Source of the DNA: a virus
Lineage: Duplodnaviria > Heunggongvirae > Uroviricota > Caudoviricetes
DNA: 37,852 nucleotides
Strand: one strand, 5' to 3'
Virus record (IMG/VR): IMGVR_UViG_2531839583_000010
Shown here: positions 1-37,852 of the stretch, piece after piece
How the letters are laid out: each line of letters starts with the position of its first letter
How positions within the stretch are numbered: position 1 is the first letter of the stretch
Made by a program: the position numbers and the translations under genes
The notes under the pieces: model-generated
Told to the model about the DNA's origin: nothing
Databases searched by the model: none
The model's input: the letters and a program-made list of their open reading frames with translations, nothing else

Positions 1-1053
1 TTACGGGGTAATGCCAACCGCTGCCGCCACTTTGTCGCCACTTGGCAGCGTTGCCAGAGGATTGAAACGGAGCGCCGTTTCCAGATGATCCGGTGCCAGA
101 TGTGCGTAACGCATCGTCATTTTTATATCGTGGTGTCCGAGAATTTTTTGTAAGGCCAGAATGTTTCCACCCGACATCATGAAGTGCGCCGCAAACGTAT
201 GGCGCAGAACGTGTGTGAGTTGACCGCGAGGGAGCACGATAGACGTTTTTTCCATCACGGATAAAAATTGAAAATAGCAGTCTGTGAAGAAATTGAACCC
301 ATCAAGCGCCATGATCTCTTCGTAAAGCTCTTTACTGATAGGGATGCTTCTGTTTTTCTTCCCTTTCGTTCTGACAAAGGTAATTCGGTATTTAGTCACC
401 TGTGAACGGGTAAGATTTATTGCTTCTCGCCAGCGTGCGCCTGTGCTTAAGCAGATCTTGACTACCAGTGCCAGAATTGGGTCCTGACGTTTGCAATCAG
501 CCAGCAATTCAACAATCTGTTCATGGGTAAGCCATGCCATCTCTTTTTCTGCGATGGTGAATTTTCGCATGTTCTCCAGTGGGTTCGGATACGACCATTC
601 GCCCAGGCGGGATAGTTCGCTAAAAACACTACTTAGATAGCTTTGCTCCAGGTTAACGGTGACCGGGCTTGCTCCTTTCTTCCATTTTTCGCTGAAGTAG
701 ATCTCTCCTGTCAGGCGTTTATCTCTATAGTGGGCAAACATTTTAGAGGTGAGATCGGTTGCAATGGGATTTCCCAGAGCGTCAACCATCAACAGCAATT
801 TGTCATAGACATGCTGCCCAGCCGTCAGAGATTTACCATGTAGTTTGAACCATAGCTCAACCACGTCTTTCAGTGTTCGACGATCCACTGATTCACCCAG
901 CCAGGGTTTTGCTTCGGTTTCTTCCATCGTGTGACGCTCAAAAGCCAGAGCTTCGCCTTTGGTGGCGAATTGTTTACGCACACGACGTCCACTACGTCCG
1001 GCGGGGTAACATTCGCAAAGCCATTTTCCTGTGGTGAGTTTTCGTACTGCCAT
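1..1053 (-). CDS. int: Tyrosine integrase (P2/186 family)
   Basis: 350-aa ORF; C-terminal region HVLRHTFAAHFMMSGG...HHDIKMTMRYAHL matches the tyrosine recombinase R-H-R-Y catalytic box; sits at the prophage edge. The last ~6 codons lie left of the att core. Confidence 0.9.
   Translation of the reverse strand: MAVRKLTTGKWLCECYPAGRSGRRVRKQFATKGEALAFERHTMEETEAKPWLGESVDRRTLKDVVELWFKLHGKSLTAGQHVYDKLLLMVDALGNPIATDLTSKMFAHYRDKRLTGEIYFSEKWKKGASPVTVNLEQSYLSSVFSELSRLGEWSYPNPLENMRKFTIAEKEMAWLTHEQIVELLADCKRQDPILALVVKICLSTGARWREAINLTRSQVTKYRITFVRTKGKKNRSIPISKELYEEIMALDGFNFFTDCYFQFLSVMEKTSIVLPRGQLTHVLRHTFAAHFMMSGGNILALQKILGHHDIKMTMRYAHLAPDHLETALRFNPLATLPSGDKVAAAVGITP
19..40. repeat. Putative attL core (cgctgccgccaCtttgtcgcca), inside the 3' end of int
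   Basis: 21 of 22 nt identical to 34988-35009, which lies immediately after the ogr stop; seen directly in the sequence. Confidence 0.45.
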
Positions 1054-1131
1054 AAAAAATGCCCTCCAATAGAGAGCATTTTTACTGTATGTATAACCAG
1101 TGTCAATGTATGATGCTTGAGGTTACATACA

Positions 1132-1503
1132 TCATAAGTACCGATATGATTGCGGGGCCGTTATGTTATCACCTAATGAACTTAGATGAAGCGGTTGATC
1201 ATAGATTTTTAAATTGCCAATTTCTATAGCAAAGGCTTTTTCTTTGCTATGAAAATATGAGTCAAAAAATTGTTTGCTGATACCTGCGTATTGGCTTGTT
1301 TTTTCCCATACAATACTTGGCTTGTCTTCTATAACGTCTGCAATGTCAAATTCAGCAACAACTTTACCGACAGGCATTGTTGAATAAATAACCACAGATT
1401 TTACATCCGGGTTTTTGAAAAGACCTTTCCTGAATTCAAACTTCTTTGTCCCATTAAGGATCTTTTCAACAAATTCAGGTTTTATTGACAATAATACTTT
1501 CAT
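1132..1503 (-). CDS. ASCH-domain (PUA-like fold) protein, cargo gene 3 of the cI-int cassette
   Basis: 123 aa; N-terminus LLSIKPEFVEKILNGTKKFEFRK resembles the ASCH signature (LSIkPeya..Il.GkKt.E.R); overlaps the upstream gene by 29 nt. Homology is recalled, not searched. Confidence 0.6.
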   Translation of the reverse strand: MKVLLSIKPEFVEKILNGTKKFEFRKGLFKNPDVKSVVIYSTMPVGKVVAEFDIADVIEDKPSIVWEKTSQYAGISKQFFDSYFHSKEKAFAIEIGNLKIYDQPLHLSSLGDNITAPQSYRYL

Positions 1504-2554
1504 CTACAGCACCAAGTTTAATTATATCGTCAAATTGCTTATCGGTTAATTTAACAACACCCCAACGGTTTTTAGGATTCAAACCAATTTCTTTAATTAG
1601 TTTAGCACGATTTATTCTTTTAGGTAAAGCTAGATTATATGTAAAACTAATAATGTAAGGGTATCTTCTTGTTTGATAAAATTTTTTCAATTCATTTTCA
1701 GAAAATACACTGTATCGTGCACAATATTGTATGAATTCATTTTCATTATGAAAAGAATCAATATATCTAATATCTTCAACTACACATAATGACGTTGCGA
1801 CAGAACGATAGTATGCTCTGTTCTCTTCGTCACTTGTTCTGTAAATAACTAAGATGTCATGTTTTTTTATTTTTTTTACATCATACATTCTACATATATA
1901 TATTTTTCTAATGCTATTAGCATGAGATACATCCGTGATTATATCTGGAGATTCAGTGACGAGTTTTGAATCAGGAAAAAGTTTTGTATGAAATTCAGGG
2001 TGTATTGACAATAGGTATTTATTCTCATTATTTTTATTATTTATATATGGGTAATCAGAAAGTATATCACCCGTGAGGTGATTTCTATTCATCTCTCTTA
2101 CTAAAACATTTTCTATACCATTTGCGGTTTTTTTTGTGCCATGAAGAATGAATCCATAAAGTTTGAATAGTTTTATTAGATATTCATGTTTTTCAAATAC
2201 AGTAACGTAAATATCATTAACTCTTTCTTTTAAAGCATGATCAAATATTTTTTTTAAAAAACGTTGCCCTCGTAATGTTTTTTTTGTATTGAACTTAAAG
2301 GTTCCAATTTTCAAATGTTTATGATTGATAATTGATGGGGTGACATCAGTTATTTTACCGAATTCAATTTTTAAATACATAAAACCATCAATGGTATTAT
2401 CGTCATTATAAAGCACATATGCTTTTTCTTCTGGATTAAGACTTTTTCTGTTGAACCATTCAATAAAACCGTGTTCATAGTCATTCTTTAACGAATCAAA
2501 AAATGTATCGTCAAAATTTACTTGACTGAATGGAATAAGTTTTAAATTTTCCAT
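1475..2554 (-). CDS. Hypothetical two-domain protein; C-terminal half has an ASCH-like motif, N-terminal half has weak GNAT-like features
   Basis: 359-aa ORF in an AT-rich island; C-terminal segment LLSIHPEFHTKLF...ILVIYRTSDEE echoes the neighbouring ASCH start; the N-terminal RGQRFLKKIFDHAL stretch only loosely resembles GNAT motif A. Confidence 0.5.
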   Translation of the reverse strand: MENLKLIPFSQVNFDDTFFDSLKNDYEHGFIEWFNRKSLNPEEKAYVLYNDDNTIDGFMYLKIEFGKITDVTPSIINHKHLKIGTFKFNTKKTLRGQRFLKKIFDHALKERVNDIYVTVFEKHEYLIKLFKLYGFILHGTKKTANGIENVLVREMNRNHLTGDILSDYPYINNKNNENKYLLSIHPEFHTKLFPDSKLVTESPDIITDVSHANSIRKIYICRMYDVKKIKKHDILVIYRTSDEENRAYYRSVATSLCVVEDIRYIDSFHNENEFIQYCARYSVFSENELKKFYQTRRYPYIISFTYNLALPKRINRAKLIKEIGLNPKNRWGVVKLTDKQFDDIIKLGAVDESIIVNKT

Positions 2555-2581
2555 GTTGCCCCCTGTTTAATTATTGTGAGA

Positions 2582-3646
2582 TTATTTTCTATAGGTCCAA
2601 AGGTGAATAATTATATATATTACAATAGCTAAAATTGCCCCACCGATATAATATGTGCTTGTCGGTATAAATTTAAGAATAAAAGCAAAGGCAGCACCAT
2701 ATATCAAGTACGCAAAAATTTTACTGAATTTGGTTTTCGTGTTTTTAAACTTCACAACAACAGAGAAGTCATTTAGTGTTGTTTCATTATCATTAACAAT
2801 CTTCCAATGGTAAATCATAGGGTCGTGATCACCAAATGAAATACCTTTTTCGAAATATTTTGTCCATGTTTCAGACTCTAATATTCTACATCCTTTATAA
2901 CTTGAGCCAGATGCTGAACATTCATCAACAATATCTCTTATTATAAACAAATGTATTTTTAAAGGTGTGCAAGCGGCGCTCGCCAGAGTTGTAGCAATTT
3001 CTGAAGGTAGGTTTCTTTGTTCATTGATCCTAAAATCAATAATATCAGAACGCTCAATATTACTTTTGAGAAAGAGATCTTTTGGATAAAATGTTTTTAC
3101 TAAAACACCTATATCTTCATTGTTGAGTTTAACTCGAAATCTTAAATAATGTGGAGCATCCTCTGACGATAGGCAATCTTTTAGCTTGAAAACAATGAAG
3201 GTGCCATTATGTATTTTAGTTACCTTAACCCTACGATCAAGTTCGCCACCACTAAAGGTCAGATTTGTATTAACAACTAAATCACCTTTATTCGCAAGTT
3301 CTAATTTTGAATGTCTGACGTCTACTGTTTTTGTATTAATAAGATATTCATTAAAAACAGCTGTTACGAGATCTCGGCTTGACTCGAGATTTTTACTAAG
3401 ATCAGAAAAAAAACAATTTTCCTTCTCAAATGGTAAAAATATGCATATTGCACCATGATTTGCAATGGTGTCGTCATCAGGTTTTTTAAACGTAATACCA
3501 AAATCTAAATAACAAAATTTATGAGCACTTATATTCCAAAAATTTATGTGTAACTCATTAATAAAATTATTGCGTTCAGGGTTATAGGTCGAACTCGAAT
3601 TGCTCCTATAATCCCTACATCCCCAGATAGCAAAACTTTTTGACAT
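2582..3646 (-). CDS. Hypothetical protein with a large soluble N-domain and two C-terminal transmembrane helices
   Basis: 354-aa ORF; C-terminus IFAYLIYGAAFAFILKFI...YYIGGAILAIVIYIIIHLW has two hydrophobic helices; no recognised catalytic motif. Confidence 0.5.
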   Translation of the reverse strand: MSKSFAIWGCRDYRSNSSSTYNPERNNFINELHINFWNISAHKFCYLDFGITFKKPDDDTIANHGAICIFLPFEKENCFFSDLSKNLESSRDLVTAVFNEYLINTKTVDVRHSKLELANKGDLVVNTNLTFSGGELDRRVKVTKIHNGTFIVFKLKDCLSSEDAPHYLRFRVKLNNEDIGVLVKTFYPKDLFLKSNIERSDIIDFRINEQRNLPSEIATTLASAACTPLKIHLFIIRDIVDECSASGSSYKGCRILESETWTKYFEKGISFGDHDPMIYHWKIVNDNETTLNDFSVVVKFKNTKTKFSKIFAYLIYGAAFAFILKFIPTSTYYIGGAILAIVIYIIIHLWTYRK

Positions 3647-3674
3647 AAATATTTCCTTATATCATAGTAAATTA

Positions 3675-4328
3675 TTATACATCTGATAATACTTTTCGAT
3701 AGCATCTTGCGATGGGTTTTATATCGTCAAGCATACATTCAAAAAATGTTTGACCACTGCTAACTTTTACTCTCCCAACTGGAATTCTAACCAGATCACG
3801 AGAACTTATTTTTCCTTCTATTTCAACAATCCATTTCCCATCAATAATTTCATCAAATTTCATGTCTACCAGATAATTATCTGATAACTCAGAAAATATT
3901 GCGGGGGTAATCATATCCACCGGGAGCAAATCTTTATCAAAAATGTAAGAGGAATCACCTTGTAGCTTGCCATCTACTATTTTGTAATGTGGCAATTTTA
4001 TACCTTCTTTCGTTGCTTTAAGACGAGGAGAACCAACACCAGACACTAACCATTCGAGAGACACTCCCGTTTCTAGAGCGCACTGAATTACCCAATCAGC
4101 TGGAAAAATATCACGCATATAGCGCGTTGCCATGGTGCTCTTAGAAACACCTAAATGATCACAGAGAGCCTGACGGGTACCGAACCCATATGCTTCAACT
4201 AAACGTTCTATAGCTTTCTTACCGCCGCTATTGAAATCCACAAGTCCTCCAAAGAAATCCAAAACTCGTTGACAGATTCCAAAAGCGATCTTAAAGTTGA
4301 ACCAGAAGTGTTCTTTTGGAGCCTTCAC
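3675..4328 (-). CDS. cI: CI-type immunity repressor (phage 186 family, HTH)
   Basis: HTH region ERLVEAYGFGTRQALCDHLGVSKSTMATRY...CALETGVSLEWLVSGVG resembles the 186 CI N-domain; divergent from apl/cII as in 186. The true start may be internal (ORF is about 25 aa longer than expected). Confidence 0.7.
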   Translation of the reverse strand: MKAPKEHFWFNFKIAFGICQRVLDFFGGLVDFNSGGKKAIERLVEAYGFGTRQALCDHLGVSKSTMATRYMRDIFPADWVIQCALETGVSLEWLVSGVGSPRLKATKEGIKLPHYKIVDGKLQGDSSYIFDKDLLPVDMITPAIFSELSDNYLVDMKFDEIIDGKWIVEIEGKISSRDLVRIPVGRVKVSSGQTFFECMLDDIKPIARCYRKVLSDV

Positions 4329-4386
4329 TACTAATCACGACAAACAACGGCTCGCCAAAAGCCATATCTAGAAGGAATATTGCCTT

Positions 4387-4590
4387 ATGACACCTAACAT
4401 TTCAATTACTCTGAATACACCACATGTCACAATCGAACGTTATAGCGAACTGACTGGCCTTGCTATTGATACGATTAACGACATGTTGGCTGATGGCCGA
4501 CTACCTCGTCATCGTCTTCGTAAAGACAAAAAACGTGAAAAGGTAATGATTAACCTGGCTGCTCTGACTGTTGATGCTTTGTCTGTTTAA
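4387..4590 (+). CDS. apl: Apl/Cox-like excisionase-transcriptional regulator
   Basis: 67-aa ORF, first gene of the early rightward operon directly opposite cI; positional and size analogy to 186 Apl / P2 Cox. Confidence 0.55.
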
Positions 4591-4645
4591 TAGACGTCTA
4601 TTTTCGCAATAAGACGCTGAGTTCGATTTTGCGATAAGTTCGGAG

Positions 4646-5164
4646 TTGAAAACCATGTTTGATTACCAAGTTTCCAAACATCCACATTTTGATGAAGCCT
4701 GTCGTGCATTTGCACTGCGCCACAATCTGGTGCAACTGGCAGAACGTGCAGGCATGAATGTGCAGATTCTGCGGAACAAGCTGAACCCAGCTCAGCCTCA
4801 TTTATTAACCGCACCAGAAATCTGGCTGCTTACCGATCTGACTGAAGATTCAACGCTGGTAGATGGTTTTCTGGCACAGATTCATTGTCTGCCATGTGTA
4901 CCGATTAATGAGGTGGCAAAAGAGAAACTGCCACATTACGTCATGAGTGCAACCGCAGAGATCGGGCGTGTTGCTGCAGGTGCGGTGTCTGGCGATGTAA
5001 AAACCTGTGCCGGTCGTCGTGATGCTATCAGCAGCATTAACTCTGTAACACGACTGATGGCGCTGGCGGCTGTTTCATTGCAGGCCCGTTTACAGGCTAA
5101 TCCTGCGATGGCGAGTGCAGTTGATACCGTGACTGGCCTCGGTGCTTCATTTGGTTTGCTGTGA
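4646..5164 (+). CDS. cII: CII-like lysogeny establishment regulator (186 type)
   Basis: 172 aa; [23 protein letters not shown]...[25 protein letters not shown] matches recalled 186 CII. The start may be the ATG at 4655. Confidence 0.75.
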
Positions 5165-5171
5165 GGTGCTT

Positions 5172-5372
5172 ATGCTGACGAAAGAACCATCATTTGCATC
5201 GCTGCTGGTTAAACAAAGCCCGGCAATGCATTACGGTCACGGCTGGATCATGGGGGAGGATGGTAAACGCTGGCATCCGTGCCGTTCACAAGATGAATTG
5301 CTGGCAGAACTATCTACGAAAAAACGGGGGAACAAATGGCTATTGAAGGCGCTGCGGCGACTGTTCCATTAA
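5172..5372 (+). CDS. Hypothetical early protein
   Basis: ORF with GAGGTG Shine-Dalgarno 5 nt upstream of ATG 5172; position equivalent to 186 fil / P2 orf78. Confidence 0.45.
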   Translation: MLTKEPSFASLLVKQSPAMHYGHGWIMGEDGKRWHPCRSQDELLAELSTKKRGNKWLLKALRRLFH

Positions 5373-5677
5373 GCCCCGGTGAACGCCTGAATGGACTTAA
5401 TCACATAGCGGAATTAAGGGCGAAAGTTTTTGGCCTGAATATTGAGTCAGAGCTTGAGCGGTTTATTAAAGATATGCGTGATCCACGGGATATCAATAAT
5501 GAACAAAATAAACGGGCACTAGCTGCCATTTTCTTTATGGCAAAAATTCCAGCTGAACGTCATAGCATCAGCATTAATGAGCTGACCACTGACGAAAAGC
5601 GGGAGTTGATTAAAGCAATGAATCATTTTCGTGCAGTGGTGAGCTTATTTCCCAGACGGCTAACCATGCCGAATTAA
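5336..5677 (+). CDS. Hypothetical early protein
   Basis: 113-aa ORF in the early operon; overlaps the previous gene. Confidence 0.45.
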   Translation: MAIEGAAATVPLSPGERLNGLNHIAELRAKVFGLNIESELERFIKDMRDPRDINNEQNKRALAAIFFMAKIPAERHSISINELTTDEKRELIKAMNHFRAVVSLFPRRLTMPN

Positions 5678-5744
5678 CCAACTAATGAAATTAATGGCGT
5701 AAACCCGCCGGGCATCCCTTTATCTAAATTCAGGAGAATTGATT

Positions 5745-5978
5745 ATGCGTAATATTGAAACCCTCTCGACCAAAACCGGACCGGATGACGCAGGGCTTAA
5801 TATTTTACTGACAGAGGCTCGTCTGGAAGAACGCCGGGCAAGGGCTGAAGCAATGGCAGCTCGCCTTGATAGCCTGGCGTGTCATATCACATCCCGCCAG
5901 CTAACCCACGTCGAAGCGGCAGAACTGCTTCGTGTGACTGCTGAAGCAATCCAGAACGAAGCGCAGGAGATCCACTAA
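5745..5978 (+). CDS. Hypothetical early protein
   Basis: ATG 5745 preceded by AGGAG; its stop overlaps the next start (TAATG). Confidence 0.45.
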   Translation: MRNIETLSTKTGPDDAGLNILLTEARLEERRARAEAMAARLDSLACHITSRQLTHVEAAELLRVTAEAIQNEAQEIH

Positions 5979-6205
5979 TGGCTGATGCAATGGATCTCGT
6001 ACAGCAGCGCGTTGAAGAAGAACGCCAACGCCATATCCGTGCTGCCCGTGCCAAAACGCCGGGCGTGTCCCGCGTGCTTTGCATTGAGTGTGAAGCGCCA
6101 ATTCCGCCAGCACGCCGCCGTGCCATTCCGGGTGTGCAGCTTTGCATTACCTGTCAGGAAATCGCAGAGCTGAAAGGCAAACATTACAACGGAGGTGCTG
6201 TATGA
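5978..6205 (+). CDS. TraR/DksA-family C4 zinc-finger protein
   Basis: 75 aa with CIECEAPIP...CITCQE (C-x2-C...C-x2-C), typical of P2 orf82-like TraR/DksA proteins. Confidence 0.65.
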   Translation: MADAMDLVQQRVEEERQRHIRAARAKTPGVSRVLCIECEAPIPPARRRAIPGVQLCITCQEIAELKGKHYNGGAV

Positions 6206-7020
6206 GCACCATCCTGAAATGGGCGGGAAATAAAACTGCCATAATGTCCGAACTGAAAAAACATCTTCCTGCTGGCCCGCGACTGGTTGAACCTTTCGCG
6301 GGTTCCTGTGCTGTGATGATGGAGACGGATTATCCCAGCTATCTGGTTGCGGATATTAATCCTGATTTAATCAACCTCTATAAAAAGGTTGCCGCTGATT
6401 GTGAATCGTTTATATCTCGCGCCAGAGTTTTATTTGAGATCGCAAACAGGGAGGTGGCTTATTACAACATAAGGCAGGAGTTTAATTACTCAACTGAAAT
6501 TACTGATTTCATGAAAGCGGTATATTTCCTGTATCTCAATCGTCACGGTTACCGTGGTTTATGTCGCTATAACAAGAGCGGGCATTTCAACATTCCCTAC
6601 GGTAATTATAAAAATCCGTATTTCCCTGAAAAAGAAATTCGCGCTTTTGCAGAAAAAGCCCAGCGAGCAACGTTTATCTGCGCCAGCTTTGATGAAACGC
6701 TGGCGATGTTGAAGGCGGGGGATGTGGTGTATTGCGATCCGCCTTATGACGGTACGTTTTCCGGCTATCACACTGATGGTTTCACTGAAGATGACCAGTA
6801 TCACCTGGCATCTGTTCTTGAACATCGATCATCAGAAGGACATGCGGTCATTGTTTCTAACAGTGACACATCCCTGATCCGTTCGCTGTATCGCAATTTT
6901 ACTCACCACTACATCAAGGCAAAACGCAGCATCGGCGTAGCAGCTGGTGAGAGTAAATCTGCAACAGAAATCATCGCTGTTTCCGGGCCACGCTGCTGGG
7001 TGGAATTTGGTGGAATTTGA
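6202..7020 (+). CDS. dam: DNA adenine methyltransferase (Dam-like, D12 class N6-adenine MTase)
   Basis: N-terminus LKWAGNK...[10 protein letters not shown] (AdoMet motif) and catalytic DPPY ([10 protein letters not shown]); GGAGG Shine-Dalgarno before ATG 6202. The longer track ORF from 6142 is rejected. Confidence 0.85.
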
Positions 7021-7065
7021 TCCTTCGCGTGGCGTGGATAGTTCTGCTGTGTACGAGGTGCGTGT

Positions 7066-9480
7066 ATGAGTCATGACGATATGAGCAACTCTAGCGGCTT
7101 TAACGAGGCCGCTACAGCATTTTCATGGAACGGCCCGAAAAAGGCCATTAACCCTTATCTGGACCCGGCGGAAGTTGCGCCGGAGTCTGCACTTTTAAAC
7201 CTGATCACTCTGTACGCTGCCGATAATGAGCAGGAACAGCTGCGCCGCGATGCACTGAGTGAGCAGGTCTGGGAGCGTTATTTCTTTAATGAATCTCGTG
7301 ATCCTGTCCAGCGCGAAATGGAGCAGGATAAGCTCATTAGCCGGGCAAAGCTGGCGCATGAACAGCAGCGTTTTAACCCGGACATGGTCATTCTGGCGGA
7401 CGTCAGCGCCCAGCCCACCCATATTAGCAAGCCGCTGATGCAACGTATCGAATACTTCAGCAGCCTGGGCAGGCCAAAGGCTTATTCCCGCTATTTGCGT
7501 GAGACGATTAAGCCATGTCTGGAGCGACTGGATTGTGTACGTGACAGTCAGCTGTCTGCTTCTTTCCGTTTTATGGCAAGCCATCAAGGGCTGGAGGGCC
7601 TGCTGATCCTGCCTGAAATGAGTCAGGACCAGGTGAAACGCCTGTCCACCCTGGTAGCTGCGCATATGAGCATGTGCCTTGATGCAGCTTGTGGCGATTT
7701 GTATGCCACCGATGACGTTAAGCCAGAAGAAATCCGCAAGACATGGGAAAAGGTGGCGGCGGAAACCCTGCGTCTGGATGTCATCCCACCTGCGTTTGAG
7801 CAACTCCGTCGGAAAAGAAACCGCCGTAAACCCGTACCCTATGAACTCATTCCGGGTTCGCTGGCGCGTATGTTGTGCGCCGACTGGTGGTATCGGAAAT
7901 TATGGAAGATGCGTTGCGAATGGCGGGAAGAGCAGTTGCGTGCTGTCTGCCTGGTCAGCAAAAAAGCATCTCCCTATGTCAGCTATGAAGCCGTGATGCA
8001 TAAACGTGAGCAGCGCCGTAAGTCGCTGGAGTTTTTCCGTTCTCATGAACTGGTGAACGAAGACGGCGACACGCTGGACATGGAGGATGTGGTAAACGCC
8101 AGCAGCAGCAACCCTGCGCATCGCCGCAATGAGATGATGGCCTGTGTTAAAGGTCTGGAGCTTATCGCGGAAATGCGCGGTGACTGCGCCGTTTTCTATA
8201 CTATCACCTGTCCGTCACGTTTCCATTCCACGCTCAACAACGGCAGACCCAACCCGACCTGGACAAATGCGACGGTAAGACAAAGCAGCGATTATCTGGT
8301 CGGCATGTTTGCTGCATTTCGTAAGGCAATGCACAAAACCGGGTTGCGCTGGTATGGCGTGCGGGTGGCTGAGCCGCACCATGACGGTACTGTGCACTGG
8401 CATCTCATGTGCTTCATGCGTAAAAAAGACCGCCGCGCCATCACTGCATTACTGCGTAAGTTTGCCATCCGTGTAGACCGCGAGGAGCTGGGCAACAACA
8501 CGGGGCCACGCTTTAAGTCTGAGCTGATTAACCCGCGCAAAGGAACACCGACAAGCTACATCGCGAAATACATCAGTAAGAACATTGACGGGCGTGGTCT
8601 GGCTGGCGAGATCAGCAAGGAAACGGGTAAATCCCTGCGTGATAACGCCGAATACGTTAATGCCTGGGCGTCTCTGCATCGTGTTCAGCAGTTCCGCTTC
8701 TTTGGTATTCCGGGACGTCAGGCTTACCGTGAACTTCGCTTGCTGGCTGGTCAGGCGGCAAGGCAACAGGGGGACAAAAAAGCAGGTGCGCTGATACTGG
8801 ATGACCCGCGCCTTGATGCCATCCTGGCTGCTGCTGATGCTGGTTGTTTTGCCACCTACATCATGAAGCAGGGCGGCGTACTGGTTCCCCGTAAATATCA
8901 CCTTATCAGAACCGCTTATGAAATCAACGAAGAGCCGACCGCCTATGGCGATCACGGCATTCGTATTTATGGCATCTGGTCACCCATTGCAGAGGGCAAG
9001 ATCTGCACTCATGCAGTGAAGTGGAAAATGGTTCGTAAGGCCGTTGACGTTCAGGAGGCGGTAGCCGACCAGGGCGCTTGCGCCCCTTGGACTCGTGGCA
9101 ATAACTGTCCCCTTGCTGAAAATTTGTACCAACAAGGGAAAGACAAATCAGCTGATGGGGATACCAGAACGGATATCACCCGTATGGATGACAAGGAGTT
9201 GCACGATTACCTGCACAGTATGAACAAAAAAGAACGCCGGGAACTGGCTGCAAGGTTACGCCTGGTGAAACCGAAACGGCGTAGAGACTACAAACAGCGA
9301 ATTACAGACCATCAACGACAGCAGCTCGTCTATGAACTGAAGTCCAGAGGATTTGATGGCAGCGAGAAAGAGGTCGATTTACTCCTTCGCGGCGGCAGTA
9401 TTCCGTCAGGAGCAGGCCTGCGTATCTTCTATCGGAACCAGCGTTTGCAGGAAGATGATAAGTGGCGGGATCTGTATTAA
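7066..9480 (+). CDS. A: Replication initiation protein A (rolling-circle nickase, P2 gpA-like)
   Basis: 804-aa ORF downstream of the early genes, in the position and size of P2 gene A. Confidence 0.8.
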
Positions 9481-9573
9481 TTACGCGGGTTAACAATTCG
9501 TGCTCTTAATAATACCAGGCATATCAGGCTGATGAACGTAAAAAAAACGTTTTACATCAGTAAGATTATTATA

Positions 9574-9593
9574 TACTGTAAATATAAACAGTG
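9574..9593. promoter_or_regulatory. LexA (SOS) box CTGT-N8-ACAG
   Basis: tactgtaaatataaacagtg: CTGT at 9576-9579, 8-nt AT spacer, ACAG at 9588-9591; about 45 nt upstream of ORF 9635. Confidence 0.6.
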
Positions 9594-9634
9594 GTTATGT
9601 GTACAGTATTGCTTGTGGTGTCATAGGAGGAAAA

Positions 9635-9823
9635 ATGCAGGACTATTTTTTGGAGTCTTTGAAGCTCCAGCGCATTGATTTTTTTCTTAAGCTTGTAGCG
9701 GCTAGTGAGTGTAGTGATGAAGAGAAGGGGCTGGCTCTGCAGTGGGTTTCTGAATTGACTGATGAACTCATGGCAAAAATCAGAAGCCACGAATACAACC
9801 GCTCAATGGATGTCATCAGCTGA
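9635..9823 (+). CDS. Hypothetical protein, first ORF of the SOS-controlled tum-like module
   Basis: 62-aa ORF with GGAGG Shine-Dalgarno; directly downstream of the LexA box. Confidence 0.45.
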   Translation: MQDYFLESLKLQRIDFFLKLVAASECSDEEKGLALQWVSELTDELMAKIRSHEYNRSMDVIS

Positions 9824-9833
9824 GGTGACTTTT

Positions 9834-10067
9834 ATGCGCATTGAAATAATGATCGATAAAGAGCAGAAAATTAGCCAGTCTACCCTGGACGCCCTTGAAT
9901 CCGAGCTTTACCGCAATCTGCGCCCCCTGTATCCCAAAACGGTAATTCGTATCCGCAAAGGTAGCTCTAACGGTGTGGAACTGACCGGACTGCAACTGGA
10001 CGAAGAAAGAAAACAAGTGATGAAAATTATGCAGAAGGTGTGGGAAGACGACAGCTGGCTGCATTAA
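9834..10067 (+). CDS. DinI-like protein (Tum C-terminal-domain-like antirepressor module)
   Basis: MRIEIMIDKEQ...LDALESELYRNL...KIMQKVWEDDSW parallels E. coli DinI (MRIEVTIAK...EILQETWESADDW); GAGGTG Shine-Dalgarno upstream. Confidence 0.7.
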   Translation: MRIEIMIDKEQKISQSTLDALESELYRNLRPLYPKTVIRIRKGSSNGVELTGLQLDEERKQVMKIMQKVWEDDSWLH

Positions 10068-10572
10068 GAAACGTTGCTGGCGTCTGAACTTGCTTCTGGC
10101 GTCAGCAAGGTTGAATAACGAGCTGTGCGAGGCGTTAGCCATCTGATCAAAAGACATCAAATATCATATTGTATATCGTGGTCAAACGCTGGAAACAATC
10201 ATTCCCGGTCAGAGGGGCTTCTTTCAATGTCTAAAAGAGTGAGATAGAGGATACAGGATGGGAAGAGCTTATGATGATTGTTCTTGGATTGACTTGGAAT
10301 ATTTGATGTCCATTATCTAATGGACTTGGTCTTGATAGTTATCACGAAAGAGGAAGCCAACGTCATGTATTTGAAGAGTATCTCTTACCTTTTGATTAAT
10401 TATTGTCCAAGTTTTTCAAAAGCTTCTTATCTGGCGGTCGATACATGATTTACTGTTGGATATGGTATTTAAAATTAATCTTTACACTGTGGTATATGCA
10501 GAATAGGATATTATCAATACAATCAAACTGTTTTCATACGGTTGTTAATATTGCAATGTTATAGGTAATGTC

Positions 10573-11691
10573 ATGTATCTTTTCAAGTATTACCGTCCGG
10601 ACTTCTTCTTCGAGAAAGCTATTCGTTATAATGAATTATATTTTTCCGCTCCTGCGCAATTGAATGATCCTAATGATCTCAATATAGATTATCGTTTTGA
10701 TAATAAATTGAAATTATGAGATATTTTATTGCGTTCTCCTTGCGATAAATCCTATAAAAATTTGAGTCACATATTAGATTTGAGTAATTTGAAGATACAT
10801 AAGGGATTGAATCGTATTTTTAGAGGAAAAAAAATAAAAAGTAGCATTGAGTCATTAGATAGCCTGTTTGACTCACACGTTGATGAGATACGTAAGATCA
10901 TAAATGATGGTTTACTACCTATCAATGTGATTAATTCCGCTATTTATGGGAATATTCCTGAACCACGCCAATTTTTGGTCTCACTTTGCGAGAACAGTAT
11001 CAAAGAAAGGTTGTATAGGAAAATAGTTCCTGCAGTATTCAGTGTGTCATTTTCAGCTAATGCGTTAGATCGTATGATGTGGGCGCATTATGCTGCAGGC
11101 TTTAGTGGTTGTGTTGTGATTTATGAAACGCAGGATTTTAATATTAATGGCGTACCACATCCTGGAATGAAGTTAAGAGAAAATTTATTTTCATCAGATA
11201 AAATTAATTTTCCAGTTAAGCCAATAAAATATAGTAATCAAGCTAAAGAGGTTTCACTTCTAGACCCAAGCGCAAATGTTGCAGAGTTATTTTTAACTAA
11301 AAATAGATTTTGGAGATATGAAGCTGAATATCGAATGTTTATTCCAGAGGCAAATGCAGGAATAGGGAGTGAGCGGCATGTTCAAAGACACGTAAATCGA
11401 AATATTGGACATGTTTTTCATCATGATGCTAATGTTGTTAAAGGGATCATTTTTGGTCCTAGAATGTGTGAAATGAAAAAAGAAAGCATATGGAATTGTA
11501 TCAAGTCAAATATGGAGAATTCAAATTCAACAATATGTTATTTTTTTGACTCTGAGTTATCAGCATCAGGAAAGATTACTATTTCAAAAGGGCAACGAGC
11601 GGAAAAAATGAAAAATTTCCCTTTGTTCAGGAACAAGTTAAGTCAGACGGAAATGGCTAAAGTTTTGAAGGAAATTGGCATTACGAACTAA
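10573..11691 (+). pseudogene. DUF2971-like gene interrupted by an in-frame TGA (10717-10719)
   Basis: ATG 10573 encodes YLFKYYRPDFFFEKAIRYNELYFSAPAQLNDPND (DUF2971 N-motif as recalled); a TGA follows; the same frame continues to 11691 and contains MWAHYAAGFSGCVVIYE and RFWRYEAEYR (DUF2971 core motifs). The track ORF 10729-11691 starts at a TTG. Confidence 0.55.
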
Positions 11692-11756
11692 CCTAACAAC
11701 AGTGCATGCCTATGCTGCCTGAATTTGCATGACCGTTTGAGGATCGTTTTTGCTAA

Positions 11757-11781
11757 GGCCCGCCAGAACTGGCGGGCTTTT
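11757..11781 (+). terminator. Rho-independent terminator candidate
   Basis: ggcccgccag-aa-ctggcgggc followed by tttt; GC stem plus T-run downstream of the DUF2971-like gene. Confidence 0.6.
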
Positions 11782-11826
11782 GCGTGGATCAGGCACCTGC
11801 ATGAAAACCACTACACAAAGCGGGCA

Positions 11827-11845
11827 GGCGTGGCGGGGATACGAG
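11827..11845. other. Putative cos (cohesive end) site, ggcgtggcggggatacgag
   Basis: The first 13 nt match the recalled P2/186 cohesive end (GGCG[A/T]GGCGGGGA...); it sits in a short GC-rich island between two AT-rich cargo genes. Assigned from memory of the P2/186 cos sequences. Confidence 0.4.
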
Positions 11846-11978
11846 CGCGCGTTATGACAAATAGATGATTAGCCTGATTTATTTACAGCTGTATAAATGA
11901 TCACCTTGTAATTAGGTAAGTAATGTCTTCTATTATCATTGATTTGATAGGATTAATCTGTTTTTTGAGGATTAGAGG

Positions 11979-14315
11979 ATGATTGAAGAGGTAGTTATTG
12001 ACAAGGTAGGCTCATATAATGGCCCTACGCAGCTTTTACATGGACTTTCTAAATTTAACTATTTATATGGAGCTAATGGTGCAGGTAAAACAACTATAAG
12101 TAAAATTATTAATGACCCTGAACAATATCCAACATGTCCGATTAAATGGAAAAATAATATATCTTTAATAAGCTACGTATATAATAAAGATTTTGTTGAA
12201 AGAAATTTTAGTCAAGATAAAATTAAAGGTGTATTTACCCTTGGTAGCGATCTTAAGGAGGATGAAGAGAAACTAATATCTCTTAAAGAAGAAAAAAATA
12301 AGCTAATGGAATCTATTATAGCAAAGGAAAAGTTAATAGATGGTGGTGATAATGAATTAGGCGTTATTAAAAAAATCGAAGACCATGAAAAATCTTTTAA
12401 AGATTCATGTTGGAAGCAAAAAGTAAAACATGACAATGTGTTCTCAAAGGCTTTTGAGGGATTAAGGAATAGTAGTGAAAAATTTAAAGCCAGAGTGTTG
12501 GCTGAGTATGAAAATAATACATCAGAAGTTTGCTCAATAGCAGAGTTAATTGAGAAAGCAAAAATTGTTTTTTCTACTGAATTGACATCACATGTATCAA
12601 TTACAATTCCATCCTTCAATGGGATAGATGATATTTTGAGTAGGGAAGTTTGGAGTGAGCGTATCCTAGGGAAAAAAGACGTTAGTGTTTCAGACTTAAT
12701 TACAATGCTCAATAACAGTGATTGGGTTAAGGAGGGTTTAACATATTTCAGTAAATCTAATCCCAAGTGCCCATTCTGCCAGCAGGATGTAAATGATAAT
12801 ATATTTGATAATCTTTCATCATATTTTGATAAAACATATGAGTTAAAAAAAAGAGAAATCGATGCATTGGTTTTACAATATGAATATCAACTTAATAATA
12901 TCTTGAAGGCGATAGATGATATAAGGGCGATTAAATCTCCATTCATAAATTATGAAGTGTTTGAGGATAAGGCTAAGATAGTATTATCTGAATTAAACAA
13001 GAATTTTGAATTGGCAAAAAATAAACGCAATTTTTTAAGTGAATCAGTTCATTTTAGTGACTTAAGTGAAGTTGTTGATGATTTTATTTCTTTTTTGAAT
13101 GATTCAAATCTATTGATAGATAATAATAACAAAATACATAGTAATAGAAAGGTAGAGGCTAGTAATCTTTCTAAGCAGATATGGGCATATATCGTAAAGG
13201 TGGAGTTAAAGTCTGAAATAACTTCTTACCGTAGCAAATCTGATAAGTTTAATAGGACGTTACAAGGACTTAAATCTGGGATAGAAGAAGACAAAAAGAA
13301 GTTAATGTTAAATACTTCGGCTATTGAGGCAATTGAGTCTAATAAAACCAGTACTCTTCCAACTATTACAAAAATTAACAAGATTCTGGACTCTTATGGC
13401 TTCAAAAATTTTTACTTAAAACCCTCCGAAGATAAAAAGCATTATATGATAGTGAGAGATAGTGGAGATAATGCTCGTACAACCCTTAGTGAGGGAGAAA
13501 AGACATTTATCACTTTTTTGTACTTTTATAGCCTTGTTAGAGGGAGTGATAATGCATCAGGTGTTTTAGATGATCGTGTTGTAGTATTTGATGATCCAAT
13601 TTCAAGTTTAGATAGTGATATTCTGTTTATTGTAAGTTCGTTGATTAAAGATTTAATGGAGGATGTTCGTAAGGATGAAGGAAATATTAAGCAAATTATA
13701 TTCCTTACTCATAATATTTATTTTCATAAAGAGTTGACTTTTAATACCAAAAGATCCGGTAATCAAGCAATGAAAGAGGAGACTTTTTGGATTGTAAGGA
13801 AAAAAGGGAAGGTTTCATATCTTGAAAAGTGCGAATCAAACCCAATAAAAACGTCTTATGATTTGCTCTGGTGCGAATTGAGAAGAACAGACATTAATAA
13901 TAATACTATACAAAATACAATGCGAAGGATTTTGGAGAATTACTTTAAGATATTAGGTGGGATGGATATTAGGAAGCTTGAGTGTCATTTTTATGGTGAT
14001 GAAAAAATCATATTTAAATCTTTAGTGTCATGGATTAATGATGGTTCCCATTTTGCAGGTGATGATCTTTATATGAATTTAGATACGGAGTCTGTGCAAA
14101 AATATTTAATTGTTTTTCAGAAGATATTTGAATGTAGTGAGCATACTGCCCATTACAAAATGATGATGGGTGAGTTTTATAAACCGTTAAATGAGTCACT
14201 TCATCTACAAGATGAGTTTGATATAGATGATAGTGCGAATGATGAGTATGCTTCGTCAAAAATTGAGATAAAAGATGGAATAAACACATCTCTACATAGC
14301 AACACATATTTGTAA
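11979..14315 (+). CDS. RloC-like ABC/AAA_13-type ATPase with coiled-coil CxxC hook and C-terminal HEPN-like (R-x4-H) domain; candidate anticodon-nuclease-type defense protein
   Basis: Walker A GANGAGKTT (aa 31-39, nt 12069-12095); CPFC (aa 264-267, nt 12768-12779) inside a K/E-rich predicted coiled coil; LSEGEK signature (aa 503-508); Walker B/D-loop VVVFDDPISSLD (aa 534-545); RKLECH (aa 665-670, nt 13971-13988). AT-rich. Confidence 0.6.
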   Translation: MIEEVVIDKVGSYNGPTQLLHGLSKFNYLYGANGAGKTTISKIINDPEQYPTCPIKWKNNISLISYVYNKDFVERNFSQDKIKGVFTLGSDLKEDEEKLISLKEEKNKLMESIIAKEKLIDGGDNELGVIKKIEDHEKSFKDSCWKQKVKHDNVFSKAFEGLRNSSEKFKARVLAEYENNTSEVCSIAELIEKAKIVFSTELTSHVSITIPSFNGIDDILSREVWSERILGKKDVSVSDLITMLNNSDWVKEGLTYFSKSNPKCPFCQQDVNDNIFDNLSSYFDKTYELKKREIDALVLQYEYQLNNILKAIDDIRAIKSPFINYEVFEDKAKIVLSELNKNFELAKNKRNFLSESVHFSDLSEVVDDFISFLNDSNLLIDNNNKIHSNRKVEASNLSKQIWAYIVKVELKSEITSYRSKSDKFNRTLQGLKSGIEEDKKKLMLNTSAIEAIESNKTSTLPTITKINKILDSYGFKNFYLKPSEDKKHYMIVRDSGDNARTTLSEGEKTFITFLYFYSLVRGSDNASGVLDDRVVVFDDPISSLDSDILFIVSSLIKDLMEDVRKDEGNIKQIIFLTHNIYFHKELTFNTKRSGNQAMKEETFWIVRKKGKVSYLEKCESNPIKTSYDLLWCELRRTDINNNTIQNTMRRILENYFKILGGMDIRKLECHFYGDEKIIFKSLVSWINDGSHFAGDDLYMNLDTESVQKYLIVFQKIFECSEHTAHYKMMMGEFYKPLNESLHLQDEFDIDDSANDEYASSKIEIKDGINTSLHSNTYL

Positions 14316-14326
14316 TTTTATTACAA

Positions 14327-14356
14327 TTGCCAGTAGCAACAATACGGTACTGGCAA
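14327..14356. terminator. Hairpin between convergent ATPase gene and Q (ttgccagta-N12-tactggcaa)
   Basis: Perfect 9-bp inverted repeat with a 12-nt loop in the 49-bp gap between convergent genes; AT-rich stem, so strength is uncertain. Confidence 0.35.
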
Positions 14357-14364
14357 CTAATATT

Positions 14365-15396
14365 TTAGTTAAGCTCATATGGAGAAAATTCTATAAGTTT
14401 TTCCCCGAGCCATGCATTAATTTCTCTAAATCGTTTTTGCAAAGGAATTAATTCATTTATCACAAAAACCTTACTAGCCTTCTCCACATCCCCAAACCCC
14501 CCGACATTATTAGGCATAATCCCCATCATTTGCGGTGGAACGCGGTGTGCCGCCATCATGTCATCGCGACTAACATTTTTGATATTCAGAAACTCATCCT
14601 TCGCTGCGACTTCTGATAACGGGATAATCTGAAGCCCGTCCTTTTTGCCGTTAGGTGAGTACATAAACAGGTTGCGGAAGTTGCCCGGCCCTTTGGCGCT
14701 TTTCATCGCATTGCGGAGGTTGTTCACATCCTCCTGGTTTTGCGCGGCATCGGTCATGTACATGATAAAGCCCGCATGACTGCCGTTAATGTAATACTTG
14801 CGACGGAACAGCGTGGCGGACTCGTTGAGCAGGGCTGACGGAATGGCAGAAAGATAACCGGGCAGGCCGTAGATCTCCTGATTAATATCCGGTTCCATCA
14901 GATGAAAAATGCTGCCTTTCGTGAACTGATACGGCTGGGGTGTCATACCGTATTGCACAAACCAGTAGGTATCCAGGTCTAATCCGCGTCGGGTGTATTT
15001 TGCCAGCGCAGGTTCAAGGGCGATCACTTCACCGAAGCGGTTCGTGCGTTTCTCCAGATAGGCGTTGCCAAATACCAGATAGTCCTGCACAAAACGCGAA
15101 AAAGCCTGCTGGCTGAGCAGAGGATGAGGGATATAGGTACTGGTCAGAATGTTGCACTTTACTGCAATCGGGGAACTGTGATGCACGGCAGCGCGGAAGG
15201 TGCGCGCCAGTCCGTCAAAGCTGACGGGCGGCTCATACCAACGGTCCATCTGTACGCATTCCACATAGTCCAGTAATTCTCGGCGGTCCAGAACAGGAAC
15301 GGGATCGCCGAAGCTGAATGCTTCGGCTGAAGTTTGGTTTTTATGCTGGATCTGATTCGTCGCCGCAGTGCGGTTTTTCTTATTCTTTCCCATCAA
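14365..15396 (-). CDS. Q: Portal protein (P2 gpQ-like)
   Basis: 343 aa (P2 Q is 344 aa); adjacent to and co-oriented with the terminase large subunit. Confidence 0.9.
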   Translation of the reverse strand: MMGKNKKNRTAATNQIQHKNQTSAEAFSFGDPVPVLDRRELLDYVECVQMDRWYEPPVSFDGLARTFRAAVHHSSPIAVKCNILTSTYIPHPLLSQQAFSRFVQDYLVFGNAYLEKRTNRFGEVIALEPALAKYTRRGLDLDTYWFVQYGMTPQPYQFTKGSIFHLMEPDINQEIYGLPGYLSAIPSALLNESATLFRRKYYINGSHAGFIMYMTDAAQNQEDVNNLRNAMKSAKGPGNFRNLFMYSPNGKKDGLQIIPLSEVAAKDEFLNIKNVSRDDMMAAHRVPPQMMGIMPNNVGGFGDVEKASKVFVINELIPLQKRFREINAWLGEKLIEFSPYELN

Positions 15397-17159
15397 AAAA
15401 TCTCCACAATATTGCTGGTATTGGCGGACTCGCCCTGCAGCGGTTCGTTAAACAGTGCGTGCATCGTTGCCCAGGCCAGATCGGCGTGGCTGGCTTCTTC
15501 GCTGCGGCTGGCTTCATAGGTTGGGCGGTTGCCACTGGCGGTGGTTGCGCGACGGATTGCCATAAATGACTGCGCAATGTCGGTGTGCCCGGCGTCAAAC
15601 TCCAGACGGCGGTGGCTGATAATGTCGTAGGCCTTGAGTACCAGGGCGTTTTTAACGTTGGGGTTGTAGACAAACTCCCGGACGGCAGGAAAGAACGCTT
15701 TCACGTTCTCGTAAACCCCGTGACCAACGCCGGTTGAGTCGATACCGATATAAGTCACGTTGTACTGCTCGGTAAGTTTTTTGATGGCGTCAGCCTGGGC
15801 GCGGAAGTCCATCCCGCGCCACTGGTGACGCTCAAGAATGCGGAACTTACCACCCGGCACGGCTGGCGGTGCCACCACCACGCATCCGGCGCTGTCGCCG
15901 TTTTGCGTACCTTTTGCCGGGTCATAACCGATCCACACTTCGCGCCAGCCAAACGGGCGCAGCGCCAGTGCATGAAAGTCGGTCCAGATTTCCCAGCTGT
16001 CTACCATGCACGCCTGCAGCTCGCTGAGAGGGAACACGGACGCGAGATCGTCCACAAACTCGCACATCAGCAGGTTCTGGTATTCGTCCGGGCTGTACTC
16101 CATGCGCAACTGGTCAAGGTCGAACAGGTTACAGCCGCCGCGCACCGCATCTTCCACGGTGACTATCTGGCGGTATTGCCCGTCTGCGCACAGCAGGCCG
16201 GGGGCCAGATTGCTGTGGGACAGGTCGATGTCCACCTTATCGGCTTTGTTGCGCCCACGGTTGAACAGCGCACCGGACCAGAACGGATAAGCACTGTGTG
16301 TCAGACTGGATGGCGTGGAAAAATAGGTTTGTCGCCATTTTTTGTGAATAGCCATACCGGAAGCCACTTTGCGCAGTTCCTGGAATTTCGGTATCCAGAA
16401 ATATTCATCCAGATACAGGTTGCCGTGGTAACTCTGGGCCGTGCGGGCATTGGTGCCGAGAAAGTAAAGCGTGGCCCCGTTAGGAAGCACCATCGGATCG
16501 CCTTTCAGCTCCACCTCCACTTCTTTGGCAAAGTCGATGATGTACTGTTTAAAGACGTGAGCCTGAGCCTTGCTGGCAGAAAGGAAAATCTGGTTACGCC
16601 CGGTCAGCAGGGCGTCAATCAGGGCTTCACGGGCAAAGTAAAAGGTCGCGCCGATCTGGCGAGACTTCAGCAGGTTGCGGATGCGATTGGTTTTTCCGGC
16701 TTCCCACCAGTGGCGCTGGTAGTTGAACATGGAGGAATGGAAGATTTCTTCCAGCTTCTCAATCTGTTCATCGGTGAAAACATTCTTTTCCGGCTGACGG
16801 CGCGGGCCTTTGTTGCGGTTGGCGACGTTAGGGTTTAAGTCGGCTTCGTTGCCGCCATTGTTAAACTTGCCGATGCGCGCGTGGCGCTCCGACTGGCGCG
16901 CCAGCAGGTCAATCTCTTTGAAATCTTTCCCTTCTTTGTGCTCCTTCATAATGAGCTGGCAGTAGCGTGCGGCGGTGGTGAGCTGCATCTGATCCAGCGG
17001 CCCATAGTCACCCCACTTGTCGCGTTTTTTCCAGCTATGAACGGTTGCAACTTTCTCGCCCAGCATTTCAGCAATGCGGGCGACGCGGTATCCCTGAAAG
17101 TACAGCAGCATGGCCTGCCGACGGGGATCGAGATCTGCGGGGGTCAGTGTGGTGTTCAT
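15393..17159 (-). CDS. P: Terminase ATPase (large) subunit (P2 gpP-like)
   Basis: 588 aa; position and size match P2 P; divergent from the O-N-M-L operon. Confidence 0.9.
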   Translation of the reverse strand: MNTTLTPADLDPRRQAMLLYFQGYRVARIAEMLGEKVATVHSWKKRDKWGDYGPLDQMQLTTAARYCQLIMKEHKEGKDFKEIDLLARQSERHARIGKFNNGGNEADLNPNVANRNKGPRRQPEKNVFTDEQIEKLEEIFHSSMFNYQRHWWEAGKTNRIRNLLKSRQIGATFYFAREALIDALLTGRNQIFLSASKAQAHVFKQYIIDFAKEVEVELKGDPMVLPNGATLYFLGTNARTAQSYHGNLYLDEYFWIPKFQELRKVASGMAIHKKWRQTYFSTPSSLTHSAYPFWSGALFNRGRNKADKVDIDLSHSNLAPGLLCADGQYRQIVTVEDAVRGGCNLFDLDQLRMEYSPDEYQNLLMCEFVDDLASVFPLSELQACMVDSWEIWTDFHALALRPFGWREVWIGYDPAKGTQNGDSAGCVVVAPPAVPGGKFRILERHQWRGMDFRAQADAIKKLTEQYNVTYIGIDSTGVGHGVYENVKAFFPAVREFVYNPNVKNALVLKAYDIISHRRLEFDAGHTDIAQSFMAIRRATTASGNRPTYEASRSEEASHADLAWATMHALFNEPLQGESANTSNIVEIF

Positions 17160-17205
17160 GGCACAAACCTACAGCCTTGAATGAAGGCTTTCCCCGCCTG
17201 CGGTT

Positions 17206-17223
17206 TGTGTGGTTGTCGGTACA
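17206..17223. promoter_or_regulatory. Candidate Ogr-dependent late promoter element TGT-N12-ACA (divergent P / O promoters)
   Basis: tgtgtggttgtcggtaca in the P-O intergenic region, about 80-95 nt upstream of the O start. Confidence 0.45.
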
Positions 17224-17301
17224 AATACCGCGCATTGTTTCACTGCCCCCATCACCGCAACCATAAGGCTCCAGTAAGTTTTTTCTAACGGAGCACGGCT
17301 C

Positions 17302-18135
17302 ATGACAGTGAAAGCAAAGCGTTTTCGCATCGGGGTGGAAGGTGCCACCACCGATGGACGCGAAATCCAGCGTGAATGGCTGGAACAGATGGCAGCCAGC
17401 TACAACCCGGCGGTGTATACCGCGCTGATTAACCTTGAGCACATCAAGTCTTATCTGCCGGACAGCACCTTTAACCGCTACGGCAAGGTGACGGCGCTGT
17501 TTGCTGAAGAAATTACGGAAGGTCCGCTGGCAGGAAAGATGGCATTGTATGCCGACGTTGAGCCAACGGAGTCCCTGGTGGAACTGGTGAAAAAAGGCCA
17601 AAAATTATTCACCTCTATGGAAGTCAGCCCGAAGTTTGCTGATACGGGCAAAGCCTACCTGGTCGGCCTGGCTGCCACTGATGATCCAGCCAGTCTGGGT
17701 ACGGAAATGCTGACATTCAGCGCCAGTGCAGCCCATAACCCGCTGGCAAACCGCAAGCAGAATCCTGCCAATCTCTTTACCGCTGCAGAGGAAACGGTGA
17801 TCGAACTGGAAGAAATCCAGGATGACAAACCGTCCCTGTTTGCCCGTGTCACGGCGCTGTTCACCAAAAAAGAGCAGTCCGATGATGCCCGGTTCTCTGA
17901 TGTGCATAAGGCCGTGGAGTTGGTCGCCACTGAGCAGCAGAACCTGAGTACGCGCACCGAAAAATCCCTGTCTGAGCAGGAAGAACGCCTGTCTGAGCTG
18001 GAGACTGCCCTGCAGGCACAGCAGACCGCCTTTAATGAACTGGTGGACAAGCTGAGCCATGAAGACAGGCGCCAGGACTACCGCCAGCGTGCAACAGGCG
18101 GCAACGCCCCCGCTGACACTCTGACCAATTGCTGA
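17302..18135 (+). CDS. O: Capsid scaffolding protein (P2 gpO-like)
   Basis: 277 aa; immediately upstream of the major capsid gene; acidic coiled-coil C-terminus. Confidence 0.85.
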   Translation: MTVKAKRFRIGVEGATTDGREIQREWLEQMAASYNPAVYTALINLEHIKSYLPDSTFNRYGKVTALFAEEITEGPLAGKMALYADVEPTESLVELVKKGQKLFTSMEVSPKFADTGKAYLVGLAATDDPASLGTEMLTFSASAAHNPLANRKQNPANLFTAAEETVIELEEIQDDKPSLFARVTALFTKKEQSDDARFSDVHKAVELVATEQQNLSTRTEKSLSEQEERLSELETALQAQQTAFNELVDKLSHEDRRQDYRQRATGGNAPADTLTNC

Positions 18136-18151
18136 TGGAGCACAAAACCTG

Positions 18152-19210
18152 ATGAAGAAGAATACCCGCTTTGCTTTTAACGCTTACCTGCAGCAGCTGG
18201 CGCGTCTGAACGGTGTGGCAGTTGAAGAACTGTCCAGCAAGTTCACCGTGGAGCCGTCTGTACAGCAGACGCTGGAAGACCAGATCCAGCAGTCCGCCGC
18301 TTTCCTGACGCTGATTAACGTCACGCCAGTGACTGAGCAGTCCGGTCAGCTGCTGGGGTTGGGAGTTGGCAGCACCATTGCCGGAACCACTGATACCACC
18401 GCGAAAGAGCGTGAACCTGTCGATCCGACGCTGATGGTCGATGTGGAATACAAATGCGAGCAGACCAACTTTGACACGGTACTGACCTACGCGAAGCTGG
18501 ACCTGTGGGCGAAGTTTCAGGATTTCCAGGTGCGTATCCGTGACGCCATCGTGAAACGTCAGGCACTGGACCGCATCATGATCGGCTTTAACGGTGTGAA
18601 GCGTGCGAAAACCTCCAACCGTAGCGAAAACCCGCTGCTGCAGGATGTGAACAAAGGCTGGCTGCAGAAAATCCGTGAGGATGCACCGGATCACGTCATG
18701 GGCAGCACCACCACGGGCGGTGAAACCACACCGGGCGCGGTGAAAGTCGGGAAAGGTGGCGAATATGCCAACCTGGACGCCGTGGTGATGGATGCGGTCA
18801 ATGAGCTTATCGACGTGGTCTACCAGGACGATGACGATCTGGTGGTGATTTGCGGTCGTGAGTTGCTATCTGACAAGTATTTCCCGCTGGTCAACAAAGA
18901 GCAGGAAAACAGTGAAAAACTGGCTGCCGATATGATCATCAGTCAGAAACGCATGGGAGGCCTGCAGGCCGTGCGTGCGCCGTTCTTCCCGCCGAATGCG
19001 CTGCTGATCCCCCGTCTGGATAACCTGTCCATCTACTGGCAGGAAGACACCCGCCGCCGTTCAGTTATCGACAACCCGAAACGTGACCGGATTGAAAACT
19101 TTGAATCCGTTAACGAAGCCTATGTGGTTGAGGACTACCGCTGCGCCGCACTGGTGGAAAACATCCAGATTGGCGATTTCAGCGCCGCCGCAGCAGAAAC
19201 CGGAGAGTAA
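18152..19210 (+). CDS. N: Major capsid protein (P2 gpN-like)
   Basis: 352 aa (P2 N is 357 aa); synteny O-N-M. Confidence 0.9.
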   Translation: MKKNTRFAFNAYLQQLARLNGVAVEELSSKFTVEPSVQQTLEDQIQQSAAFLTLINVTPVTEQSGQLLGLGVGSTIAGTTDTTAKEREPVDPTLMVDVEYKCEQTNFDTVLTYAKLDLWAKFQDFQVRIRDAIVKRQALDRIMIGFNGVKRAKTSNRSENPLLQDVNKGWLQKIREDAPDHVMGSTTTGGETTPGAVKVGKGGEYANLDAVVMDAVNELIDVVYQDDDDLVVICGRELLSDKYFPLVNKEQENSEKLAADMIISQKRMGGLQAVRAPFFPPNALLIPRLDNLSIYWQEDTRRRSVIDNPKRDRIENFESVNEAYVVEDYRCAALVENIQIGDFSAAAAETGE

Positions 19211-19213
19211 TCC

Positions 19214-19864
19214 ATGAGCCTGAGTCCCGCACGGCAGCATCGCCTGCGCGTTCAGGCTGAACAGGCCGCCCGCGAGGGCGGCAGTGTTCGCCACGCATCG
19301 GGCTATGACCTGATGCTGCTGCAACTGGCGGAAGACCGCCGCCGTCTCAAGGGCGTTCAGTCCACGGTCAAAAAAGCGGAAATCAAGGTGGAGCTGCTGC
19401 CGAAGTACGCCGCCTGGGCAGAGGGTGTCCTAGCTGCCGGAGGCGCTCAACAGGATGACGTGCTGATGTACGTGATGCTGTGGCGCATTGATGCCGGAGA
19501 TTATGCCGGGGCGCTGGAGATCGGGCGTCATGCCCTGCGTCATGGTTGGGTGATGCCGCTGGGTAACCGCAACGTGCAGACCGTGCTGGCAGAGGAAATG
19601 GCAGACGCCGCGCAGAGCGCAATGCTTGCTGCCACCGGCTTTGATGCCGATCTGTTGCTGCAGACGCTGGAGCTGACAGACGGTCTGGATATGCCGGACC
19701 AGTCACGGGCGCGTCTGCATAAAGCGATTGGCGCTGTCCTGAGTGAAAGCAATCCGGCTTCCGCCCTTAATCATCTCAACCATGCGTTACAGCTCGATCC
19801 CCGCTGTGGCGTGAAAAAAGACAAACAGCAGCTGGAGCGCAGACTGCGCAATGACAGCCGCTGA
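19214..19864 (+). CDS. M: Terminase endonuclease (small) subunit (P2 gpM-like)
   Basis: 216 aa; synteny. Confidence 0.8.
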   Translation: MSLSPARQHRLRVQAEQAAREGGSVRHASGYDLMLLQLAEDRRRLKGVQSTVKKAEIKVELLPKYAAWAEGVLAAGGAQQDDVLMYVMLWRIDAGDYAGALEIGRHALRHGWVMPLGNRNVQTVLAEEMADAAQSAMLAATGFDADLLLQTLELTDGLDMPDQSRARLHKAIGAVLSESNPASALNHLNHALQLDPRCGVKKDKQQLERRLRNDSR

Positions 19865-19959
19865 CAGAACGCGCCCCCGCGCACGGGCGGCACGGGGGGG
19901 CGAAAGGCACAGCCACATCAAAACCCCGTCCACCGCCCTTTATTTCAGGAGAAAGCAGC

Positions 19960-20424
19960 ATGAAGTTTGTTGCGCCAGAACAGGCACCGGAACAGGCGGA
20001 AATCATCAGAAATACGCCGTTCTGGCCTGATGTGGACCTGTCGGAGTTTCGCAGTGTCATGCGCACTGACGGCACGGTGACGCAGCCGCGTTTAAAGCAG
20101 GTTGCGCTGTCGGCAATTTCGGAGGTCAACGCAGAGCTGTATGAGTTTCGCAGACGCCAGCAGATGCTGGGGTATGCCTCGCTGGCAGAAGTCCCGGCGG
20201 AACAACTGGACGGCAAAAGCGAGCGCATTCAGCACTATTTCAACGCGGTTTACTGCTGGGCACGCGCCATGCTCAACGAACGTTACCAGGACTATGACGC
20301 CACGGCATCCGGTGCGAAGCGAGGCGAGGAACTGGCGGAAGCAAGCGGTGATTTATGGCGTGACGCCCGCTGGGCCATCAGCCGGGTGCAGGATGCGCCG
20401 CACTGCACAGTGGAGCTTATCTGA
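19960..20424 (+). CDS. L: Head completion/stabilisation protein (P2 gpL-like)
   Basis: 154 aa; synteny; stop overlaps the X start. Confidence 0.8.
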   Translation: MKFVAPEQAPEQAEIIRNTPFWPDVDLSEFRSVMRTDGTVTQPRLKQVALSAISEVNAELYEFRRRQQMLGYASLAEVPAEQLDGKSERIQHYFNAVYCWARAMLNERYQDYDATASGAKRGEELAEASGDLWRDARWAISRVQDAPHCTVELI

Positions 20425-20627
20425 TGAAAGTGCGTGCGCATCAGTATGACACGGTGGACGCACTTTGCTGGCGTCATTACGGGCGCACGCAGGGTGTCAC
20501 GGAGCAGGTACTGAAGGCAAATCCGGGGCTTGCCGAATACGGCCCCTTTTTACCTCACGGGCTGCAGGTGGAGCTGCCGGACATTCCGGCAATCACCACC
20601 GTGCAGACCGTCCAGCTATGGGACTGA
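20424..20627 (+). CDS. X: Tail protein X (P2 gpX-like)
   Basis: 67 aa, the same length as P2 X; synteny. Confidence 0.75.
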   Translation: MKVRAHQYDTVDALCWRHYGRTQGVTEQVLKANPGLAEYGPFLPHGLQVELPDIPAITTVQTVQLWD

Positions 20628-20630
20628 ATT

Positions 20631-20846
20631 ATGACGCTTGAGCGAATCAGCGCCTTTATCACGTATTGCATCGCCGTCGTGCTGGCCTGGCTGGGCGATT
20701 TGTCCATCAAGGATGCCTCAACGCTGGGCGGCCTGATGATTGGTGTGCTGATGCTGGCTATCAACTGGTACTACAAACACAAAGCCTACCAGCTTCTGCG
20801 CGACGGGCAGATCTCGCGGGAGGACTATGAATCCATCAATCGTTAA
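20631..20846 (+). CDS. Putative holin
   Basis: 71 aa with two hydrophobic helices and a charged C-tail; immediately upstream of the endolysin. Confidence 0.55.
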   Translation: MTLERISAFITYCIAVVLAWLGDLSIKDASTLGGLMIGVLMLAINWYYKHKAYQLLRDGQISREDYESINR

Positions 20847-21342
20847 ACGCTGCCTTGTCGGGGCCGTGCTGGCTATTGCTGCCACGCTGCCGGGTTTTCA
20901 GCAGCTTCACACCTCCGTGGAAGGGCTGAAACTGATTGCCGATTACGAAGGTTGTCGTCTGCAGCCGTATCAGTGCGGTGCGGGTGTCTGGACCGACGGC
21001 ATTGGTAATACGTCGGGCGTCATTCCCGGCAAAACCATTACGGAGCGACAGGCAGCAGAAGGGCTGATCTCCAACGTGCTGCGTGTGGAGCGGGCACTGG
21101 AAAGGTGTGTAAAGCAACAGCCGCCACAGAAGGTGTATGACGCTACGGTGTCGTTTGCCTTCAACGTGGGGACGGGCAATGCCTGTAGTTCCACGCTGGT
21201 GAAATTGCTCAATCAGCGGCGCTGGGCGGATGCGTGCCGACAGTTGCCGCGCTGGGTTTATGTGAAAGGTGTTTTTAATCAGGGGCTGGATAACCGCCGT
21301 GCGCGGGAGATGGCCTGGTGCCTTAAAGGAGCTGGACTATGA
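20827..21342 (+). CDS. K: Endolysin (T4-lysozyme/GH24-like), probable SAR type
   Basis: Catalytic pattern EGLKLIADYEGCRLQPYQCGAGVWTDGIGNT (E...D/C...T); hydrophobic N-terminus VKRCLVGAVLAIAATLPG suggests a signal-anchor-release domain. Confidence 0.8.
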   Translation: MNPSIVKRCLVGAVLAIAATLPGFQQLHTSVEGLKLIADYEGCRLQPYQCGAGVWTDGIGNTSGVIPGKTITERQAAEGLISNVLRVERALERCVKQQPPQKVYDATVSFAFNVGTGNACSSTLVKLLNQRRWADACRQLPRWVYVKGVFNQGLDNRRAREMAWCLKGAGL

Positions 21343-21767
21343 CACGTGCGCTGGCGGTAGTGGCGGCGCTGGCACTCGTTGCGCTGGGCTGGCAGTCGTG
21401 GCGGCTTAACAGCGCCAGCCACACCATCGAAACGCAGCGCGCGGCGCTGAAAAGTAAAGCGCACGAACTAACGAAGAAAAATAGTCAGCTGATCAGTCTG
21501 TCCATTCTGGCTGAAACCAACAATCGGGAGCAGGCGCGGCTCTACGCCGAAGCAGAACAGACCTGTGCACTGCTGAGACAACGACAACGCCGGATTGAGG
21601 AACTGAAACGTGAGAACGAGGATTTACGCCGCTGGGCTGATACTCCTTTGCCTGCTGACATTATCCGGCTGCGGAAACGTCCGGCATTCACCGGAGGTGC
21701 AGCTTACCGTCAGTGGTTGTCCGCGAGTGACGCCGTGTCGGCTGGATCAGGCAACGCCGCGCACTAA
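21339..21767 (+). CDS. lysB: LysB (Rz-like inner-membrane spanin)
   Basis: N-terminal TM (ALAVVAALALVALGW) followed by a coiled-coil region; follows the endolysin. Confidence 0.7.
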   Translation: MTRALAVVAALALVALGWQSWRLNSASHTIETQRAALKSKAHELTKKNSQLISLSILAETNNREQARLYAEAEQTCALLRQRQRRIEELKRENEDLRRWADTPLPADIIRLRKRPAFTGGAAYRQWLSASDAVSAGSGNAAH

Positions 21768-21900
21768 CGGTGATCTGAACGCATTGCTGGATGAAACGGA
21801 GGCCGCCTGGGCGGTCTGTGCAGACAAAGTGGACATGATTATTGCGTGTCAGGAGCGAAACAGTGAACAAACCACAATCCCTGCGCCACGCCCTCAATAA
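21610..21900 (+). CDS. lysC: LysC (Rz1-like outer-membrane lipoprotein spanin) overlapping lysB out of frame
   Basis: Lipobox LLTLSGC after a hydrophobic signal; begins inside lysB in another frame, the classic Rz/Rz1 arrangement. Confidence 0.6.
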   Translation: MRTRIYAAGLILLCLLTLSGCGNVRHSPEVQLTVSGCPRVTPCRLDQATPRTNGDLNALLDETEAAWAVCADKVDMIIACQERNSEQTTIPAPRPQ

Positions 21901-22294
21901 AGCGGTGCCTTATGTCCGCAATAACCCGGACAAACTGCATCTGTTTGTGGATAACGGTTCGCTGGTTGCTACGGGGGCCAGCTCCATGTCATGGGAGTAC
22001 CGTTACACCCTGAACGTGGTGATTGAGGATTTCAGCGGCGACCAGAATCTGTTGATGGCCCCGGTTTTATTGTGGCTGCGGGATAACCAGCCTGATGCCA
22101 TCAATAACCCGGCGTTACGGGAAAAGTTATTCACCTTTGAGGTGGATATTTTGCGCAACGATGTCTGTGATATCAGCCTTAACCTGCAACTGACGGAGCG
22201 TGTGCTGGTTAGCACTGACGGCAGTGTGTCGAGTGTTGAAGCTGTAGCGGAACCCGATGAACCTGAAGAAATGTGGACGGTGAAACGTGGCTGA
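21863..22294 (+). CDS. R: Tail completion protein R (P2 gpR-like)
   Basis: Track ORF starts at TTG 21842; GTG 21863 with AGGAG upstream gives a product starting VNKPQSLRHAL, similar to the P2 R N-terminus. Confidence 0.7.
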   Translation: MNKPQSLRHALNKAVPYVRNNPDKLHLFVDNGSLVATGASSMSWEYRYTLNVVIEDFSGDQNLLMAPVLLWLRDNQPDAINNPALREKLFTFEVDILRNDVCDISLNLQLTERVLVSTDGSVSSVEAVAEPDEPEEMWTVKRG

Positions 22295-22751
22295 ATTGCA
22301 GAAGGTGGACGACTGGCTGAGTGCCTTGCTGGCGAATCTGGAGCCAGCCGCAAGAATTCGCATGATGCGTCAGCTGGCGCAGGAACTGCGCCGGACACAG
22401 CAGCAAAATATCAGGATGCAGCGCAACCCTGACGGCAGCAGCTATGAACCGCGCAGGGTAACAGCACGCAGCAAGAAGGGGCGCATCAAACGTCAGATGT
22501 TTGCAAAGCTGCGCACCACAAAATACCTGAAAACTGCCGCCAGCGCCGACTCTGCCAGCGTACAGTTTGAAGGCAAGGTGCAGCGTATTGCCCGTGTTCA
22601 CCATTACGGCCTGCGTGATCGCGTCAGTCGCAAAGGACCGGAGGTCCGTTACGCAGAGCGCCGCCTGCTGGGTGTAAATGATGATGTTGAGGCAATGACC
22701 CGCGACATGATTCTGCAATGGCTGGCGGGGGGATCTTTGTATCAGCACTGA
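22287..22751 (+). CDS. S: Tail completion protein S (P2 gpS-like)
   Basis: 154 aa; synteny. Confidence 0.8.
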   Translation: MAELQKVDDWLSALLANLEPAARIRMMRQLAQELRRTQQQNIRMQRNPDGSSYEPRRVTARSKKGRIKRQMFAKLRTTKYLKTAASADSASVQFEGKVQRIARVHHYGLRDRVSRKGPEVRYAERRLLGVNDDVEAMTRDMILQWLAGGSLYQH

Positions 22752-22755
22752 TACA
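22738..22755. promoter_or_regulatory. Candidate Ogr-dependent late promoter element TGT-N12-ACA (V operon); near-perfect dyad tgtatcag-ca-ctgataca
   Basis: Sits at the 3' end of S, about 50 nt upstream of the V start. Confidence 0.4.
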
Positions 22756-22801
22756 AGTTGCAGCACTGCCGCCTTTCTTCCCCTGATGGCAACCTTTCCC
22801 T

Positions 22802-23380
22802 ATGAACGCACAATTAACCGAAATCATGCGCCTTATCACCAACCTGATCCGCACAGGGGTAGTCACCGAAGTGGACAGGGAAAACTGGCTTTGCCGGGTG
22901 AAAACGGGCGAGCTTGAAACCAACTGGATCAGCTGGCTGACGCTGCGTGCCGGGAATGCCCGCACATGGTGGCGACCATCGGAAGGTGAGCAGGTGGTGC
23001 TGCTGAGTCTGGGAGGAAATCTGGAAACCGCCTTTGCGCTGCCCGCTGTCTATTCGAATCAGTTCGCGCCACCGTCGACGTCGGCGGAAGCCTGCGTGAC
23101 AGAACATCCTGACGGAGGCTGGTTTGAATACGAACCAGCCACCGGGCGCTGGTATGTCAGGGGCATCAAATCCATGGTCATTGAGGCTGCCGACAACATC
23201 ACCCTGAAAACCAGTGAGTTTGTGCTGGAGGCTGACCACACGCGTATTAACAGCGAAGTAGTGATCAATGGTGGCGTTACCCAGGGCGGCGGAGCGATGA
23301 GTTCTAACGGGATTGTGGTTGATGCACATCAGCATACTGGCGTCCTGAAAGGCGGCGACACAACCGGAGGCCCGGTATGA
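22802..23380 (+). CDS. V: Baseplate spike/assembly protein V (P2 gpV-like)
   Basis: 192 aa; synteny V-W-J-I. Confidence 0.8.
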   Translation: MNAQLTEIMRLITNLIRTGVVTEVDRENWLCRVKTGELETNWISWLTLRAGNARTWWRPSEGEQVVLLSLGGNLETAFALPAVYSNQFAPPSTSAEACVTEHPDGGWFEYEPATGRWYVRGIKSMVIEAADNITLKTSEFVLEADHTRINSEVVINGGVTQGGGAMSSNGIVVDAHQHTGVLKGGDTTGGPV

Positions 23381-23736
23381 CTCTTTATAGCGGGATGAAC
23401 AATACCAGCGGTAAAGCCATTACTGATATTGACCATCTGCGCCAGTCGGTGCGGGACATTTTGCTGACGCCGCAGGGTAGCCGCATTGCCCGTCGGGAAT
23501 ATGGTTCCCTGCTGTCGGCACTGATAGACCAGCCACAAAATCCGGCATTACGCCTGCAGGTCATGTCGGCAGTGTATGTGGCGCTGAGTCGCTGGGAGCC
23601 AAGGCTGACGCTGGATTCCATCACCATCAACAGCAATTTTGACGGTTCAATGGTGGTGGAGCTGACCGGGCGGCGGAATAACGGTGTGCCTGTGTCCCTT
23701 TCCGTATCAACAGGAGCAGAGAATGGCAGTGATTGA
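23377..23736 (+). CDS. W: Baseplate wedge protein W (gp25-like)
   Basis: 119 aa; synteny. Confidence 0.8.
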   Translation: MTLYSGMNNTSGKAITDIDHLRQSVRDILLTPQGSRIARREYGSLLSALIDQPQNPALRLQVMSAVYVALSRWEPRLTLDSITINSNFDGSMVVELTGRRNNGVPVSLSVSTGAENGSD

Positions 23737-24631
23737 CCTTTCGCAGTTGCCTGCACCGCAGATTGTGGATGTGCCGGAATTTGAGACGCTGCTTGCCGAA
23801 CGCAAAGCAGAATTTGTGGCGCTTCATCCGAAAGATGAGCAGGAAGCCGTGATCCGCACGCTGGAACTGGAATCTGAACCCGTCACTAAATTGTTGCAGG
23901 AGAACGCTTACCGTGAGTTGCTTCTGCGCCAGCGCATTAACGAAGCCGCGCAGGCGGTGATGGTGGCTTACGCGATGGGCGGCGATCTTGACCAGCTCGC
24001 TGCCAACTACAACGTTACACGCCTGACGGTGACGCCTGCTGATAATGATGCTGTGCCGCCCGTTGCAGCTGTGATGGAAAGCGATGAAGCGTTACGCCTG
24101 CGTGTGCCTGCAGCCTTTGAAGGGCTTTCTGTTGCGGGGCCAACAGCAGCTTATGAATTTCATGCCCGAAGCGCCGACGGTCGGGTGGCGGATGCCAGTG
24201 CAACCAGCCCGGCACCTGCAGAGGTGGTGCTGACAGTCCTTAGCCGCGAAGGCGACGGAACAGCAGAAAAAGACCTGCTGGATGTGGTGGAGAAAGCACT
24301 GAACAGTGAGAATGTCCGCCCGGTGGCTGACCGTCTGACGGTTCGCAGCGCGAAAATCATCCCGTACCGCGTGGAAGCCACCATTTTTCTCTATCCGGGA
24401 CCGGAAGCAGAGCCGGTAATGGCAGCGGCAAAAGCCAGCCTGCAGAGGTACATTGCCAGTCAGACGCGGCTTGGTCGGGATATTCGCCGTAGCGCCATTT
24501 TTGCCGCGCTGCATGTTGAGGGTGTTCAGCGTGTGGAACTGGCTTCCCCGCAGGCGGACGTGGTCCTGAACAAAACGCAGGCGGCATCATGTACGCAGTG
24601 GAGCGTGACCAACGGGGGAACGGATGAATAG
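23723..24631 (+). CDS. J: Baseplate protein J (P2 gpJ-like)
   Basis: Start ATG 23723 with AGGAG upstream gives 302 aa, the same as P2 J. Confidence 0.85.
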   Translation: MAVIDLSQLPAPQIVDVPEFETLLAERKAEFVALHPKDEQEAVIRTLELESEPVTKLLQENAYRELLLRQRINEAAQAVMVAYAMGGDLDQLAANYNVTRLTVTPADNDAVPPVAAVMESDEALRLRVPAAFEGLSVAGPTAAYEFHARSADGRVADASATSPAPAEVVLTVLSREGDGTAEKDLLDVVEKALNSENVRPVADRLTVRSAKIIPYRVEATIFLYPGPEAEPVMAAAKASLQRYIASQTRLGRDIRRSAIFAALHVEGVQRVELASPQADVVLNKTQAASCTQWSVTNGGTDE

Positions 24632-25229
24632 TCTGCTGCCACCGGGTTCAACGCCACTGGAGCGCCGACTGGCGCAAACCTGCAGCGGGATTACTGATCT
24701 GCAGGTGCCGCTGCGTGACTTGTGGAATCCGGCAACCTGTCCGATCAGTTTCCTGCCTTATCTCGCCTGGGCGTTCTCTGTGGATCGCTGGGATGAGGGC
24801 TGGACAGAAAGCGTCAAGCGCCAGGGGGTGAAGGATGCTTTTTATATTCATCAGCATAAAGGGACCACCAGTGCCGTGCGGCGGGGGGTGGAGCCGTTCG
24901 GCTTTCTGATCCGCATTATTGAGTGGTGGCAGACCGGAGAGACACCGGGCACGTTTCGCCTGGATATCGGCGTGCAGGACCAGGGCATCACTGAAGATAC
25001 CTATCTGGAACTTGAGCGGCTGATAAGCGATGCCAAACCATGTAGCCGTCACATGATCGGCATGTCCATCAATCTGCAGACCAGCGGTCCGCATTGGGTG
25101 GGGGCCGCCAGCTATCTTGGCGAAGAAATCACGATCTATCCGTATATCAACGAAACAATTATTTCTGGCGGCACCGCGCATGAAGGCGGGGCGGTCCATG
25201 TTATTGACACAATGAGAGTGAATCCATGA
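24624..25229 (+). CDS. I: Baseplate/tail protein I (P2 gpI-like)
   Basis: 201 aa; synteny. Confidence 0.8.
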   Translation: MNSLLPPGSTPLERRLAQTCSGITDLQVPLRDLWNPATCPISFLPYLAWAFSVDRWDEGWTESVKRQGVKDAFYIHQHKGTTSAVRRGVEPFGFLIRIIEWWQTGETPGTFRLDIGVQDQGITEDTYLELERLISDAKPCSRHMIGMSINLQTSGPHWVGAASYLGEEITIYPYINETIISGGTAHEGGAVHVIDTMRVNP

Positions 25230-27331
25230 GCACAAAATTTTATACCCTGCTGACGGATATTGGCGCGGCGAAACTTGCCAGCGCCGCCGCGCTCGGTGTG
25301 CCGCTAAAAATTACCCATATGGCGGTCGGCGATGGCGGCGGAGTATTGCCAACGCCAGACTCAAAGCAGACTGCACTGGTAAATGAGAAACGCCGGGCTG
25401 CGCTGAATATGCTCTATATCGACCCACAGAACAGCAGCCAGATTATTGCTGAACAGGTGATCCCTGAAAACGAGGGCGGTTGGTGGATACGTGAAGTGGG
25501 CCTGTTTGATGAATCCGGGGCATTGATTGCCGTGGGAAACTGCCCGGAAAGCTATAAGCCGCAACTGGCTGAAGGCAGCGGGCGCACCCAGACCGTGCGC
25601 ATGGTGCTGATTACCAGCAGCACGGACAATATCACCCTGAAAATCGACCCTGCTGTAGTACTGGCAACTCGCAAGTATGTGGATGACAAAATATCAGAGC
25701 ACGAACAGTCACGACGTCACCCGGACGCCTCGCTGACCGCAAAAGGTTTTACTCAGTTAAGCAGTGCGACCAACAGTGAATCCGAAATACTGGCCGCAAC
25801 ACCGAAGGCTGTGAAGGCTGCATATGATCTTGCAGCAGGTAAAGCATCCGCCAGTCACACACACCCGTGGAATCAGATAACAGGTGTGCCTGCAGCCTCG
25901 CTGACGGTAAAAGGAATTGTGCAACTTAGTAGCGCCACTAACAGCACGTCAGAAACGCAGGCTGCCACACCAAAGGCAGTGAAGGCGGCATATGACCTTG
26001 CAGCAGGTAAGGCACCTGTCAGTCACACGCACCCGTGGAGCCAGATAACGGATGTGCCTGCAGCTTCACTGACGGTAAAAGGCACCGTGCAACTCAGTAG
26101 CGCCACCAATAGCACTTCTGAAACGCTGGCCGCAACACCGAAAGCGGTGAAGTCTGCCTATGACAATGCTGAAAAACGTCTTCAGAAAGATCAGAACGGC
26201 GCGGATATTCCTGATAAAAGATTATTCCTGCGCAATATTGGAGCAACAAATTCAACAACCATGTCTTTTAGTGGTGGTACAGGATGGTTCAGGCTGGCAA
26301 CTGTAACCATGCCACAGGCCAGTTCCGTGGTTTACATAAGTCTGATTGGTGGTGCCGGATATAATGTTAACTCCCCTATGCAGGCTGGTATATCTGAACT
26401 TGTTCTTCGTGCGGGGAATGGAAATCCAAAAGGTCTTACTGGTGCGTTATGGCGACGGACATCGGTTGGATTTACTAATTTTGCATGGGTGAATACATCC
26501 GGTGATACCTATGATGTTTATGTTGAAATAGGTAATTACGCCACAGGTGTTAATATTCAGTGGGATTATACCAGTAACGCCAGCGTAACGATTCATACAT
26601 CACCAACTTATACAGCGAATAAACCAACAGGCCTGACAGATGGAACTGTATATGTAATTTACAGTTCACATATTAAACCTACTGCTGCTGACCTTGGCTT
26701 GAGCGATGCAAGTGGATACGTGGGACGCTTGGTGAATACCCGGGTTTTCACGTCATCAGGTACGTACACCCCGACGCCAGGAACAAAACGGATCAGGGTC
26801 ACAATAACGGGCGGCGGTGGCGGAGGGGGCGGCTGCAAGGCTACATCCAATAATGAAACGTTTTTCGGTGCTGGCGGTGGGGCCGGTGGAACAATAATTT
26901 CAATAATGACCCCGACACAGAATAGTTATCCAGTCACTATCGGCGCAGGTGGGGCCGGTGGTGTTAGTGCGACGAACGGCACCAGGGGCGGGAATAGCGT
27001 ATTCGCATCGTTAATTGCTCCTGGTGGCGAAGGTGGCGGGAAAGTGGGTGTTACAAACACAAACGGCGGTAACGGAGGTGTGCCGAGTACTGGCGATATC
27101 CGCATCACTGGTGGAGATGGAGGCGACGGTCAGTCCGGAAATATCAGCGTCAGCGGTGAAGGCGGAACATCGCACTGGGGCGGCGGTGGACGTGCAGGCG
27201 CTGGCGGTGGTGTTATCGGTAAAGCATATGGTTCAGGCGGAGGTGGCGCATACGATGCCGGTTATAGCGGAACCAGTATGACGGGCGGGAAAGGCGCTTC
27301 AGGGATTTGTATTATCGAGGAGTTTGCATAA
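25226..27331 (+). CDS. H: Tail fibre protein H with internal tandem repeats and a glycine-rich C-terminal domain
   Basis: 701 aa; N-terminus MSTKFYTLLTDIGAAKLA typical of P2 H; three repeats of ...ATPKAVKAAYDLAAGKA..SHTHPW.QIT.VPAASLTVKG..QLSSATNS.SE; C-terminal 170 aa rich in GG/GGG motifs. Confidence 0.85.
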   Translation: MSTKFYTLLTDIGAAKLASAAALGVPLKITHMAVGDGGGVLPTPDSKQTALVNEKRRAALNMLYIDPQNSSQIIAEQVIPENEGGWWIREVGLFDESGALIAVGNCPESYKPQLAEGSGRTQTVRMVLITSSTDNITLKIDPAVVLATRKYVDDKISEHEQSRRHPDASLTAKGFTQLSSATNSESEILAATPKAVKAAYDLAAGKASASHTHPWNQITGVPAASLTVKGIVQLSSATNSTSETQAATPKAVKAAYDLAAGKAPVSHTHPWSQITDVPAASLTVKGTVQLSSATNSTSETLAATPKAVKSAYDNAEKRLQKDQNGADIPDKRLFLRNIGATNSTTMSFSGGTGWFRLATVTMPQASSVVYISLIGGAGYNVNSPMQAGISELVLRAGNGNPKGLTGALWRRTSVGFTNFAWVNTSGDTYDVYVEIGNYATGVNIQWDYTSNASVTIHTSPTYTANKPTGLTDGTVYVIYSSHIKPTAADLGLSDASGYVGRLVNTRVFTSSGTYTPTPGTKRIRVTITGGGGGGGGCKATSNNETFFGAGGGAGGTIISIMTPTQNSYPVTIGAGGAGGVSATNGTRGGNSVFASLIAPGGEGGGKVGVTNTNGGNGGVPSTGDIRITGGDGGDGQSGNISVSGEGGTSHWGGGGRAGAGGGVIGKAYGSGGGGAYDAGYSGTSMTGGKGASGICIIEEFA
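25727..26165 (+). repeat. Intragenic tandem repeat in H, about 2.6 copies of a 168-nt (56-aa) unit
   Basis: ASLT.KG..QLSSATNS motif recurs at aa 168, 224 and 280; the nucleotide repeats are near-identical by eye. Confidence 0.8.
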
Positions 27332-27744
27332 TGAATACGTCATATGCAGTTATTGAAAATGGGATGGTTGTGAATGTCATTGTCTGGGATGGCGAGGCTG
27401 AATTCACAGTGCCGGATAATCAGCAGCTCATTAATATTTCTGATATCAGTGAGCAGCCCGGAATCGGCTGGGTGTATTCAGACGGGGGATTTACTGCGCC
27501 ACCCACTCCGGAACGTTCTCATGATGAACTGGTAGCTGACGCTGAACAGAAAAAACAGTCGCTGTTAGACGCAGCAATGGCCAATATCAGCGTGATTCAG
27601 TTAAAGCTGCAGGCCGGGCGCAAACTGACGCAAGAGGAAACTACCCGACTTAACGTTGTGCTGGATTATATCGAGGCTGTGACGGCAACAAATACCAGCA
27701 CCGCACCTGATATTATTTGGCCTGTTTTCCCTGCAAGCAGATAA
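27331..27744 (+). CDS. G: Tail fibre assembly chaperone (P2 gpG-like)
   Basis: ATG 27331 overlaps the H stop (TAATG); 137 aa; synteny. Confidence 0.7.
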   Translation: MNTSYAVIENGMVVNVIVWDGEAEFTVPDNQQLINISDISEQPGIGWVYSDGGFTAPPTPERSHDELVADAEQKKQSLLDAAMANISVIQLKLQAGRKLTQEETTRLNVVLDYIEAVTATNTSTAPDIIWPVFPASR

Positions 27745-27756
27745 ATACCGTCATTT

Positions 27757-27774
27757 TGTGTGAATAACGGTACA
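27757..27774. promoter_or_regulatory. Candidate Ogr-dependent late promoter element TGT-N12-ACA (FI operon)
   Basis: tgtgtgaataacggtaca, about 77-94 nt upstream of the FI start codon, in the G-FI gap. Confidence 0.45.
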
Positions 27775-27850
27775 ACTGCGCTTAGCTGCTTGTCAGACAC
27801 AATCACTTCAACATAGGGCGAAGCCTAATCCAATCAGGAGGTTCGCCACT

Positions 27851-29023
27851 ATGGCTCAGGATTACCACCACGGAGTGCGCGTTGTTGAAGTCAACGAAGG
27901 CACTCGATCCATTACCACGGTGAGCACCGCCATCGTGGGCATGGTCTGCACGGGCGATGATGCCGATGCAAAAATGTTCCCTCTTAATAAACCCGTGCTG
28001 ATCACTGATGTGCTTACTGCCAGCGGTAAGGCGGGTGAATCCGGTACGCTGGCCCGTTCGCTGGATGCCATCGCTGACCAGGCAAAACCCGTGACCGTTG
28101 TTGTGCGTGTGCCGCAGGGTGAAACGGAAGAAGAAACCACGACCAATATCATCGGCGCAGTGACTGCTGAAGGTAAAAAAACTGGTATGAAAGCCCTGTT
28201 ATCTGCCCAGTCACAGCTCGGTGTTAAACCGCGCATTCTCGGCGTGCCGGGGCACGATAATAAAGCCGTTGCTACTGAGTTGCTGGGCGTGGCGCAAAGC
28301 CTGCGTGGGTTTGCTTACCTGTCAGCGTATGGCTGCAAGACGGTGCAGGAGGCGATCACTTACCGTGAAAACTTCAGTCAGCGTGAAGGGATGCTGATTT
28401 GGCCTGACTTTACTGGCTGGGACACGGTGCTGAATGCCGACGCAACGGCATATGCCACCGCCCGTGCGCTTGGTCTGCGTGCCAAAATTGATGAGCAGAC
28501 AGGGTGGCACAAAAGCCTGTCCAACGTGGGCGTGAACGGTGTCACCGGAATTTCTGCTGATGTGTTCTGGGATCTGCAGGACCCGGCAACTGATGCGGGA
28601 CTGCTTAACCAGAACGATGTTACCACACTTATCCGCAAAGACGGCTTTCGCTTCTGGGGTTCCCGCTGCCTGAGTGATGACCCACTCTTTGCCTTCGAAA
28701 ACTACACCCGCACGGCGCAGGTGCTGATGGACACGATGGCAGAAGCGCCAATGTGGGCGGTCGACAAACCGCTGAATCCGTCGCTGGCCCGCGACATTAT
28801 CGAAGGTATCCGCGCCAAAATGCGCAGCCTGATCAGTCAGGGCTATCTCATTGGTGGCGATTGCTGGCTGGATGAGTCGGTGAACGACAAAGACACTCTG
28901 AAAGCTGGAAAACTCACCATCGACTACGACTACACACCAGTGCCGCCACTTGAAAACCTGATGCTGCGTCAGCGCATCACCGATCAGTACCTGGTGAATT
29001 TCTCCAGCCAGGTCAGCGCGTAA
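27851..29023 (+). CDS. FI: Tail sheath protein (P2 gpFI-like)
   Basis: 390 aa (P2 FI is 396 aa); GGAGG Shine-Dalgarno; synteny. Confidence 0.9.
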
Positions 29024-29032
29024 GGGGACAAC

Positions 29033-29548
29033 ATGGCTTTACCACGCAAATTAAAACACCTGAACCTGTTTAACGACGGGAACAACTGGCAGGGGATCGT
29101 TGAGTCGCTGACGCTGCCGAAATTCACCCGCAAATATGAGAAGTATCGCGGTGGCGGAATGCCGGGTGCAGTGGATGTGGATCTGGGGCTGGATGATAGT
29201 GCGCTGGACACAGAATTTTCCATTGGTGGTACTGAACTGCTGCTGTTTAAGCAGATGGGCAAAGCCACGGTGGATGGTATCCAGTTGCGCTTTACCGGCT
29301 CTATTCAGCGTGACGATACCGGGGAAGTGCAGGCCGTGGAGCTTGTGGTGCGTGGACGTCACAAAGAAGTGGATTCCGGCGAGTGGAAGACGGGCGAAAG
29401 CAACACCACCAAAGTGACCAGTACCAACAGCTACGCGAAGCTGACCATCAATGGTGAGGTGCTCTATGAAGTGGACCTTATCAACATGGTGGAAATTGTG
29501 GACGGTGTGGACCTGATGGAAGCGCACCGCAACGCCCTCGGCCTCTGA
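29033..29548 (+). CDS. FII: Tail tube protein (P2 gpFII-like)
   Basis: 171 aa; synteny. Confidence 0.9.
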   Translation: MALPRKLKHLNLFNDGNNWQGIVESLTLPKFTRKYEKYRGGGMPGAVDVDLGLDDSALDTEFSIGGTELLLFKQMGKATVDGIQLRFTGSIQRDDTGEVQAVELVVRGRHKEVDSGEWKTGESNTTKVTSTNSYAKLTINGEVLYEVDLINMVEIVDGVDLMEAHRNALGL

Positions 29549-29602
29549 TATATCTGAACGGCGCGGGATACCGCGCCAGAACCCAATTTACAGGACAGCA
29601 TA

Positions 29603-29905
29603 ATGAGCGATAAGCAGACTGAAAAGACCATTCAACTGGATACCCCCATCAAGCGCGGTAAAACAGAAATCACCGAAATTGTGCTGCGTAAACCGCAGTC
29701 CGGTGCGCTGCGCGGTACACGCCTGCAGGCCATTATGGATATGGATGTAAACGCGATGATGACCGTGATCCCCCGCATCTCCAGTCCGGCACTGACTGCA
29801 CAGGAAATTGCAGAGATGGACCCGGCAGATCTCACTGCCATGTCGGTTGAGGTTGTCACTTTTTTGTTGAAGAAGTCGGTGCTTGCAGGTTTACCGACAG
29901 CCTGA
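29603..29905 (+). CDS. E: Tail assembly chaperone E (P2 gpE-like)
   Basis: 100 aa upstream of the tape measure; contains the slippery site T_TTT_TTG at 29860-29866. Confidence 0.8.
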   Translation: MSDKQTEKTIQLDTPIKRGKTEITEIVLRKPQSGALRGTRLQAIMDMDVNAMMTVIPRISSPALTAQEIAEMDPADLTAMSVEVVTFLLKKSVLAGLPTA

Positions 29906-30035
29906 CGGTTGATGATCTGGTGGCAGATATCGCCACCATTTTTCACTGGCCGCCATCCGTTACTGACGTTATGCCGCTGACCGAAGTGCTGGAATGGCGG
30001 TATAAAGCGATTCAGAGATGCGGGGCCAACGATGA
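29603..30035 (+). CDS. E': E+E' programmed -1 frameshift product (tail assembly chaperone, long form)
   Basis: Slippery heptamer TTTTTTG in the zero-frame codons TTT TTG; the -1 frame is open from there to TGA 30033-30035, overlapping the T start. Confidence 0.6.
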
Positions 30036-33000
30036 GTGATAACAACCTGCGCCTGCAGGTCATTCTTAATGCGGTTGACAAACTCACCCGCCCATTCCGT
30101 GCTGCACAGGCCAGTTCGAAAGAGCTGGCTGGCGCAATCAGAAACTCCCGTGACGCATTAAAGCAACTCAATCAGGCGGGTAACAGCCTGGAAAAATTTC
30201 GCAAGCTGCAGGCTGATAACAAGAAGTTAGGCGACAGGCTGAACTATGCCAGACAGAAGGCTAATTTGCTTAGCTCTGAGTTGGAGGCGATGGCGCAACC
30301 ATCACAAAGGCATCTTGTGGCTTTAGGTCGGCAAACGCTGGCAGTCCAACGCCTGGAAGAACAACAAAAATATTTGCAGAAGCAAACGGCGCTTGTGCGT
30401 GCTGAACTGTACCGGGCGGGAATTTCTGCGAAAGATGATGCGGGAGCAACTGCCCGTTTAGCCCGTGAAACATCACGTTATAACCAGGAACTTTCGAAAC
30501 AGGAGGCGCGGCTGAAGCGGCTGGGGGAAGCTCAGCGCAGGATGAATGCAGCGCGTGCCAGTTATGCCCGTTCGCTGGAGGTGCGTGATCGTATTGCAGG
30601 TGCCGGAGCCACCACCACGGCTGCAGGGCTGGCAATGGGCGCACCAGTGATGGCGGCAGTAAAAAGCTATACCAGCATGGAAGATGCCATGAAAGGTGTG
30701 GCAAAGCAGGTCAATGGTCTGCGTGACGATAATGGCAACCGCACTGCACGTTTTTATGAAATGCAGGATGCCATCAAGGCTGCCAGCGAACAGTTGCCGA
30801 TGGAAAACGGTGCGGTGGATTTCGCTGCACTGGTTGAAGGTGGGGCGCGCATGAACGTCGCAAACCCTGACGACAGCTGGGAGGACCAGAAACGTGACCT
30901 GCTGGCCTTCGCCAGTACGGCAGCAAAGGCGGCAACAGCCTTTGAGCTGCCAGCGGATGAACTGTCAGAAAGTCTGGGGAAAATCGCCCAGCTCTACAAA
31001 ATTCCTACCCGCAATATTGAACAGCTCGGTGATGCGCTGAACTATCTGGATGATAACGCCATGTCGAAAGGGGCAGACATCATTGATGTCATGCAACGCC
31101 TGGGCGGTGTGGCTGATCGTCTGGATTATCGTAAAGCGGCGGCGCTGGGTTCCACCTTTCTGACACTGGGCGCTGCGCCAGAGGTTGCAGCCAGTGCAGC
31201 AAACGCGATGGTGCGTGAATTGTCCATTGCCACCATGCAAAGCAAGAGTTTCTTTGAAGGGATGAATCTGCTGAAACTCAATCCTGAAGTGATTGAAAAG
31301 CAGATGACGAAGGATGCGATGGGAACTATCCAGCGCGTACTGGAGAAGGTGAACGCACTGCCGCAGGATAAACGTCTGTCTGCCATGACCATGTTGTTTG
31401 GTAAAGAGTTTGGCGATGACGCGGCGAAACTGGCAAACAACCTGCCGGAACTGCAGCGCCAGCTAAAACTGACAGCGGGCAATGATGCGCTCGGCTCCAT
31501 GCAGAAAGAATCCGACATTAACAAGGACTCACTTTCTGCGCAGTGGTTGCTGGTCAAAACCGGAGCGCAGAACACCTTCAGCAGCCTGGGCGAAACGCTG
31601 CGCCAGCCGCTGATGGATATTCTGTACACGGTGAAAAGCATCACGGGGGCGTTGCGCCGCTGGGTGGAAGCTAACCCGGAACTGACAGGCACACTGATGA
31701 AAGTAGCCGCTGTGGTGGCTGCGGTTACCGTAGGCCTCGGAACCTTAGCGGTGGCGCTGGCTGCAGTGCTGGGGCCGCTGGCAGTGATTCGTCTGGGATT
31801 CTCTGTGCTGGGTATCAAAACGTTACCTTCCGTTACGGCAGCAGTAACCCGAACCAGCAGCGCGTTGTCCTGGCTGGCTGGCGCACCACTGGCACTGCTG
31901 CGACGCGGGCTTGCTTCATCGGGCAACGCCGCAGGTTTACTTACTGCGCCGTTGTCGTCTTTGCGCCGCACGGCATTACTGACGGGAAATGTCCTGAAAA
32001 CTGTAGCAGGTGCGCCGGTTGCACTTTTGCGGTCTGGATTATCCGGTTTACGTGCTGTTGCTGTGATGTTTATGAATCCTCTGGCGGTACTGCGCGGTGG
32101 ACTGGCCGCCGCAGGCACGGTGCTGCGAGTACTGGCATCTGGTCCACTGGCGATGCTGCGCGTTGCCCTGTATGCCGTATCTGGTCTGTTAGGTGCTCTG
32201 CTCAGTCCGATAGGTCTTGTGGTTACTGCACTGGCGGGCGTGGCGCTGGTTGTCTGGAAATACTGGCAACCCATCACCGCATTTCTTGGTGGCGTGGTGG
32301 AGGGATTCAAAGCGGCGGCAGGTCCCGTCAGTGAAGCATTCGAACCGCTTAAGCCCGTGTTCCAGTGGATTGGCGACAAAGTACAGGCGCTGTGGGGCTG
32401 GTTTACTGATCTGCTGACGCCCGTTAAGTCGACCTCTGCCGAACTGCAGAGTGCAGCGGCAATGGGGCGACGATTCGGGGAGGCACTGGCGGAAGGGCTA
32501 AATATGGTCATGCATCCGCTGGACTCCCTGAAATCCGGCGTTTCCTGGTTGCTGGAGAAGCTCGGCATTGTCAGTAAAGAGGTCGCAAAGGCAAAACTGC
32601 CGGAAAGCGTGACGCGTCAGCAACCTGCGACGGTGAATGCAGACGGTAAAGTGATGATGCCATCGGGTGGTTTTCCATCATGGGGATATGGCTTTGCGGG
32701 GATGTATGACAGCGGCGGGTATATCACGCGCGGGCAGTTTGGCATCGTCGGTGAAAACGGGCCGGAAATTGTTAACGGCCCGGCAAATGTGACCAGCCGG
32801 AGAAATACAGCTGCACTGGCTGCCGTTGTTACCGGAATGATGGGAGTTGCTGCCGCGCCAGCAGAGCTTCCACCGTTGCACCCTTTGGCACTTCCCGCGA
32901 AAGGTGGAGAAGCAATTGTGAGTCGCACAGCCACTGTGCCGCCCGTTTACAGGATTGAGGCACCGACGCAGATCATCATCCAGACGCAGCCAGGACAAAG

Positions 33001-33109
33001 TGCGCAGGATATTGCGCGGGAGGTGGCCCGCCAGCTTGATGAACGTGAACGCAGGCTGAAGGCAAAGGCCAGGAGTAACTACAGCGATCAGGGGGGATAC
33101 GACGCATGA
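30032..33109 (+). CDS. T: Tail tape measure protein (P2 gpT-like)
   Basis: 1025 aa; coiled-coil N-half and hydrophobic Ala/Leu-rich central region; synteny. Confidence 0.9.
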   Translation: MSDNNLRLQVILNAVDKLTRPFRAAQASSKELAGAIRNSRDALKQLNQAGNSLEKFRKLQADNKKLGDRLNYARQKANLLSSELEAMAQPSQRHLVALGRQTLAVQRLEEQQKYLQKQTALVRAELYRAGISAKDDAGATARLARETSRYNQELSKQEARLKRLGEAQRRMNAARASYARSLEVRDRIAGAGATTTAAGLAMGAPVMAAVKSYTSMEDAMKGVAKQVNGLRDDNGNRTARFYEMQDAIKAASEQLPMENGAVDFAALVEGGARMNVANPDDSWEDQKRDLLAFASTAAKAATAFELPADELSESLGKIAQLYKIPTRNIEQLGDALNYLDDNAMSKGADIIDVMQRLGGVADRLDYRKAAALGSTFLTLGAAPEVAASAANAMVRELSIATMQSKSFFEGMNLLKLNPEVIEKQMTKDAMGTIQRVLEKVNALPQDKRLSAMTMLFGKEFGDDAAKLANNLPELQRQLKLTAGNDALGSMQKESDINKDSLSAQWLLVKTGAQNTFSSLGETLRQPLMDILYTVKSITGALRRWVEANPELTGTLMKVAAVVAAVTVGLGTLAVALAAVLGPLAVIRLGFSVLGIKTLPSVTAAVTRTSSALSWLAGAPLALLRRGLASSGNAAGLLTAPLSSLRRTALLTGNVLKTVAGAPVALLRSGLSGLRAVAVMFMNPLAVLRGGLAAAGTVLRVLASGPLAMLRVALYAVSGLLGALLSPIGLVVTALAGVALVVWKYWQPITAFLGGVVEGFKAAAGPVSEAFEPLKPVFQWIGDKVQALWGWFTDLLTPVKSTSAELQSAAAMGRRFGEALAEGLNMVMHPLDSLKSGVSWLLEKLGIVSKEVAKAKLPESVTRQQPATVNADGKVMMPSGGFPSWGYGFAGMYDSGGYITRGQFGIVGENGPEIVNGPANVTSRRNTAALAAVVTGMMGVAAAPAELPPLHPLALPAKGGEAIVSRTATVPPVYRIEAPTQIIIQTQPGQSAQDIAREVARQLDERERRLKAKARSNYSDQGGYDA

Positions 33110-33591
33110 TGATGGTGCTGGGATTGTACGTGTTTATGCTGCGCACCGTGCCGTATCAGGAACTGCAGTATCAGCGCAGCTGGCGACATGCGGCTAACAG
33201 CCGGGTAAATCGTCGTCCGTCCACGCAGTTTCTGGGACCGGACAACGACATGCTGACGCTTTCCGGTGTTCTTATGCCGGAGATAACAGGCGGCAGGCTG
33301 TCGTTGCTGGCACTGGAGCAGATGGCAGAACAGGGGAAAGCATGGCCTCTGATTGAAGGCAGCGGCACGATTTACGGCATGTATGTGATTGAGGGACTGA
33401 ATCAGACTAAAACGGAGGTTTTCCGCGACGGTATGCCGCGCCGGATTGAGTTCACCCTGTCGCTCAAACGGGTGGATGAATCCCTGTCCGATATGTTCGG
33501 TGATCTCAGTGCGCAGCTGAATAATCTGCAGGGAACGGCAACATCAGCCTTAAGCGATATCAGTAAAACGGTGGGAGGGCTTCTGTCGTGA
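33106..33591 (+). CDS. U: Tail protein U (P2 gpU-like)
   Basis: 161 aa; synteny. Confidence 0.85.
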   Translation: MMMVLGLYVFMLRTVPYQELQYQRSWRHAANSRVNRRPSTQFLGPDNDMLTLSGVLMPEITGGRLSLLALEQMAEQGKAWPLIEGSGTIYGMYVIEGLNQTKTEVFRDGMPRRIEFTLSLKRVDESLSDMFGDLSAQLNNLQGTATSALSDISKTVGGLLS

Positions 33592-34688
33592 ATTTCAGCT
33601 CTGAACTGCTTAACAAAGGCAACAAAACTCCGGCATTCAGCATCAGTATTGAAGGCAGGGATATCACCACTGTGCTGGACAACCGCCTGATGGGGCTGAC
33701 GCTGACGGATAACCGGGGATTTGAAGCGGACCAGCTTGATCTGGAGCTGGACGACGCCGATGGAAAAATCGTGCTGCCGCGCCGTGGTGCGGTCATTACG
33801 CTGGCGCTGGGCTGGAAGGGGCAGCCGCTTTTCCCGAAAGGGGCATTCACGGTGGACGAGATTGAACACACTGGCGCACCGGACCGCCTGACTATCCGGG
33901 CGCGAAGTGCTGATTTTAGGGAAACGCTGAATACCCGCCGTGAAAAATCGTGGCACAAGACCACTGTCGGGGAACTGGTGAAGGAAATAGCCGCGCGTCA
34001 TAAGCTGAAGATGGCACTGGGTAAAGACCTGTCGGATAAGCCCGTGGAGCATATAGACCAGACTAATGAGAGTGACGGCAGTTTTCTGATGCGGCTGGCG
34101 CGACAGTACGGTGCCATCGCGTCGGTGAAAAATGGCAATCTGCTATTCATCCGGCAGGGGCAGGGCAAAAGCGCCACTGGTAAACCACTGCCAGTGATCA
34201 CTATCACACGCAAGGACGGCGACAGTCACCGCTTTACCCTGGCAGATCGCGGAGCCTACACGGGCGTAATTGCCAGCTGGTTGCATACCCGCGAACCTGC
34301 GAAGAAAGAAAGCACCACGGTGAAGCGTAAGCGCAGAACTAAGAAGCAGAAGAAAGAGCCAGAAGCGAAGCAGGGCGATTACCTGGTGGGTACGGATGAA
34401 AACGTGCTGGTACTTAATCGCACTTATGCCAACCGGAGCAACGCCGAACGAGCGGCGAAAATGCAGTGGGAACGCCTGCAACGCGGCGTTGCATCATTCT
34501 CGCTACAACTGGCGGAAGGGCGGGCAGATCTCTACACGGAAATGCCAGTGAAAGTCAGTGGCTTTAAACAGCCGATAGATGATGCGGAATGGACCATTAC
34601 GACTCTGACGCATACCGTCAGCCCGGATAACGGTTTTACGACCAGTCTGGAGCTTGAACTGAGGATTGATGATTTCGAAATGGAATGA
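33588..34688 (+). CDS. D: Tail protein D (P2 gpD-like)
   Basis: 366 aa; synteny. Confidence 0.85.
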   Translation: MNFSSELLNKGNKTPAFSISIEGRDITTVLDNRLMGLTLTDNRGFEADQLDLELDDADGKIVLPRRGAVITLALGWKGQPLFPKGAFTVDEIEHTGAPDRLTIRARSADFRETLNTRREKSWHKTTVGELVKEIAARHKLKMALGKDLSDKPVEHIDQTNESDGSFLMRLARQYGAIASVKNGNLLFIRQGQGKSATGKPLPVITITRKDGDSHRFTLADRGAYTGVIASWLHTREPAKKESTTVKRKRRTKKQKKEPEAKQGDYLVGTDENVLVLNRTYANRSNAERAAKMQWERLQRGVASFSLQLAEGRADLYTEMPVKVSGFKQPIDDAEWTITTLTHTVSPDNGFTTSLELELRIDDFEME

Positions 34689-34778
34689 TTCTTCGCAATG
34701 GAGAACTTTTAAGTTTGCAAAATGGAATAATGCGGTATCATTATTGTGAATTTAGCAAAAATGGGGAGAACACGAAAA

Positions 34779-34997
34779 ATGATGATTTGCCCACTGTGTG
34801 GAAGTGCCGCCCATACTCGCAGCAGTTTTCAGGTATCTTCATTGACCAAAGAGCGTTACAACCAGTGCCAGAACATTAACTGCAGCCATACTTTTGTTAC
34901 CCATGAAACTTTTGTTCGTTCGATTGCAACGCCAAAAGAGTCAAATCCGGTTCAGCCGCATCCAATGAAATCAGGACAGGTGGCGCTCTCTCTTTGA
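34779..34997 (+). CDS. ogr: Ogr-type zinc-finger late transcription activator
   Basis: MMICPLCGSAAHTRSS...CQNINCSHTF matches the P2 Ogr C-x2-C...C-x4-C zinc-finger pattern; last phage gene before attR. Start could be 34779 or 34782. Confidence 0.85.
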   Translation: MMICPLCGSAAHTRSSFQVSSLTKERYNQCQNINCSHTFVTHETFVRSIATPKESNPVQPHPMKSGQVALSL

Positions 34998-35009
34998 CGC
35001 TGCCGCCAT
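34988..35009. repeat. Putative attR core (cgctgccgccaTtttgtcgcca)
   Basis: Direct repeat of 19-40 with one mismatch; begins within the ogr stop codon. Confidence 0.45.
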
Positions 35010-35232
35010 TTTGTCGCCATCGTTAAAAAACAGTGCTTCTAACATCATGATTTTAAACAGCTTAAATTTCAGGCAACAAAAAACCCATCAACCTTGAACC
35101 GAAATGGCGGGGGTGATGGGCTCCACAAAATGGGGACATCAAAGAAAAGCAGTGGCACTAATTAAGACTGATGCCCTGCGGAAAAGTTCTGCGGTTGTGC
35201 AAAAAAATTTCATTTTCAGGGCAACTTCAGTT

Positions 35233-36918
35233 TTATCCTAATCCTGGCCATACCATGACGATGATTGTCCCTGCCAGCGTCAGCAGGACGTTGGCGATTG
35301 CATAGGTGCCCGCATAGCCCAGCGCCGGGATGTTACTGCGAGCTGTATCACTGATGATCTCCATTGCCGGCGCGCAGGTACGTGCGCCCATCATTGCGCC
35401 GAACAACAGCGCGCGGTTCATTCGCAATACATAAGCACCGAACAAGAAACAGATAACCACGGGCACCAGACTGACAATCAATCCGGCAATCAACATCTGA
35501 CCGCCAATCGCGCCCAGGCCGTTATTAATACCGCTACCGGCGCTCAGACCAACGCCTGCCATAAACACCATCAAGCCGAACTCTTTCACCATGCTTAATG
35601 CACCCTGCGGAATGTAACCGAAGGTCGGGTGGTTAGCACGCATAAAGCCCAGCATAATTCCGGCGAATAACAACCCGGCAGCGTTCCCCATGCCGAAACT
35701 GAATGTGCTGAACTGGAAGGTGATCATCCCGATCATCAGCCCAATAACAAAGAAGGCGCAAAATGCCAGCAGGTCAGTGACCTGGCTGTGAATCGAGATA
35801 AAGCCGATGCGATCGGCGATGGTTTTTACGCGACGGGCATCACCGCTGACTTGTAAAACGTCACCTTTGTTAAGCACGACGTTGTCATCTATCGGCATCT
35901 CAATCTGGCTACGAATGACGCGGTTAAGGAAGCAACCGTGATCGGTCAACTTCAGTTGTGCGAGACGTTTACCTACAGCGTTATGGTTTTTAACGACCAC
36001 TTCTTCAGTGACGATACGCATGTCGAGAAGGTCACGATCGAAAACTTCTTTACCGTTACGGAAGCTGGGATCGAGTCGGGCATGGGCGTCGGGATAGCCT
36101 ACCAACGCTATTTCATCGCCCATTTGTAGCACGGCATCACCGTCTGGATTTGCCAGAATCCCGTTACGTCGAATACGTTCAATGTAGCAGCCGGTTTGTC
36201 GATAAATACCCAGTTCACGCAGATTTTTGCCGTCGGTCCAGGCCACCAGCTCCGGGCCGACGCGATAGGCGCGGATCACCGGTAAATAAACCTTACGGTT
36301 GGCATCAGTGTCCAGGCCACGTTCGCGGGCGATTTGCTGGGCGCTGGTCTGTAAGTCCTGATGCTGCAATTTCGGCAAGTAACGCGCACCAACAATCAAA
36401 CTCACCAGACCGATTAAATAGGTTAAGGCATACCCGAGGCTCAGATTATCCAGTGCCAGTGAGAGCTGCCTGCTTTCCATGCCGGAATGACGCAGTGTAT
36501 CGCCAGCACCGACCAGAACCGGTGTCGACGTCATAGAGCCTGCTAACATACCGGCCGTCAGGCCAATATCCCAGCCAAACAGCTTACCTAACCCTAAGGC
36601 GATCACCAGCGCACTGCCAACCATCACCAGTGCTAACATTAGGTAATTTTTCCCATCGCGAAAAAAAATGGAAAAAAAGTTCGGTCCGGCTTCAACCCCA
36701 ACACAGAAAATAAACAGCATAAAGCCAAGATTAAGCGCATCGGTGTTAATGCTGAAATGTTGTTGGCCTAATAACAGCGATACGACTAAAACGCCAATGG
36801 AATTACCCAGTTGAATCGAACCAAGTCGTAACTTTCCGAGACATAGCCCAAGCGCGAGGACCACAAATAATAACAGAATGTAATTCCCATTTAACAATTC
36901 GGCGACGTTTATATTCAC
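35233..36918 (-). CDS. ybjL: Putative transporter YbjL (AAE-family membrane protein with central TrkA-C-like domains)
   Basis: 561 aa; multi-TM N- and C-halves around a soluble middle; matches recalled E. coli YbjL and the ybjL-ybjM-grxA neighbourhood. Confidence 0.8.
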
Positions 36919-37187
36919 GGAGGCTAACTTCTTGTTTACTAGTAAGCTGTTGAAAGAAATGGTAATTTACGATAATGTTTTTTACCAGAATTCAGGGCGC
37001 AGATTCATTCAGCGCACCTAAACGATAGTAAAGTAACAATATATTTTACTAGTGTAATCACATTAGGTATCAACGGCTATATGAATTGCGTTGGCCTATA
37101 TTAGCATGGAATGCGAAGCGGCTTTATCTTACTGAACGCCACACTGGCGAAAAATGTGTTCGATAGACGCAGTGTCAGGAGGAACGA

Positions 37188-37565
37188 GTGAAACATAAAC
37201 AACGTTGGGCGGGGGCAATCTGCTGTTTTGTCCTCTTCATTGTGGTGTGCCTTTTTCTGGCGACGCACATGAAAGGCGCTTTTCGGGCTGCCGGGCATCC
37301 TGAAATCGGCTTGCTATTTTTCATTCTTCCTGGAGCAGTCGCCAGCTTCTTTTCACAGCGTAGAGAAGTCCTGAAACCTCTGTTTGGCGCAATGCTGGCG
37401 GCACCCTGTTCGATGCTCATTATGCGGCTGTTTTTTTCACCGACGCGCTCATTCTGGCAAGAGCTGGCATGGTTATTAAGTGCGGTGTTCTGGTGTGCGC
37501 TGGGGGCACTGTGTTTCTTATTTATCAGTAGTTTGTTTAAACCACAGCACAGAAAAAATCAGTAA
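37188..37565 (+). CDS. ybjM: Inner membrane protein YbjM
   Basis: 125 aa, four hydrophobic helices; lies between ybjL and grxA as in E. coli. Confidence 0.65.
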   Translation: MKHKQRWAGAICCFVLFIVVCLFLATHMKGAFRAAGHPEIGLLFFILPGAVASFFSQRREVLKPLFGAMLAAPCSMLIMRLFFSPTRSFWQELAWLLSAVFWCALGALCFLFISSLFKPQHRKNQ

Positions 37566-37584
37566 AGCCCTCAACGCGAGGGCT
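37566..37584. terminator. Bidirectional terminator hairpin between convergent ybjM and grxA (agccctc-aacgc-gagggct)
   Basis: 7-bp GC-rich inverted repeat with a 5-nt loop immediately after the ybjM stop. Confidence 0.5.
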
Positions 37585-37594
37585 TGTCAGACGA

Positions 37595-37852
37595 TCAGGC
37601 GTCCAGATTTTCTTTCACCCATGCAGCAAAATCGGTATAGCCGCCGATATGTTGCTGATCGACAAAAATCTGCGGCACGGTTTCTACGGGTTTACCTGCC
37701 TTTTGTTGTAGATCTTCTTTAGTGATCCCTTCCGCACGAATATCTACATAGTGATACTGAAAATCATCGTGTTCATTGCTCAATTTCTCAGCCAGATCTT
37801 TTGCACGCACACAGTAAGGGCAACCCGGACGACCAAAAATAACGGTTTGCAT
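37595..37852 (-). CDS. grxA: Glutaredoxin 1
   Basis: 85 aa, MQTVIFGRPGCPYCVRAKDLAEKL... with CPYC active site; near-identical to recalled E. coli Grx1; starts at the last codon of the window. Confidence 0.9.
   Translation of the reverse strand: MQTVIFGRPGCPYCVRAKDLAEKLSNEHDDFQYHYVDIRAEGITKEDLQQKAGKPVETVPQIFVDQQHIGGYTDFAAWVKENLDA

Follow-up and report, generated by a model that had tools for sequence, protein, structure and literature searches.

A three-gene cassette in the cI-int slot of a 186-like Escherichia coli prophage combines a predicted GNAT-EVE/ASCH pair with a linked membrane-anchored protein

[quoted passage not shown] The window analysed here, a virus-derived stretch of 37,852 nucleotides (IMG/VR record IMGVR_UViG_2531839583_000010, Caudoviricetes), carries a cassette of three co-oriented genes at positions 1132-3646 of the minus strand, with cI (3675-4328) on one side and int (1-1053) on the other. 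Reading away from cI, these are ORF-A (354 aa, 2582..3646), for which we propose the role of a third, membrane-anchored component from an un-named family; ORF-B (359 aa, 1475..2554), a predicted GNAT-EVE acetyltransferase; and ORF-C (123 aa, 1132..1503), an ASCH protein. The genes are separated by 28 nt (cI to A), 27 nt (A to B) and 78 nt (C to int), and ORF-B and ORF-C overlap by 29 nt. A preliminary description of this DNA had drawn attention to the tight packing and AT-richness of the three genes. The coordinates, strand and spacing bear this out, as does the computed GC content, which is 30.5% for the cassette vs 53.6% for the prophage backbone (A 31.7%, B 27.5%, C 34.1%; cI 39.0%). Because full-length homologues of all three occur in many genomes, we consider them real genes and not chance open reading frames. 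A terminator scan found no convincing terminator between the genes of the cI-A-B-C run, and Rfam and tRNA scans gave no match within the cassette. We infer that the cassette is transcribed together with cI in the lysogen.

The flanking genes define the slot. The repressor (3675..4328, minus strand) is of the 186 type (Pfam Phage_CI_repr 5.5e-30, Phage_CI_C 2.8e-29) and presumably heads the lysogenic transcript, on which the cassette would follow. In strain A30, RefSeq likewise has this 654-nt gene; the Pfam domain begins only at residue 39 of the 217-aa ORF, which leaves the true start codon uncertain. The P2/186-type integrase (1..1053, minus strand; Pfam Int_N 1.7e-32, Phage_integrase 7.2e-22) ends the leftward block of genes, marks the boundary of the slot and is 96% identical in nucleotide sequence to int of Peduoviridae from Klebsiella and E. 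coli. The cassette-int junction, a 78-nt spacer on the minus strand (1054..1131), is conserved with sister phages and contains a predicted promoter-like site by consensus match only (TTGACA-17-AAAAAT, 1106..1078). Megablast homology to 15 phage records stops at base 1132. Klebsiella phage 4LV2017 and E. coli phage 813R9 diverge exactly at this base and have other genes between their cI and int; the cargo of 813R9 is the validated defence gene PD-Lambda-1 (PADLOC 3e-120). A cI-int hotspot in P2-related phages has already been noted (Rousset et al. 2022). The earlier suggestion of inserted cargo stands on comparison with sister phages: the slot is variable, a cargo hotspot, and the cassette lies outside the phage core and was acquired horizontally. 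One common variant in E. coli has another gene, of 260 aa, in the place of ORF-A. We rejected this gene as a diverged ORF-A homologue, given that BLASTP revealed no relationship; its similarity to DUF3644/HEC-08 is only weak.

The membrane anchor, two-domain and ASCH-like characters first ascribed to ORF-A, ORF-B and ORF-C, respectively, agree with hydrophobic segments, domain analysis and a Pfam ASCH match. ORF-B matches PADLOC model PDLC04419 (PDC-M11A) over residues 3-357 of 359 (E 9.6e-134) and phrog_6345 (7.7e-152), and is 56.3% identical over 99% of its length to GevT of phage PhiR47_2. Its N-terminal part (approximately aa 1-160; 2075..2554, minus strand) is a GNAT-fold acetyltransferase domain, with the acetyl-CoA pyrophosphate loop represented by an invariant R95-G96-x-R98 that departs from the usual Q/RxxGxG/A. 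Domain analysis puts the GNAT fold itself at residues 1-155 and the second domain at 179-359. The remainder (approximately aa 166-359; 1478..2059, minus strand) is probably a PUA-like domain of the EVE type. Neither GNAT nor EVE reaches the Pfam threshold in ORF-B itself: the EVE match is sub-threshold at E 0.11, and 5 of 20 family members match it, with a best E of 0.0075. A weak hhalign alignment relates the C-terminal domain to the ASCH family (E 1e-3, 20% probability; common core 'LLSI.PEF ... IY.T'), and its profile found no match in the PDB.

ORF-C exceeds the gathering cut-off for Pfam ASCH (2.1e-6, 28.8 bits; cut-off 21.2), matches PADLOC PDLC04425 (PDC-M11B) across residues 1-123 (E 2.2e-49) and is 63% identical over its whole length to GevA (E 7e-62). 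The closest solved structure by sequence is the Zymomonas ASCH protein 5GUS (E 7.6e-9). The Zymomonas mobilis protein (PDB 5GUS/5GUQ) binds ssRNA and has weak Mg-dependent RNase activity. ORF-C shares with it the GxKxxxxR motif (G18, K20, R25) and equivalents of Tyr47 (Y40) and Ser128 (S119). It differs at the Lys53 position, which is one residue off, aligning to G46 with K47 adjacent. The surroundings differ too: an HTH context is annotated for ZmASCH, and no GNAT-EVE partner has been described for it, whereas ORF-C lies beside a predicted GNAT-EVE gene. A role for ORF-C as a YqfB-type N4-acetylcytidine amidohydrolase, directly reversing acetylation, is speculative, as the PDB search gave no match to that subfamily.

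The three-gene combination had at first been taken as unlike any named defence system. This does not hold for two of the genes, which correspond to PADLOC PDC-M11, to the GNAT-EVE/ASCH operons of Bell et al. and to GevT/GevA in GenBank. Such operons were reportedly first noted by Iyer et al. in 2013. By sequence, ORF-B plus ORF-C is the candidate system PDC-M11: the two match M11A and M11B over their full length and are adjacent, co-oriented and overlapping. PDC-M11 is, however, defined as two genes, and the cassette has a third linked gene, ORF-A, for which PADLOC has no model. A PADLOC scan of the three proteins returned the PDC-M11 models, one marginal AbiEi match and nothing else. PDC-M11 is a computational candidate from a guilt-by-embedding screen, derived from embedding in BREX, DISARM or type I RM systems (Payne et al., bioRxiv 10.1101/2024.01.29.577857). 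At least two other PADLOC PDC candidates, PDC-M63 and PDC-S04, gave no defence on testing.

Bell, Wolf and Koonin (2020, PMC7641849) predicted computationally (PIN)-GNAT-EVE plus ASCH (plus AAA_17) operons, classed the domain as EVE and found the PIN-less form to be common in beta- and gammaproteobacterial prophages. Our cassette is exactly such a PIN-less form in a gammaproteobacterial prophage, with GNAT fused to a probable PUA-like domain at the C-terminus and followed by the ASCH gene. It lacks the optional AAA_17 gene that often accompanies these operons, and the main text of Bell et al. makes no mention of a transmembrane partner. The names GevT and GevA come from the depositor's annotation of Escherichia phage PhiR47_2 (GenBank PV340567.1). 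In that lambdoid phage, as here, the pair lies just downstream of the repressor on the same strand, there in a two-gene version in the rexAB position, without ORF-A. A search of the literature found neither a publication behind these names nor a functional study of PDC-M11, the GNAT-EVE/ASCH pair or GevT.

The pair is widespread. Of 80 loci across many phyla, 78 have a GNAT-EVE gene that is paired with an ASCH gene and overlaps it, and GNAT-EVE-related DNA occurs in 310 of 5426 complete E. coli genomes. An AAA_17 gene adjoins 21 of the 80 loci, and Ham1-AAA_17 fusions also recur beside the operons. In SopEPhi the pair occupies the GpA-portal hotspot. Outside prophages it is found in or beside defence genes such as type I RM, YobI-ATPase, PIN_8, DUF2971 and Abi_2.

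GNAT-based toxin systems offer a further comparison. TacT, AtaT, ItaT and KacT are GNAT-family type II toxins that acetylate aminoacyl-tRNA. The cassette shares with these systems the GNAT fold and the signature of a toxin with an adjacent neutralising gene. However, the partner in TacAT, AtaRT and KacAT is an RHH/DUF1778 DNA-binding antitoxin, whereas that of ORF-B is an ASCH protein, and ORF-B has an additional, probably PUA-like domain. ORF-B had no sequence match to TacT/AtaT/ItaT/KacT-type toxin families in PADLOC, NCBIfam or the PDB, and Pfam and NCBIfam scans of the three proteins revealed no RHH/DUF1778-type antitoxin. Aminoacyl-tRNA has been proposed as a possible GNAT-EVE target (Bell et al. 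2020, PMC7641849).

The only functional data that we found are Tn-seq calls from Dickeya dadantii 3937, where the pair adjoins an essential cI and clusters at 90% identity with close homologues of ORF-B and ORF-C. There the ASCH gene is called 'ES' (essential) and the GNAT gene 'GD' (growth defect). These calls speak for a toxin/antidote pair more than they establish defence, and the 'GD' call for the GNAT gene is not predicted by a simple toxin model. AT-rich, H-NS-bound DNA can give false 'essential' calls in Tn-seq.

The B/C pair being already known, the new part of the cassette is ORF-A, which is previously undescribed. It has no family match in Pfam, PADLOC, PHROGs or NCBIfam; its profile found nothing among PDB sequences, and Foldseek against viral structures gave nothing at E 1e-3 or better. 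Because ORF-A has no informative structural relative, any role assigned to it is a guess. A soluble, mostly beta N-terminal domain, predicted to be a beta-sandwich (aa 1-302; 2741..3646, minus strand), precedes a C-terminal two-helix transmembrane hairpin (aa 307-353; 2588..2728, minus strand) with AlphaFold helices at 307-325 and 331-353. The protein has exactly two hydrophobic segments, at approximately residues 309-352 and none earlier (the only Kyte-Doolittle windows at or above 1.6). The hairpin, which ends in a basic tail, YRK, is kept across the family. A profile search recovered 1015 representatives at 50% identity. In the soluble domain, the invariant residues are H33, N35, W37, D48, G50, P72, F98, N99, Y167, R169, R171, D204, R206, N208, R211, R254, E257, W261, Y264, H280 and W281.

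The family is genetically locked to GNAT and ASCH genes. ORF-A adjoins B/C in prophages of Serratia, Yersinia, Dickeya and Raoultella at 49-79% identity, and also in Aggregatibacter, Methylophilus, Sinorhizobium and Agrobacterium, where gene order and strands differ. In metagenome loci, a 501-aa long form, presumably PIN-GNAT-EVE, lies directly 3' of ORF-A, overlaps it by a 4-nt stop/start and is followed by ASCH in 17 of 21 cases; the other four end at the contig edge. A third architecture (ASCH, AAA_17, A and a small GNAT) occurs in Vibrio, Pseudomonas, Acinetobacter and Nitrosomonas, with an adjacent AAA_17 gene in all four loci of this clade. All ORF-A-family loci that have enough flanking DNA to be evaluated carry, no more than two genes away, both a GNAT gene and an ASCH gene of the M11B type. 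These loci come from Alpha-, Beta- and Gammaproteobacteria and from gut metagenomes and fall into three architectures; no stand-alone homologue was found. The reverse does not apply: ORF-A is absent from 75 of the 80 GNAT-EVE/ASCH loci and is therefore not required for the core activity of the pair. Some distant loci lie beside polysaccharide genes, which raised an O-antigen or lysogenic-conversion role. We set this aside, since IS66 is also present in those loci and the association does not recur at others.

The placement of the cassette invites comparison with exclusion modules of repressor operons. As with lambda rexAB or BstA, accessory genes sit downstream of the repressor and are expected to be expressed in the lysogen; the shared strand, short gap from cI and lack of a credible terminator reproduce the rexAB layout. 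RexB is a membrane protein, as is ORF-A. The rexAB logic invoked at the outset proved apt, in that lambdoid prophages carry the same B/C pair directly downstream of cI, in the rexAB position. The likeness is one of arrangement. PADLOC, Pfam and PHROGs gave no RexA or RexB homology for the three proteins, and where rexAB acts through ion-channel activation the cassette encodes a predicted acetyltransferase, with no relationship in sequence or fold.

Taking these lines together, we somewhat favour the interpretation that the cassette is a repressor-co-transcribed abortive-infection or exclusion module of the toxin/antidote type, horizontally acquired into the cI-int slot and equipped with a dedicated membrane component. 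The analysis shows what the genes are, how they fold, that they are linked and that the slot varies; toxicity, trigger, target and any anti-phage effect are elements of a model that we infer as follows. ORF-B would transfer an acetyl group from acetyl-CoA to an amine of a nucleic-acid-linked target, for example a charged tRNA or a base, with targeting provided by its PUA-like EVE domain and growth arrest as the outcome. In the healthy lysogen ORF-C, as a PUA-like nucleic-acid binder, may keep this activity harmless: it would bind ORF-B, or else compete for the modification or undo it. When another phage infects, or the prophage is lost, the balance would be upset and growth would stop before the intruder multiplies. 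ORF-A would present a cytoplasmic beta-sandwich, rich in invariant arginine, histidine and aromatic residues, with its hairpin as the anchor in the inner membrane. Most likely it would be an infection sensor or regulator coupling membrane events to the acetyltransferase; alternatively, it may be a second, membrane-damaging effector. A bolder proposal, possible but rather doubtful at present, is that the ORF-A family is a widespread membrane component of GNAT/ASCH conflict systems. It would make the pair a three-part abortive-infection device, in which ORF-A either senses phage entry at the inner membrane and releases the acetyltransferase, or is activated by the product of acetylation and then damages the membrane.

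The cassette could instead serve prophage addiction only. A GNAT-EVE/ASCH toxin-antitoxin system would kill or arrest cells that lose or inactivate the prophage, with ORF-A as a modulator and no protection against other phages. The essentiality call for an ASCH gene beside cI and the toxin/antitoxin annotation of GevT/GevA would both fit a plain system of this kind, and genes between cI and int would go on excision. Counter to this, the pair also occurs outside prophages, in or beside defence genes, and in known defence hotspots of P2-like and lambdoid phages, and many toxin-antitoxin systems in such slots prove to be abortive-infection systems. We consider addiction alone unlikely. Less likely again is a function in nucleic-acid modification or counter-defence, in which GNAT-EVE acetylates a DNA or RNA base, or a host factor, against host restriction, and the ASCH protein and ORF-A act as reader or regulator. 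Iyer et al. are said to have made proposals along these lines in 2013. The presence of two predicted PUA-like 'reader' domains and the recurrence of nucleotide-handling partners (kinase-like AAA_17 and its Ham1 fusions) are consistent with this scenario, and Bell et al. (2020, PMC7641849) raise the possibility that GNAT-EVE in prophages shields phages from RM. Yet placement in the repressor operon implies expression in the lysogen and not during lytic growth, when anti-restriction would be of use; the essential call for ASCH in Tn-seq suggests a toxicity in need of neutralising, and a partner anchored in the membrane sits awkwardly with the modification of DNA.

It may also be asked whether ORF-A belongs to the system at all. 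It might be a superinfection-exclusion protein in its own right, a single gene that blocks the entry of DNA beside a two-gene module with which it has nothing to do. This would explain why ORF-A falls outside the two-gene PADLOC definition and is missing from most GNAT-EVE loci, why the 260-aa gene can replace it in E. coli, and why it is the fastest-evolving of the three genes. The linkage argues otherwise. It holds in every evaluable locus of the family and spans three architectures and several gene orders, often with 4-nt stop/start overlaps, and the family yielded no homologue standing alone. We regard independence as the least probable of these explanations.

GNAT-EVE/ASCH pairs are common and lie in the best-known defence slots of temperate phages. 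The finding that a large orphan membrane family is genetically locked to them adds a missing part to the system, and suggests that the current catalogue definition of PDC-M11 as two genes is incomplete. If a nucleic-acid-linked target is indeed acetylated on infection, this would represent a new chemistry for phage defence; if the three-part device is real, ORF-A would be a new class of sensor or effector and would offer a first functional handle on acetylation-based immunity. For experimenters, this E. coli prophage offers the system in a compact, naturally occurring form of three genes, and the same version is present in E. coli strain C2 and six other complete genomes.

Three genes on the minus strand separate the repressor and integrase genes of this prophage, as had been proposed from the sequence in the preliminary description. 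The ORF listing places them in the order ORF-A (2582..3646; a 354-aa membrane-anchored protein), ORF-B (1475..2554; a 359-aa GNAT-EVE acetyltransferase) and ORF-C (1132..1503; a 123-aa ASCH protein), between a 186-type cI gene (3675..4328, minus strand; Pfam Phage_CI_repr and Phage_CI_C, both about 1e-29) and a P2/186-type integrase gene, int, also recognized by Pfam (1..1053, minus strand). Packing is tight, with spacers of 28 nt between cI and ORF-A and 27 nt between ORF-A and ORF-B, a 29-nt overlap of ORF-B with ORF-C, and 78 nt before int. The cassette is indeed an AT-rich island, at 30.5% GC compared to 53.6% for the prophage backbone, and cI lies between these values at 39%. A promoter and terminator scan gave no convincing minus-strand terminator from cI to int, making co-transcription of the cassette with cI plausible. 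The scan placed a promoter-like site (1078-1106) just 5' of int, inside the 78-nt spacer conserved in sister phages.

The same description took the gene combination to be unknown, which proved wrong for two of the three genes. In PADLOC, ORF-B matches PDC-M11A (9.6e-134) and ORF-C matches PDC-M11B (2.2e-49). The "PDC-M" entries are multi-gene phage defence candidates detected within BREX, DISARM or type I RM loci and entered in PADLOC as predictions. The pair is also that of Bell, Wolf and Koonin (2020; PMC7641849), who found that operons of (PIN)-GNAT-EVE proteins almost always include an ASCH gene and often an AAA_17 ATPase gene, and who predicted that such operons, all uncharacterised, are toxin-antitoxin or conflict systems. 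Our survey of 80 GNAT-EVE loci, one genome per species, agrees with their description. The GNAT-EVE and ASCH genes adjoin and overlap in 78 of the 80, from Proteobacteria to Bacteroidota, Firmicutes and Verrucomicrobia; a 175-aa AAA_17 protein adjoins the pair in 21, and a LexA/cI-type repressor lies three genes away or fewer in 6. GNAT-EVE-related DNA occurs in 310 of 5426 complete E. coli genomes.

By Pfam, ORF-C is a bona fide ASCH protein. Its nearest solved relative (E 7.6e-9) is the Zymomonas ASCH protein, a binder of ssRNA and ssDNA with weak RNase activity; ORF-C retains the GxKxxxxR motif and equivalents of Tyr47 and Ser128. The second domain of ORF-B opens with "YLLSIHPEF", similar to "VLLSIKPEF" at the start of ORF-C; hhalign relates it to the ASCH family (E 1e-3), and Pfam EVE matches are sub-threshold. 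A further match of ORF-C is to NCBIfam PRK12279, a ribosomal protein L22 fusion, in that profile's C-terminal 'unknown domain' (positions 191-310 of 311; E 5e-13). This match ties the ASCH subfamily to the ribosome and would fit an RNA- or translation-directed role.

Homologues elsewhere provide hints of function for the pair. Those of Escherichia phage PhiR47_2 (GenBank PV340567.1), with 56% identity to ORF-B and 63% to ORF-C, are labelled "GevT toxin" and "GevA antitoxin", names behind which our literature search found no publication. They lie directly 3' of cI, the position of rexAB in lambda, as do GNAT-EVE/ASCH pairs in lambdoid prophages of E. coli. In a Pectobacteriaceae Tn-seq preprint, a prophage of D. 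dadantii 3937 has an essential CI gene, an adjoining GNAT gene scored as "growth defect" and an essential ASCH gene. Cluster look-up shows that both the GNAT and the ASCH protein share 90%-identity clusters with close homologues of ORF-B and ORF-C. A toxin/antidote pair would predict just this, an ASCH gene that the cell cannot lose next to a GNAT gene, although the GNAT gene's own growth-defect score is a caveat. Another is that H-NS on AT-rich DNA may bias Tn-seq essentiality calls. The P2-like Salmonella phage SopEPhi carries its own GNAT-EVE/ASCH pair (orf12/orf13, 3444-4908 of the compared record; 43.5% identity to ORF-B) in the GpA-portal hotspot rather than between cI and int, beside a DinI-like gene.

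PADLOC has no model for ORF-A, and a transmembrane partner is not mentioned in the main text of Bell et al. (2020; PMC7641849). A word-indexed search recovered 25 clusters, all from Enterobacterales, suggesting a small family. This was not upheld by an exhaustive profile search, which returned 1015 representatives at 50% identity (767 with E below 1e-10). Within a diverse sample 21 residues are invariant, with Arg, His, Trp and Tyr frequent among them. The order cI-A-B-C-int recurs in 186-like prophages of Serratia, Yersinia, Dickeya and Raoultella, where ORF-A has 49-79% identity. Across matched loci the corresponding ranges are 67-81% for ORF-B and 74-89% for ORF-C; thus ORF-A diverges fastest, as expected for a part exposed to an arms race.

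Beyond these prophages the association persists in altered forms. ORF-A homologues adjoin GNAT-EVE in five of the 80 surveyed loci, on the 5' side in Raoultella and Aggregatibacter, on the 3' side in Sinorhizobium and Agrobacterium, and in opposite orientation in Methylophilus; the GNAT-EVE proteins concerned are scattered among those that have no ORF-A. In gut and rumen metagenomes a distant clade (26% identity) has ORF-A directly 5' of the gene for a 501-aa long form (presumably PIN-GNAT-EVE), with ASCH next, in 17 of 21 loci; contig ends truncate the remaining four. Stop and start codons overlap there by 4 nt. The A-B-C order is also seen in 11 of 12 IMG/VR loci. A third clade, in Vibrio, Pseudomonas, Acinetobacter and Nitrosomonas, combines an M11B-type ASCH gene, AAA_17, ORF-A and a small stand-alone GNAT gene. 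Among the loci examined, we found no ORF-A homologue that lacked neighbouring GNAT and ASCH genes. That this linkage persists while gene order, strand and domain architecture change argues strongly that ORF-A shares a function with the GNAT/ASCH system.

Neighbouring genes in the distant clade include YobI-ATPase, PIN_8, DUF2971 and Ham1-AAA_17 fusions. Two metagenome contigs (L113:2946-4544 and L114:904-2481) encode, just 5' of the ORF-A-like, long-form GNAT-EVE and ASCH genes, a fusion of a Ham1-like non-canonical NTP pyrophosphatase with an AAA_17 kinase-like domain, a hint that these systems may deal in nucleotides instead of proteins or tRNA. The third-clade loci of Vibrio parahaemolyticus, Pseudomonas kielensis, Acinetobacter pittii and Nitrosomonas communis (L134-L137) have an ASCH plus AAA_17 unit, and an ORF-A homologue followed by a 155-161-aa GNAT gene that lacks the EVE domain, arranged divergently or in tandem. 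In the Vibrio locus the small GNAT start overlaps the ORF-A stop, and a full GNAT-EVE gene is also present on the opposite strand; the Pseudomonas locus has an Abi_2 gene and an integrase nearby.

Gene identities, folds, linkage and placement in the genome are established for the cassette, and its best-supported account is a putative toxin/antidote-type module co-expressed with the repressor. ORF-B would be the acetyltransferase, directed by its PUA-like domain to a nucleic-acid-linked substrate, and ORF-C would neutralise it. ORF-A, tethered to the membrane, may sense or transduce infection as a partner of the pair, or may be a second effector. Such a module could instead serve addiction and nothing more, a reading that the Tn-seq calls in D. 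dadantii also fit and that we consider possible but unlikely. Less probable again is a system that modifies nucleic acids or counters restriction for the benefit of the phage. Iyer et al. reportedly speculated along these lines in 2013. Bell et al. (2020; PMC7641849) did so for prophage GNAT-EVE proteins. ORF-A might also be an independent exclusion protein that happens to lie beside the pair; the linkage data make this unlikely, and we rank it last. What is new is the three-gene form and the assignment of a large orphan membrane-protein family to GNAT/ASCH systems. Although not categorically new, the finding supplies a clearly delimited E. coli case, open to testing, of a widespread module whose mechanism is unexplored.

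The view of the cassette as cargo in a variable slot, presumably expressed in the lysogen, holds. Megablast against 50,697 phage records found 15 relatives, whose homology spans int and breaks off precisely at base 1132, where ORF-C has its stop codon. In Klebsiella phage 4LV2017 an unrelated 349-aa gene lies between cI and int, and E. coli phage vB_EcoM-813R9 encodes there a 558-aa protein matching the validated defence gene PD-Lambda-1 (PADLOC 3.1e-120). The latter gene (6136-7812 of its record) was labelled 'chromosome segregation ATPase' by the depositor, and the adjacent int is 96% identical to that of the window. ORF-A is present in only 7 of the 5426 complete E. coli genomes. A commoner variant (L003:6079-9183; E. 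coli WP5-W18-ESBL-11 and many others) that uses the same attachment site replaces it with an unrelated 260-aa gene of weak DUF3644/HEC-08 similarity and has a different, 299-aa cI with 55% identity to that of the window. Its protein identity to the window falls stepwise, from 99% in Int to 97% in ASCH and 68% in GNAT-EVE. This places recombination breakpoints inside the cassette, within the putative toxin/antidote pair, and the ASCH and GNAT-EVE partners thus appear exchangeable. The idea of a cI-int hotspot is not new: it was reported for K139-like P2 relatives (Rousset et al. 2022), and in a 2026 preprint the interval from integrase to primase accounts for 8% of P2 defence systems.

The window comprises a complete Peduoviridae prophage. 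IMG/VR lists an identical UViG, and the region is found at 99.9% identity in E. coli strain C2. A RybB sRNA gene (35075-35153, minus strand; Rfam 100 bits, E 1.2e-19) lies near the right end, and rcdA/ybjJ adjoin int in related prophages, indicating integration at the rcdA-rybB locus, with the right end of the window being chromosomal flank. As listed, the cI ORF starts with GTG and encodes 217 aa, but its Pfam repressor domain is not reached until residue 39 and the cI proteins of relatives are 188-204 aa long; translation may in fact begin internally. cI is AT-rich in its C-terminal half (31.6% GC in 3501-4000), so the immunity region may have come in together with the cassette. A second AT-rich island (9481-14364, 34% GC) occupies the classical P2 GpA-portal (old/tin) hotspot. 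On its plus strand it encodes a 320-aa DUF2971 protein with weaker similarity to PDC-S31 (10729..11691; 2e-17) and a 778-aa AAA_13 ATPase matching the PADLOC candidate PDC-S06 (11979..14315; 1.6e-266), giving the prophage two separate candidate-defence islands.

Follow-up and report, generated by a model that had tools for sequence, protein, structure and literature searches.

Gene organization at the locus

In the window (the whole 37,852-nt stretch of phage DNA that was analysed), five tightly packed genes follow each other on the minus strand in the order cI, T3, GNAT-EVE, ASCH and int. 'T3' is the name used here for a putative accessory protein. The genes and their junction are as follows:

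3675..4328, minus strand: 186-type CI repressor, with which the leftward lysogenic gene string begins (matches to Pfam Phage_CI_repr and Phage_CI_C at E ~1e-30)
2582..3646, minus strand: putative accessory protein T3, 354 aa, with a ~300-aa soluble domain and two C-terminal TM helices at about nt 2597-2734 (ORF and alignment)
1475..2554, minus strand: GNAT-EVE fusion protein, 359 aa, PADLOC PDC-M11A type (ORF, PDC-M11A, phrog_6345 and AF2 model)
1475..1503, minus strand: 29-nt dual-coding overlap, …VDESIIVNKT (stop) over MKVLLSIKP… (from the sequence)
1132..1503, minus strand: ASCH protein, 123 aa, PADLOC PDC-M11B type, putative eraser or antidote (Pfam ASCH above cut-off, PDC-M11B and ZmASCH match)
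1..1053, minus strand: phage integrase, with which this string ends (Pfam Int_N and Phage_integrase)

The genes at 1132-2554 are almost certainly a regular representative of the (PIN-)GNAT-EVE + ASCH two-gene cassette, which is widespread, computationally predicted and already catalogued as a candidate defence system (PADLOC candidate PDC-M11). The 359-aa protein matched PDC-M11A with E 1e-134 to 9.6e-134 and phrog_6345 with E 8e-152, while the 123-aa protein matched PDC-M11B with E about 2.2e-49. The 123-aa ORF starts with MKVLLSIKPEFVEKILNGTKKFEFRK, and residues 181-193 of the 359-aa ORF read LLSIHPEFHTKLF. Both ORFs are real genes, since homologue searches returned 1967 clusters for the 359-aa protein and 1668 for the 123-aa protein.

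The ATG of the ASCH gene lies inside the stretch ...GTA GAT GAA AGT... of the upstream 359-aa gene. When 80 species-level loci were surveyed, ASCH adjoined GNAT-EVE in 79 of them, and the one remaining locus stops 329 nt past the gene. Across phyla, the two genes overlapped in 74 of the 75 same-strand loci in this survey, by 23 nt in 63 loci and by 29 nt in 8. Furthermore, at least 80% of the pair was carried by 308 of the 312 E. coli genomes having a match. GNAT-EVE and ASCH thus form an obligate partnership, and their 29-nt overlap is predicted to give translational coupling of the two genes. A previous reading made from the sequence alone had claimed both the overlap and the coupling; the shared positions 1475-1503 amount to exactly 29 nt, and the coupling was likewise supported.

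A low-GC cassette on the repressor side of the prophage

The prophage is 186/P2-like and inserted next to rcdA in E. coli. The GC content of the cassette is 0.29-0.32 versus ~0.5 in the flanks, and the cassette is almost certainly low-GC cargo placed between cI and int. Because of this position, the cassette is probably transcribed together with the repressor in lysogens. A promoter scan yielded promoter-like sites at chance level, and a terminator scan from cI to int detected no convincing minus-strand terminator.

In 186-like prophages of E. coli and Serratia, the repressor is immediately followed by the pair. In Aeromonas, IS genes and a TIR-like gene are located between the repressor and the pair, an O157:H7 lambdoid prophage carries the pair at the rexAB position, and a Klebsiella Rac-like prophage carries it as well. 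Of 5426 complete E. coli genomes, 312 (about 6%), O157:H7 among them, contain the cassette, and with identities of about 50% it extends over at least six phyla. Many loci of the family lie outside obvious prophages or defence islands, and a megablast search against deposited phage genomes gave no match.

These settings bear on the idea that the genes act in the interest of the prophage itself. In that case, GNAT-EVE would shield the phage from host restriction, or the pair would be an addiction module, without any defence of the host against other phages. Bell et al. indeed suggested that prophage GNAT-EVE might protect phages from host RM, and an addiction module fits the strict linkage of the two genes. 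However, the genes lie in the lysogenic (repressor) transcription unit and not with the early lytic genes, which speaks for a role in the lysogen. The cassette is also present outside prophages and is a PADLOC defence candidate. We therefore regard self-interest of the prophage as very improbable.

The free ASCH protein is related to ZmASCH

The 123-aa protein matched Pfam PF04266 (ASCH) with 28.8 bits, where the cut-off (gathering threshold) is 21.2 bits, and its closest PDB relative was the Zymomonas ASCH protein 5GUQ (E 8e-9). This bore out the ASCH identity that had been proposed for it. The catalytic signature of the family could be placed precisely:

1429..1452, minus strand: ASCH octapeptide G18-T-K20-K-F-E23-F-R25; G18, K20, E23 and R25 are found in all of 121 family members

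Y40 and S119, the equivalents of Tyr47 and Ser128 in ZmASCH, are also invariant. The alignment with ZmASCH (ZMO0922, PDB 5GUQ, ASCH family 2) covers the full length of the 123-aa protein, and the two proteins have in common the GxKxxExR octapeptide, the Tyr47/Ser128 equivalents and a C-terminal PQS motif. They differ in that ZmASCH has 148 aa against 123 aa here and that the PDB entry is named helix-turn-helix domain-containing protein. In addition, the PDC-M11B model matched a ZmASCH fragment with E 5e-27. Judged by these matches, the crystallised ZmASCH belongs to the same family as the free ASCH partner at our locus. Its gene neighbour ZMO0921 is labelled just 'hypothetical' in the literature.

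In TthASCH, EOLA1 and TRIP4, the Lys and Glu residues of the octapeptide were reported to be essential for ac4C deacetylation. As the free ASCH protein retains the Lys/Glu/Arg octapeptide, it is a putative eraser. In vitro, ZmASCH was reported to bind ssRNA and ssDNA, to cleave ssRNA in a Mg-dependent manner and, as was the case for all 19 ASCH proteins assayed, to remove ac4C from tRNA. In vivo, ZmASCH did not lower the ac4C level. Fusions of an HTH domain to ASCH also exist in the family, and these would fit an autoregulating antitoxin.

A more trivial explanation would be that an acetyltransferase and an N4-acetylcytidine amidohydrolase serve ordinary nucleoside salvage or detoxification, and that they reside on a prophage by chance. 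Hydrolysis of free ac4C by YqfB-type ASCH proteins is in line with this idea, but the closest relative that has been characterised, ZmASCH, does not act on free ac4C. Moreover, housekeeping genes would hardly be expected to include a reader domain, to keep a conserved overlap, to have moved across phyla at ~50% identity or to lie next to the repressor. An ordinary metabolic role is thus extremely improbable.

The fusion protein combines a GNAT fold with a PUA-like domain

The AF2 model of the 359-aa protein had a pLDDT of 87 and a pTM of 0.85. Two domains could be delineated:

2060..2554, minus strand: GNAT-fold domain (residues ~1-165), whose CoA motif A is degenerate and reads K-x-x-L-R95-G96
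1478..2029, minus strand: PUA-like putative reader domain, residues ~176-359, EVE/ZmASCH-like, without the ASCH GxKxxExR octapeptide

The N-terminal part adopts a GNAT fold, as had been suggested, though its CoA motif A is degenerate: the canonical acetyl-CoA motif A (Q/R-x-x-G-x-G/A) is absent, and a Pfam search with the 359-aa protein gave no GNAT match. When aligned to QKHGLG of PaiA, the family reads K-G-T-L-R-G, so that only the last Gly (G96) and a basic first position are kept. Matelska et al. (2017) described the same degeneration of motif A in PIN-fused forms and considered that these related GNATs are probably without acetyltransferase activity. Within the present family, which has an overall identity of 46-81% across phyla, R95, G96, R98, K101 and K102 are invariant, and so are Y116, H123 and E148. 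A split variant (locus L116) has a canonical, Pfam-positive GNAT domain.

Conceivably, the GNAT-like domain could be catalytically dead. The fusion protein would then bind RNA or DNA as a sensor or regulator, and an RNase ASCH protein of the ZmASCH type would be the effector or toxin. The degenerate motif A and the loss of activity argued for in the literature point in this direction, as do the Mg-dependent ssRNA cleavage by ZmASCH and the invariance of the nucleic-acid-binding residues of ASCH. Nevertheless, the eight invariant residues listed above would be unusual for a dead scaffold, the split variant retains a canonical GNAT domain, and the HTH-ASCH fusions resemble antitoxins more than toxins. 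We consequently judge a dead GNAT domain to be distinctly unlikely.

The C-terminal half had been claimed to be a PUA-fold module with a paralogous ASCH-type start. As a domain call, this claim stood. The best structural match of the fused domain was ZmASCH, EVE being the name that is used in the literature; matches to EVE (PF01878) were sub-threshold, and a Pfam search gave no match to ASCH. The fused module has K217, Y219 and C221 at the positions where the ASCH octapeptide has K, E and R, and it includes a loop, PDS...DVSHxNSIxKIY, that is conserved and poorly modelled. Since the catalytic octapeptide is missing, the fused module is best read as an EVE/ZmASCH-like reader and not as a second eraser. 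The paralogous start held at the level of the fold and weakly at the level of sequence: in hhalign, the likeness of the two PUA modules was limited to the first ~29 residues (E 5e-4, probability 32%), and a looser alignment added nothing reliable. Because only these 29 columns align, we claim no paralogy beyond the fold.

Structural neighbours of the reader domain included THYN1 bound to 5mC DNA, the 5hmC-dependent nuclease VcaM4I, McrB N-terminal domains and PD-T4-3. These neighbours would suit a modification-dependent direct immunity, in which the EVE-like domain reads hypermodified phage DNA (5mC, 5hmC) as type IV restriction enzymes do, GNAT marks or blocks either this DNA or a phage protein bound to the system, ASCH clears the cell's own nucleic acids of marks set off target, and the cell does not commit suicide. 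Such a scheme is also in line with DNA base acetylation, as proposed by Iyer et al. according to the citation in Bell et al., and with BapA, a PUA/ASCH-like 5hmC glycosylase that defends against T-even phages. On the other hand, the fusions to PIN RNases, the action of ZmASCH on ssRNA and tRNA and the fusion of an ASCH-like domain to ribosomal protein L22 all point to RNA, and a nuclease is absent. Direct immunity is therefore an unlikely reading of the locus.

A membrane protein is encoded upstream of the pair

The soluble domain of T3 displays conserved H/D/E/R/K residues. A full HMMER search retrieved 1025 representatives of the T3 family, or about 1000 at 50% identity, and searches of Pfam, PADLOC, PHROG and the PDB found no relatives, even with 110 diverse members as queries. 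In every context examined, T3 adjoined GNAT-EVE or a GNAT/ASCH module. T3 is thus a previously unreported membrane-protein partner, which is not listed by Bell et al. (2020), Matelska et al. (2017) or PADLOC, and in roughly one system out of ten it may assist as a sensor or effector. An alignment of diverse T3 proteins contained no stretch conserved enough for wider locus retrieval.

Besides T3, the neighbours that recurred upstream of the pair were limited to a DUF3644-like protein of 260 aa, a family of ~180 aa and a Vibrio protein of ~520 aa. A general rule by which this position would be reserved for exchangeable effectors was rejected, as 29 of 88 loci had no co-oriented upstream ORF and most of the others had singletons.

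Reversible nucleic-acid modification as a possible basis for abortive infection

The explanation that we tentatively favour, with somewhat less than even confidence, is a toxin/antidote-type, lysogen-expressed abortive-infection module based on reversible nucleic-acid modification. In this module, the PUA-like reader would bind a flipped-out base, possibly a modified one, and so anchor the fusion protein on RNA, for which tRNA is our best guess, or on DNA. The GNAT domain would then acylate either a base amine or an aminoacyl-tRNA, and the coupled ASCH protein, as a ZmASCH-type amidohydrolase and nucleic-acid binder, would remove the mark or otherwise neutralise the writer. Infection would upset this balance, for instance by stopping host gene expression, whereupon the modification would accumulate and block translation or replication. 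The membrane protein T3 might be an accessory sensor or effector. A more elaborate, membrane-coupled version with three components, in which T3 senses or executes an immunity that works by acylating bases of RNA or DNA reversibly, expressed in the lysogen from the repressor operon in the niche of RexAB in about 6% of E. coli genomes and constituting a chemically new form of abortive infection, appears rather doubtful.

The sequence-only reading had likewise suggested an acetyl writer next to acetyl-removing or acetyl-sensing PUA modules, with a toxin/antidote or sensing function. This general scheme matches the proposals of Bell et al. (2020) and Matelska et al. (2017), but a second eraser had to be abandoned, as the fused module lacks the octapeptide. 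The degenerate motif A and the lack of a Pfam GNAT match count against the favoured module. Furthermore, ASCH could be the effector instead of the antidote, since ZmASCH failed to reduce ac4C in vivo and has RNase activity as well. At three loci (L003, L019 and L098), GNAT-EVE was broken with ASCH intact, and the reverse was never seen. We rejected this asymmetry as evidence for toxicity, because GNAT-EVE is the larger gene by a factor of three and three events do not reach significance.

If the favoured module is correct, it would represent an immune or addiction mechanism that works via reversible nucleic-acid acylation, and it would provide a biological role for the ac4C-eraser activity that has recently been reported for ASCH proteins and for the orphan structure of ZmASCH. 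With the kinship to ZmASCH, the catalytic residues in the free ASCH protein only, the repressor-side slot and a dedicated membrane partner, a hitherto vague prediction has become directly testable.

Comparison with known systems

The "GNAT-EVE + ASCH" prophage system was described by Bell et al. 2020 (BMC Biol), who cite an earlier description by Iyer et al., and the related PIN-fused form (PIN_15/PIN_17) was reported by Matelska et al. (2017). Bell et al. found the PIN-less form in prophages of beta- and gamma-proteobacteria and suggested aminoacyl-tRNA as a possible target. Our locus, situated between cI and int of a 186-like E. coli prophage, fits this PIN-less form in a gamma-proteobacterial prophage. 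Both proteins and their domain order correspond to those of PDC-M11/(PIN-)GNAT-EVE + ASCH, the ASCH gene is immediately downstream, and the HMM matches are near full length. The locus differs from the (PIN-)GNAT-EVE + ASCH (+AAA_17) systems in that the AAA_17 gene is absent from the window and T3 is additionally present upstream. For PDC-M11, for GNAT-EVE and for ASCH with an acetyltransferase or anti-phage function, our literature search retrieved computational descriptions only and found no experiment, although the cassette has figured among predicted systems for years.

Among other systems with a GNAT fold, the toxins TacT, AtaT, KacT and ItaT pair with RHH antitoxins. These systems resemble the present one in fold, in being two-gene cassettes and in the possible aminoacyl-tRNA target. 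Here, however, the partner is ASCH and not RHH, GNAT is fused to a PUA-like reader, and the gene order is reversed. Searches of PADLOC, NCBIfam and the PDB gave no specific match to TacT-type toxins, and the pair falls outside the GNAT/RHH family.

The slot of lambda RexAB is immediately downstream of the immunity repressor and co-oriented with it. The likeness to RexAB is positional only, with no relationship in sequence or fold; the genomic slot is the same, and the three-gene version here also has a membrane-protein partner.

The writer-first, antidote-second order is unusual for classical type II toxin-antitoxin systems, but it is shared by DarTG, a toxin-antitoxin and phage-defence system based on reversible DNA ADP-ribosylation, in which the writer gene is located upstream of the eraser gene. 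The chemistry of DarTG involves ADP-ribosyl groups, in contrast to the presumed acyl groups here, and the folds are unrelated. What the two systems would have in common is the logic of a writer encoded upstream of its eraser, which at the present locus is predicted from the genes alone.

The GNAT-EVE/ASCH pair is prophage cargo beside the immunity repressor

Five close-set minus-strand genes occupy the left end of the window, with intergenic distances of 78, -29, 27 and 28 nt from the integrase to the CI repressor:

1-1053 (-), integrase, 350 aa
1132-1503 (-), ASCH protein, 123 aa
1475-2554 (-), GNAT-reader fusion (GNAT-EVE), 359 aa
2582-3646 (-), T3, 354 aa
3675-4328 (-), 186-type CI repressor, 217 aa

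The coordinates, peptide starts and 29-nt overlap given for the pair in the sequence-only reading all agreed with the ORF list and the sequence. The GC content of the ASCH, GNAT-reader and T3 genes is 0.29-0.32, versus about 0.45-0.60 in the flanks, and these three genes are imported cargo. The region matches a prophage of E. coli strain C2, integrated next to rcdA/ybjJ, at 99.9% identity; its neighbours are the apl, cII, fil, dam and replication genes typical of phage 186. In the window the replication ORF (7066-9480, 804 aa) is intact. RefSeq annotates both the dam methylase gene and the replication endonuclease gene of the near-identical C2 prophage (L001, 9149-11347) as frameshifted, and the window may represent another, intact copy.

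In 186-like prophages of E. coli and Serratia, the pair is located directly downstream of the immunity repressor and co-oriented with it. The pair is also downstream of and co-oriented with the repressor in an O157:H7 lambdoid prophage, at the position of lambda rexAB, and in a Klebsiella Rac-like prophage; in Aeromonas, two IS transposase genes and a TIR-like gene intervene between the repressor and the downstream pair. This repressor-side slot suggests expression in the lysogen. Among 5426 complete E. coli genomes, 312 carry the pair, which occurs in no fewer than three sequence variants; at least 80% of it is present in 308 of these 312 carriers.

The replication gene (7066-9480) and the portal gene (14365-15396) flank another low-GC island (10729-14315, GC 0.30-0.37). 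This stretch, lying where replication genes give way to packaging genes, probably represents a second defence-candidate cargo and encodes:

within 10729-14315 (+), DUF2971-like protein, 320 aa, PADLOC PDC-S31 (E 2e-17)
within 10729-14315 (+), AAA_13 ATPase, 778 aa, PDC-S06 (E 1e-266), with weaker LmuB and PrrC matches

The pair is a typical member of a predicted system

PADLOC matched the 359-aa and 123-aa proteins to components A (E 1e-134) and B (E 2e-49) of PDC-M11; according to PADLOC users, PDC entries are unpublished or never-verified candidates. Exactly this architecture was described by Bell et al. (2020): a GNAT-like domain with EVE fused C-terminally and frequently preceded by PIN, in an operon that nearly always includes an ASCH gene and frequently an AAA_17 ATPase gene. 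They predicted toxin-antitoxin behaviour and also cite a proposal by Iyer et al. of DNA base acetylation. The PIN-fused forms were classified as PIN_15 and PIN_17 by Matelska et al. (2017), who described the GNAT as lacking motif A and perhaps inactive. Our literature search for experimental work on GNAT-EVE with ASCH, or on PDC-M11, found none. The locus is a typical member of this known candidate system. The earlier idea of an acetylation-based toxin/antidote or nucleic-acid sensor, drawn from sequence, is reasonable and in essence rediscovers the published computational prediction. What is new here is modest: the ZmASCH family link, the catalytic asymmetry of the two PUA modules, the conserved overlap, the repressor-side slot and the T3 partner.

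We compared 80 loci from 80 species of Gamma-, Beta-, Alpha- and Deltaproteobacteria, Bacteroidota, Bacillota, Verrucomicrobiota, Acidobacteriota and Campylobacterota. The ASCH gene adjoins GNAT-EVE in 79 of them, the last locus stopping 329 nt past GNAT-EVE. The two genes share a strand in 75 of the 80 loci and overlap in 74 of these 75; with the conserved ASCH N-terminus as anchor, 63 loci have an overlap of exactly 23 nt and eight have one of 29 nt. The overlap codes for both the conserved GNAT-EVE end (...DESIIVN) and the conserved ASCH start (MKVLLSIKP). GNAT-EVE and ASCH show strict co-inheritance and translational coupling, and the pair is the core. AAA_17 kinase-like genes recur, making up 11 of 144 immediate neighbours of family loci.

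Some loci deviate. In a Vibrio (L007, 7089-8052) and a metagenomic variant (L116, 1182-2146), ASCH is on the opposite strand, does not overlap GNAT-EVE and forms a pair with an AAA_17/AAA_18 kinase-like gene; in L116 the system is also split, its GNAT being a separate protein of 155 aa that Pfam recognises. GNAT-EVE is frameshifted or truncated beside an intact ASCH in three loci (L003, 6428-7499; L019, 7247-8182; L098, 6649-7053). No broken ASCH was seen beside an intact GNAT-EVE, the three opposite cases being too few for significance. Within the GNAT-EVE coding region of the window, a scan picked out an inverted repeat (ATCACCCGTGAGGTGAT, stem 6-7 bp, 2066-2082) that resembles a terminator on either strand; chance may account for it.

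The ASCH protein retains its functional residues

The 123-aa protein is an ASCH protein, as had been proposed (Pfam ASCH, 28.8 bits; threshold 21.2). Its nearest solved relative is ZmASCH from Zymomonas mobilis (5GUQ; E 8e-9, approximately full length). A ZmASCH fragment matched the PDC-M11B model with an E of 5e-27, and ZmASCH is therefore a relative of the system's second component; it is the only 'family 2' ASCH studied both structurally and biochemically. Across 121 aligned members of the family, the octapeptide G18-x-K20-x-x-E23-x-R25 is invariant or nearly so, as are Y40, T42, G46, W66, Y83, the C-terminal P117-Q118-S119 and Y122. Y40 and S119 are the equivalents of ZmASCH Y47 and S128, mutation of either of which lowers nucleic-acid binding, with RNA cleavage also reduced in the Y47 mutant. 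According to a 2026 preprint, removal of N4-acetylcytidine from tRNA by TthASCH, EOLA1 and TRIP4 needs the octapeptide Lys and Glu, and all 19 ASCH proteins assayed, ZmASCH among them, deacetylated E. coli tRNA in vitro. The ASCH partner retains all residues with a known role in binding nucleic acid or hydrolysing amides.

The whole ASCH protein also matched NCBIfam PRK12279 ('50S ribosomal protein L22/unknown domain fusion protein'), at model positions 191-310 with an E of 5e-13. Fusions of this type of ASCH to ribosomal protein L22 therefore exist somewhere, which hints at a link to the ribosome or to RNA.

The fusion protein combines a GNAT fold with a putative reader domain

Pfam gave no match for the 359-aa protein. 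Its AlphaFold2 model, built with 47 homologues, is confident (pLDDT 87, pTM 0.85) and shows a predicted GNAT fold and a PUA domain of the modified-base-reader type in one chain. The GNAT-like character suspected for the N-terminal region was thereby borne out. Motif A, the CoA-binding motif, is degenerate (K-x-x-L-x-G), with invariant R95, G96, R98, K101 and K102. The 'writer' could therefore be inactive or use another donor, which is the main objection to an acylation mechanism. With motif A degenerate, the GNAT may be inactive and an RNase-capable ASCH may be the effector.

Structural neighbours of the C-terminal module, with similarity figures

ZmASCH (5GUQ): 13.0
EVE proteins 2GBS, 2AR1, 1WMM: 11.3-11.1
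THYN1 bound to 5mC DNA: 10.4
VcaM4I, 5hmC-dependent nuclease: 10.0
YTH domains: ~9
YqfB and TRIP4, catalytic-type ASCH proteins: 7.5, 7.3

Sequence searches with this module gave only sub-threshold EVE matches and no ASCH match. Profile-profile comparison with the free ASCH family was convincing over the first 29 columns only (the LLSI(K/H)PEF strand-helix). Of the suggestion that this half is an ASCH-like paralogue, the PUA fold and these first columns hold, but an ASCH assignment by sequence does not. The strand that bears K-x-x-E-x-R in ASCH enzymes reads K217-I-Y219-I-C221, and the preceding 20-residue loop (P194, S196, L198, D208, S210, N213, S214) is strongly conserved, though poorly modelled. 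On these grounds, we read the module as a probable reader domain of the EVE/ZmASCH branch rather than a second amidohydrolase. Since its structural neighbours include type IV restriction sensors, modification-dependent direct immunity deserves mention, but we consider it unlikely.

T3 looks like a dedicated accessory component

T3, encoded upstream of the pair, has a soluble part of ~300 aa followed by two C-terminal hydrophobic helices. Conserved polar residues of the soluble part are H33-x-N35-x-W37, D48-x-G50, F98-N99-E100, Y167-x-R169-x-R171, D204-x-R206-x-N208..R211, R254..E257..W261 and H280-W281-K282. T3 had no match in Pfam, PADLOC, PHROGs or the PDB. A word-indexed search returned just 25 clusters; a full HMMER scan gave 1025 representatives (50% identity) at E<=1e-3, 185 of them at E<=1e-30. 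A C-terminal TM-like segment is present in 145 of the 150 best representatives, and none of 110 family representatives matched Pfam.

In every inspected context (relatives including P0266-P0415), the T3 family adjoins GNAT-EVE or a GNAT/ASCH module, five more divergent representatives included. It therefore looks like a dedicated accessory component.

Contexts of T3 homologues

Enterobacterial P2-like prophages: adjoins module
Aggregatibacter (L069): adjoins module
Vibrio MAG (L039) and Methylophilus (L064): convergent arrangement
Homologue at 26% identity, non-prophage locus: 4-nt overlap with PIN-GNAT-EVE gene
P0267: beside PIN-GNAT-EVE and ASCH
P0273: beside a PIN N-terminus at the contig end
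P0300: beside a stand-alone canonical GNAT with divergent ASCH and AAA_17
P0350: between two GNAT-EVE genes
P0415: beside GNAT-EVE

T3 is found in about a tenth of GNAT-EVE loci (8/88 by upstream-gene clustering, plus L039 and L064); it is mentioned neither in the published descriptions (Bell et al. 2020; Matelska et al. 2017) nor in PADLOC. In one locus (L118, 233-2915), a T3 homologue has an entire GNAT-EVE gene on one side and the beginning of another GNAT-EVE-like gene on the other, which suggests tandem or duplicated systems.

Other prophages have, in the same slot and with 2-14 nt spacers, genes for a DUF3644-like protein (260 aa; L002, 7501-8283), a TIR/nucleoside-deoxyribosyltransferase-like protein (250 aa; L009, 5234-5986) or a coiled-coil protein of about 520 aa (524) with weak LeoBC and ZorA similarity (L007, 4420-5994); in many loci the slot is empty. 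These genes may be interchangeable partners of the pair, or hotspot cargo with no tie to it.

A tentative mechanism

For the pair we infer reversible acylation counteracted by ASCH and leading to aborted infection, a scheme that, as a whole, we hold with slightly more doubt than belief. The fusion protein would dock on RNA or DNA via its reader domain, and its GNAT domain would acylate a base amine or aminoacyl-tRNA, which ASCH would reverse or neutralise. Infection would upset the writer/ASCH balance, so that translation or replication would be blocked and the infection aborted. RNA seems the likelier target, given the PIN fusions, the activities of ZmASCH on ssRNA and tRNA and the NCBIfam model of this ASCH type fused to ribosomal protein L22. 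If demonstrated, the acylation chemistry would be new for immunity. The proposed mechanism would resemble DarTG in its logic, and the pair may be likened to RexAB in its genomic niche.

Follow-up and report, generated by a model that had tools for sequence, protein, structure and literature searches.

Operons of the type '(PIN)-GNAT-EVE + ASCH (+AAA_17)' were reportedly described by Iyer et al. in 2013. Gammaproteobacterial prophages commonly carry GNAT-EVE fusions, the GNAT-EVE form being that of beta- and gammaproteobacterial prophages, and (PIN)-GNAT-EVE operons with ASCH and AAA_17 genes have been predicted to be toxin-antitoxin (TA)-like or virus-host conflict systems (Bell et al. 2020, BMC Biol, PMC7641849). 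The published system consists of two genes, or three when AAA_17 is present, and has no membrane component. In the literature searched, its PADLOC counterpart PDC-M11 is named only as 'phage defense candidate', and no functional study was found on PDC-M11, on GNAT-EVE/ASCH or on the gene family dealt with below. As to genomic location, the region between cI and int is a defence hotspot of K139-like phages (Rousset 2022, PMC9122126), and the region between int and the primase gene is the site of 8% of the P2 defence systems (PMC13586616).

The window, i.e. the whole stretch of 37,852 nucleotides analysed, derives from a 186-like prophage of E. coli, the insertion of which adjoins rcdA/ybjJ (RefSeq context, strains C2 and A30); the copy in strain C2 is 99.9% identical. 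On its minus strand, it carries a tightly packed block of genes in the order cI - X - GNAT (M11A) - ASCH (M11B) - int. This block involves a 186-type cI repressor (3675..4328; Pfam Phage_CI_repr, 5.5e-30, and Phage_CI_C, 2.8e-29), which lies directly 5' of the gene studied here and called X (2582..3646), followed by the genes for M11A (1475..2554) and M11B (1132..1503) and, closing the same-strand block, a P2/186-type tyrosine integrase (1..1053; Pfam Int_N and Phage_integrase). The GC content of the cassette was 0.27-0.34 versus approximately 0.5 for the phage backbone, marking it as a low-GC cargo region, and the identification of the cargo site with a known defence hotspot of the P2 family is supported. 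From cI to int, the minus strand showed no terminator-like site, and promoter-like sites in the cassette were no commoner than in shuffled sequence, so that no internal promoter can be claimed. Hence, the preliminary description was right in placing X directly after cI on the lysogenic strand, given the same strand, the tight gaps and the lack of a terminator-like site between cI and int. Its view of X as an effector that acts alone within a cI-int cassette was not supported, as X opens a three-gene unit, X - M11A - M11B; a view of X as lone cargo missed the downstream candidate defence system, both genes of which match PADLOC PDC-M11.

M11A is a protein of 359 amino acids with a GNAT domain (residues ~1-150) and a C-terminal domain of about 200 amino acids (PADLOC PDLC04419, phrog_6345), the gene of which starts 27 nt past the X stop codon and is preceded by an AGGGGG Shine-Dalgarno sequence. 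Its match with PDLC04419, one of the M11A models PDLC04417-04422, covered the full model length (9.6e-134). In a profile search, the GNAT domain (residues ~4-148) matched PaiA (1tiq; 4.8e-5) and 8osp (0.0088), and weak matches with Acetyltransf_10 were present in 7/19 M11A homologues. The architecture of M11A has been classed as 'GNAT-EVE' (Bell et al. 2020, PMC7641849), but the EVE assignment of its C-terminus was recovered here as one weak Pfam match only (1/19 homologues; E 0.089). A profile search of the C-terminal half against the PDB yielded no match, and the single-sequence AlphaFold2 (AF2) model of M11A was too poor for use (pLDDT 45). M11B is an ASCH protein of 123 amino acids with a GxKxxExR motif (G18-R25; PADLOC PDLC04425, 2.2e-49; Pfam ASCH, 2.1e-6), and its gene overlaps the end of the M11A gene by 29 nt. 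The PDB relative of M11B is the Zymomonas ASCH protein 5guq (7.8e-9), a reported ssRNA ribonuclease (Kim et al. 2017, as cited in PMC7641849). Judged from these very strong model matches, M11A and M11B are the PADLOC candidate system PDC-M11, which appears to match the 'GNAT-EVE + ASCH' operons that Bell et al. (2020) described from prophages, with which it also shares the location in a gammaproteobacterial prophage and overlapping GNAT and ASCH genes. PDC-M11 was found in 312/5,426 complete E. coli genomes, and M11A amounts to roughly 2,000 clusters. In contrast with the published system, the locus contains X, a gene that does not occur in PMC7641849.

X is a real and conserved gene under purifying selection. 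Indeed, the comparison with a 93%-identical full-length orthologue in E. coli prophages gave a dN/dS of 0.12, and homologues were retrieved by a word-indexed search (25 clusters in Enterobacterales, 49-92% identity) and in larger numbers by exhaustive phmmer (at least 656 clusters at 50% identity). The open reading frame begins 28 nt downstream of the cI stop codon (3675-3677) with an ATG at 3646, six nucleotides 5' of which a Shine-Dalgarno-like AAGGAA (3653..3658, minus strand) could be read; since the N-terminus MS.SFA.WGC is conserved among homologues, this start codon is correct. The product comprises 354 amino acids, residues 1-302 (2741..3646; minus strand) forming a beta-rich domain of about 300 amino acids and residues 307-353 (2588..2728; minus strand) forming a C-terminal hydrophobic helical hairpin, with TM1 at ~309-327 and TM2 at ~332-351 according to hydropathy and AF2.

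The Kyte-Doolittle maxima over 19 residues were 1.87 (residues 310-328) and 2.04 (residues 333-351), versus a best mean of 1.36 elsewhere in the protein (residues 217-236), and AF2 placed helices at residues 307-325 and 331-353. A crude Hessa-type sum indicated that helix 2 is clearly membrane-spanning (+0.3) and helix 1 marginal (+2.7). Lysine and arginine residues numbered five before helix 1, one in the loop and two at the C-terminal end, a distribution that fits an N-in/C-in hairpin and a cytoplasmic large domain. A C-terminal hydrophobic anchor after the conserved HWK motif was present in 144/147 representatives of the X family, this anchor being one helix only in some subfamilies. Hence, X is predicted to be an inner-membrane protein tethered by a C-terminal anchor of one or two helices. 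In this respect, the preliminary description of a membrane-anchored protein of 354 amino acids with two C-terminal transmembrane helices was right, as it was borne out by the open reading frame, the homologues, the dN/dS, the hydropathy maxima, the AF2 helices and the family-wide anchor, helix 1 being marginal.

The cytoplasmic domain carries a strongly conserved polar and aromatic surface (His, Asn, several Arg, Glu and Trp). Among 66 relatives with approximately 25% identity, 13 residues were invariant, namely H33, N35, G50, P72, F98, N99, Y167, R169, R171, R211, R254, E257 and W261, 9/13 being polar or charged, and conserved motifs were HxNxW, SAVFNE, YxRFR, DFRxNExRNLP and YHWK. The AF2 model was of low confidence at residues 240-280, a region with several of the invariant residues. 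The sequence of the transmembrane segments is poorly conserved and their number varies (one or two), whereas the cytoplasmic domain is far better conserved; this combination would suit a pore no better than a tether that holds a ligand-binding or enzymatic domain.

Neither X nor about 66 diverse relatives matched a family in Pfam, PADLOC, PHROGs or NCBIfam. In PADLOC, X and 65 relatives were without match at E<=0.01, so that X is not a catalogued component of PDC-M11; in PHROGs, the sole match of X (0.21) was with a family of unknown function; in the PDB, a profile search gave nothing at E<=1; and tblastn against 50,697 records of isolated phages gave no match. This agrees with the large soluble N-terminal domain without recognised motif that had been noticed beforehand. 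Similarly, homology to a structural or lysogeny protein, looked for in PHROGs and in the 50,697 phage records, was absent. Structural homologues that give a functional clue were not retrieved either. Fold-only matches of X were with the lumenal domain of OST1/ribophorin-I and with domain I of M1 aminopeptidases (7-12% identity; Foldseek E >1e-3; TM-scores 0.2-0.3), which are not evidence of a shared function, as the matched domains are non-catalytic scaffolds from unrelated contexts. A phospholipase D (PLD)-like HxK motif, read into YHWK, was rejected, the spacing to the Asp being wrong and unconserved and the fold being beta-rich. An EVE- or PUA-like reader domain akin to the C-terminus of M11A was rejected too (hhalign probability 0.2%).

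Across 23 independent X lineages, a GNAT gene was located directly downstream in 22/23, non-phage loci included, and an M11B-type ASCH gene nearby in 21/23; a P-loop kinase-like gene (AAA_17), absent from the window, was present in 10/23. The GNAT beside X was either a short form or a GNAT-EVE or PIN-GNAT-EVE fusion, and its gene often overlapped X by 4 nt. The order X-M11A-ASCH was kept in prophages of Serratia, Dickeya, Yersinia, Brenneria, Raoultella and Scandinavium (X identity 49-80%), and X relatives at 25-30% identity adjoined a small GNAT, an M11B-type ASCH and the AAA_17 kinase-like gene in surroundings of housekeeping genes. The frequent AAA_17 neighbour of these chromosomal relatives is a further likeness to the operons of Bell et al. 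In total, the X-GNAT linkage was seen in prophages and at unrelated chromosomal sites of Gamma-, Beta- and Alphaproteobacteria; in the single Chloroflexota locus read (L036), which is cut at its end, X had no GNAT or ASCH neighbour. In Proteus, X was pseudogenised. When the DFRxNExRNLP motif was searched for as a degenerate DNA pattern, 17 true X loci and two chance hits were retrieved, and the neighbours of these loci are an unbiased sample because the loci were found via the X motif alone.

A functional link of X with GNAT/ASCH is therefore highly probable. It is very unlikely that X is a stand-alone single-gene membrane protein for abortive infection or superinfection exclusion that lies beside PDC-M11 by chance in a hotspot. 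Such a gene could well possess its own Shine-Dalgarno sequence, as X does, and would be in keeping with M11A-ASCH being complete without X in most genomes and with the occurrence of unrelated genes between the repressor and M11A in different prophages. However, chance proximity accounts poorly for a GNAT gene next to X in 22 of the 23 lineages, among them non-phage loci where X is 25-30% identical and the genes overlap by 4 nt, for the same link in loci ascertained independently of their neighbours, or for a natural kinase-X fusion, of which one was found (P0166). Furthermore, none of the known Sie, Imm or Abi proteins was found to be homologous to X in PADLOC, PHROGs or the tblastn search of phage records.

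The dependence is one-way, as X almost always occurs with a GNAT partner, whereas M11A-ASCH usually occurs without X (305/312 E. coli genomes and 70/80 viral contigs). X is thus dispensable for the M11 core, as M11A-ASCH works or at least persists without it in those 305 E. coli genomes. In 80 viral loci, the gene 5' of M11A was a repressor gene in 47, X in ten and a HEPN-like gene with an Rx4H motif in nine, the rest given being members of the 8xMP membrane family (seven) and other proteins with two transmembrane helices (two). The alternation of HEPN-like proteins, membrane proteins and X in this slot is what would be expected of interchangeable effectors. The variable slot could also merely gather unrelated single-gene cargo. 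In sister prophages, the alternative third gene codes for a protein of 260 amino acids; this protein was considered as a homologue of X and rejected, there being no homology.

This arrangement resembles that of signalling-based defence systems. Indeed, the transmembrane effectors CBASS Cap15 and 2TM-SAVED, Pycsar PycTM and the SLATT-type 2TM proteins also combine a soluble beta-rich or ligand-binding domain with about two poorly conserved transmembrane helices, are located beside an enzyme able to make a signal and alternate with nuclease-type effectors, here the HEPN-like proteins. Unlike these systems, the X locus is without cyclase or nucleotidyltransferase, a signalling role of the GNAT would be pure conjecture, and the transmembrane helices of X are C-terminal. 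In addition, no homology to known transmembrane effectors (RexB, Cap15, PycTM, SLATT, AbiZ and others) was detected by Pfam, PADLOC or PHROGs, nor any significant fold match. RexB of phage lambda is a polytopic channel with four transmembrane helices and without a large soluble domain, whereas X possesses a cytoplasmic domain of 300 amino acids and an anchor of one or two helices. The lambda RexA/RexB pair is comparable in being transcribed with cI in lysogens, as is predicted for X, and in including an inner-membrane protein, of which X would hold the RexB-like role; it differs in lacking sequence or fold similarity to X, and GNAT and ASCH are unrelated to RexA. In lambdoid prophages of E. 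coli, M11A-ASCH was located exactly at the rexAB position, directly after the repressor gene.

GNAT-toxin type II TA systems (TacAT, AtaRT, ItaRT and KacAT) offer another comparison, their GNAT gene being immediately downstream of, and overlapping with, a partner gene, as in X loci. GNAT toxins acetylate aminoacyl-tRNA, according to the work cited in PMC7641849. In those systems, the upstream partner is a small RHH/DUF1778 DNA-binding antitoxin, unlike the membrane protein X of 354 amino acids, and X loci have ASCH as an additional constant partner. X might accordingly serve the GNAT, which would be the toxic effector (TacT/AtaT-type), as a regulator, partner or substrate that is tethered to the membrane, for instance by sequestering the GNAT at the membrane in an antitoxin-like way until a trigger arrives, or by sensing envelope events such as DNA injection. 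The order of X and GNAT with its overlap of 4 nt mirrors that of antitoxin-toxin operons with GNAT toxins, and both the far better conservation of the cytoplasmic domain and the varying number of transmembrane helices would suit a regulator. Nevertheless, this explanation is unlikely. M11A occurs without X in most prophages, so X is not needed for neutralisation; a 300-amino-acid domain with 13 invariant residues resembles a typical antitoxin less than a ligand-binding or catalytic unit; and the HEPN-like alternatives in the slot look like effectors.

The reading preferred here, to which about even chances are given, is that X serves the GNAT/ASCH module PDC-M11 as an optional accessory arm, either a membrane-targeted output or a sensor, and would be expressed together with cI in lysogens. 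Its cytoplasmic domain may bind a ligand or substrate tied to an acetyl mark on a nucleotide, RNA or aminoacyl-tRNA, which the GNAT would write and the ASCH protein would read or erase, and X would couple the state of this mark to the inner membrane. In its likeliest mode of action, the transmembrane hairpin would cause membrane damage or growth arrest upon sensing of a superinfecting phage, resulting in abortive infection or exclusion; alternatively, X may localise or sequester the module at the membrane. An anti-phage function of the X-GNAT/ASCH module is slightly favoured. Membrane disruption by X is plausible from its predicted topology, although X as a membrane-damaging effector is a tentative and rather doubtful assignment. 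Since lysogens produce X constitutively, it must be harmless to them unless triggered.

A more far-reaching possibility, and an extremely unlikely one, is that X represents a new receptor-effector class that reads an acetylated nucleotide or nucleoside signal, in an acetylation-based second-messenger immunity unrelated to cyclic-nucleotide signalling. In such a scheme, sensing of phage nucleic acid would prompt the GNAT to make the acetylated signal, phosphorylation or recycling of which would fall to the NMP-kinase-like protein, the ASCH protein would erase the signal by an activity like that of N4-acetylcytidine amidohydrolases, and the Arg-, His- and aromatic-lined domain of X would turn it into membrane collapse.

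According to a suggestion of Bell et al. (PMC7641849), the GNAT-EVE proteins of phages act against restriction by the host or have a toxic effect on it. Carriage by a temperate phage and the predicted co-transcription with cI would allow the cassette to serve the prophage's own interest against host or rival defences, X being accessory to that activity. This hardly seems probable at all, as a cassette expressed from the lysogenic transcript is better suited to protecting the lysogen than to counter-defence in the lytic phase and as X modules occur outside phages too.

Chromosomal X modules were flanked by proS, lepA, metK and the genes for glutamate dehydrogenase and sulfate permease, and similar genes. 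These surroundings are housekeeping genes and not obvious defence islands, so a non-defence role is possible. The kinase-like proteins weakly resemble adenylate and (d)CMP kinases, and among the relatives of ASCH proteins, YqfB is an N4-acetylcytidine amidohydrolase. The same is reported of ASCH-related EOLA1 (bioRxiv 10.64898/2026.08.01.741249). Together with the invariant Arg, His and aromatic residues of X, which would suit nucleotide binding, these features are what could be displayed by a non-immune module, metabolic or stress-related, that has acetylated nucleosides, nucleotides or RNA as its targets and is kept by prophages as a fitness 'moron'; in it, the GNAT would write the acetyl group, ASCH would be an amidohydrolase or RNase, the NMP-kinase-like protein would phosphorylate and X, bound to the membrane, would be an enzyme or a sensor. 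Such a module is distinctly improbable, given the patchy distribution across phyla with the pseudogene in Proteus, the recurrence of related modules in prophage defence hotspots and at the rexAB position by repressors, and the fact that both PADLOC and Bell et al. (PMC7641849) class the core among the candidates for defence or conflict.

PDC-M11 is common in enterobacterial prophages, often at the rexAB position, and the unannotated X family, linked to GNAT and ASCH and in part to a kinase, provides a third component for defence-system models. Near-isogenic prophages in which the slot holds X, a HEPN-like gene or nothing constitute a natural genetic handle, and the invariant residues of X are ready targets for mutation. 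Should X prove to be the output arm, the module is experimentally tractable because membrane damage is easily scored; otherwise, the conservation of the four-gene module in chromosomes points towards a pathway at the membrane that is linked to acetylation and still unexplored. Finally, a non-phage X-M11A-ASCH triplet with an X of 26% identity was present in polysaccharide/IS66 surroundings, its M11A being a long form of 501 amino acids, presumably the PIN-GNAT-EVE form.

The gene content of the window is that of a 186/P2-like prophage. Between int (1-1053) and a 186-type cI repressor gene (3675-4328; Pfam Phage_CI_repr and Phage_CI_C), three ORFs were found that lie, as do both flanking genes, on the minus strand and that have a G+C content of 27-34%, versus approximately 48-53% in int and gpA. 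These encode the 354-aa protein under study (X; 2582-3646, start ATG at 3646), a 359-aa GNAT protein (M11A; 1475-2554; PADLOC PDC-M11A, 9.6e-134), and a 123-aa ASCH protein (M11B; 1132-1503; PADLOC PDC-M11B, 2.2e-49); the rightward early genes cII, fil, dam, and gpA (plus strand) are located beyond cI. An AAGGAA Shine-Dalgarno sequence occurs 6 nt before the ATG of X and the cI stop codon 28 nt before this gene, M11A starts 27 nt past the X stop codon, and a 29-nt overlap joins M11A to M11B, the final gene of the cassette. The minus strand from cI to int showed no terminator-like site. X is thus indeed the first gene after cI, as described preliminarily, and is placed for co-transcription with cI in this prophage.

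The ORF of X represents a real gene. Indeed, six other complete E. coli genomes hold an intact orthologue, with 93% identity and a dN/dS of 0.12 relative to X, and full-length homologues (49-80% identity) occur in Escherichia fergusonii, Kluyvera, Salmonella, Scandinavium, Pantoea, Serratia, Brenneria, Yersinia, and Dickeya. A word-indexed search with X retrieved only 25 clusters; exhaustive phmmer retrieved 656 clusters at 50% identity (E<=1e-3), 306 of which at E<=1e-10. Searches of Pfam, PADLOC, PHROGs, and NCBIfam gave no match and no PDB sequence relative was found, either for X, in which no motif had been recognised before, or for 66 diverse relatives, used singly or as a profile. Taken with the phmmer clusters, this indicates that X, judged by sequence, belongs to an extensive family without any annotation. 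Nor was X found to be homologous to lysogeny, structural, or Sie proteins, which leaves its preliminary description as a candidate abortive-infection effector standing in this respect.

X consists of a conserved cytoplasmic domain held to the membrane by an anchor. The two C-terminal hydrophobic helices noticed earlier were recovered as Kyte-Doolittle maxima of 1.87 and 2.04, no other stretch exceeding 1.36, and, in an AlphaFold2 model, at residues 307-325 and 331-353, with a charge distribution compatible with an N-in/C-in hairpin. According to a crude insertion-energy sum, helix 2 clearly spans the membrane and helix 1 is a borderline case. A hydrophobic anchor follows the conserved HWK motif in 144 of 147 family representatives, consisting of a single helix in some subfamilies. 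In the soluble part, H33, N35, G50, P72, F98, N99, Y167, R169, R171, R211, R254, E257, and W261 are invariant at approximately 25% identity (n = 13), further residues are nearly so, and the motifs HxNxW, SAVFNE, YxRFR, DFRxNExRNLP, and YHWK are conserved. As many conserved residues alternate along beta-strands of the AlphaFold2 model, they would probably face one side of the sheet.

The X gene is tightly coupled to a GNAT gene, with an ASCH gene alongside. The order X-M11A-ASCH was kept in all enterobacterial prophages read. Part of the loci was found with a degenerate DNA pattern for one X motif (17 of its 19 matches being true X genes); as these were picked by that motif only, their neighbours form an unbiased sample. 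With each 90%-identity cluster taken as one lineage, a GNAT or M11A gene lies immediately 3' of X on the same strand in 22 of 23 lineages, an M11B-type ASCH gene within 3 kb in 21, and a kinase-like gene nearby in 10. A 26%-identical X (family representative P0025) in a non-phage setting (polysaccharide genes, IS66) has M11A and ASCH genes behind it, this M11A being longer (501 aa) and presumably of the PIN-GNAT-EVE type. At 25-30% identity, X occurs in Rhodospirillales, Nitrosomonas, Azonexus, Methylococcales, Marinobacterium, Pseudomonas, Pseudoalteromonas, Thorsellia, Onishia, Alteromonadaceae, and Vibrio, where a P-loop kinase-like (AAA_17) and an ASCH gene are divergent from X and a small GNAT gene, the latter two often overlapping by 4 nt, and where housekeeping genes flank the module. 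A functional linkage of X to the GNAT/ASCH pair is therefore highly probable. A non-defence role of this chromosomal four-gene module, for instance in a pathway on acetyl-nucleosides, acetyl-nucleotides, or RNA, is a serious rival to an anti-phage function of the GNAT/ASCH module, the latter being slightly favoured.

Representative P0166 (474 aa) appears to be a kinase-X fusion, its N-terminal 140 residues or so resembling the P-loop kinase-like protein of the module (E 1e-8) ahead of the X domain, although this single case may be a gene-calling or frameshift artefact. A Vibrio sp. MAG (L035, 1831-6679) carries both module forms in a K139/P2-like prophage region adjoining a P2-type integrase gene, namely an operon ASCH - kinase-like - X - small GNAT and a convergent, full-length M11A-like gene (349 aa). 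In a metagenomic locus (L020, 5356-8209), two genes follow the X module; one encodes a 582-aa protein with a dCMP/cytidine-deaminase domain, the other a protein with DUF4238, the domain known from the Rst_DUF4238 defence system. This is one of few X loci with defence-like neighbours. In Proteus hauseri and Proteus cibi (L027, 2277-3271; L028, 2436-3296), X is interrupted, giving two ORFs, and is apparently a pseudogene, with the flanking small GNAT and ASCH genes still present; together with the GNAT of L028, cut to 91 aa, this suggests that the module is decaying in Proteus.

Conversely, M11A-ASCH is common without X, as it was present in 312 of 5,426 complete E. coli genomes and X in seven. 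Most E. coli copies belong to lambdoid prophages, where the pair comes right behind the repressor gene at the rexAB position and lacks a third gene. This arrangement is seen in E. coli O157:H7 Rafaela_II and strain E8 (L040 and L041, approximately 3992-6180), where the pair lies 3' of a cI-like repressor gene and upstream of kil/gam/bet/exo. Among 80 IMG/VR loci retrieved through M11A, ASCH was downstream in all 80, and the gene directly upstream encoded a cI/LexA-like repressor (47), X (10), a 260-aa HEPN-like protein (nine; ERNKVIH, Rx4H motif), the Pfam 8xMP "octameric membrane protein" (seven), coiled-coil 2-TM proteins (two), small lipoproteins (two), or a BRCT-like protein (one), the slot being empty in two. 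The HEPN-like protein, with weak DUF3644 and Csx1 matches in PADLOC, has a gene start that touches or overlaps M11A; being unrelated to X, it takes the place of the latter in sister 186-like prophages (L002, 6554-7336, of E. coli WP5-W18-ESBL-11; L051-L054; L056-L060). Similarly, the 8xMP protein (PF24838, 2.1e-25; 194-202 aa; L065-L068, L073, L074, and L081, approximately 3382-3990) is encoded 9-10 nt from the M11A start, and coiled-coil proteins with about two TM helices occupy the slot in L061 and L076.

In other prophages, the position upstream of M11A is taken by a HEPN-like RNase or by small membrane proteins other than X, as would be expected of a slot for effectors. The cI-int site of this prophage is, moreover, a defence hotspot, as described for K139-like phages by Rousset et al. 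2022 (PMC9122126); 8% of P2 defence systems sit between int and primase (PMC13586616). In addition, the arrangement of X is analogous to that of RexB downstream of lambda cI. These three points fit a membrane-targeted output reading of X, which perhaps works as do RexB and the 2-TM effectors of CBASS and Pycsar; since no homology to these was found, X falls outside their families. We infer that X is an accessory component that the GNAT/ASCH module can do without. In the effector mechanism, its cytoplasmic domain would sense either what the GNAT/ASCH pair produces or the state of this pair, whereupon its TM hairpin would perturb the membrane. That X is a membrane-damaging effector is a tentative and rather doubtful proposition. 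Indeed, the TM segments differ in number between family members and show little sequence conservation, helix 1 is only marginally hydrophobic, and constitutive production of X is predicted in lysogens, all of which argues against a simple pore and makes a tether, sensor, or regulator a serious rival.

Concerning the partners, M11A starts with a GNAT domain (PaiA 1tiq, 4.8e-5), followed by a C-terminal domain of approximately 200 aa, for which an EVE match was weak (one of 19 homologues, E 0.089). M11B carries the GxKxxExR motif; among its relatives is the ASCH protein 5guq of Zymomonas (7.8e-9), for which ssRNA ribonuclease activity has been reported (Kim et al. 2017, as cited in PMC7641849). 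The pair is the counterpart of the "(PIN)-GNAT-EVE" operons of Bell et al. 2020 (PMC7641849), nearly all of which include an ASCH protein and many an AAA_17 ATPase; a membrane partner is not mentioned there. The locus belongs to PDC-M11 / GNAT-EVE-ASCH, a candidate system only, via the two genes downstream of X, which itself is not a catalogued component; a literature search found no functional data for either. New is thus a three-gene form of PDC-M11, with an extra gene from a large, undescribed membrane-protein family that also ties this system to the conserved chromosomal module X-GNAT / ASCH-kinase. The linkage of X is solid and opens the way to tests with mutants and to comparisons between naturally isogenic forms.

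A second low-GC island (0.30-0.37) occupies the classical P2 gpA-gpQ defence hotspot (10729-14315, plus strand), encoding a 320-aa protein (DUF2971 in RefSeq) and a 778-aa P-loop ATPase (Walker A GANGAGKTT; RefSeq 'AAA family ATPase'), without PDB sequence relatives for either. This pair is complete in only one of the 5,426 complete E. coli genomes, the ATPase occurring alone in several others. Over int-cI, E. coli strain C2 (NZ_CP010117.1; L001/L122) matches the window at 99.9% identity; the genes for its dam methylase and gpA, however, are annotated as frameshifted (compared with 6142-14400 of the window). Its gpA-gpQ cargo also differs (a 'GTP pyrophosphokinase'), so that strain C2 is not the source of the window and the cargo of this hotspot has been swapped between otherwise near-identical prophages.

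Follow-up and report, generated by a model that had tools for sequence, protein, structure and literature searches.

A predicted SOS induction operon of two genes, with a double LexA operator, in a Fels-2-type prophage of Escherichia coli

Does the prophage in this stretch of E. coli DNA carry its own SOS-controlled induction switch, and is the switch intact? The window, by which we mean the whole stretch of 37,852 nucleotides that was analysed, contains at positions 9574-10067 a LexA-like palindrome followed by two short open reading frames in different frames, of which the second encodes a DinI-like protein. In phage 186 both parts belong to a single gene, tum, and the sequence-only reading of the locus had offered two possibilities, a natural pair of genes or a frameshifted tum. 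Our main reading, to which we give a probability of about 0.9, is that this locus is the operon by which SOS induces a prophage of the Fels-2/186 type (Peduoviridae), and that it comprises two genes of which the antirepressor gene is the first. A module of this kind sets the lytic switch after DNA damage, including that caused by antibiotics, in very common prophages of E. coli, Salmonella and Klebsiella. For the window itself the outcome is mainly one of annotation.

Layout and setting of the operon

The window is a segment of the E. coli chromosome in which a Fels-2-type, P2/186-like prophage resides. The right flank contains the gene for YbjL, a protein with 100% identity to its counterpart in E. 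coli HS, and the prophage DuoHS of that strain occupies the same site, beside ybjL. The module is bounded by the replication gene A (7066-9480) on one side and by variable cargo on the other; the 804-aa ORF at 7066-9480 fits the 2415-nt replication endonuclease gene of DuoHS in both size and position. The antirepressor presumably acts on a CI immunity repressor of the 186 type that is encoded on the minus strand at 3675-4241 (Pfam Phage_CI_repr, E = 5.5e-30; Phage_CI_C, E = 2.8e-29). Its likely start is a GTG at 4241 with GGAGG before it. The protein is 31% identical to 186 CI, and on comparison with the CI of Fels-2 the identity is 69% in the N-terminal domain and 26% in the C-terminal domain.

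Upstream of the first gene (ORF1) there is a predicted LexA box (box 1; 9574-9593, no strand assigned), with the 20-mer sequence TACTGTAAATATAAACAGTG. A near-consensus operator had been proposed here, and the core CTGT-N8-ACAG at 9576-9591 is in fact exact, as can be read in TACTGTAAATATAAACAGT (9574-9592). The left arm of box 1, TACTGT (9574-9579), falls at the −10 position of a putative promoter, as in the annotated p95 promoter of 186. A −35-like hexamer TTTACA can be read on the plus strand at 9551-9556, and would be the counterpart of that of p95. The arrangement TTTACA-17 nt-TACTGT is common to SopEPhi, Klebsiella ST437-OXA245phi4.1 and Yersinia MLG42, with variation in the letters of the spacer, and it is from the constant distance of the −35 hexamer to the LexA box that we infer the tum promoter. 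This promoter went uncalled in a generic scan for promoters, since its −10 agrees with TATAAT at only three of six positions. Both hexamers of the promoter are weak matches to the consensus.

A second predicted box, absent from the sequence-only reading, follows at 9589-9608 (box 2; no strand assigned), with its core GTGGTTATGTGTACAG at 9591-9606. The right half-site of box 2 is perfect and the left half-site is degenerate. It shares a single base, G9591, with box 1, and the pair of predicted boxes overlapping by 1 bp has the form of a colicin-type double SOS operator. We compared 11 phages, which span several Peduoviridae genera. Six of these have the double box (the window, Fels-2, DuoHS, SopEPhi, Klebsiella ST437-OXA245phi4.1 and Yersinia MLG42), and a single box is found in 186, PSP3, ESSI2_ev015, Cronobacter ESSI-2 and Yersinia YenM 06.16-2.

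ORF1 (9635-9823, plus strand) is a tum/tumA-like gene encoding 62 amino acids. A Shine-Dalgarno sequence AGGAGG can be read at 9625-9630 (plus strand), 4 nt 5′ of the ATG at 9635. ORF1 is 100% identical in both protein and DNA to ECHS_RS04495, the tum gene of DuoHS. Likeness of ORF1 to the N terminus of Tum had been set as a check on the earlier interpretation. Pairwise BLASTP gave no alignment of ORF1 with 186 Tum or with PSP3 TumA, and none between PSP3 TumA and 186 Tum. Proteins as short and as diverged as these escape BLASTP, so that a profile is needed. Searches of Pfam and the PDB with ORF1 returned nothing meaningful, and a search of 1.8 billion representative proteins gave 67 matches, nearly all of them stand-alone proteins of 50-100 aa; there was no DinI fusion and no 186-type Tum among them.

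A hidden Markov model (HMM) of the ORF1 family was made from 31 of these 67 relatives. It matched 186 Tum over residues 6-48 with a score of 35.8 bits and E = 3.4e-7 (nominal Z = 1e6). The same HMM matched all of the 120 members of the family of the 186 Tum N-terminal part, and none of the 442 other (decoy) ORFs of the window. The match to 186 Tum identifies ORF1, on the grounds of homology, as a diverged relative of the N-terminal, antirepressor-specific part of Tum, and the likeness that had been set as a check is thus found by profile where BLASTP found none. The link to PSP3 TumA is weaker, at 12 bits even with a combined profile; the two proteins are in register on the motif C-x7-AL-x-[LW][IV][AS][ED][IL]. 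Some records of ORF1 homologues carry the label 'levan regulatory protein'. It received no support in the searches, and is probably a propagated misannotation.

The second gene, ORF2 (9834-10067, plus strand), lies in a different frame from ORF1 and is a tumB-like gene encoding a DinI-family protein of 77 amino acids. Its Shine-Dalgarno sequence GAGGTGA (9822-9828, plus strand) overlaps the stop codon TGA of ORF1 (9821-9823). The protein matches the whole of the Pfam DinI domain (PF06183; profile positions 1-63 of 63) with E = 6.6e-23 and 81.3 bits, well above the curated cut-off of 24.2, and it also matches the structure of E. coli DinI (1GHH) over residues 1-75 with E = 2.7e-6. Identity amounts to 41% with 186 Tum (residues 71-145) and to 78% with PSP3 TumB. 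In the alignment with 186 Tum the protein starts at residue 71, where 186 has an internal GTG start. An upstream-extended form of ORF2 of 101 aa (9762-10067) was considered and rejected: it lacks a Shine-Dalgarno sequence and overlaps the conserved tail of ORF1, and the records of relatives give the 77-aa form.

The coordinates, lengths and different frames that had been given for the two ORFs are all correct. The suggestion that the coding capacity of Tum is divided over the pair also holds, with ORF1 corresponding to about residues 6-48 (by HMM) and ORF2 to about residues 71-145. The earlier description of 186 tum agrees with the record of that phage, in which tum encodes 146 aa with a DinI-like C-terminal half and a LexA site is annotated in p95.

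Just 3′ of ORF2, on the plus strand at 10070-10112, there is a stable hairpin without a U tract. It has a folding energy of −23.5 kcal/mol and a z-score of −3.9, and none of 200 shuffled sequences folded as well. It was not called by a terminator scan. A possible role would be that of an end-of-operon or partial terminator element, comparable to t95a of 186.

The probable antirepressor and its presumed target

Which of the two products induces the prophage? DuoHS provides genetic evidence from a close relative, its tum gene being identified as ECHS_RS04495 in the supplement of PMC12055606. According to that paper, in-frame deletion of DuoHS tum abolished the lysis and the formation of virions that are induced by mitomycin C, and both were likewise abolished in a lexA(Ind−) strain, in which LexA is non-cleavable. 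In Fels-2, the DinI-like gene STM2727 was up 5.5- to 14.8-fold with the DNA-damaging mutagen MX, and STM2726-STM2727-STM2728 is among the operons obtained by operon analysis in the same study (PMC2225428). The Tum protein of 186 is expressed from the LexA-regulated promoter p95, and sequesters or inhibits CI (PMC7708051). For PSP3, PMC3121763 places antirepressor activity in the upstream gene, itself at second hand from a personal communication.

It might be argued that the DinI-like product of ORF2 is the effector of induction, acting for example on RecA filaments, and that ORF1, an accessory or leader peptide, has an effect on ORF2 expression when it is deleted. Only ORF2 has a recognised domain, the overlap of the ORF1 stop codon with the Shine-Dalgarno sequence of ORF2 makes translational coupling conceivable, and the available text of PMC12055606 reports no complementation of the DuoHS deletion. 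However, that deletion is described there as joining the start codon of tum to its stop codon, which leaves the junction intact. Moreover, a hairpin at the junction (9812-9829) that a scan had flagged as terminator-like, and that we considered as an attenuator, has a z-score of just −1.16 and is not significantly stable. Comparison with other phages points the same way. In Cronobacter ESSI-2 and Escherichia ESSI2_ev015 a LexA box and a homologue of ORF1 are present, and no DinI-like gene follows them. The part of Tum to which ORF1 is homologous is the one peculiar to the antirepressor, and it is the upstream gene to which the activity of PSP3 is assigned. In the record of 186, full-length Tum is stated to inhibit DNA binding by CI, whereas the shorter products, among them the DinI-like one made from the internal GTG start, are credited there only with modulation of SOS induction. 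Taking these points together, we regard ORF2 as a quite improbable effector of induction.

We therefore favour ORF1 as the antirepressor gene, and a mechanism can be proposed from the genetics of DuoHS, the induction of Fels-2, the data on Tum and CI of 186, and the presence of a 186-type CI in the window. In the lysogen LexA would occupy both boxes of the double operator and keep the promoter off; box 1 overlaps the −10, and box 2 would cover the likely region of the transcription start. On DNA damage, RecA-stimulated self-cleavage of LexA would permit synthesis of the two-gene transcript. The 62-aa product, which corresponds to the N-terminal half of 186 Tum and has PSP3 TumA as its counterpart in role, would then bind the 186-type CI and keep it off its operators, whereupon the lytic promoter would fire and the prophage would be induced. 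The 77-aa product, which corresponds to PSP3 TumB and to the second, C-terminal half of Tum in 186, would not be an antirepressor. By analogy, from its membership of the DinI family and the annotation in the record of 186, it probably acts on RecA filaments and so modulates SOS.

By the same analogy with its relatives, the prophage of the window is predicted to be SOS-inducible, by means of an antirepressor rather than by cleavage of its repressor. This is a prediction because the CI of the window has only 50% identity with its DuoHS counterpart, and the response of CI to the Tum encoded by ORF1 is extrapolated because the identity is 50% overall and 32% in the C-terminal domain.

Which part of CI might Tum recognise? 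Over 11 phages, the identity of the Tum core was correlated with that of the N-terminal DNA-binding domain of CI (Spearman coefficient 0.80, Mantel p = 2e-4), and the corresponding values for the C-terminal (oligomerisation) domain were 0.15 and p = 0.2. In six phages Tum is 85-100% identical to that of the window over the full protein, and 87-100% over the aligned core. The same six share the CI segment SKST[ML]A[TN]R[YM][ML]RD[SI]FPA[ED]WVIQCALETG, and in the C-terminal domain their CI proteins have only 21-32% identity with that of the window. The covariation suggests that Tum recognises, or docks on, the N-terminal domain of CI, in a small sample of 11 phages for which this domain is the more conserved one anyway. 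That Tum tracks the N-terminal rather than the C-terminal domain of CI may be unreported. Were Tum to dock in this way, Fels-2-like prophages that reside together but differ in the C-terminal domain of CI could cross-induce in trans. The window and DuoHS have identical Tum proteins, yet only half of the residues of their CI proteins are identical.

The divided gene and its double operator

We turn to the possibility that the tum gene is broken, such that an ancestral 186-like gene of about 146 codons has been inactivated by a frameshift or nonsense mutation, leaving a prophage that is poorly inducible by SOS or not at all. The two ORFs are indeed in different frames and only 10 nt apart, and together they represent both halves of 186 Tum. 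Yet each is preceded by a strong Shine-Dalgarno sequence of its own, and the same layout of two ORFs is present in Fels-2, PSP3, DuoHS, SopEPhi and the Klebsiella and Yersinia phages. It is also widespread, since about one in five complete E. coli genomes (1125 of 5426) has the module.

A scan of IMG/VR for the pattern of the double box found it in at least 120 contigs. Among the 120 matches listed, a TumA-like ORF lies directly 3′ of the double box in 112, usually at a distance of 27-28 nt and with a length of 62 codons, and in 104 it is accompanied by a DinI-like ORF, again in conflict with a gene that has been broken. Every junction in the matches listed retains its stop codon, Shine-Dalgarno sequence and ATG, with 10-11 nt between the two ORFs; the stop codon may be TGA, TAA or TAG, and the use of three different stop codons at a kept junction is hard to reconcile with a broken gene. 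The variable sites of ORF1 in these matches are distributed over codon positions 1, 2 and 3 as 20, 9 and 51, and those of ORF2 as 28, 19 and 59. Third positions thus carry most of the variation in both ORFs. The tail at the C terminus of ORF1 is conserved at the protein level. In addition DuoHS, with its identical ORF1, is fully inducible according to PMC12055606.

Stand-alone Tum proteins of 63 aa occur among close relatives (about 80% identical) of the N-terminal half of 186 Tum, and so within the close 186-type subfamily itself. From these, and from the LexA box and ORF1 homologue of the two DinI-less phages, it follows that the antirepressor and DinI modules are separable, with 186 as the fused variant. 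The annotation of other phages is in agreement. In the record of PSP3, tumA is labelled as similar to the 5′ end of 186 tum and as concerned with UV induction of the prophage, and tumB as dinI-like and similar to the 3′ end of 186 tum; the record of Fels-2 cites PSP3 TumB. The division of tum by a stop codon in Fels-2 and PSP3 is described in PMC3121763, in the case of Fels-2 from Bunny et al. (2002; PMC151935). On comparative grounds, then, given the records of PSP3 and Fels-2, the prevalence in genomes, the variation of the junction and codons, the stand-alone Tum proteins and the DinI-less phages, the two-gene tum is a natural arrangement that involves no frameshift. Inactivation of an ancestral tum is essentially refuted. 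Of the two possibilities originally offered, the natural pair of genes is upheld by the records, the genomes and the kept junction, and the frameshift is not.

How secure is the operator? The exact core CTGT-N8-ACAG has a single match in the whole 37.8-kb window, which is weak evidence on its own; about 0.45 matches per window are expected by chance, and 32 of 100 shuffled sequences contained one or more. Position is more telling, the chance expectation being about 0.002 for the gap of some 150 nt between the replication gene and ORF1. In all 11 phages the exact core is found 36-66 nt 5′ of the start of tum or tumA, with diverged flanks, and the sequence of box 1 is the same in the window, Fels-2 and DuoHS. 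Across the phages and the IMG/VR contigs the half-sites of the double box are fixed and the spacers variable. The idea that a palindrome resembling a LexA box arose by chance in an AT-rich intergenic stretch, the operon being under some other control, could draw on the frequency of the core in the window and its shuffles, but it is essentially refuted by the placement of the box close to tum (about 60 nt or less from its start), its conservation in 11 of 11 phages, the fixed half-sites, the match to colicin operators (described as binding two LexA dimers; PMC2994835), the block to DuoHS induction in lexA(Ind−) cells (PMC12055606) and the induction of the Fels-2 counterpart genes by a mutagen (PMC2225428).

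The resemblance to colicin operators emerged on searching a plasmid collection with positions 9560-9625 as the query. The section 9568-9610 matched 838 plasmid records, mostly of small mobilizable plasmids, with 88-90% identity. Two of these matches were inspected, and lie directly 5′ of colicin N and cloacin genes. An overlap of one base between the two LexA boxes is the norm for colicin operators. The double box of the window lines up base by base with the colicin N and cloacin operators. A stretch of 22 nt, CAGTGGTTATGTGTACAGTATT, which includes the non-consensus half-site GTGG, is identical in both. Because this stretch is identical, it is suggested that the operator module is common to Col plasmids and phages by descent or exchange.

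Double operators of the colicin type bind two dimers of LexA, resulting in very tight repression (PMC2994835). If this is true of the prophage, its double operator would lead to tighter repression than in 186, with induction occurring later and at a higher threshold of damage. To judge from the records (Felsduovirus, Gegevirus and Elveevirus), the presence of a double LexA operator on the tum gene of the Fels-2-like group may be undescribed. Taking the double operator on Fels-2-like tum together with the covariation of Tum and the CI N-terminal domain, and with the implications of each, we judge this combined reading about as likely as not to be right. The two observations offer modest leads on the thresholds of induction and on the cross-induction of co-resident prophages.

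Comparison with known systems

The closest counterpart is DuoHS, in which ECHS_RS04495 is followed by the DinI-like gene ECHS_RS04500. It has the same 62-aa protein, box 1, gene order and ybjL site as the prophage of the window. It differs at three bases of the spacer of box 2, and in the cargo genes, both those that follow the DinI-like gene and those that separate cI from int. In Fels-2 of Salmonella the module is 97.6% identical in DNA, with the same double LexA operator and the same two-gene layout. The genes are STM2728 and a DinI-like gene that is named STM2727 in PMC2225428 and STM2726.1 in the phage record. The CI of Fels-2 has a different, longer C-terminal part than that of the window.

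PSP3 of Salmonella has the same design, in which a LexA box, a UV-induction gene of about 60 aa and a 77-aa DinI-like gene follow gene A. Unlike the window it has a single LexA box, and its CI is longer, at 286 aa.

Phage 186 resembles the window in having a LexA box over the −10, a module located after gene A and a 186-type CI, and the two parts of its Tum (residues 6-48 and 71-145) are homologous to ORF1 and ORF2. In its record the LexA site and the −10 of p95 start at the same base. In contrast to the window, 186 has a single LexA box and one fused frame of 146 codons, within which internal starts give a DinI-like product; its record annotates an internal GTG start for a shortened form of Tum, noted there as a modulator of SOS induction. 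The identity in the N-terminal core of Tum is only about 20%.

Two further comparisons lie outside this group. The colicin and cloacin operons have the same operator architecture, CTGT-N8-MCAG and GTGG-N8-ACAG with one base in common. There it controls a bacteriocin, whereas in the window the double operator precedes the gene for a prophage antirepressor. The promoters also differ upstream, where the phage has eight extra bases that include its own −35-like hexamer. The dinI-gfoA and dinI-gftA operons of the Gifsy prophages may be likened to the module by their description in PMC3121763, as LexA-controlled operons encoding a small antirepressor and a DinI homologue. They are unlike the window in that dinI comes first, and in that the repressors are gfoR and gtgR, which the same paper groups with DicA and RacR.

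The module of the window combines a predicted LexA operator that overlaps a putative promoter directly 5′ of the first gene, a first product homologous by HMM to the N-terminal part of Tum, a DinI-like module directly downstream (where 186 has it fused), and a position 3′ of gene A in a P2/186-like genome with a 186-type CI. By homology and layout it belongs to the Tum/TumA-TumB kind of the 186-like phages, a kind that is already known.

Cargo and hairpin downstream of the tum operon

The identity between the window and DuoHS, the prophage of E. coli HS at the same site, stops exactly at the stop codon of ORF2, the DinI-like gene of the tum operon. The tum operon therefore forms the left-hand boundary of a variable hotspot. 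The cargo downstream of ORF2 (10729-14315) comprises a DUF2971/PDC-S31 protein (10729-11691) and a 778-aa AAA_13/PDC-S06 ATPase (11979-14315), which also matches LmuB, PrrC and AriA, though more weakly. Directly 3′ of ORF2 lies a very stable hairpin (10070-10112), with a folding energy of −23.5 kcal/mol and a z-score of −3.9; none of 200 shuffled sequences was equally stable. The hairpin is without a U tract, and the terminator scan made no call there.

Incomplete tum modules and the naming of ORF1 homologues

Modules without the full gene pair were also found. In Escherichia phage ESSI2_ev015 (L012) and Cronobacter phage ESSI-2 (L013) a single LexA box is accompanied by a TumA-like gene, and no DinI-like gene is present downstream of it. 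The TumA-like ORF is left wholly unannotated in the ESSI-2 record. The IMG/VR contig L100 has a DinI-like ORF as well as the double operator, but no intact TumA-like ORF; its tumA may have been disrupted. Among the matches listed from the scan for the double-box pattern, five contigs (L041, L049, L111, L115 and L120) have the pattern 5′ of unrelated ORFs, or of no obvious ORF.

The Tum or TumA label is missing from the homologues of the 62-aa ORF1 in most public records. RefSeq lists the protein as hypothetical, and in some Klebsiella phage records and one UniRef entry the homologues are called 'levan regulatory (domain) protein', a name that received no support from any search run in this analysis.

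Immunity repressor, integrase and the genes between them

A second LexA-like box, TACTGTATGTATAACCAGT (1083-1101), with one mismatch to TACTGT-N8-ACAGT, is located between the integrase and ASCH-domain genes, 30 nt 5′ of the int start codon (ATG 1053, minus strand). With up to one mismatch allowed, 0.38 such sites are expected by chance per window, and this box may be a chance occurrence. Alternatively, it may place the int promoter under SOS control.

The interval between cI and int (1132-3646, minus strand) contains three cargo genes, encoding PDC-M11B with an ASCH domain (1132-1503), PDC-M11A (1475-2554) and a 354-aa ORF (2582-3646) for which Pfam and PADLOC searches gave no match. These genes have the appearance of a candidate island for anti-phage defence within the lysogeny operon. 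In contrast, DuoHS has just one small hypothetical gene at this position.

The CI repressor itself (3675-4241) is 50% identical overall to that of DuoHS (L008 10701-11270), with 80% identity in the N-terminal domain but 32% in the C-terminal domain. This comparison of sequences points to a swap of the C-terminal domain by mosaic exchange. The window nevertheless has the same Tum protein and integration site as DuoHS, and shares most of the prophage with it.

What the first reader, a model, noticed from the sequence alone, without database searches (positions are those of the whole stretch)
10573..11691. DUF2971-like cargo gene split by a single in-frame TGA
Conserved-looking N-terminal (FKYYRPD...ELYFSAPAQLNDPND) and core (MWAHYAAGFSGCVVIYE, RFWRYEAEYR) motifs lie in the same reading frame on either side of TGA 10717-10719. 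Either the gene is a recently inactivated pseudogene, or the stop is a sequencing error, or a truncated product from the TTG at 10729 lacks the N-terminal motif. The gene occupies the P2 old/tin-equivalent slot between the tum-like module and cos, which is a known defense hotspot in P2-like phages.
Basis: partly seen in the sequence, partly recalled or inferred. Interest (0 to 1): 0.6.

Follow-up and report, generated by a model that had tools for sequence, protein, structure and literature searches.

The report
Nonsense-broken DUF2971 defence-candidate gene in prophage
A cargo gene of a P2/186-like prophage, predicted to encode an ADP-ribosyltransferase-like anti-phage candidate, has been knocked out by one G-to-A change that turns an invariant tryptophan codon into a stop; this is an ordinary, recent pseudogene.

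Summary
ATG 10573 and stop 11689-11691 bound a 1119-nt frame interrupted only by TGA 10717-10719. A TTG at 10729 opens a 320-codon ORF.

All 26 complete E. coli genomes with this gene have TGG there; the ten intact copies I read from E. coli genomes and IMG/VR contigs are each 372 codons at the same prophage position. Trp49 is invariant in 41 homologues down to about 30% identity, and the alignment runs straight across the stop. The change is therefore TGG to TGA, W49*.

The 48 residues upstream hold 17 of the family's 49 invariant positions, so the TTG product should be inactive.

The gene lies between the DinI/Tum-like gene and cos, the slot of P2 old/tin and 186 orf97.

The window is the E. 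coli 180050 draft. A sequencing error is unlikely: the same products occur on other contigs, and an unrelated sample has the same TGA on a different allele.

That recurrence is the only unusual point. I found no sign of recoding. Interest is low.

The parts
10573..11691 (+). Whole DUF2971 / PDC-S31 gene, 372 codons plus stop, now a pseudogene through one internal stop
   Evidence: It is colinear and equal in length with intact 1119-nt CDSs in seven E. coli genomes. GC is 30-36% against 51-56% in the phage backbone.
10717..10719 (+). Premature TGA; the ancestral codon is TGG (Trp49), changed by G>A at 10719
   Evidence: Searches show that all intact alleles have TGG. W49 is invariant in 41 homologues.
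10573..10719 (+). N-terminal fragment ORF of 48 aa, deposited as EMW89959.1. It holds predicted strands 2-7, 21-25 and 39-41 and helix 11-18, and 16 of the family's invariant residues (17 of 49 counting W49)
10729..11691 (+). C-terminal fragment ORF of 320 aa with a TTG start and only a weak GAGA Shine-Dalgarno-like element 7 nt upstream. It holds the Pfam DUF2971 core (MWAHYA...YEAEYR) but not the N-terminal strands
   Evidence: (21.7 bits, just under the cut-off of 22).
10827..10834 (+). A8 homopolymer inside the gene, near which frameshifted alleles occur in other assemblies
   Evidence: (P0086 frameshifts at RGKK).
11758..11781 (+). GC-rich hairpin followed by TTTT, corresponding in position to the phage 186 t95b terminator upstream of cos. 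It ends the DUF2971 cassette
   Evidence: Read directly. Its 3' part aligns to the 186 right end, and the 186 annotation is. The consensus terminator scan did not call it.
11827..11845 (.). Homologue of the cos cohesive end (GGCGTGGCGGGGATACGAG), inside a spacer (about 11701-11900) conserved in more than 1200 E. coli genomes and in P2-like phages
9834..10067 (+). DinI-like (Tum-like) gene forming the left border of the slot
   Evidence: (PF06183, 1.2e-22).
11979..14315 (+). Intact neighbouring cargo gene (AAA_13 ATPase, PADLOC PDC-S06) in the second slot between cos and the portal gene. It is independent of DUF2971
   Evidence: 2.2e-163; 1.6e-266. Other genomes carry different genes in this slot.
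14365..15393 (-). Portal gene (P2 gpQ homologue) forming the right border of the hotspot

Best explanation
The locus is a recently inactivated allele of a solitary cargo gene carried by a P2/186-like prophage of E. coli 180050.

The intact gene encodes a 372-aa DUF2971 protein, PADLOC candidate PDC-S31. Its predicted core is an ADP-ribosyltransferase fold of the DarT/Tpt1 type, interrupted by a large helical insert and followed by a C-terminal alpha/beta domain. By inference, the intact protein is a self-contained anti-phage (abortive-infection type) effector that uses NAD+ to modify a nucleic acid or protein target once infection relieves autoinhibition.

In this window a single G>A transition at 10719 converted the invariant Trp49 codon TGG to TGA. 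Translation from ATG 10573 now ends after 48 residues. Any product started at TTG 10729 lacks the first three predicted strands and 16 invariant residues, so the enzyme is expected to be dead.

The prophage keeps two other intact cargo modules: AAA_13/PDC-S06 and PDC-M11.

What is shown: the mutation, its polarity, conservation of the lost segment, family membership, fold similarity and genomic position. What is inferred: enzymatic activity, the defence role, and loss of function.
For: - Single internal stop in a frame otherwise identical in length to the intact gene.
- TGG in all 26 complete E. coli genomes carrying the gene, with seven loci read base by base, and in four IMG/VR phage contigs.
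- W49 is invariant, and 17 of 49 invariant columns lie in residues 1-49, across 41 homologues of 364-395 aa.
- Intact alleles evolve under purifying selection, with dN/dS 0.13-0.20.
- The inactivation is recent: only 9 nt separate the window from the closest intact allele, and besides the stop the window lineage has 3 missense and 2 synonymous changes.
- Family: PF11185 in all 41 homologues, and PDC-S31 at 3e-23.
- Literature: DUF2971 is predicted to be a DarT-like ART (PMC12522546), and the DUF2971 protein Aristaios is an experimentally validated single-gene antiphage system (PMC11381338).
- Solitary, mobile cargo: the downstream neighbour varies among AIPR/AbiU-like, AAA_13, ShosA-like DprA and DUF4145 genes. 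Homologues sit alone in a lambdoid prophage, an ICE and a Pseudomonas chromosome.
- Position in the gpA-gpQ hotspot next to cos (PMC9122126).
- The stop is reproducible. The two fragment proteins are on record on 3 and 5 contigs respectively, from NCBI and independent Logan reassemblies. The same TGA occurs in an unrelated sample, ERR12304353.
Against: - No reads were available, so a base-call error in the 2013 draft cannot be formally excluded.
- Loss of function is inferred, not measured. UGA is the leakiest stop in E. coli K-12 (about 2-4% readthrough by Trp-tRNA, PMC10570021), and readthrough here would rebuild the exact wild-type protein.
- The same W49* on a second allele background is unexpected for a purely random knockout, given 183 possible one-step nonsense changes, 19 of them transitions.
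- No member of this enterobacterial subfamily has been tested for defence; PDC systems are untested candidates (bioRxiv 10.1101/2024.01.29.577857).
Confidence: 0.82

Rival explanations
1. Leaky-stop attenuated allele. The UGA at a Trp codon is read through at a low rate by Trp-tRNA(CCA), regenerating exactly the wild-type 372-aa protein at about 0.1-4% of normal level. This would be a tolerated, down-tuned version of a potentially toxic effector rather than a null.
For: - UGA readthrough by Trp-tRNA is about 2% at 37 C and 4% at 25 C in K-12 reporters (PMC10570021).
- TGG>TGA is the only nonsense change whose near-cognate readthrough restores the native residue.
- The identical change is seen on two allele backgrounds that differ at 25 other positions in the gene. 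Under this idea only the 4 Trp codons qualify.
Against: - TGA at this codon is absent from all 26 complete E. coli genomes and 4 IMG/VR contigs. A degenerate pattern for it found nothing in JGI metagenomes and only one chance hit in GTDB species representatives.
- There is no readthrough-promoting or SECIS-like structure downstream (z -1.4), no Rfam hit, and no suppressor tRNA in the prophage.
- Natural isolates generally terminate at UGA better than K-12 (my own knowledge).
- Two occurrences are compatible with coincidence once transition bias and database size are taken into account.
Confidence: 0.07
2. Sequencing or assembly error. The real genome has TGG and the gene is intact.
For: The window is a 2013 draft assembly (AQEH01000055.1). 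All finished genomes have TGG. A single-base difference is the simplest kind of error.
Against: - The exact 320-aa and 48-aa products are on record on several contigs, from NCBI and from independent Logan reassemblies.
- An unrelated run, ERR12304353, shows the same A on a different allele. There, 10698C and 10719A lie only 21 nt apart.
- The site is not in a homopolymer longer than 3 nt.
- The window allele carries five further private substitutions, so it is a genuinely distinct lineage.
Confidence: 0.05
3. Functional split gene. The 48-aa peptide and a 320-aa protein reinitiated at TTG 10729, 10 nt after the stop, associate non-covalently to rebuild the enzyme.
For: The stop falls at the boundary between the N-terminal strand module (residues 1-41) and the first helix of the large insert (46-54) in the model. 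A start codon with a weak GAGA element follows closely.
Against: - None of about 60 full-length homologues is split.
- TTG with a poor Shine-Dalgarno element predicts very low reinitiation.
- W49 itself and residues 50-52 would be missing.
- The lost strands are predicted core elements of the fold, so stable complementation would be exceptional.
Confidence: 0.03
4. The two ORFs are unrelated small genes that happen to abut in the same frame.
For: None, beyond their separate annotation in the draft.
Against: Alignment is continuous across the stop in 41 homologues and in seven near-identical single CDSs.
Confidence: 0.01

Closest known systems
Intact E. coli orthologue WP_021542067.1 (strain ARL09/232), with related alleles WP_000280510.1 and WP_193329113.1
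   Same: Same 1119-nt gene at the same prophage position after the DinI-like gene and before the cos spacer. It differs from the window by 9 nt.
   Different: It has TGG at codon 49 and is annotated as one 372-aa CDS. Its downstream second-slot gene is an AIPR/AbiU-like gene rather than AAA_13.
PADLOC phage defence candidate PDC-S31
   Same: The repaired or orthologous protein matches four PDC-S31 HMMs, the best at 3.1e-23 over residues 3-312. It is a single-gene cassette among other defence candidates.
   Different: PDC systems are bioinformatic candidates without experimental validation (bioRxiv 10.1101/2024.01.29.577857). The window copy is broken.
Aristaios (Lactococcus plasmid pUCCL641_199, 316 aa; PMC11381338)
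   Different: It comes from a Gram-positive plasmid and is shorter. The enterobacterial subfamily has a roughly 100-residue helical insert and a distinct C-terminal domain.
DarT of DarTG toxin-antitoxin systems (7yk3, 7omv, 8baq)
   Different: Identity is 8-12%. There is no DarG macrodomain partner or any other conserved neighbour. The protein is much larger. Foldseek and sequence profiles do not detect the relationship.
P2 old/tin and phage 186 orf97
   Same: They occupy the same cos-proximal accessory slot at the right end of the phage genome. These are known phage-exclusion genes: PMC9122126 for old/tin, and the 186 orf97 annotation reads 'expression from plasmid blocks 186 infection'.
   Different: The proteins are unrelated; only the position and the presumed role are shared.

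Membership tests
Pfam DUF2971 (PF11185) | Match to the family HMM at or above the gathering score (22 bits) | tested here: met
   The intact orthologue scores 22.4 bits. All 41 aligned homologues match at E <= 1, the best at E 1.1e-8. The window's 320-aa fragment alone scores 21.7 bits, just under the cut-off.
PADLOC PDC-S31 (single-gene defence candidate) | Match to PDC-S31 HMMs, and a solitary gene without an obligatory partner | tested here: met
   One search gives 3.1e-23, 1.4e-16, 1.7e-14 and 2.9e-5. Neighbours differ in every context examined.
PADLOC PDC-S31 / Aristaios-type defence | Protection against phage infection | not testable with these tools
   This needs plaque assays with TGG and TGA alleles.
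Aristaios (PMC11381338) | Detectable sequence homology to pUCCL641_199 | not tested
Only the shared Pfam family and fold prediction are known.
ADP-ribosyltransferase superfamily (DarT/Tpt1-like) | ART fold | tested here: met
ADP-ribosyltransferase superfamily (DarT/Tpt1-like) | Catalytic triad-like motifs (H/R in strand 1, Y or S-x-S, catalytic E/ExE) | tested here: inconclusive
   Invariant residues are R8, S157-x-S159-x-S161, Y173 and E250-x-E252. No residue-level superposition was available to assign them to the motifs.
ADP-ribosyltransferase superfamily (DarT/Tpt1-like) | NAD+-dependent transfer activity | not testable with these tools
   A biochemical assay is needed.
DarTG toxin-antitoxin | Adjacent DarG macrodomain antitoxin | tested here: not met
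   No macrodomain gene or other conserved partner flanks the gene in the window or in eight other contexts.
Programmed recoding (selenocysteine or conserved readthrough) | TGA conserved in homologues, plus a downstream recoding structure | tested here: not met
   All homologues have TGG/Trp. The downstream fold has z -1.4, Rfam gave no hit, and the prophage has no tRNA.
Unitary pseudogene (nonsense allele) | An otherwise colinear frame with a premature stop at a codon that is sense in all orthologues | tested here: met
P2-like gpA-gpQ defence hotspot (PMC9122126) | Located between the replication gene A and the portal gene Q, next to cos, with low-GC variable content | tested here: met
   gpA is at 7066-9480 (PF05840), the portal gene at 14365-15393 and cos at 11827. 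GC is 30-36%, and content varies among genomes.

The most novel reading that the evidence does not exclude
W49-UGA may not be a dead allele. It could be a recurrently selected 'dimmer': near-cognate Trp-tRNA readthrough of UGA regenerates the exact wild-type ADP-ribosyltransferase-like effector at about 1% of normal dosage. That would make an otherwise costly or autotoxic prophage defence gene tolerable while keeping it one transition away from full strength. The identical change on two allele backgrounds would then reflect selection rather than coincidence.
Probability: 0.06. Interest if true: 0.5.

Novelty: new member of a known kind. Interest (0 to 1): 0.2.

Why it matters
Taken as it stands, the finding matters little. 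It is one strain-specific nonsense allele of a gene family that is already catalogued (Pfam DUF2971, PADLOC PDC-S31), in a hotspot that is already well described.

It has modest value in three ways:
- It is a concrete example of a defence-candidate pseudogene in a P2-like hotspot. A recent survey found such pseudogenes to be rare, about 2% of P2 pseudogenes (PMC13586616).
- It provides a natural null or attenuated allele, paired with intact alleles 9 nt away, for testing whether this untested enterobacterial DUF2971 subfamily is a defence or toxic ADP-ribosyltransferase.
- The same stop on two allele backgrounds hints that carrying the intact gene may be costly.

Tried and rejected
- **Selenocysteine or programmed readthrough.** Rejected. 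The downstream RNA fold is unremarkable (z -1.4), Rfam gave no hit at E <= 1 over 9000-15000, and homologues encode Trp.
- **Prophage-borne suppressor tRNA.** None found.
- **More TGA alleles.**
  - The exact 41-mer in GTDB species representatives gave 0 hits.
  - A degenerate E. coli-type pattern in JGI metagenomes gave 0.
  - A protein-motif-based degenerate pattern ending in TGA gave one hit in genome contigs, which is a chance match antisense to an EF-G gene in a Spirochaetia MAG. The same pattern gave 0 in metagenomes and 0 in IMG/VR.
  - The TGG version found 4 intact phage copies, so the pattern does detect real homologues.
- **Other structure and sequence searches.** Foldseek against PDB and BFVD gave nothing at E <= 0.001. 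The AFDB library was unavailable. A sequence profile against PDB gave only noise.
- **Phage collection.** megablast against the INPHARED phages found no copy of the gene itself, only the cos spacer.
- **Three possible hidden TGA alleles.** Three E2-like complete genomes showed one mismatch fewer than expected in the 81-nt probe. I checked them, and all are TGG.
- **Promoter scan.** Promoter-like sites are not enriched over shuffles (11 found against 8.9 +/- 2.6). The site at 10481-10509 is only a candidate.
- **dN/dS on the window lineage.** 3 non-synonymous to 2 synonymous changes is too few to show relaxed selection.

Full report
**1. What is in the sequence**

Reading 10300-11900, the ORF list and a straight translation confirm the description.
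- ATG is at 10573, an in-frame TGA at 10717-10719, a TTG at 10729 and the terminal TAA at 11689-11691.
- The 1119-nt frame contains one internal stop.
- The opposite strand has no ORF longer than 52 aa in this interval.
- The segment is AT-rich, with GC 30-36% against 51-56% in the flanking phage genes. This is typical of acquired cargo.

**2. Where the window comes from**

An exact look-up of the two fragment proteins identifies the source as E. coli 180050, draft contig AQEH01000055.1.
- Locus L006 from that contig is identical to window 573-20719.
- The 48-aa fragment is deposited as EMW89959.1, 'hypothetical protein EC180050_0912'.

**3. One gene, broken by one base**

megablast against 5,426 complete E. 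coli genomes finds the gene in 27.
- I read seven loci in detail. Each has a single CDS of exactly 1119 nt, annotated 'DUF2971 domain-containing protein', with a protein accession and no pseudogene flag.
- Base-by-base comparison shows 9 differences from the closest allele (ARL09/232), 23-26 from the E2-type alleles and 181 from a divergent ETEC allele. Every one of them has TGG at codon 49.
- An 81-nt probe centred on the stop matches 26 genomes. The mismatch counts are those expected if all carry G at 10719. The three ambiguous cases were checked directly.
- Four IMG/VR phage contigs also carry intact 372-codon copies with TGG.

The event is therefore G>A at 10719, TGG>TGA, W49*.

**4. How conserved is what was lost**

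They are 364-395 aa apart from one of 458 aa, cover 91-100% of the query and go down to about 30% identity. They come from Enterobacterales and Pseudomonas.

In an alignment of 41 of them (A2):
- The alignment is continuous across codon 49, and W49 is invariant.
- 17 of the 49 invariant columns lie in residues 1-49, which is only 13% of the length. They are F4, K5, R8, Y19, N20, E21, Y23, F24, S25, L30, N31, D32, P33, D35, L36, F42 and W49.

Pairwise dN/dS among intact alleles is 0.13-0.20, so the full-length protein is maintained by selection elsewhere.

Besides the stop, the window lineage has three private missense changes (F211I, R273H, I281V) and two synonymous ones. That is too few to show relaxed constraint, but it is consistent with a recent knockout.

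**5. What the intact protein is**

- Pfam: DUF2971. The orthologue scores 22.4 bits against a cut-off of 22, and all 41 homologues match at E <= 1, the best at 1e-8.
- PADLOC: four PDC-S31 models match, the best at 3e-23. PDC systems are untested candidates derived by guilt-by-embedding (bioRxiv 10.1101/2024.01.29.577857).
- Structure: an AlphaFold2 model of the 97%-identical representative P0001, built with the 41-sequence alignment, is confident (pLDDT 92.1, pTM 0.85).
- Foldseek (PDB and BFVD) and a PDB sequence profile found nothing significant. The fold assignment is therefore moderate, not strong.

The assignment agrees with two papers. DUF2971 was predicted to be a DarT/AbiGi-like ART with large helical inserts and an ExE motif (PMC12522546). 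The Lactococcus DUF2971 protein Aristaios is a validated single-gene antiphage system with an ART-like model (PMC11381338).

In the model, residues 2-7, 21-25 and 39-41 are strands and 11-18 is a helix. W49 sits in helix 46-54, at the start of the long helical insert. The invariant E250-x-E252 lies in the Pfam core. The truncation thus removes three predicted strands and the invariant R8. I infer that neither the 48-aa peptide nor a 320-aa product from TTG 10729 can be active. That start has a weak GAGA element and a TTG codon.

**6. Genomic setting**

The order on the + strand is:
- gpA-type replication endonuclease, 7066-9480
- a 62-aa ORF
- DinI-like gene, 9834-10067
- the DUF2971 cassette
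- a spacer conserved in more than 1,200 E. coli genomes and in P2-like phages of Klebsiella, Salmonella and Yersinia (window about 11701-11900)
- an intact AAA_13 ATPase, PADLOC PDC-S06, 11979-14315
- the portal gene on the - strand, 14365-15393

The spacer contains a terminator-like hairpin (11758-11781) and the cos homologue. The 19-nt cohesive end of phage 186 has its best match in the whole window at 11827, with the first 13 nt identical. The 186 right end plus cos aligns to 11761-11840.

This is the slot of P2 old/tin and of 186 orf97, whose annotation reads 'expression from plasmid blocks 186 infection'. It lies inside the gpA-gpQ hotspot of PMC9122126.

The second slot, between cos and the portal gene, varies independently: AIPR/AbiU-like, AAA_13, ShosA-like DprA or DUF4145/PD-T7-4-like genes occupy it. 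More distant homologues sit alone in a lambdoid prophage, an ICE and a Pseudomonas chromosome. DUF2971 is therefore a stand-alone module with no antitoxin-like partner, and it is not a DarTG system.

**7. Error, recoding or real allele**

No reads were available. Two lines of evidence argue against an error.
- The exact 320-aa and 48-aa products are on record on 3 and 5 contigs respectively, from NCBI and Logan reassemblies.
- A 1,685-bp contig from an unrelated run, ERR12304353 (L008), carries the same TGA on the E2-type allele. It differs from E2 by 3 nt in all and from the window at 25 other positions within the gene. Its 320-aa product is on two Logan contigs.

Several checks argue against recoding.
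- The downstream RNA shows no notable structure.
- There is no Rfam match.
- The prophage carries no tRNA.
- No TGA appears at this codon in species-representative genomes, JGI metagenomes or IMG/VR.

**8. The one odd point**

The same nonsense change on two backgrounds is not expected from random decay. The gene offers 183 one-step nonsense mutations, 19 of them transitions and 11 of those before the ExE.

However, I could only have found a second case with this particular stop, because the look-up was by the exact 48-aa product, and the database holds hundreds of copies. Other disrupted forms also exist, including frameshifts near the A8 run at 10827-10834 and N-terminally truncated calls.

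Recurrence could be coincidence, a very short recombination tract (under 78 bp), or selection against an expensive gene. The most interesting possibility that remains open is that UGA at a Trp codon is leaky. K-12 reporters show about 2-4% readthrough by Trp-tRNA (PMC10570021). Readthrough would yield a low dose of exactly wild-type protein. I rate this at about 6-7%.

**9. Verdict**

This is a recent W49* nonsense allele of a known but experimentally uncharacterised ART-like defence candidate, in a known prophage hotspot. It is an ordinary finding. Defence pseudogenes are reported to be uncommon in P2-like hotspots (PMC13586616), which makes it a minor curiosity and a convenient natural control for functional tests.

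Noticed in passing
L008 (Logan ERR12304353 contig, 1685 bp), equivalent to window 10143-11827: An unrelated sample carries the identical TGA at codon 49 on the E2-type allele. That allele has 25 other differences from the window within the gene, and the contig differs from strain E2 by only 3 nt in all. The same nonsense change has therefore arisen, or been transferred, twice.
   Followed up: partly
L007 (Logan DRR148239 contig), which ends at window 10716: A 32-kb contig from another run, with a window-like sequence in this region, stops 2-3 nt before the polymorphic base. This may mark an assembly-graph branch, meaning mixed alleles at 10719 in that sample, or it may be coincidence.
   Followed up: no
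window 10827-10834 (A8 run in the gene), and cluster members P0083, P0085, P0086, P0068, P0070 and P0073: Other assemblies hold differently disrupted versions of this gene: frameshifts near the A8 run and elsewhere, and N-terminally truncated calls. I could not tell whether these are real decay or homopolymer sequencing errors.
   Followed up: partly
window 11701-11900: The roughly 150-200-bp segment between the two cargo genes is conserved at 88-93% in more than 1,200 E. coli genomes and in P2-like phages of Klebsiella, Salmonella and Yersinia. It holds a terminator-like hairpin (11758-11781) and the cos homologue at 11827. The gpA-gpQ hotspot is therefore really two independent slots, one on each side of cos.
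   Followed up: yes
window 11979-14315 (+): An intact 778-aa AAA_13 ATPase (Pfam 2e-163; PADLOC PDC-S06 1.6e-266, with weaker similarity to LmuB, PrrC and AriA) occupies the slot between cos and the portal gene. Its GC is about 30%. Strain E2 carries the same gene in that slot.
   Followed up: partly
window 1132-2554 (-), and 2582-3646 (-): A third cargo locus lies between the integrase and the CI repressor. It is a two-gene PADLOC candidate, PDC-M11: component A is 359 aa (1e-133) and component B is a 123-aa ASCH-domain protein (2e-48). Next to it is a 354-aa ORF with no Pfam or PADLOC match.
   Followed up: partly
window 35233-36918 (-) and 37188-37565 (+): The right flank is host DNA: a permease with Asp-Al_Ex and TrkA_C domains, and ybjM. 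The prophage's right end therefore lies between about 34.7 and 35.2 kb.
   Followed up: no
window 11203, 11390 and 11413: The window lineage has three private missense changes (F211I, R273H, I281V) and two private synonymous changes (11173, 11241) downstream of the stop. A partial GenBank protein, HDY2838277.1 (P0074), shares this allele.
   Followed up: partly
L024 (E. coli NS-NP030) positions 1-124: In this genome the prophage replication endonuclease gene is flagged as a pseudogene with an internal stop, while the adjacent DUF2971 gene is intact. This is the reverse of the situation in the window.
   Followed up: no
L015 (Spirochaetia MAG SABI01000325.1) 2030-2086: The only genome-contig hit to the degenerate NDPND..Y.F..TGA pattern is a chance match, antisense within an EF-G gene.
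   Followed up: yes

Follow-up and report, generated by a model that had tools for sequence, protein, structure and literature searches.

The GC-rich island that lies between two AT-rich cargo genes in the window, by which is meant the whole 37,852-nucleotide stretch of DNA analysed here, is very probably the cos site of a Fels-2/P2-like prophage, working in the manner set out below as the best explanation of the evidence. The conserved block is a non-chance feature, and a cos site with cargo on both sides is already known and very common in this phage family. Current understanding is left unchanged by these observations, which refine a well-described hotspot.

The window holds an E. coli prophage of Fels-2-like type (P2 family, Peduoviridae), which appears to be intact. 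It follows P2 prophage gene order, with integrase, A, a DinI/Tum-like gene, Q and P (minus strand), O, N, M and L (plus strand), tail genes, D and Ogr, and its closest DNA relatives are Fels-2, SopEPhi, RE2010, SEN8 and many Klebsiella and E. coli prophages. A host permease gene begins at 35233, giving an estimated prophage length of ∼35.2 kb, the same as that of SEN8. None of the genes for portal, large and small terminase, scaffold, capsid or head completion is truncated, and each matches its family over its whole length; the arrangement of A, then cos, then Q and P on the opposite strand is the order found in P2 and 186. The backbone genes on which the argument draws are:

1-1053, integrase, at the left edge of the window
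7066-9480, replication gene A
9834-10067, plus strand, DinI/Tum-like gene (Pfam DinI, E = 7e-23), the last backbone gene before the left slot
14365-15396, minus strand, portal gene, homologue of P2 Q (Pfam Phage_portal), in P2/186-like position and orientation relative to cos
15393-17159, minus strand, large terminase, homologue of P2 P (Pfam Terminase_5, Terminase_6N and Terminase_6C, full length), the enzyme expected to cut cos
19214-19864, plus strand, small terminase, homologue of P2 M (Pfam Phage_term_smal), the expected cos-recognition subunit

An earlier note on this DNA had described a GC-rich island flanked on both sides by AT-rich cargo, and the contrast in composition is real: the block has 57.6 per cent GC, the left cargo 33.6 per cent and the right cargo 30.6 per cent, with the late-gene backbone at 55.2 per cent. 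The limits given for the island, 11738-11860 (∼120 bp), did not stand, since homology places them at 11701-11851 (151 bp), 37 bp further left at the start and 9 bp earlier at the end. Homology to 86 phage records begins at 11701-11704 and ends at 11851, exactly 6 bp past the 19-mer discussed below, and this agrees with the earlier suggestion that the island is the only backbone-like sequence between the two cargo genes. A conservation profile built from 49 distinct sequences of many genera climbs steeply at 11702 and falls away abruptly after 11851, although 44 loci from the genome contig set had been chosen for an exact copy of the 25-mer 11827-11851 and perfect conservation there is partly by construction. 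The viral set of loci was selected on the 19-mer alone, and CGCGCG follows the 19-mer in all 40 junction prefixes listed for loci selected in that way. At 80-100 per cent identity the block is found in 1,249 of 5,426 complete E. coli genomes. A scan of 9400-14600 against Rfam, with E values up to 1, matched no RNA family, so that nothing points to a known structured RNA being encoded in the island. Within the block the following elements can be distinguished:

11701-11851, plus strand, conserved cos block, 151 bp, the sole backbone sequence between the two cassettes
11703-11732, plus strand, direct TGCATGA-like repeats R1 (11703-11709), R2 (11716-11722) and R3 (11726-11732), proposed as terminase recognition elements
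11755-11781, plus strand, GC-rich hairpin followed by TTTT, a likely intrinsic terminator of rightward transcription toward cos
11789-11804, plus strand, repeats R4 (inverted, 11789-11795) and R5 (11798-11804, TGCATGA)
11797-11851, plus strand, counterpart of the 55-bp cos core of P2/P4, made up of 30 bp, the 19-nt overhang and CGCGCG
11827-11845, plus strand, predicted 19-nt cohesive end GGCGTGGCGGGGATACGAG, the top strand being predicted to be nicked 5' of 11827 and the bottom strand after 11845

The identification of cos rests chiefly on the 19-mer ggcgtggcggggatacgag at 11827-11845 (plus strand), which is the single match in the window even when three mismatches are allowed, as against 0.01 that chance would give. 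In the records of P2 and 186 the mapped 19-nt ends are annotated (GGCGAGGCGGGGAAAGCAC in P2, GGCGTGGCGGGGAAAGCAT in 186), and the circular junctions of P2, 186 and P4 were rebuilt from the record ends and aligned ungapped to the window over 56 positions. Across the junction the window reads ctgcatgaaaaccactacacaaagcgggca / GGCGTGGCGGGGATACGAG / cgcgcg, and 186 reads ctgcattaaaaccgacccataaagtgggca / GGCGTGGCGGGGAAAGCAT / tgcgcg. The window is identical to P2 at 40 of these positions, to 186 at 43 and to P4 at 44, while P2 and P4 agree with one another at 52 of 56; within the overhang the identities are 14/19, 15/19 and 14/19, respectively, and the first 13 bases are all those of 186. The resemblance to the P2/186 cohesive end that had first drawn attention to the island is confirmed by these figures, and the comparison proposed as a check, an alignment to the P2 and 186 cos regions, reveals clear homology across the junction with TGCAT motifs equidistant from the nick. 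Genomic position and orientation, the 30-bp left flank, the GCGCG right flank, and the terminase and portal families are likewise shared with P2, 186 and P4. The last six bases of the overhang differ, being TACGAG here as against AAGCAT or AAGCAC, and cleavage at exactly bases 11827/11845 is predicted from homology, whereas that of P2 and 186 has been mapped.

The 55-bp P2/P4 cos core was reportedly set out by Ziermann and Calendar in 1990. It is common to P2, P4 and their relatives (PMC3931495; PMC5694545; PMC9594776). In Salmonella phage SEN8, whose deposited sequence begins at this motif, a 19-mer identical to that of the window has been published as cos on the strength of homology (PMC5427200), and the 19-mer also falls within the putative cos annotated by homology in Escherichia phage Cartapus; in Smp131 an 18/19 variant was set as the genome ends by analogy with P2. 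The entire 55-bp core, 19-mer included, is identical in the window, in SEN8 (an isolated phage) and in Cartapus (a deposited phage genome), as is the CGCGCG that follows the overhang; the left flank is ∼87-98 per cent identical, and in both phages cargo directly follows cos and precedes the portal gene. The cargo genes there are different ones, and the cos annotations of both phages are themselves predictions from homology.

Contig ends in the viral contig set are uninformative on the physical ends of the DNA, because the matches are mostly prophage-derived pieces in which cos is internal. Two short Escherichia sp. contigs stop 40 bp to the left of cos, presumably because assembly broke off in a repeat there and not because the DNA physically ends. 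No further cos-like sequence was found in the window; the next-best matches to the 13-mer have two mismatches and number 5 against 1.65 expected, a modest excess that 3 of 100 shuffles reach.

To the left of the overhang, the TGCATGA-like repeats R1-R5 are strongly conserved across genera. Counted from the nick, P2, 186, P4, SEN8 and Midge all have TGCAT at -124, -111 and -101. Closer to the nick, 186, Midge, SEN8 and 813R9 have one motif at -36 (inverted) and another at -29, and P2 and P4 share the one at -29. The window has TGCAT at -124, -101 and -29, positions that it shares with P2, 186 and P4; by chance, ∼0.25 such motifs would be expected in 130 bp. This pattern of conservation suggests that the repeats are terminase-binding sites. 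Two of them are altered in the haplotype of the window: R2 reads TGCCTGA, and R4 reads TCAGGCA rather than the TCATGCA of most relatives. Together with a nonsense codon in the adjoining DUF2971 gene, these changes may reflect some decay of this prophage.

Decay could in principle have gone further, leaving the block as a cos-derived relic in a prophage that is no longer able to package its DNA. The alteration of two of the five conserved repeats and the premature stop next door are what such a history might leave behind, but the packaging and head genes remain full length, the prophage at ∼35.2 kb equals SEN8 in size, and the core and 19-mer are the same as those of SEN8 and Cartapus. The block is also matched at 99 per cent identity or more in 26 complete E. 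coli genomes, and in the loci examined the haplotype of the window is joined to at least four different right cassettes, which suggests continued spread and recombination. A relic is accordingly considered improbable, and the block is treated below as a cos site that probably still serves for packaging.

The GC-rich hairpin lies between the two groups of repeats. Its stem pairs 11755-11765 with 11770-11780 around a loop at 11766-11769 (ggcccgccag-aact-ctggcgggc, then tttt), and TTTT occupies 11778-11781. A strong hairpin had been noticed in the island before, and its strength is borne out by a folding energy of -23.4 kcal/mol (z = -3.9), with equally good folds in none of 200 shuffles. The element is probably a transcription terminator, as judged from its sequence. 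The U-tract after the stem is only TTTT, with G next, and TTTT is common, though not universal, among relatives; a simple consensus terminator scan did not list the hairpin at 11755-11781 because the T-run is short and partly taken into the stem. The core GCCAG-N4-CTGGCG is kept throughout the Fels-2 group, and the outer pairs are often mismatched in relatives. An inverted repeat occurs at a similar position in 186 and P4, and in 186 a terminator, t95b, is annotated upstream of the homologous hairpin. In the window the hairpin would stop rightward transcription, arising from the DinI operon or from the left cassette, before it reached cos and ran antisense to the next genes.

On either side of the block lies a cargo cassette:

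10140-11700, plus strand, left cargo cassette, between the DinI/Tum-like gene and the block; it would be situated at the right end of the virion DNA
10573-11691, DUF2971 gene, interrupted by TGA at 10717-10719
11852 to ∼14364, plus strand, right cargo cassette, beginning 6-7 bp past the overhang; it would be situated at the left end of the virion DNA
11979-14315, AAA_13 ATPase gene, 778 aa, full length

The DUF2971 gene has TGA at codon 49, where three relatives with which it was compared have TGG. Its protein matches Pfam DUF2971 weakly (21.7 bits against a cut-off of 22) and the PADLOC candidate family PDC-S31, while the ATPase matches Pfam AAA_13 at E = 2e-163 and the PADLOC candidate PDC-S06 at E = 2e-266. 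By these PADLOC matches both cargo families are candidates for anti-phage defence; NCBIfam offered a name for neither protein, and a literature search on PDC-S06, PDC-S31 and DUF2971 returned nothing useful. The left cassette is present in 27 of 5,426 E. coli genomes and the right cassette in 21-26 of 5,426. The right cassette also carries a hairpin of its own at 14327-14356.

The boundaries of the two slots were located by BLAST of 15 related loci against the window. Backbone homology breaks off at 10065-10139 and is picked up again at 11700-11704; a second gap opens at 11851 and closes at 14377-14417, within the 3' end of Q. Empty sites define what has been added or removed. For the left slot, base 10139 is joined directly, or almost so, to 11701 in four loci, and in relatives with an empty left slot the DinI/Tum-like stop codon is 206-208 bp from the start of cos. 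For the right slot, four loci resemble P2 and 186 in that a GC-rich spacer of ∼180 bp, carrying a terminator hairpin, is all that separates cos from Q. P2 and 186 themselves keep ∼165 bp of non-coding spacer with a terminator between cos and the portal gene, whereas the window has a 2.5-kb cassette instead. The right cassette of the window replaces the whole cos-to-portal spacer, and its divergence runs into the last portal codons, with homology to relatives bearing other cassettes resuming only at 14377-14417. In general, a right cassette takes the place of the spacer together with its terminator and the final codons of the portal gene. When 98 distinct right cassettes are compared with the empty-site sequence, agreement past the overhang is limited to 6-9 bases in 86 of them and never exceeds 13; at the other end, 93 of the 97 alignable cassettes rejoin the empty-site sequence 2-109 bp inside Q. 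In SEN8, which was isolated as particles, and in the deposited genome of Cartapus, cargo begins 7-8 bp past the overhang, and the sequence farther out therefore seems dispensable.

Such edges are sharp enough that a dedicated site-specific insertion system, for instance an integron-like attachment site beside cos, deserves consideration in place of functional constraint combined with recombination, whether general or at cos ends. A left junction at +6 to +9 in 86 of 98 distinct cassettes, and replacement of the whole spacer in 93 of 97 alignable ones, is more precise than one would expect of insertion at random within 180 bp of spacer. Against this, the junctions vary, from +1 to +13 on one side and from 2 to 109 bp inside the portal gene on the other, and no repeated motif was seen at the cassette ends. 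No recombinase is annotated among the single cargo genes of the inspected loci (ATPase, DUF2971, KAP NTPase, AIPR, DUF4062), and none came up when the two genes in the window were scanned with Pfam and PADLOC. With neither a recombinase nor a fixed junction, site-specific insertion was rejected as a very unlikely account of the cassette edges.

The frequencies with which the slots are occupied were taken from ∼175 related loci, which are phylogenetically non-independent and should be read as such. The right slot is filled in 110 of 125 scored loci (537-3,550 bp from the start of cos to the portal stop), the left slot in 74 of 103, and both slots in 52 of the 74 loci that could be scored for both. 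Filled slots thus predominate, and the arrangement in the window is the commonest state of the lineage and no oddity; the novelty implied when cargo was first noticed on both sides does not survive.

The same counts bear on where the virion ends lie. In P2 and 186, cos is just 187-196 bp from the portal stop codon, and a portal-proximal cos is consequently the textbook expectation. It had been anticipated that the virion ends might map elsewhere, for example to 14316-14364, in which case the island would be only a terminator or insulator between cargo genes. That interval contains nothing cos-like: it is an AT-rich hairpin devoid of similarity to P2-family cos, and the cos motif occurs once in the window. 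The interval also lies inside the stretch that is replaced in relatives with other right cassettes, and more than 500 bp separate the cos motif from the portal gene in those 110 of 125 loci, the isolated phage SEN8 among them. The alternative site was rejected as a hairpin that travels with the right cassette, and there is next to no probability that the ends lie there. With cos retained in the GC-rich block, its role in the phage cycle can be outlined.

The prophage may be inducible through the SOS response, to judge from a LexA box in front of the DinI/Tum-like gene. After induction and circularisation, gpM and gpP would recognise the block and introduce staggered nicks, leaving 19-nt 5' overhangs of sequence GGCGTGGCGGGGATACGAG (11827-11845). 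The determinants of recognition would lie almost entirely on the future right end, in ∼125 bp containing the five phased TGCATGA-like repeats and the GC hairpin, and conservation on the far side of the overhang is limited to 6-7 bp (CGCGCG). Nothing past +7 is seemingly needed, which would make the ∼180-bp cos-to-portal spacer dispensable, and in this lineage it is usually replaced by cargo. The left end of the virion DNA seems to have no sequence requirements of its own and would tolerate such replacement, and a limit on capsid size may explain why the spacer is replaced and not kept beside the cargo. A second slot is situated to the left of the block, after the DinI/Tum-like gene, and the two slots swap cargo independently, probably with the cos core as the crossover point. 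Packaged in this way, the virion DNA would have ∼150 bp between its left end and the start of the ATPase gene, and ∼135 bp between the end of the DUF2971 gene and the nick at the right end. The proposal in the earlier note that the two cargo genes occupy opposite ends of the virion DNA follows if cos is at 11827-11845 and the integrase is at the left edge of the window.

The assortment of cassettes among related loci is consistent with independent exchange in the two slots. There are 83 left types and 123 right types among about 157-165 loci, and 143 left/right combinations in 157 loci. Complete E. coli genomes show the ATPase cassette either lacking a left partner or in any of four left contexts (two hypothetical genes; a KAP NTPase; DarT with a macro-domain gene; the DUF2971 gene), and the DUF2971 cassette has as its right partner a 1.7-kb hypothetical gene, DUF4062, AIPR or the ATPase. 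The two cassettes are found together in one of 5,426 complete E. coli genomes, and ∼0.5 would be expected under free assortment. That each cassette is found with varied partners, and that combinations are so numerous, supports the earlier suggestion that cargo was acquired independently at both ends.

The window itself appears to record one such exchange. Its sequence to the left of cos is that of all DUF2971 loci, and its right flank is that of all ATPase loci, whose cos-left haplotype differs. The switch from one haplotype to the other falls between 11817 and 11851, inside the cos core. A breakpoint at this position would fit exchange through cos ends, and would fit equally well homologous recombination within a short identical segment. 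Conservation on only one side of the nick, cargo within 13 bp of the left end in ∼100 cassettes, and a switch within a 35-bp core together lead to a reading in which the gpA-gpQ hotspot consists of two slots pinned to a one-sided cos, and in which cos, or ends cut by terminase, shuffle defence cassettes, with homologous recombination in flanking genes not being the main route. This reading is offered tentatively, as a possibility somewhat short of even chances.

There is ample precedent for cargo in this interval. Between gpA and gpQ lies the classical hotspot of P2 (old/tin), which surveys have covered in thousands of genomes (PMC9122126; PMC9519451; PMC13586616; bioRxiv 10.1101/2024.10.15.618418), and Rousset et al. 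placed it directly adjacent to cos and speculated that cohesive ends drive exchange (Rousset et al. 2022, PMC9122126). The loci studied here have the variable gene content between conserved gpA-side and gpQ flanks by which the hotspot is recognised, and the AT-rich variable cassettes between A and the portal gene, with their candidate defence families, are like those already described (Rousset et al. 2022, PMC9122126; Vassallo et al. 2022, PMC9519451). Those papers treat a single hotspot, whereas in the window cos sits in the middle of the interval and divides it into two independently assorting slots; P2 itself has cargo, old and tin, on the A-to-cos side alone. In the gpA-gpQ literature that was compared, three points are unstated, though they may be described elsewhere: that cos splits the interval into freely assorting slots, that the right junction is pinned no more than 13 bp from the nick, and that the conserved recognition sequence is all on one side of the nick.

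The position between cos and gpQ has itself been called a hotspot, with ORF1-4 of Ralstonia phage RSY1 and ctx in phiCTX inserted there, and work on the retrons Ec67 and Ec86 and on phiCTX is cited in that connection (PMC5694545). Reports of cargo placed between cos and the portal gene reportedly go back to 1996. Like the window, the retron, phiCTX and RSY1 insertions have foreign genes next to cos and DNA that has been replaced rather than merely added to. The retrons Ec67 and Ec86 are said to lie in a 186-related prophage (Dodd and Egan, 1996), in which, going by the title of that report, replacement stopped at a transcription terminator. The window differs from what that title describes, as it has also lost the portal-side terminator and the last portal codons, and its cassette brings its own hairpin.

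For annotation, the analysis fixes the predicted physical ends of the virion DNA and assigns the cargo genes to two separate slots, rather than to one operon or one defence system. Genes that face each other across cos assort freely, and they should therefore not be taken as partners when guilt by association is applied to the gpA-gpQ interval. The cassettes also amount to a natural deletion map of a P2-family cos, in which conservation extends over ∼125 bp to one side of the overhang but over only 6-7 bp to the other; such a map could be of use in the design of cosmids or transducing particles and in testing the idea that cassettes are exchanged through cos ends.

The one-sided layout may be set beside two other packaging sites. 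In lambda, cos (cosQ-cosN-cosB) is likewise cut by a staggered nick, with accessory recognition sequences outside the nick region, and leaves a 12-nt overhang; cosB, the main terminase-binding site, is on the side that becomes the left, first-packaged end. In this textbook comparison the window differs in having all of its conserved flank on the right-end side and an overhang of 19 nt as opposed to 12. No P4-type psu gene was found beside the cos variant of the window in 175 loci, and P4, as a satellite, has no packaging genes of its own, unlike the prophage in the window. The gop/beta hotspot of P4 nevertheless resembles the right slot, being an AT-rich accessory region that begins ∼7-10 bp past the overhang (CGCGCGC, then divergent), and in P4 as in the window the TGCAT repeats and a GC hairpin are on the opposite side of the nick from the accessory region.

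The DUF2971 gene of the left cargo (10573-11691) carries a TGA at 10717-10719 where three close relatives, the E. coli E2, EC13 and ARL09/232 loci, have TGG (Trp49), and with this tryptophan codon lost the gene is probably inactive in the window or else expressed only from the TTG at 10729. Only one complete genome, that of E. coli E2 (L005), shares the pair of cassettes found here, DUF2971 and ATPase, and in a comparison of 9400-14600 it differs from the window at 25 bases over the 1,119-bp DUF2971 gene. DUF2971 alleles nearer to that of the window occur in two genomes that carry another right cassette (EC13 has 10 differences), and it is thus possible, from these allele comparisons, that the pairing of DUF2971 with the ATPase arose more than once.

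The right cassette brought with it a hairpin with a 9-bp stem (14327-14356), which lies where the ATPase and portal genes converge and takes the place of the ancestral portal terminator. The final 4-17 codons of the portal gene Q (its 3' end, 14365 to about 14417) vary by cassette, and the C-terminus of the portal protein therefore moves together with the cargo.

Two of the TGCATGA-like repeats left of the predicted nick, R2 (11716-11722) and R4 (11789-11795), form an inverted pair, and both read TGCCTGA in the window haplotype versus the family consensus TGCATGA, so that the two substitutions preserve their complementarity. The change is shared by the alignment's four distinct DUF2971-linked sequences, and we therefore count it as one event. 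It could be due to chance, to a long-range stem, or to a paired change in a site bound by protein.

Exact copies of the 25-mer cos core (the 19-mer of the predicted overhang plus CGCGCG) are also found beyond Enterobacterales, in Chitinimonas (loci L022-L025, L028, L046, L049 and L057) and in Pasteurella testudinis (L038). Two Chitinimonas species hold multiple copies per genome, some of which have no recognisable homologue of Q or of the replication gene A nearby; the packaging signal could here be shared by elements of other types. The record of the 186-like Escherichia phage Midge (PV287706; L187/L188) has its break point midway through the 19-mer, ending ...GGCGTGGCG and starting GGGAAAGCAT..., and its depositors evidently placed the termini within this motif, by a method that the record does not give.

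Three genes bear on the limits of the prophage:

1-1053, minus strand: integrase ORF, terminating at base 1
34746-34997: Ogr-like gene, the last prophage gene
35233-36918, minus strand: host Asp-Al_Ex/TrkA_C permease gene

Because the integrase ORF reaches base 1, the window presumably does not include the left attachment site; at its other end the prophage stops after the Ogr-like gene. No tRNA gene was found in the window. A perfect match to the LexA-box consensus CTGT-N8-ACAG, CTGTAAATATAAACAG, is located at 9576-9591, upstream of a small ORF and a DinI/Tum-like gene (9834-10067). This placement is similar to the annotated SOS-controlled p95-tum arrangement of phage 186, and suggests that the prophage is inducible by the SOS response.

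Follow-up and report, generated by a model that had tools for sequence, protein, structure and literature searches.

An RloC-family gene carried as single-gene cargo between cos and the portal gene of a P2-like prophage

The biochemistry of RloC dates from 2008-2013; in the papers cited here, a role against phages has been proposed (PMC2610378, PMC3458546) and is listed as "not tested" (PMC12322248). The published catalytic triad of RloC reads Arg-X3-Glu-X36-52-(Ser)His, and in GkaRloC the mutation of each triad residue abolishes anticodon nuclease (ACNase) activity and toxicity, while a zinc-hook mutant of RloC is hyperactive (PMC2610378). The enzyme needs ATP and DNA, linear DNA being far better than circular (PMC3458546), and inducers of DNA double-strand breaks activate it in the native host (PMC3874168). 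A 738-aa protein of E. coli APEC O1 is number 51 among the RloC orthologues that Davidov & Kaufmann 2008 list in their Table S1 (PMC2610378). The cos-proximal region between gpA and gpQ is a defence hotspot of P2-like phages, in which an "RloC-like" AAA_13 gene is already listed, as system #5 with 420 loci in Rousset et al. 2022 (Table S5B; PMC9122126). AAA_13 does not figure in the systems that these authors report having tested, nor in their Table S2; their speculation is that the hotspot recombines by way of the cohesive ends (PMC9122126).

Here, we analysed a gene of this kind in a window of 37,852 nucleotides, the whole of IMG/VR virus record IMGVR_UViG_2531839583_000010 (Caudoviricetes). 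With a probability of roughly 0.65, we read it as an RloC-family gene that a 186-type (P2-like) prophage carries as single-gene cargo at its hotspot's cos-Q edge, and whose product would be a DNA-end-responsive anticodon nuclease aborting rival infections. The features of the locus are as follows.

7066-9480, gpA, flanking gene of the gpA-gpQ hotspot
11701..11851, no strand, cos block common to Fels-2, phage 500465-1 and many 186/PSP3-type phages
11755..11783, + strand, GC-rich hairpin with U-run inside the cos block (-23.4 kcal/mol, z -3.2)
11827..11845, + strand, putative 19-nt cohesive-end site GGCGTGGCGGGGATACGAG, from alignment to the annotated P2 cosR/cosL junction
11852..14403, no strand, cos-Q cargo module with a single gene, its borders set by BLASTN against other phages
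11967..11971, + strand, candidate Shine-Dalgarno sequence GAGGA read from the sequence, 7 nt before the ATG
11979..14315, + strand, RloC-family gene, an ORF of 778 aa with AAA_13 and PDC-S06 matches
14328..14355, no strand, hairpin between the convergent RloC-like and Q genes, from fold energy on both strands
14365..15396, - strand, portal gene Q, downstream of and convergent with the RloC-like gene

The cos site is of the 186 type and was located by alignment. The putative cohesive-end site is identical to P2 cosR/cosL at 14 of 19 bases with conserved flanks, and its core is identical upstream of an Enterobacter orthologue of the gene; a search with the P2 cos consensus, allowing up to three mismatches, gave no match. 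Homology to other phages ends at 11851 and restarts at about 14404, and within 11680-11990 a total of 87 phage records match the cos-block part alone. With cos at 11827-11845, the RloC-like gene lies between cos and Q, as the initial annotation had proposed from the sequence. Its statement that P2 carries no gene there also proved right, the P2 cosL-Q interval being 168 bp with a terminator only. It had further read the placement as an insertion at the genome end; the position is nothing unusual, for it lies within the published gpA-gpQ hotspot (PMC9122126), and Fels-2 and phage 500465-1 have different cargo at this cos-Q site. The module is variable, AT-rich and sharply bordered and lies between gpA and gpQ, as is characteristic of hotspot cargo. 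The hairpin inside the cos block is likely a terminator shielding the RloC-like gene from upstream transcription, and the one between the convergent genes (-16.7 kcal/mol, z -4.9 on the + strand; -16.3 kcal/mol, z -3.8 on the - strand) is possibly a bidirectional terminator.

The DUF2971 (PDC-S31) gene upstream has a premature stop in the window. A two-gene system with DUF2971 was considered and rejected, because in prophages that keep the RloC-like gene the DUF2971 module is missing or swapped for KAP NTPase, ComF or DarTG, and because of the premature stop here. The RloC-like gene is thus independent of its neighbour. In other prophages the upstream cargo is variable or absent and the RloC-like gene stays beside Q; cos divides the P2 hotspot into two compartments that exchange independently, and which of the two contains an RloC-family gene depends on the phage.

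The ORF is genuine, a stop-free run of 778 aa having a probability of ~6e-33 under the gene's own base composition. The AT-richness remarked on initially is borne out by a GC content of 30.6%, where the window as a whole has 49% and the phage structural genes have 54-60%. A sigma-70 promoter scan of 11852-11978 found nothing convincing, with counts at the level of shuffled sequence. The gene is under purifying selection (dN/dS = 0.14, estimated against one E. coli allele). Among 5426 complete E. coli genomes it was found in 21-23, all 21 full-length copies being intact; Enterobacter prophages carry a 63%-identical orthologue at the same site, and a paralogue of 51% identity (WP_001615855, 761 aa) is found in P4 satellites, where it lies between psu and int; an IS3 element interrupts one P4-borne paralogue. 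An alternative is that the gene is a selfish or decaying passenger of no use in defence, a toxic ATPase-nuclease that persists through hitch-hiking or addiction or is silent in the lysogen. Its rarity, the lack of a recognisable promoter, the premature stop in the neighbouring cargo gene and the IS3 disruption of the P4-borne paralogue would be in keeping with this, whereas the intactness of all 21 full-length copies, the low dN/dS, the retention of the Enterobacter orthologue at the same site and the invariance of all the catalytic-type residues described below argue against it. We regard a mere passenger as very unlikely.

The product was assigned to the RloC family by sequence comparison, in line with the RloC/PrrC-type family and architecture initially proposed. 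It matches Pfam AAA_13 over its full length (2-713/713, E 2e-163) and the PADLOC model PDC-S06 (PDLC04890) over protein residues 1-734 and profile positions 1-726/732 (E 1.6e-266). BLASTP against the APEC O1 orthologue gave an end-to-end alignment of 761 columns with 27% identity (E 5.7e-47), in which Walker A, CPFCQ, LSEGEKT, DDPISSL, LTHN, R-x3-E and GSH are all aligned. Of the profile searches that the initial annotation had suggested, AAA_13 returned a match and PrrC did so as well, the PADLOC PrrC model hitting at E 5e-11 within residues 460-704 only, a hit driven mostly by the ATPase C-lobe. We found 675 homologues, and the family also occurs in chromosomes outside phages; homologues of 43-45% identity carry the JGI name "wobble nucleotide-excising tRNase," and homologues in Streptococcus prophages are annotated as "translation-disabling ACNase." PDC-S06 is a class of uncharacterised single-gene phage defence candidates, for which no experimental validation was found in the literature, and PHROG 2801, the phage family of the RloC-like protein, is of unknown function. 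An Old-type nuclease, the classical ATPase of the P2 hotspot, was also considered, and no Old model was among the PADLOC hits.

The protein is laid out as a Rad50-like ABC ATPase, a coiled-coil/zinc-hook insert, a C-terminal domain of anticodon-nuclease type and an acidic tail. Residue conservation was scored across 119 homologues, and the features of the ATPase head and its insert are listed here.

12069..12092, + strand, Walker A G31-T38 (GANGAGKT, with K37); G31, G36, K37 and T38 each in 119/119
12255..13343, + strand, helical coiled-coil-type insert, residues 93-455, from AF2 helices; splits the ATPase head
12768..12779, + strand, zinc-hook motif C264-P-F-C267 at about the midpoint of the insert; C264 and C267 each in 119/119
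13485..13502, + strand, ABC signature L503-S-E-G-E-K508; S504, E505 and G506 each in 119/119
13578..13598, + strand, Walker B and start of the D-loop, V534-VVFDDP540; D538, D539 and P540 each in 119/119
13710..13712, + strand, switch (linchpin) histidine H578 in LTHN, in 119/119

The Walker A lysine, CPFC, LSEGEK and VVVFDDP thus stand at the residues initially read from the sequence, with their key residues invariant; in GkaRloC the counterparts of Walker A K37 and of Walker B are K44 and D572 (PMC3458546). The long K/E-rich coiled-coil insert with CPFC at its centre is likewise upheld, as residues 93-455 contain 12% K and 10% E and form long helices in the AF2 model (93-121, 129-155, 285-318, 325-351, 363-388, 390-409 and 411-454). 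This insert holds 13 of the 16 amino-acid differences between alleles. C264-P-F-C267, the sole CxxC in the 778-aa protein, is a predicted zinc hook, opposite which the APEC O1 orthologue has CPFCQ in the alignment.

No solved-structure relatives were found by sequence. In a Foldseek search with the full-length AF2 model (pLDDT 80), the best solved-structure matches were to Rad50 (7zr1_C, E 1.5e-7). A Rad50 top match, together with a gene that adjoins cos and the speculation of Rousset et al. on recombination driven by cohesive ends, could point to a role in phage DNA metabolism, in which a Rad50/SbcC-like end-binder would tether or protect the cohesive ends or aid hotspot recombination. There is, however, no Mre11/SbcD partner gene; the gene is missing from P2 and most of its relatives and is thus dispensable to the phage; its composition is that of AT-rich cargo; chromosomal homologues occur outside phages; and the protein has an extra C-terminal domain with an ACNase triad that is not in Rad50/SbcC (PMC2610378). 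We see only the faintest chance of such a role.

The C-terminal part past the ATPase head comprises about 190 aa, and its features are as follows.

13851..14183, + strand, all-helical C-terminal domain, approximately residues 625-735, from an AF2 model of the domain (pLDDT 79.8)
13923..13937, + strand, R649-R650-I-L-E653, the candidate Arg-X3-Glu of the triad; R649, R650 and E653 each in 119/119
13971..13988, + strand, RKLECH (R665-H670), variable among homologues and a chance-level match
14046..14051, + strand, S690-H691, the candidate (Ser)His of the triad, 37 residues after E653, in 119/119
14184..14312, + strand, disordered acidic tail with an S-A-N-D motif, residues 736-778 (pLDDT ~30)

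The C-terminal domain is the presumed anticodon-nuclease domain. The initial annotation had pointed to RKLECH as a HEPN-like active site and to R665 and H670 as its catalytic residues. The motif is indeed present at 665-670, and its proposed role does not hold, for the 119 homologues have mostly D at position 665 (D 94, R 11) and M at position 670 (M 70, H 14), and one R-x4-H occurs in 35% of shuffles of the protein. RKLECH is therefore ruled out as a catalytic motif by its lack of conservation and chance-level frequency, and mutating R665/H670 would probably hit bystander residues. The invariant residues, overlooked at first, are instead R649/R650, E653, S690 and H691. R649-X3-E653-X37-S690-H691 has a spacing (X37) inside the published X36-52 and a Ser preceding the His, R649-R650-I-L-E653 has its aligned counterpart in MRNILEYYF of the APEC O1 protein, and the observed count of the pattern R...E.{36,52}SH was attained in 0.16% of shuffles of the protein. 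R649/E653/H691 is thus the predicted RloC-type triad; the S690-H691 loop is of low confidence in the full-length AF2 model.

The "HEPN" label for such C-terminal domains stems from the literature (PMC3710099). RKLECH is the sole Rx4-6H in the protein, leaving no conserved Rx4-6H of the HEPN type, and SWINDGSH offers no Arg 4-6 residues ahead of the invariant H691. The HEPN profiles suggested initially as a check gave no match, nor could a HEPN fold be shown here: taken alone, the C-terminal domain was detected by neither PrrC nor HEPN profiles, and its model has no significant match among PDB folds. PrrC homology of the domain by itself was rejected, the PADLOC PrrC model having no match to residues 590-740. 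A profile of the domain searched against 1.84 billion representatives returned 1216 clusters, of which the best 150 have the same architecture throughout, as full-length proteins (~690-790 aa with the domain C-terminal) or shorter fragments. PrrC-type proteins were not reached among these 150, and since all of them share the one architecture, the search is uninformative on a link to PrrC.

The C-terminal domain might not cut anticodons, in which case the RloC-family ATPase could cleave mRNA or rRNA through it, or carry it purely as a binding or regulatory module, and any defence would act by way of another lesion. The lack of detectable PrrC/HEPN profile similarity or fold match for the domain, the identity of only 27% to the nearest literature-listed RloC orthologue, the uncharacterised class PDC-S06 and the unknown function of PHROG 2801 leave room for this. 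Against it, R-x3-E...S-H is invariant with the published spacing, the triad motif is aligned with that of the APEC O1 orthologue, and the three equivalent residues of GkaRloC are each essential for ACNase activity and toxicity (PMC2610378). On balance, a domain that spares anticodons is unlikely.

The mechanism proposed for the preferred reading, a DNA-end-responsive anticodon nuclease, is modelled on Geobacillus and Acinetobacter RloC, and its biochemical steps, trigger, tRNA target and anti-phage phenotype are all inferred. The protein would dimerise through its Rad50-like ABC-ATPase heads, and the coiled-coil arms would fold back so that the C264xxC267 hooks bind zinc and keep the C-terminal nuclease silent in the lysogen. 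Linear DNA or breaks, arising from infection by another phage or from genotoxic stress, would act as the trigger, and DNA-dependent ATP hydrolysis (K37, D538/D539, H578) would release the switch. The C-terminal domain (R649, E653, H691) would then cut tRNA anticodon loops, probably excising the wobble nucleotide, and the resulting halt of translation would abort the infection, protecting the lysogen population and the prophage.

Several points count against this reading. An induced cos phage makes DNA ends itself, which poses a self-activation problem for a toxin activated by DNA ends; there is no clear promoter; the nearest literature-listed RloC is only 27% identical; and the activity of RloC against phages is itself a proposal in the papers cited above.

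The acidic tail with its conserved SAND motif marks a P2- and P4-borne enterobacterial clade and is missing from the ~44%-identical homologues. In Enterobacter relatives the tail ends in DDAPF, which resembles DDDIPF, the C-terminal tip of host SSB. It is a highly speculative thought that the SAND tail is a new regulatory module of RloC, a mimic of DNA or of the SSB tip that would tune the protein toward foreign phage ends or proteins and spare the phage's own cos. As such a mimic, the tail could fill the groove for DNA in the Rad50-like part or contact proteins that bind SSB, and the adjacency to cos would be a functional link to the cohesive ends and not merely a matter of a recombination hotspot.

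Overall, the locus represents a known family in a known hotspot and is otherwise ordinary. Being a sharply bordered RloC-type module of one gene, carried by a prophage that occurs naturally in E. coli, it could ease testing of the anti-phage role in that species.

Among the known systems, Rad50/SbcC resembles the window protein in its ABC head, antiparallel coiled coil and CxxC hook; the window protein differs in its far shorter arms (~170-190 residues each), in the lack of an Mre11/SbcD partner and in its extra C-terminal nuclease-type domain. In PrrC (EcoPrrC), too, an ABC-ATPase precedes an ACNase whose triad reads R-x3-E...H. PrrC is, however, only ~400 aa long, about half the size, has no coiled-coil/zinc-hook insert and is always in a type Ic R-M (hsd/prr) locus (PMC3458546), whereas the window protein has 778 aa, a 360-residue insert, and cos and the portal gene as neighbours.

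The P4 AAA_13 protein WP_001615855 is 51% identical over its full length, has a SAND acidic tail and is also cos-proximal cargo; it differs in being satellite-borne rather than helper-borne and in its shorter tail. System #5 of Rousset et al. shares the hotspot and the family label, and its CPFCQ and Walker A align with those of the window protein, to which it is 25% identical over the 399 residues available; its 46% identity to the APEC O1 protein places it in the clade of the latter and not in that of the window protein. The APEC O1 orthologue (YP_852004 / WP_000423308, 738 aa) is likewise gpA-gpQ hotspot cargo of an E. coli prophage of the P2-like type. Its gene occupies the old/tin position, between A and cos and thus across cos from the site of the window gene, and is encoded on the other strand; the protein is without the acidic tail and only 27% identical to the window protein. 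We take it to be probably the same as "APECO1_4465," the prophage ABC-HEPN family of Anantharaman et al. 2013.

RloC itself (GkaRloC of Geobacillus kaustophilus, 804 aa; AbaRloC of Acinetobacter baylyi; COG4694, "wobble nucleotide-excising tRNase") has the same domain order, an ABC head split by a CxxC insert and followed by the triad domain. When the published positions are compared, K44, C291, D572, R692, E696 and H737 of GkaRloC are collinear with K37, C267, D538, R649, E653 and H691 here, and in both cases the gene stands alone with no linked restriction-modification system (PMC2610378, PMC3458546). The window protein differs from most of the RloC family in its 43-residue acidic tail, and from GkaRloC and AbaRloC in being borne by a prophage.

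The gene at 11979..14315 (+) encodes a protein of 778 aa, and a stop-free run as long as this ORF would be expected from the gene's own base composition with p ~6e-33. Its GC content is 30.6%, whereas the window as a whole has 49% and the structural genes next to it have 54-60%, in agreement with its description as AT-rich in the initial annotation. Comparison of two E. coli alleles gave a dN/dS of 0.14, and 13 of the 16 allelic amino-acid changes are located in the coiled-coil insert (window 12255-13343), with none in the conserved motifs. The RloC-family gene is real, intact and under purifying selection. An antisense ORF of 184 aa inside it (window 12212-12766, -) is probably a by-product of composition. 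A promoter scan around the gene was uninformative; the signals read in and around it are as follows.

11755-11783: strong hairpin with a U-run, inside the cos block
11827-11845: 19-nt putative cohesive-end site, GGCGTGGCGGGGATACGAG, from alignment to the annotated P2 cosR/cosL junction
7 nt 5' of the ATG: Shine-Dalgarno-like GAGGA, read from the sequence
14328-14355: hairpin between the gene and the convergent portal gene Q

The hairpin at 11755-11783 probably halts transcription arriving from the A side.

Judged by its sequence, the protein is a member of the RloC family. Profile searches, the check proposed with the initial annotation, found the ABC ATPase family: Pfam AAA_13 (profile positions 2-713 of 713, E 2e-163), the PADLOC PrrC model (residues 460-704, E 5e-11) and, end to end, PADLOC PDC-S06 (E 1.6e-266), a single-gene candidate that PADLOC holds as a candidate defence class only. 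The NCBIfam search gave no specific match, and the matching PHROG 2801 is a function-unknown group. Among 675 matches in a large protein search, homologues of 43-45% identity carry the JGI name "wobble nucleotide-excising tRNase", and Streptococcus prophage genes with 26% identity (tBLASTn) are annotated "translation-disabling ACNase".

All five motifs named in the initial annotation were confirmed at their residues.

Residues 31-38: Walker A, GANGAGKT (K37)
Residues 264-267: CPFC
Residues 503-508: ABC signature, LSEGEK
Residues 534-540: Walker B, VVVFDDP
Residues 665-670: RKLECH, proposed as a catalytic HEPN-like R-x4-H

RKLECH is not conserved. Among 119 homologues of 41-99% identity, column 665 holds D in 94 and R in only 11, and column 670 holds M in 70 against 14 with H; moreover, 35% of shuffles of the protein hold one R-x4-H. 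By contrast, the ATPase and hook part is invariant at K37, C264, C267, S504-G506, D538-P540 and H578, and the C-terminal domain at R649, R650, E653, S690 and H691. The RloC nuclease motif was originally defined as Arg-X3-Glu-X36-52-His, often with Ser before the His (PMC2610378), and the protein reads R649-X3-E653-X37-S690-H691. Because this triad pattern is invariant whereas R665/H670 is variable, the proposed RloC/PrrC-type architecture stands for the family (AAA_13, PDC-S06, RloC triad) and not for the active site. The HEPN assignment of such ABC proteins comes from PMC3710099; a canonical Rx4-6H with the conserved H691 as its His is absent.

The full-length AlphaFold2 model has a mean pLDDT of 80. 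Between the ATPase halves, the insert at residues 93-455 is modelled as a set of long helices and contains 12% K and 10% E, as anticipated for a K/E-rich coiled coil. No sequence-related solved structure was found for the protein. Among solved structures, the model resembles Rad50 most closely (7zr1_C, E 1.5e-7); condensin, Lamassu LmuB, PARIS AriA and retron-complex ATPase chains rank next. A profile of the C-terminal domain matched 1216 clusters among 1.84 billion representatives; among the best 150 of these, the full-length members are ~690-790 aa long with the domain at the C-terminus, and the shorter matches look like fragments. Homologues of the P2- and P4-borne enterobacterial clade share a disordered acidic C-terminal tail (window 14184-14312) with a conserved S-A-N-D, which is missing from ~44%-identical homologues. 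The E. coli SSB C-terminal tip is DDDIPF. The tail of five Enterobacter-type relatives ends in D/E-A-P-F (DDAPF in four), a sequence resembling that tip, whereas the last residues of the window protein are NTYL.

The putative cos site lies in a 151-bp block (11701-11851) common to 87 records of 186/PSP3/Fels-2-type phages; it matches P2 at 14 of 19 bases, with conserved flanks. Phage homology ends six bases past it and resumes at ~14404, inside the end of Q, which places the gene between cos and the portal gene as the initial annotation had it. The annotation's statement that P2 has no gene here also held, the P2 cosL-Q interval being 168 bp with a terminator only. Relatives fill the same site with a 565-aa hypothetical ORF in Fels-2 (L004 3218-4915) or a TIR-domain protein and a small ORF in phage 500465-1 (L003 4224-5526).

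Of 5426 complete E. coli genomes, 21 have the gene at ≥97.8% nucleotide identity, and two further records match its first half only. Wherever the context of a copy was listed, the gene adjoins the portal gene; the cargo upstream of cos varies among these copies (DUF2971, KAP NTPase, ComF, DarT-macro, or none). In strain 23CRST035, module 10140-11700 is absent and cos comes directly after DinI. In Enterobacter hormaechei, 186-type prophages have an orthologue of 63% identity at the same cos-Q site, preceded by a cos core that is identical. A paralogue of 51% identity (WP_001615855), listed as AAA_13 in Table S1 of PMC9122126, is found at the psu-int hotspot of P4-like satellites at tRNA-Leu (L007 4514-6799; L008 4514-8150), and an IS3 element interrupts the copy of strain RM10740. 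A Burkholderia homologue (42% identity) is a solitary chromosomal gene.

Other cargo was also observed in the window. In the DUF2971 gene (PADLOC candidate PDC-S31) at 10573-11691 (+), codon 49 is TGA (a stop at 10717-10719) where E. coli E2, with the intact WP_000280510 (372 aa), has TGG; unless translation restarts at TTG 10729, the gene is probably a pseudogene. A further stretch of AT-rich cargo (1132-3646, -; 27-32% GC) separates the integrase (1-1053) from the 186-type CI repressor (3675-4328). Encoded there are an ASCH protein (PDC-M11B), a PDC-M11A protein of 359 aa, and an ORF of 354 aa for which neither Pfam nor PADLOC gave a match.

A characterised relative is the 804-aa GkaRloC of Geobacillus, in which R692, E696 and H737 are each essential to activity and toxicity (PMC2610378). 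Its nuclease depends on ATP hydrolysis together with DNA; linear molecules are far more effective than circular ones, and zinc-hook mutations bypass this control (PMC3458546). Acinetobacter RloC is switched on by inducers of DNA double-strand breaks and then transiently cuts tRNA-Glu and tRNA-Gln (PMC3874168). Since the window protein keeps all the residues on which these experiments rely, we propose the same self-contained switch. By analogy, the hooks would be closed and the nuclease off in the lysogen; upon foreign infection, DNA ends or breaks would turn on the ATPase, the C-terminal domain would cut anticodon loops, and translation would stop. The defence role of RloC is a proposal in PMC2610378 and PMC3458546, and another paper lists it as not tested (PMC12322248).

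Several elements of this picture have precedents. A 2013 paper discussed ABC-HEPN proteins carried by prophages (PMC3710099), and the gpA-gpQ cos-proximal region is a published P2 defence hotspot whose 2022 census has, as system #5, an AAA_13 "RloC-like" protein at 420 loci (Table S5B, PMC9122126). An RloC in the A-Q region of a P2 prophage was already catalogued in 2008, as orthologue #51, E. coli APEC O1 YP_852004, 738 aa, with neighbours "phage replication initiation, capsid" (Table S1, PMC2610378). In APEC O1, the P2 prophage encodes a 738-aa AAA ATPase in the interval from gpA to the portal gene. The "RloC-like" protein is 46% identical to this protein and 25% identical to the window protein, so system #5 belongs to the other clade. 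The APEC O1 gene (L014 25932-28148, -) is on the A-cos side, in the old/tin position and on the opposite strand, with cos (L014 28464-28482) between it and Q, whereas the window gene is on the cos-Q side. The hotspot thus comprises two compartments, one on each side of cos, and in different phages either of them houses an RloC-family gene. What is new is a modest advance: the RloC-family position on the cos-Q side, the clade-specific acidic tail, the corrected catalytic residues, and a clade distinct from the catalogued E. coli RloC, the two proteins sharing 27% identity over 761 columns (BLASTP, E 5.7e-47) with Walker A, CPFCQ, LSEGEKT, DDPISSL, LTHN, MR.ILE.YF and GSH in register. GkaRloC K44, C291, D572, R692, E696 and H737 are likewise collinear with K37, C267, D538, R649, E653 and H691 of the window protein (PMC2610378, PMC3458546).
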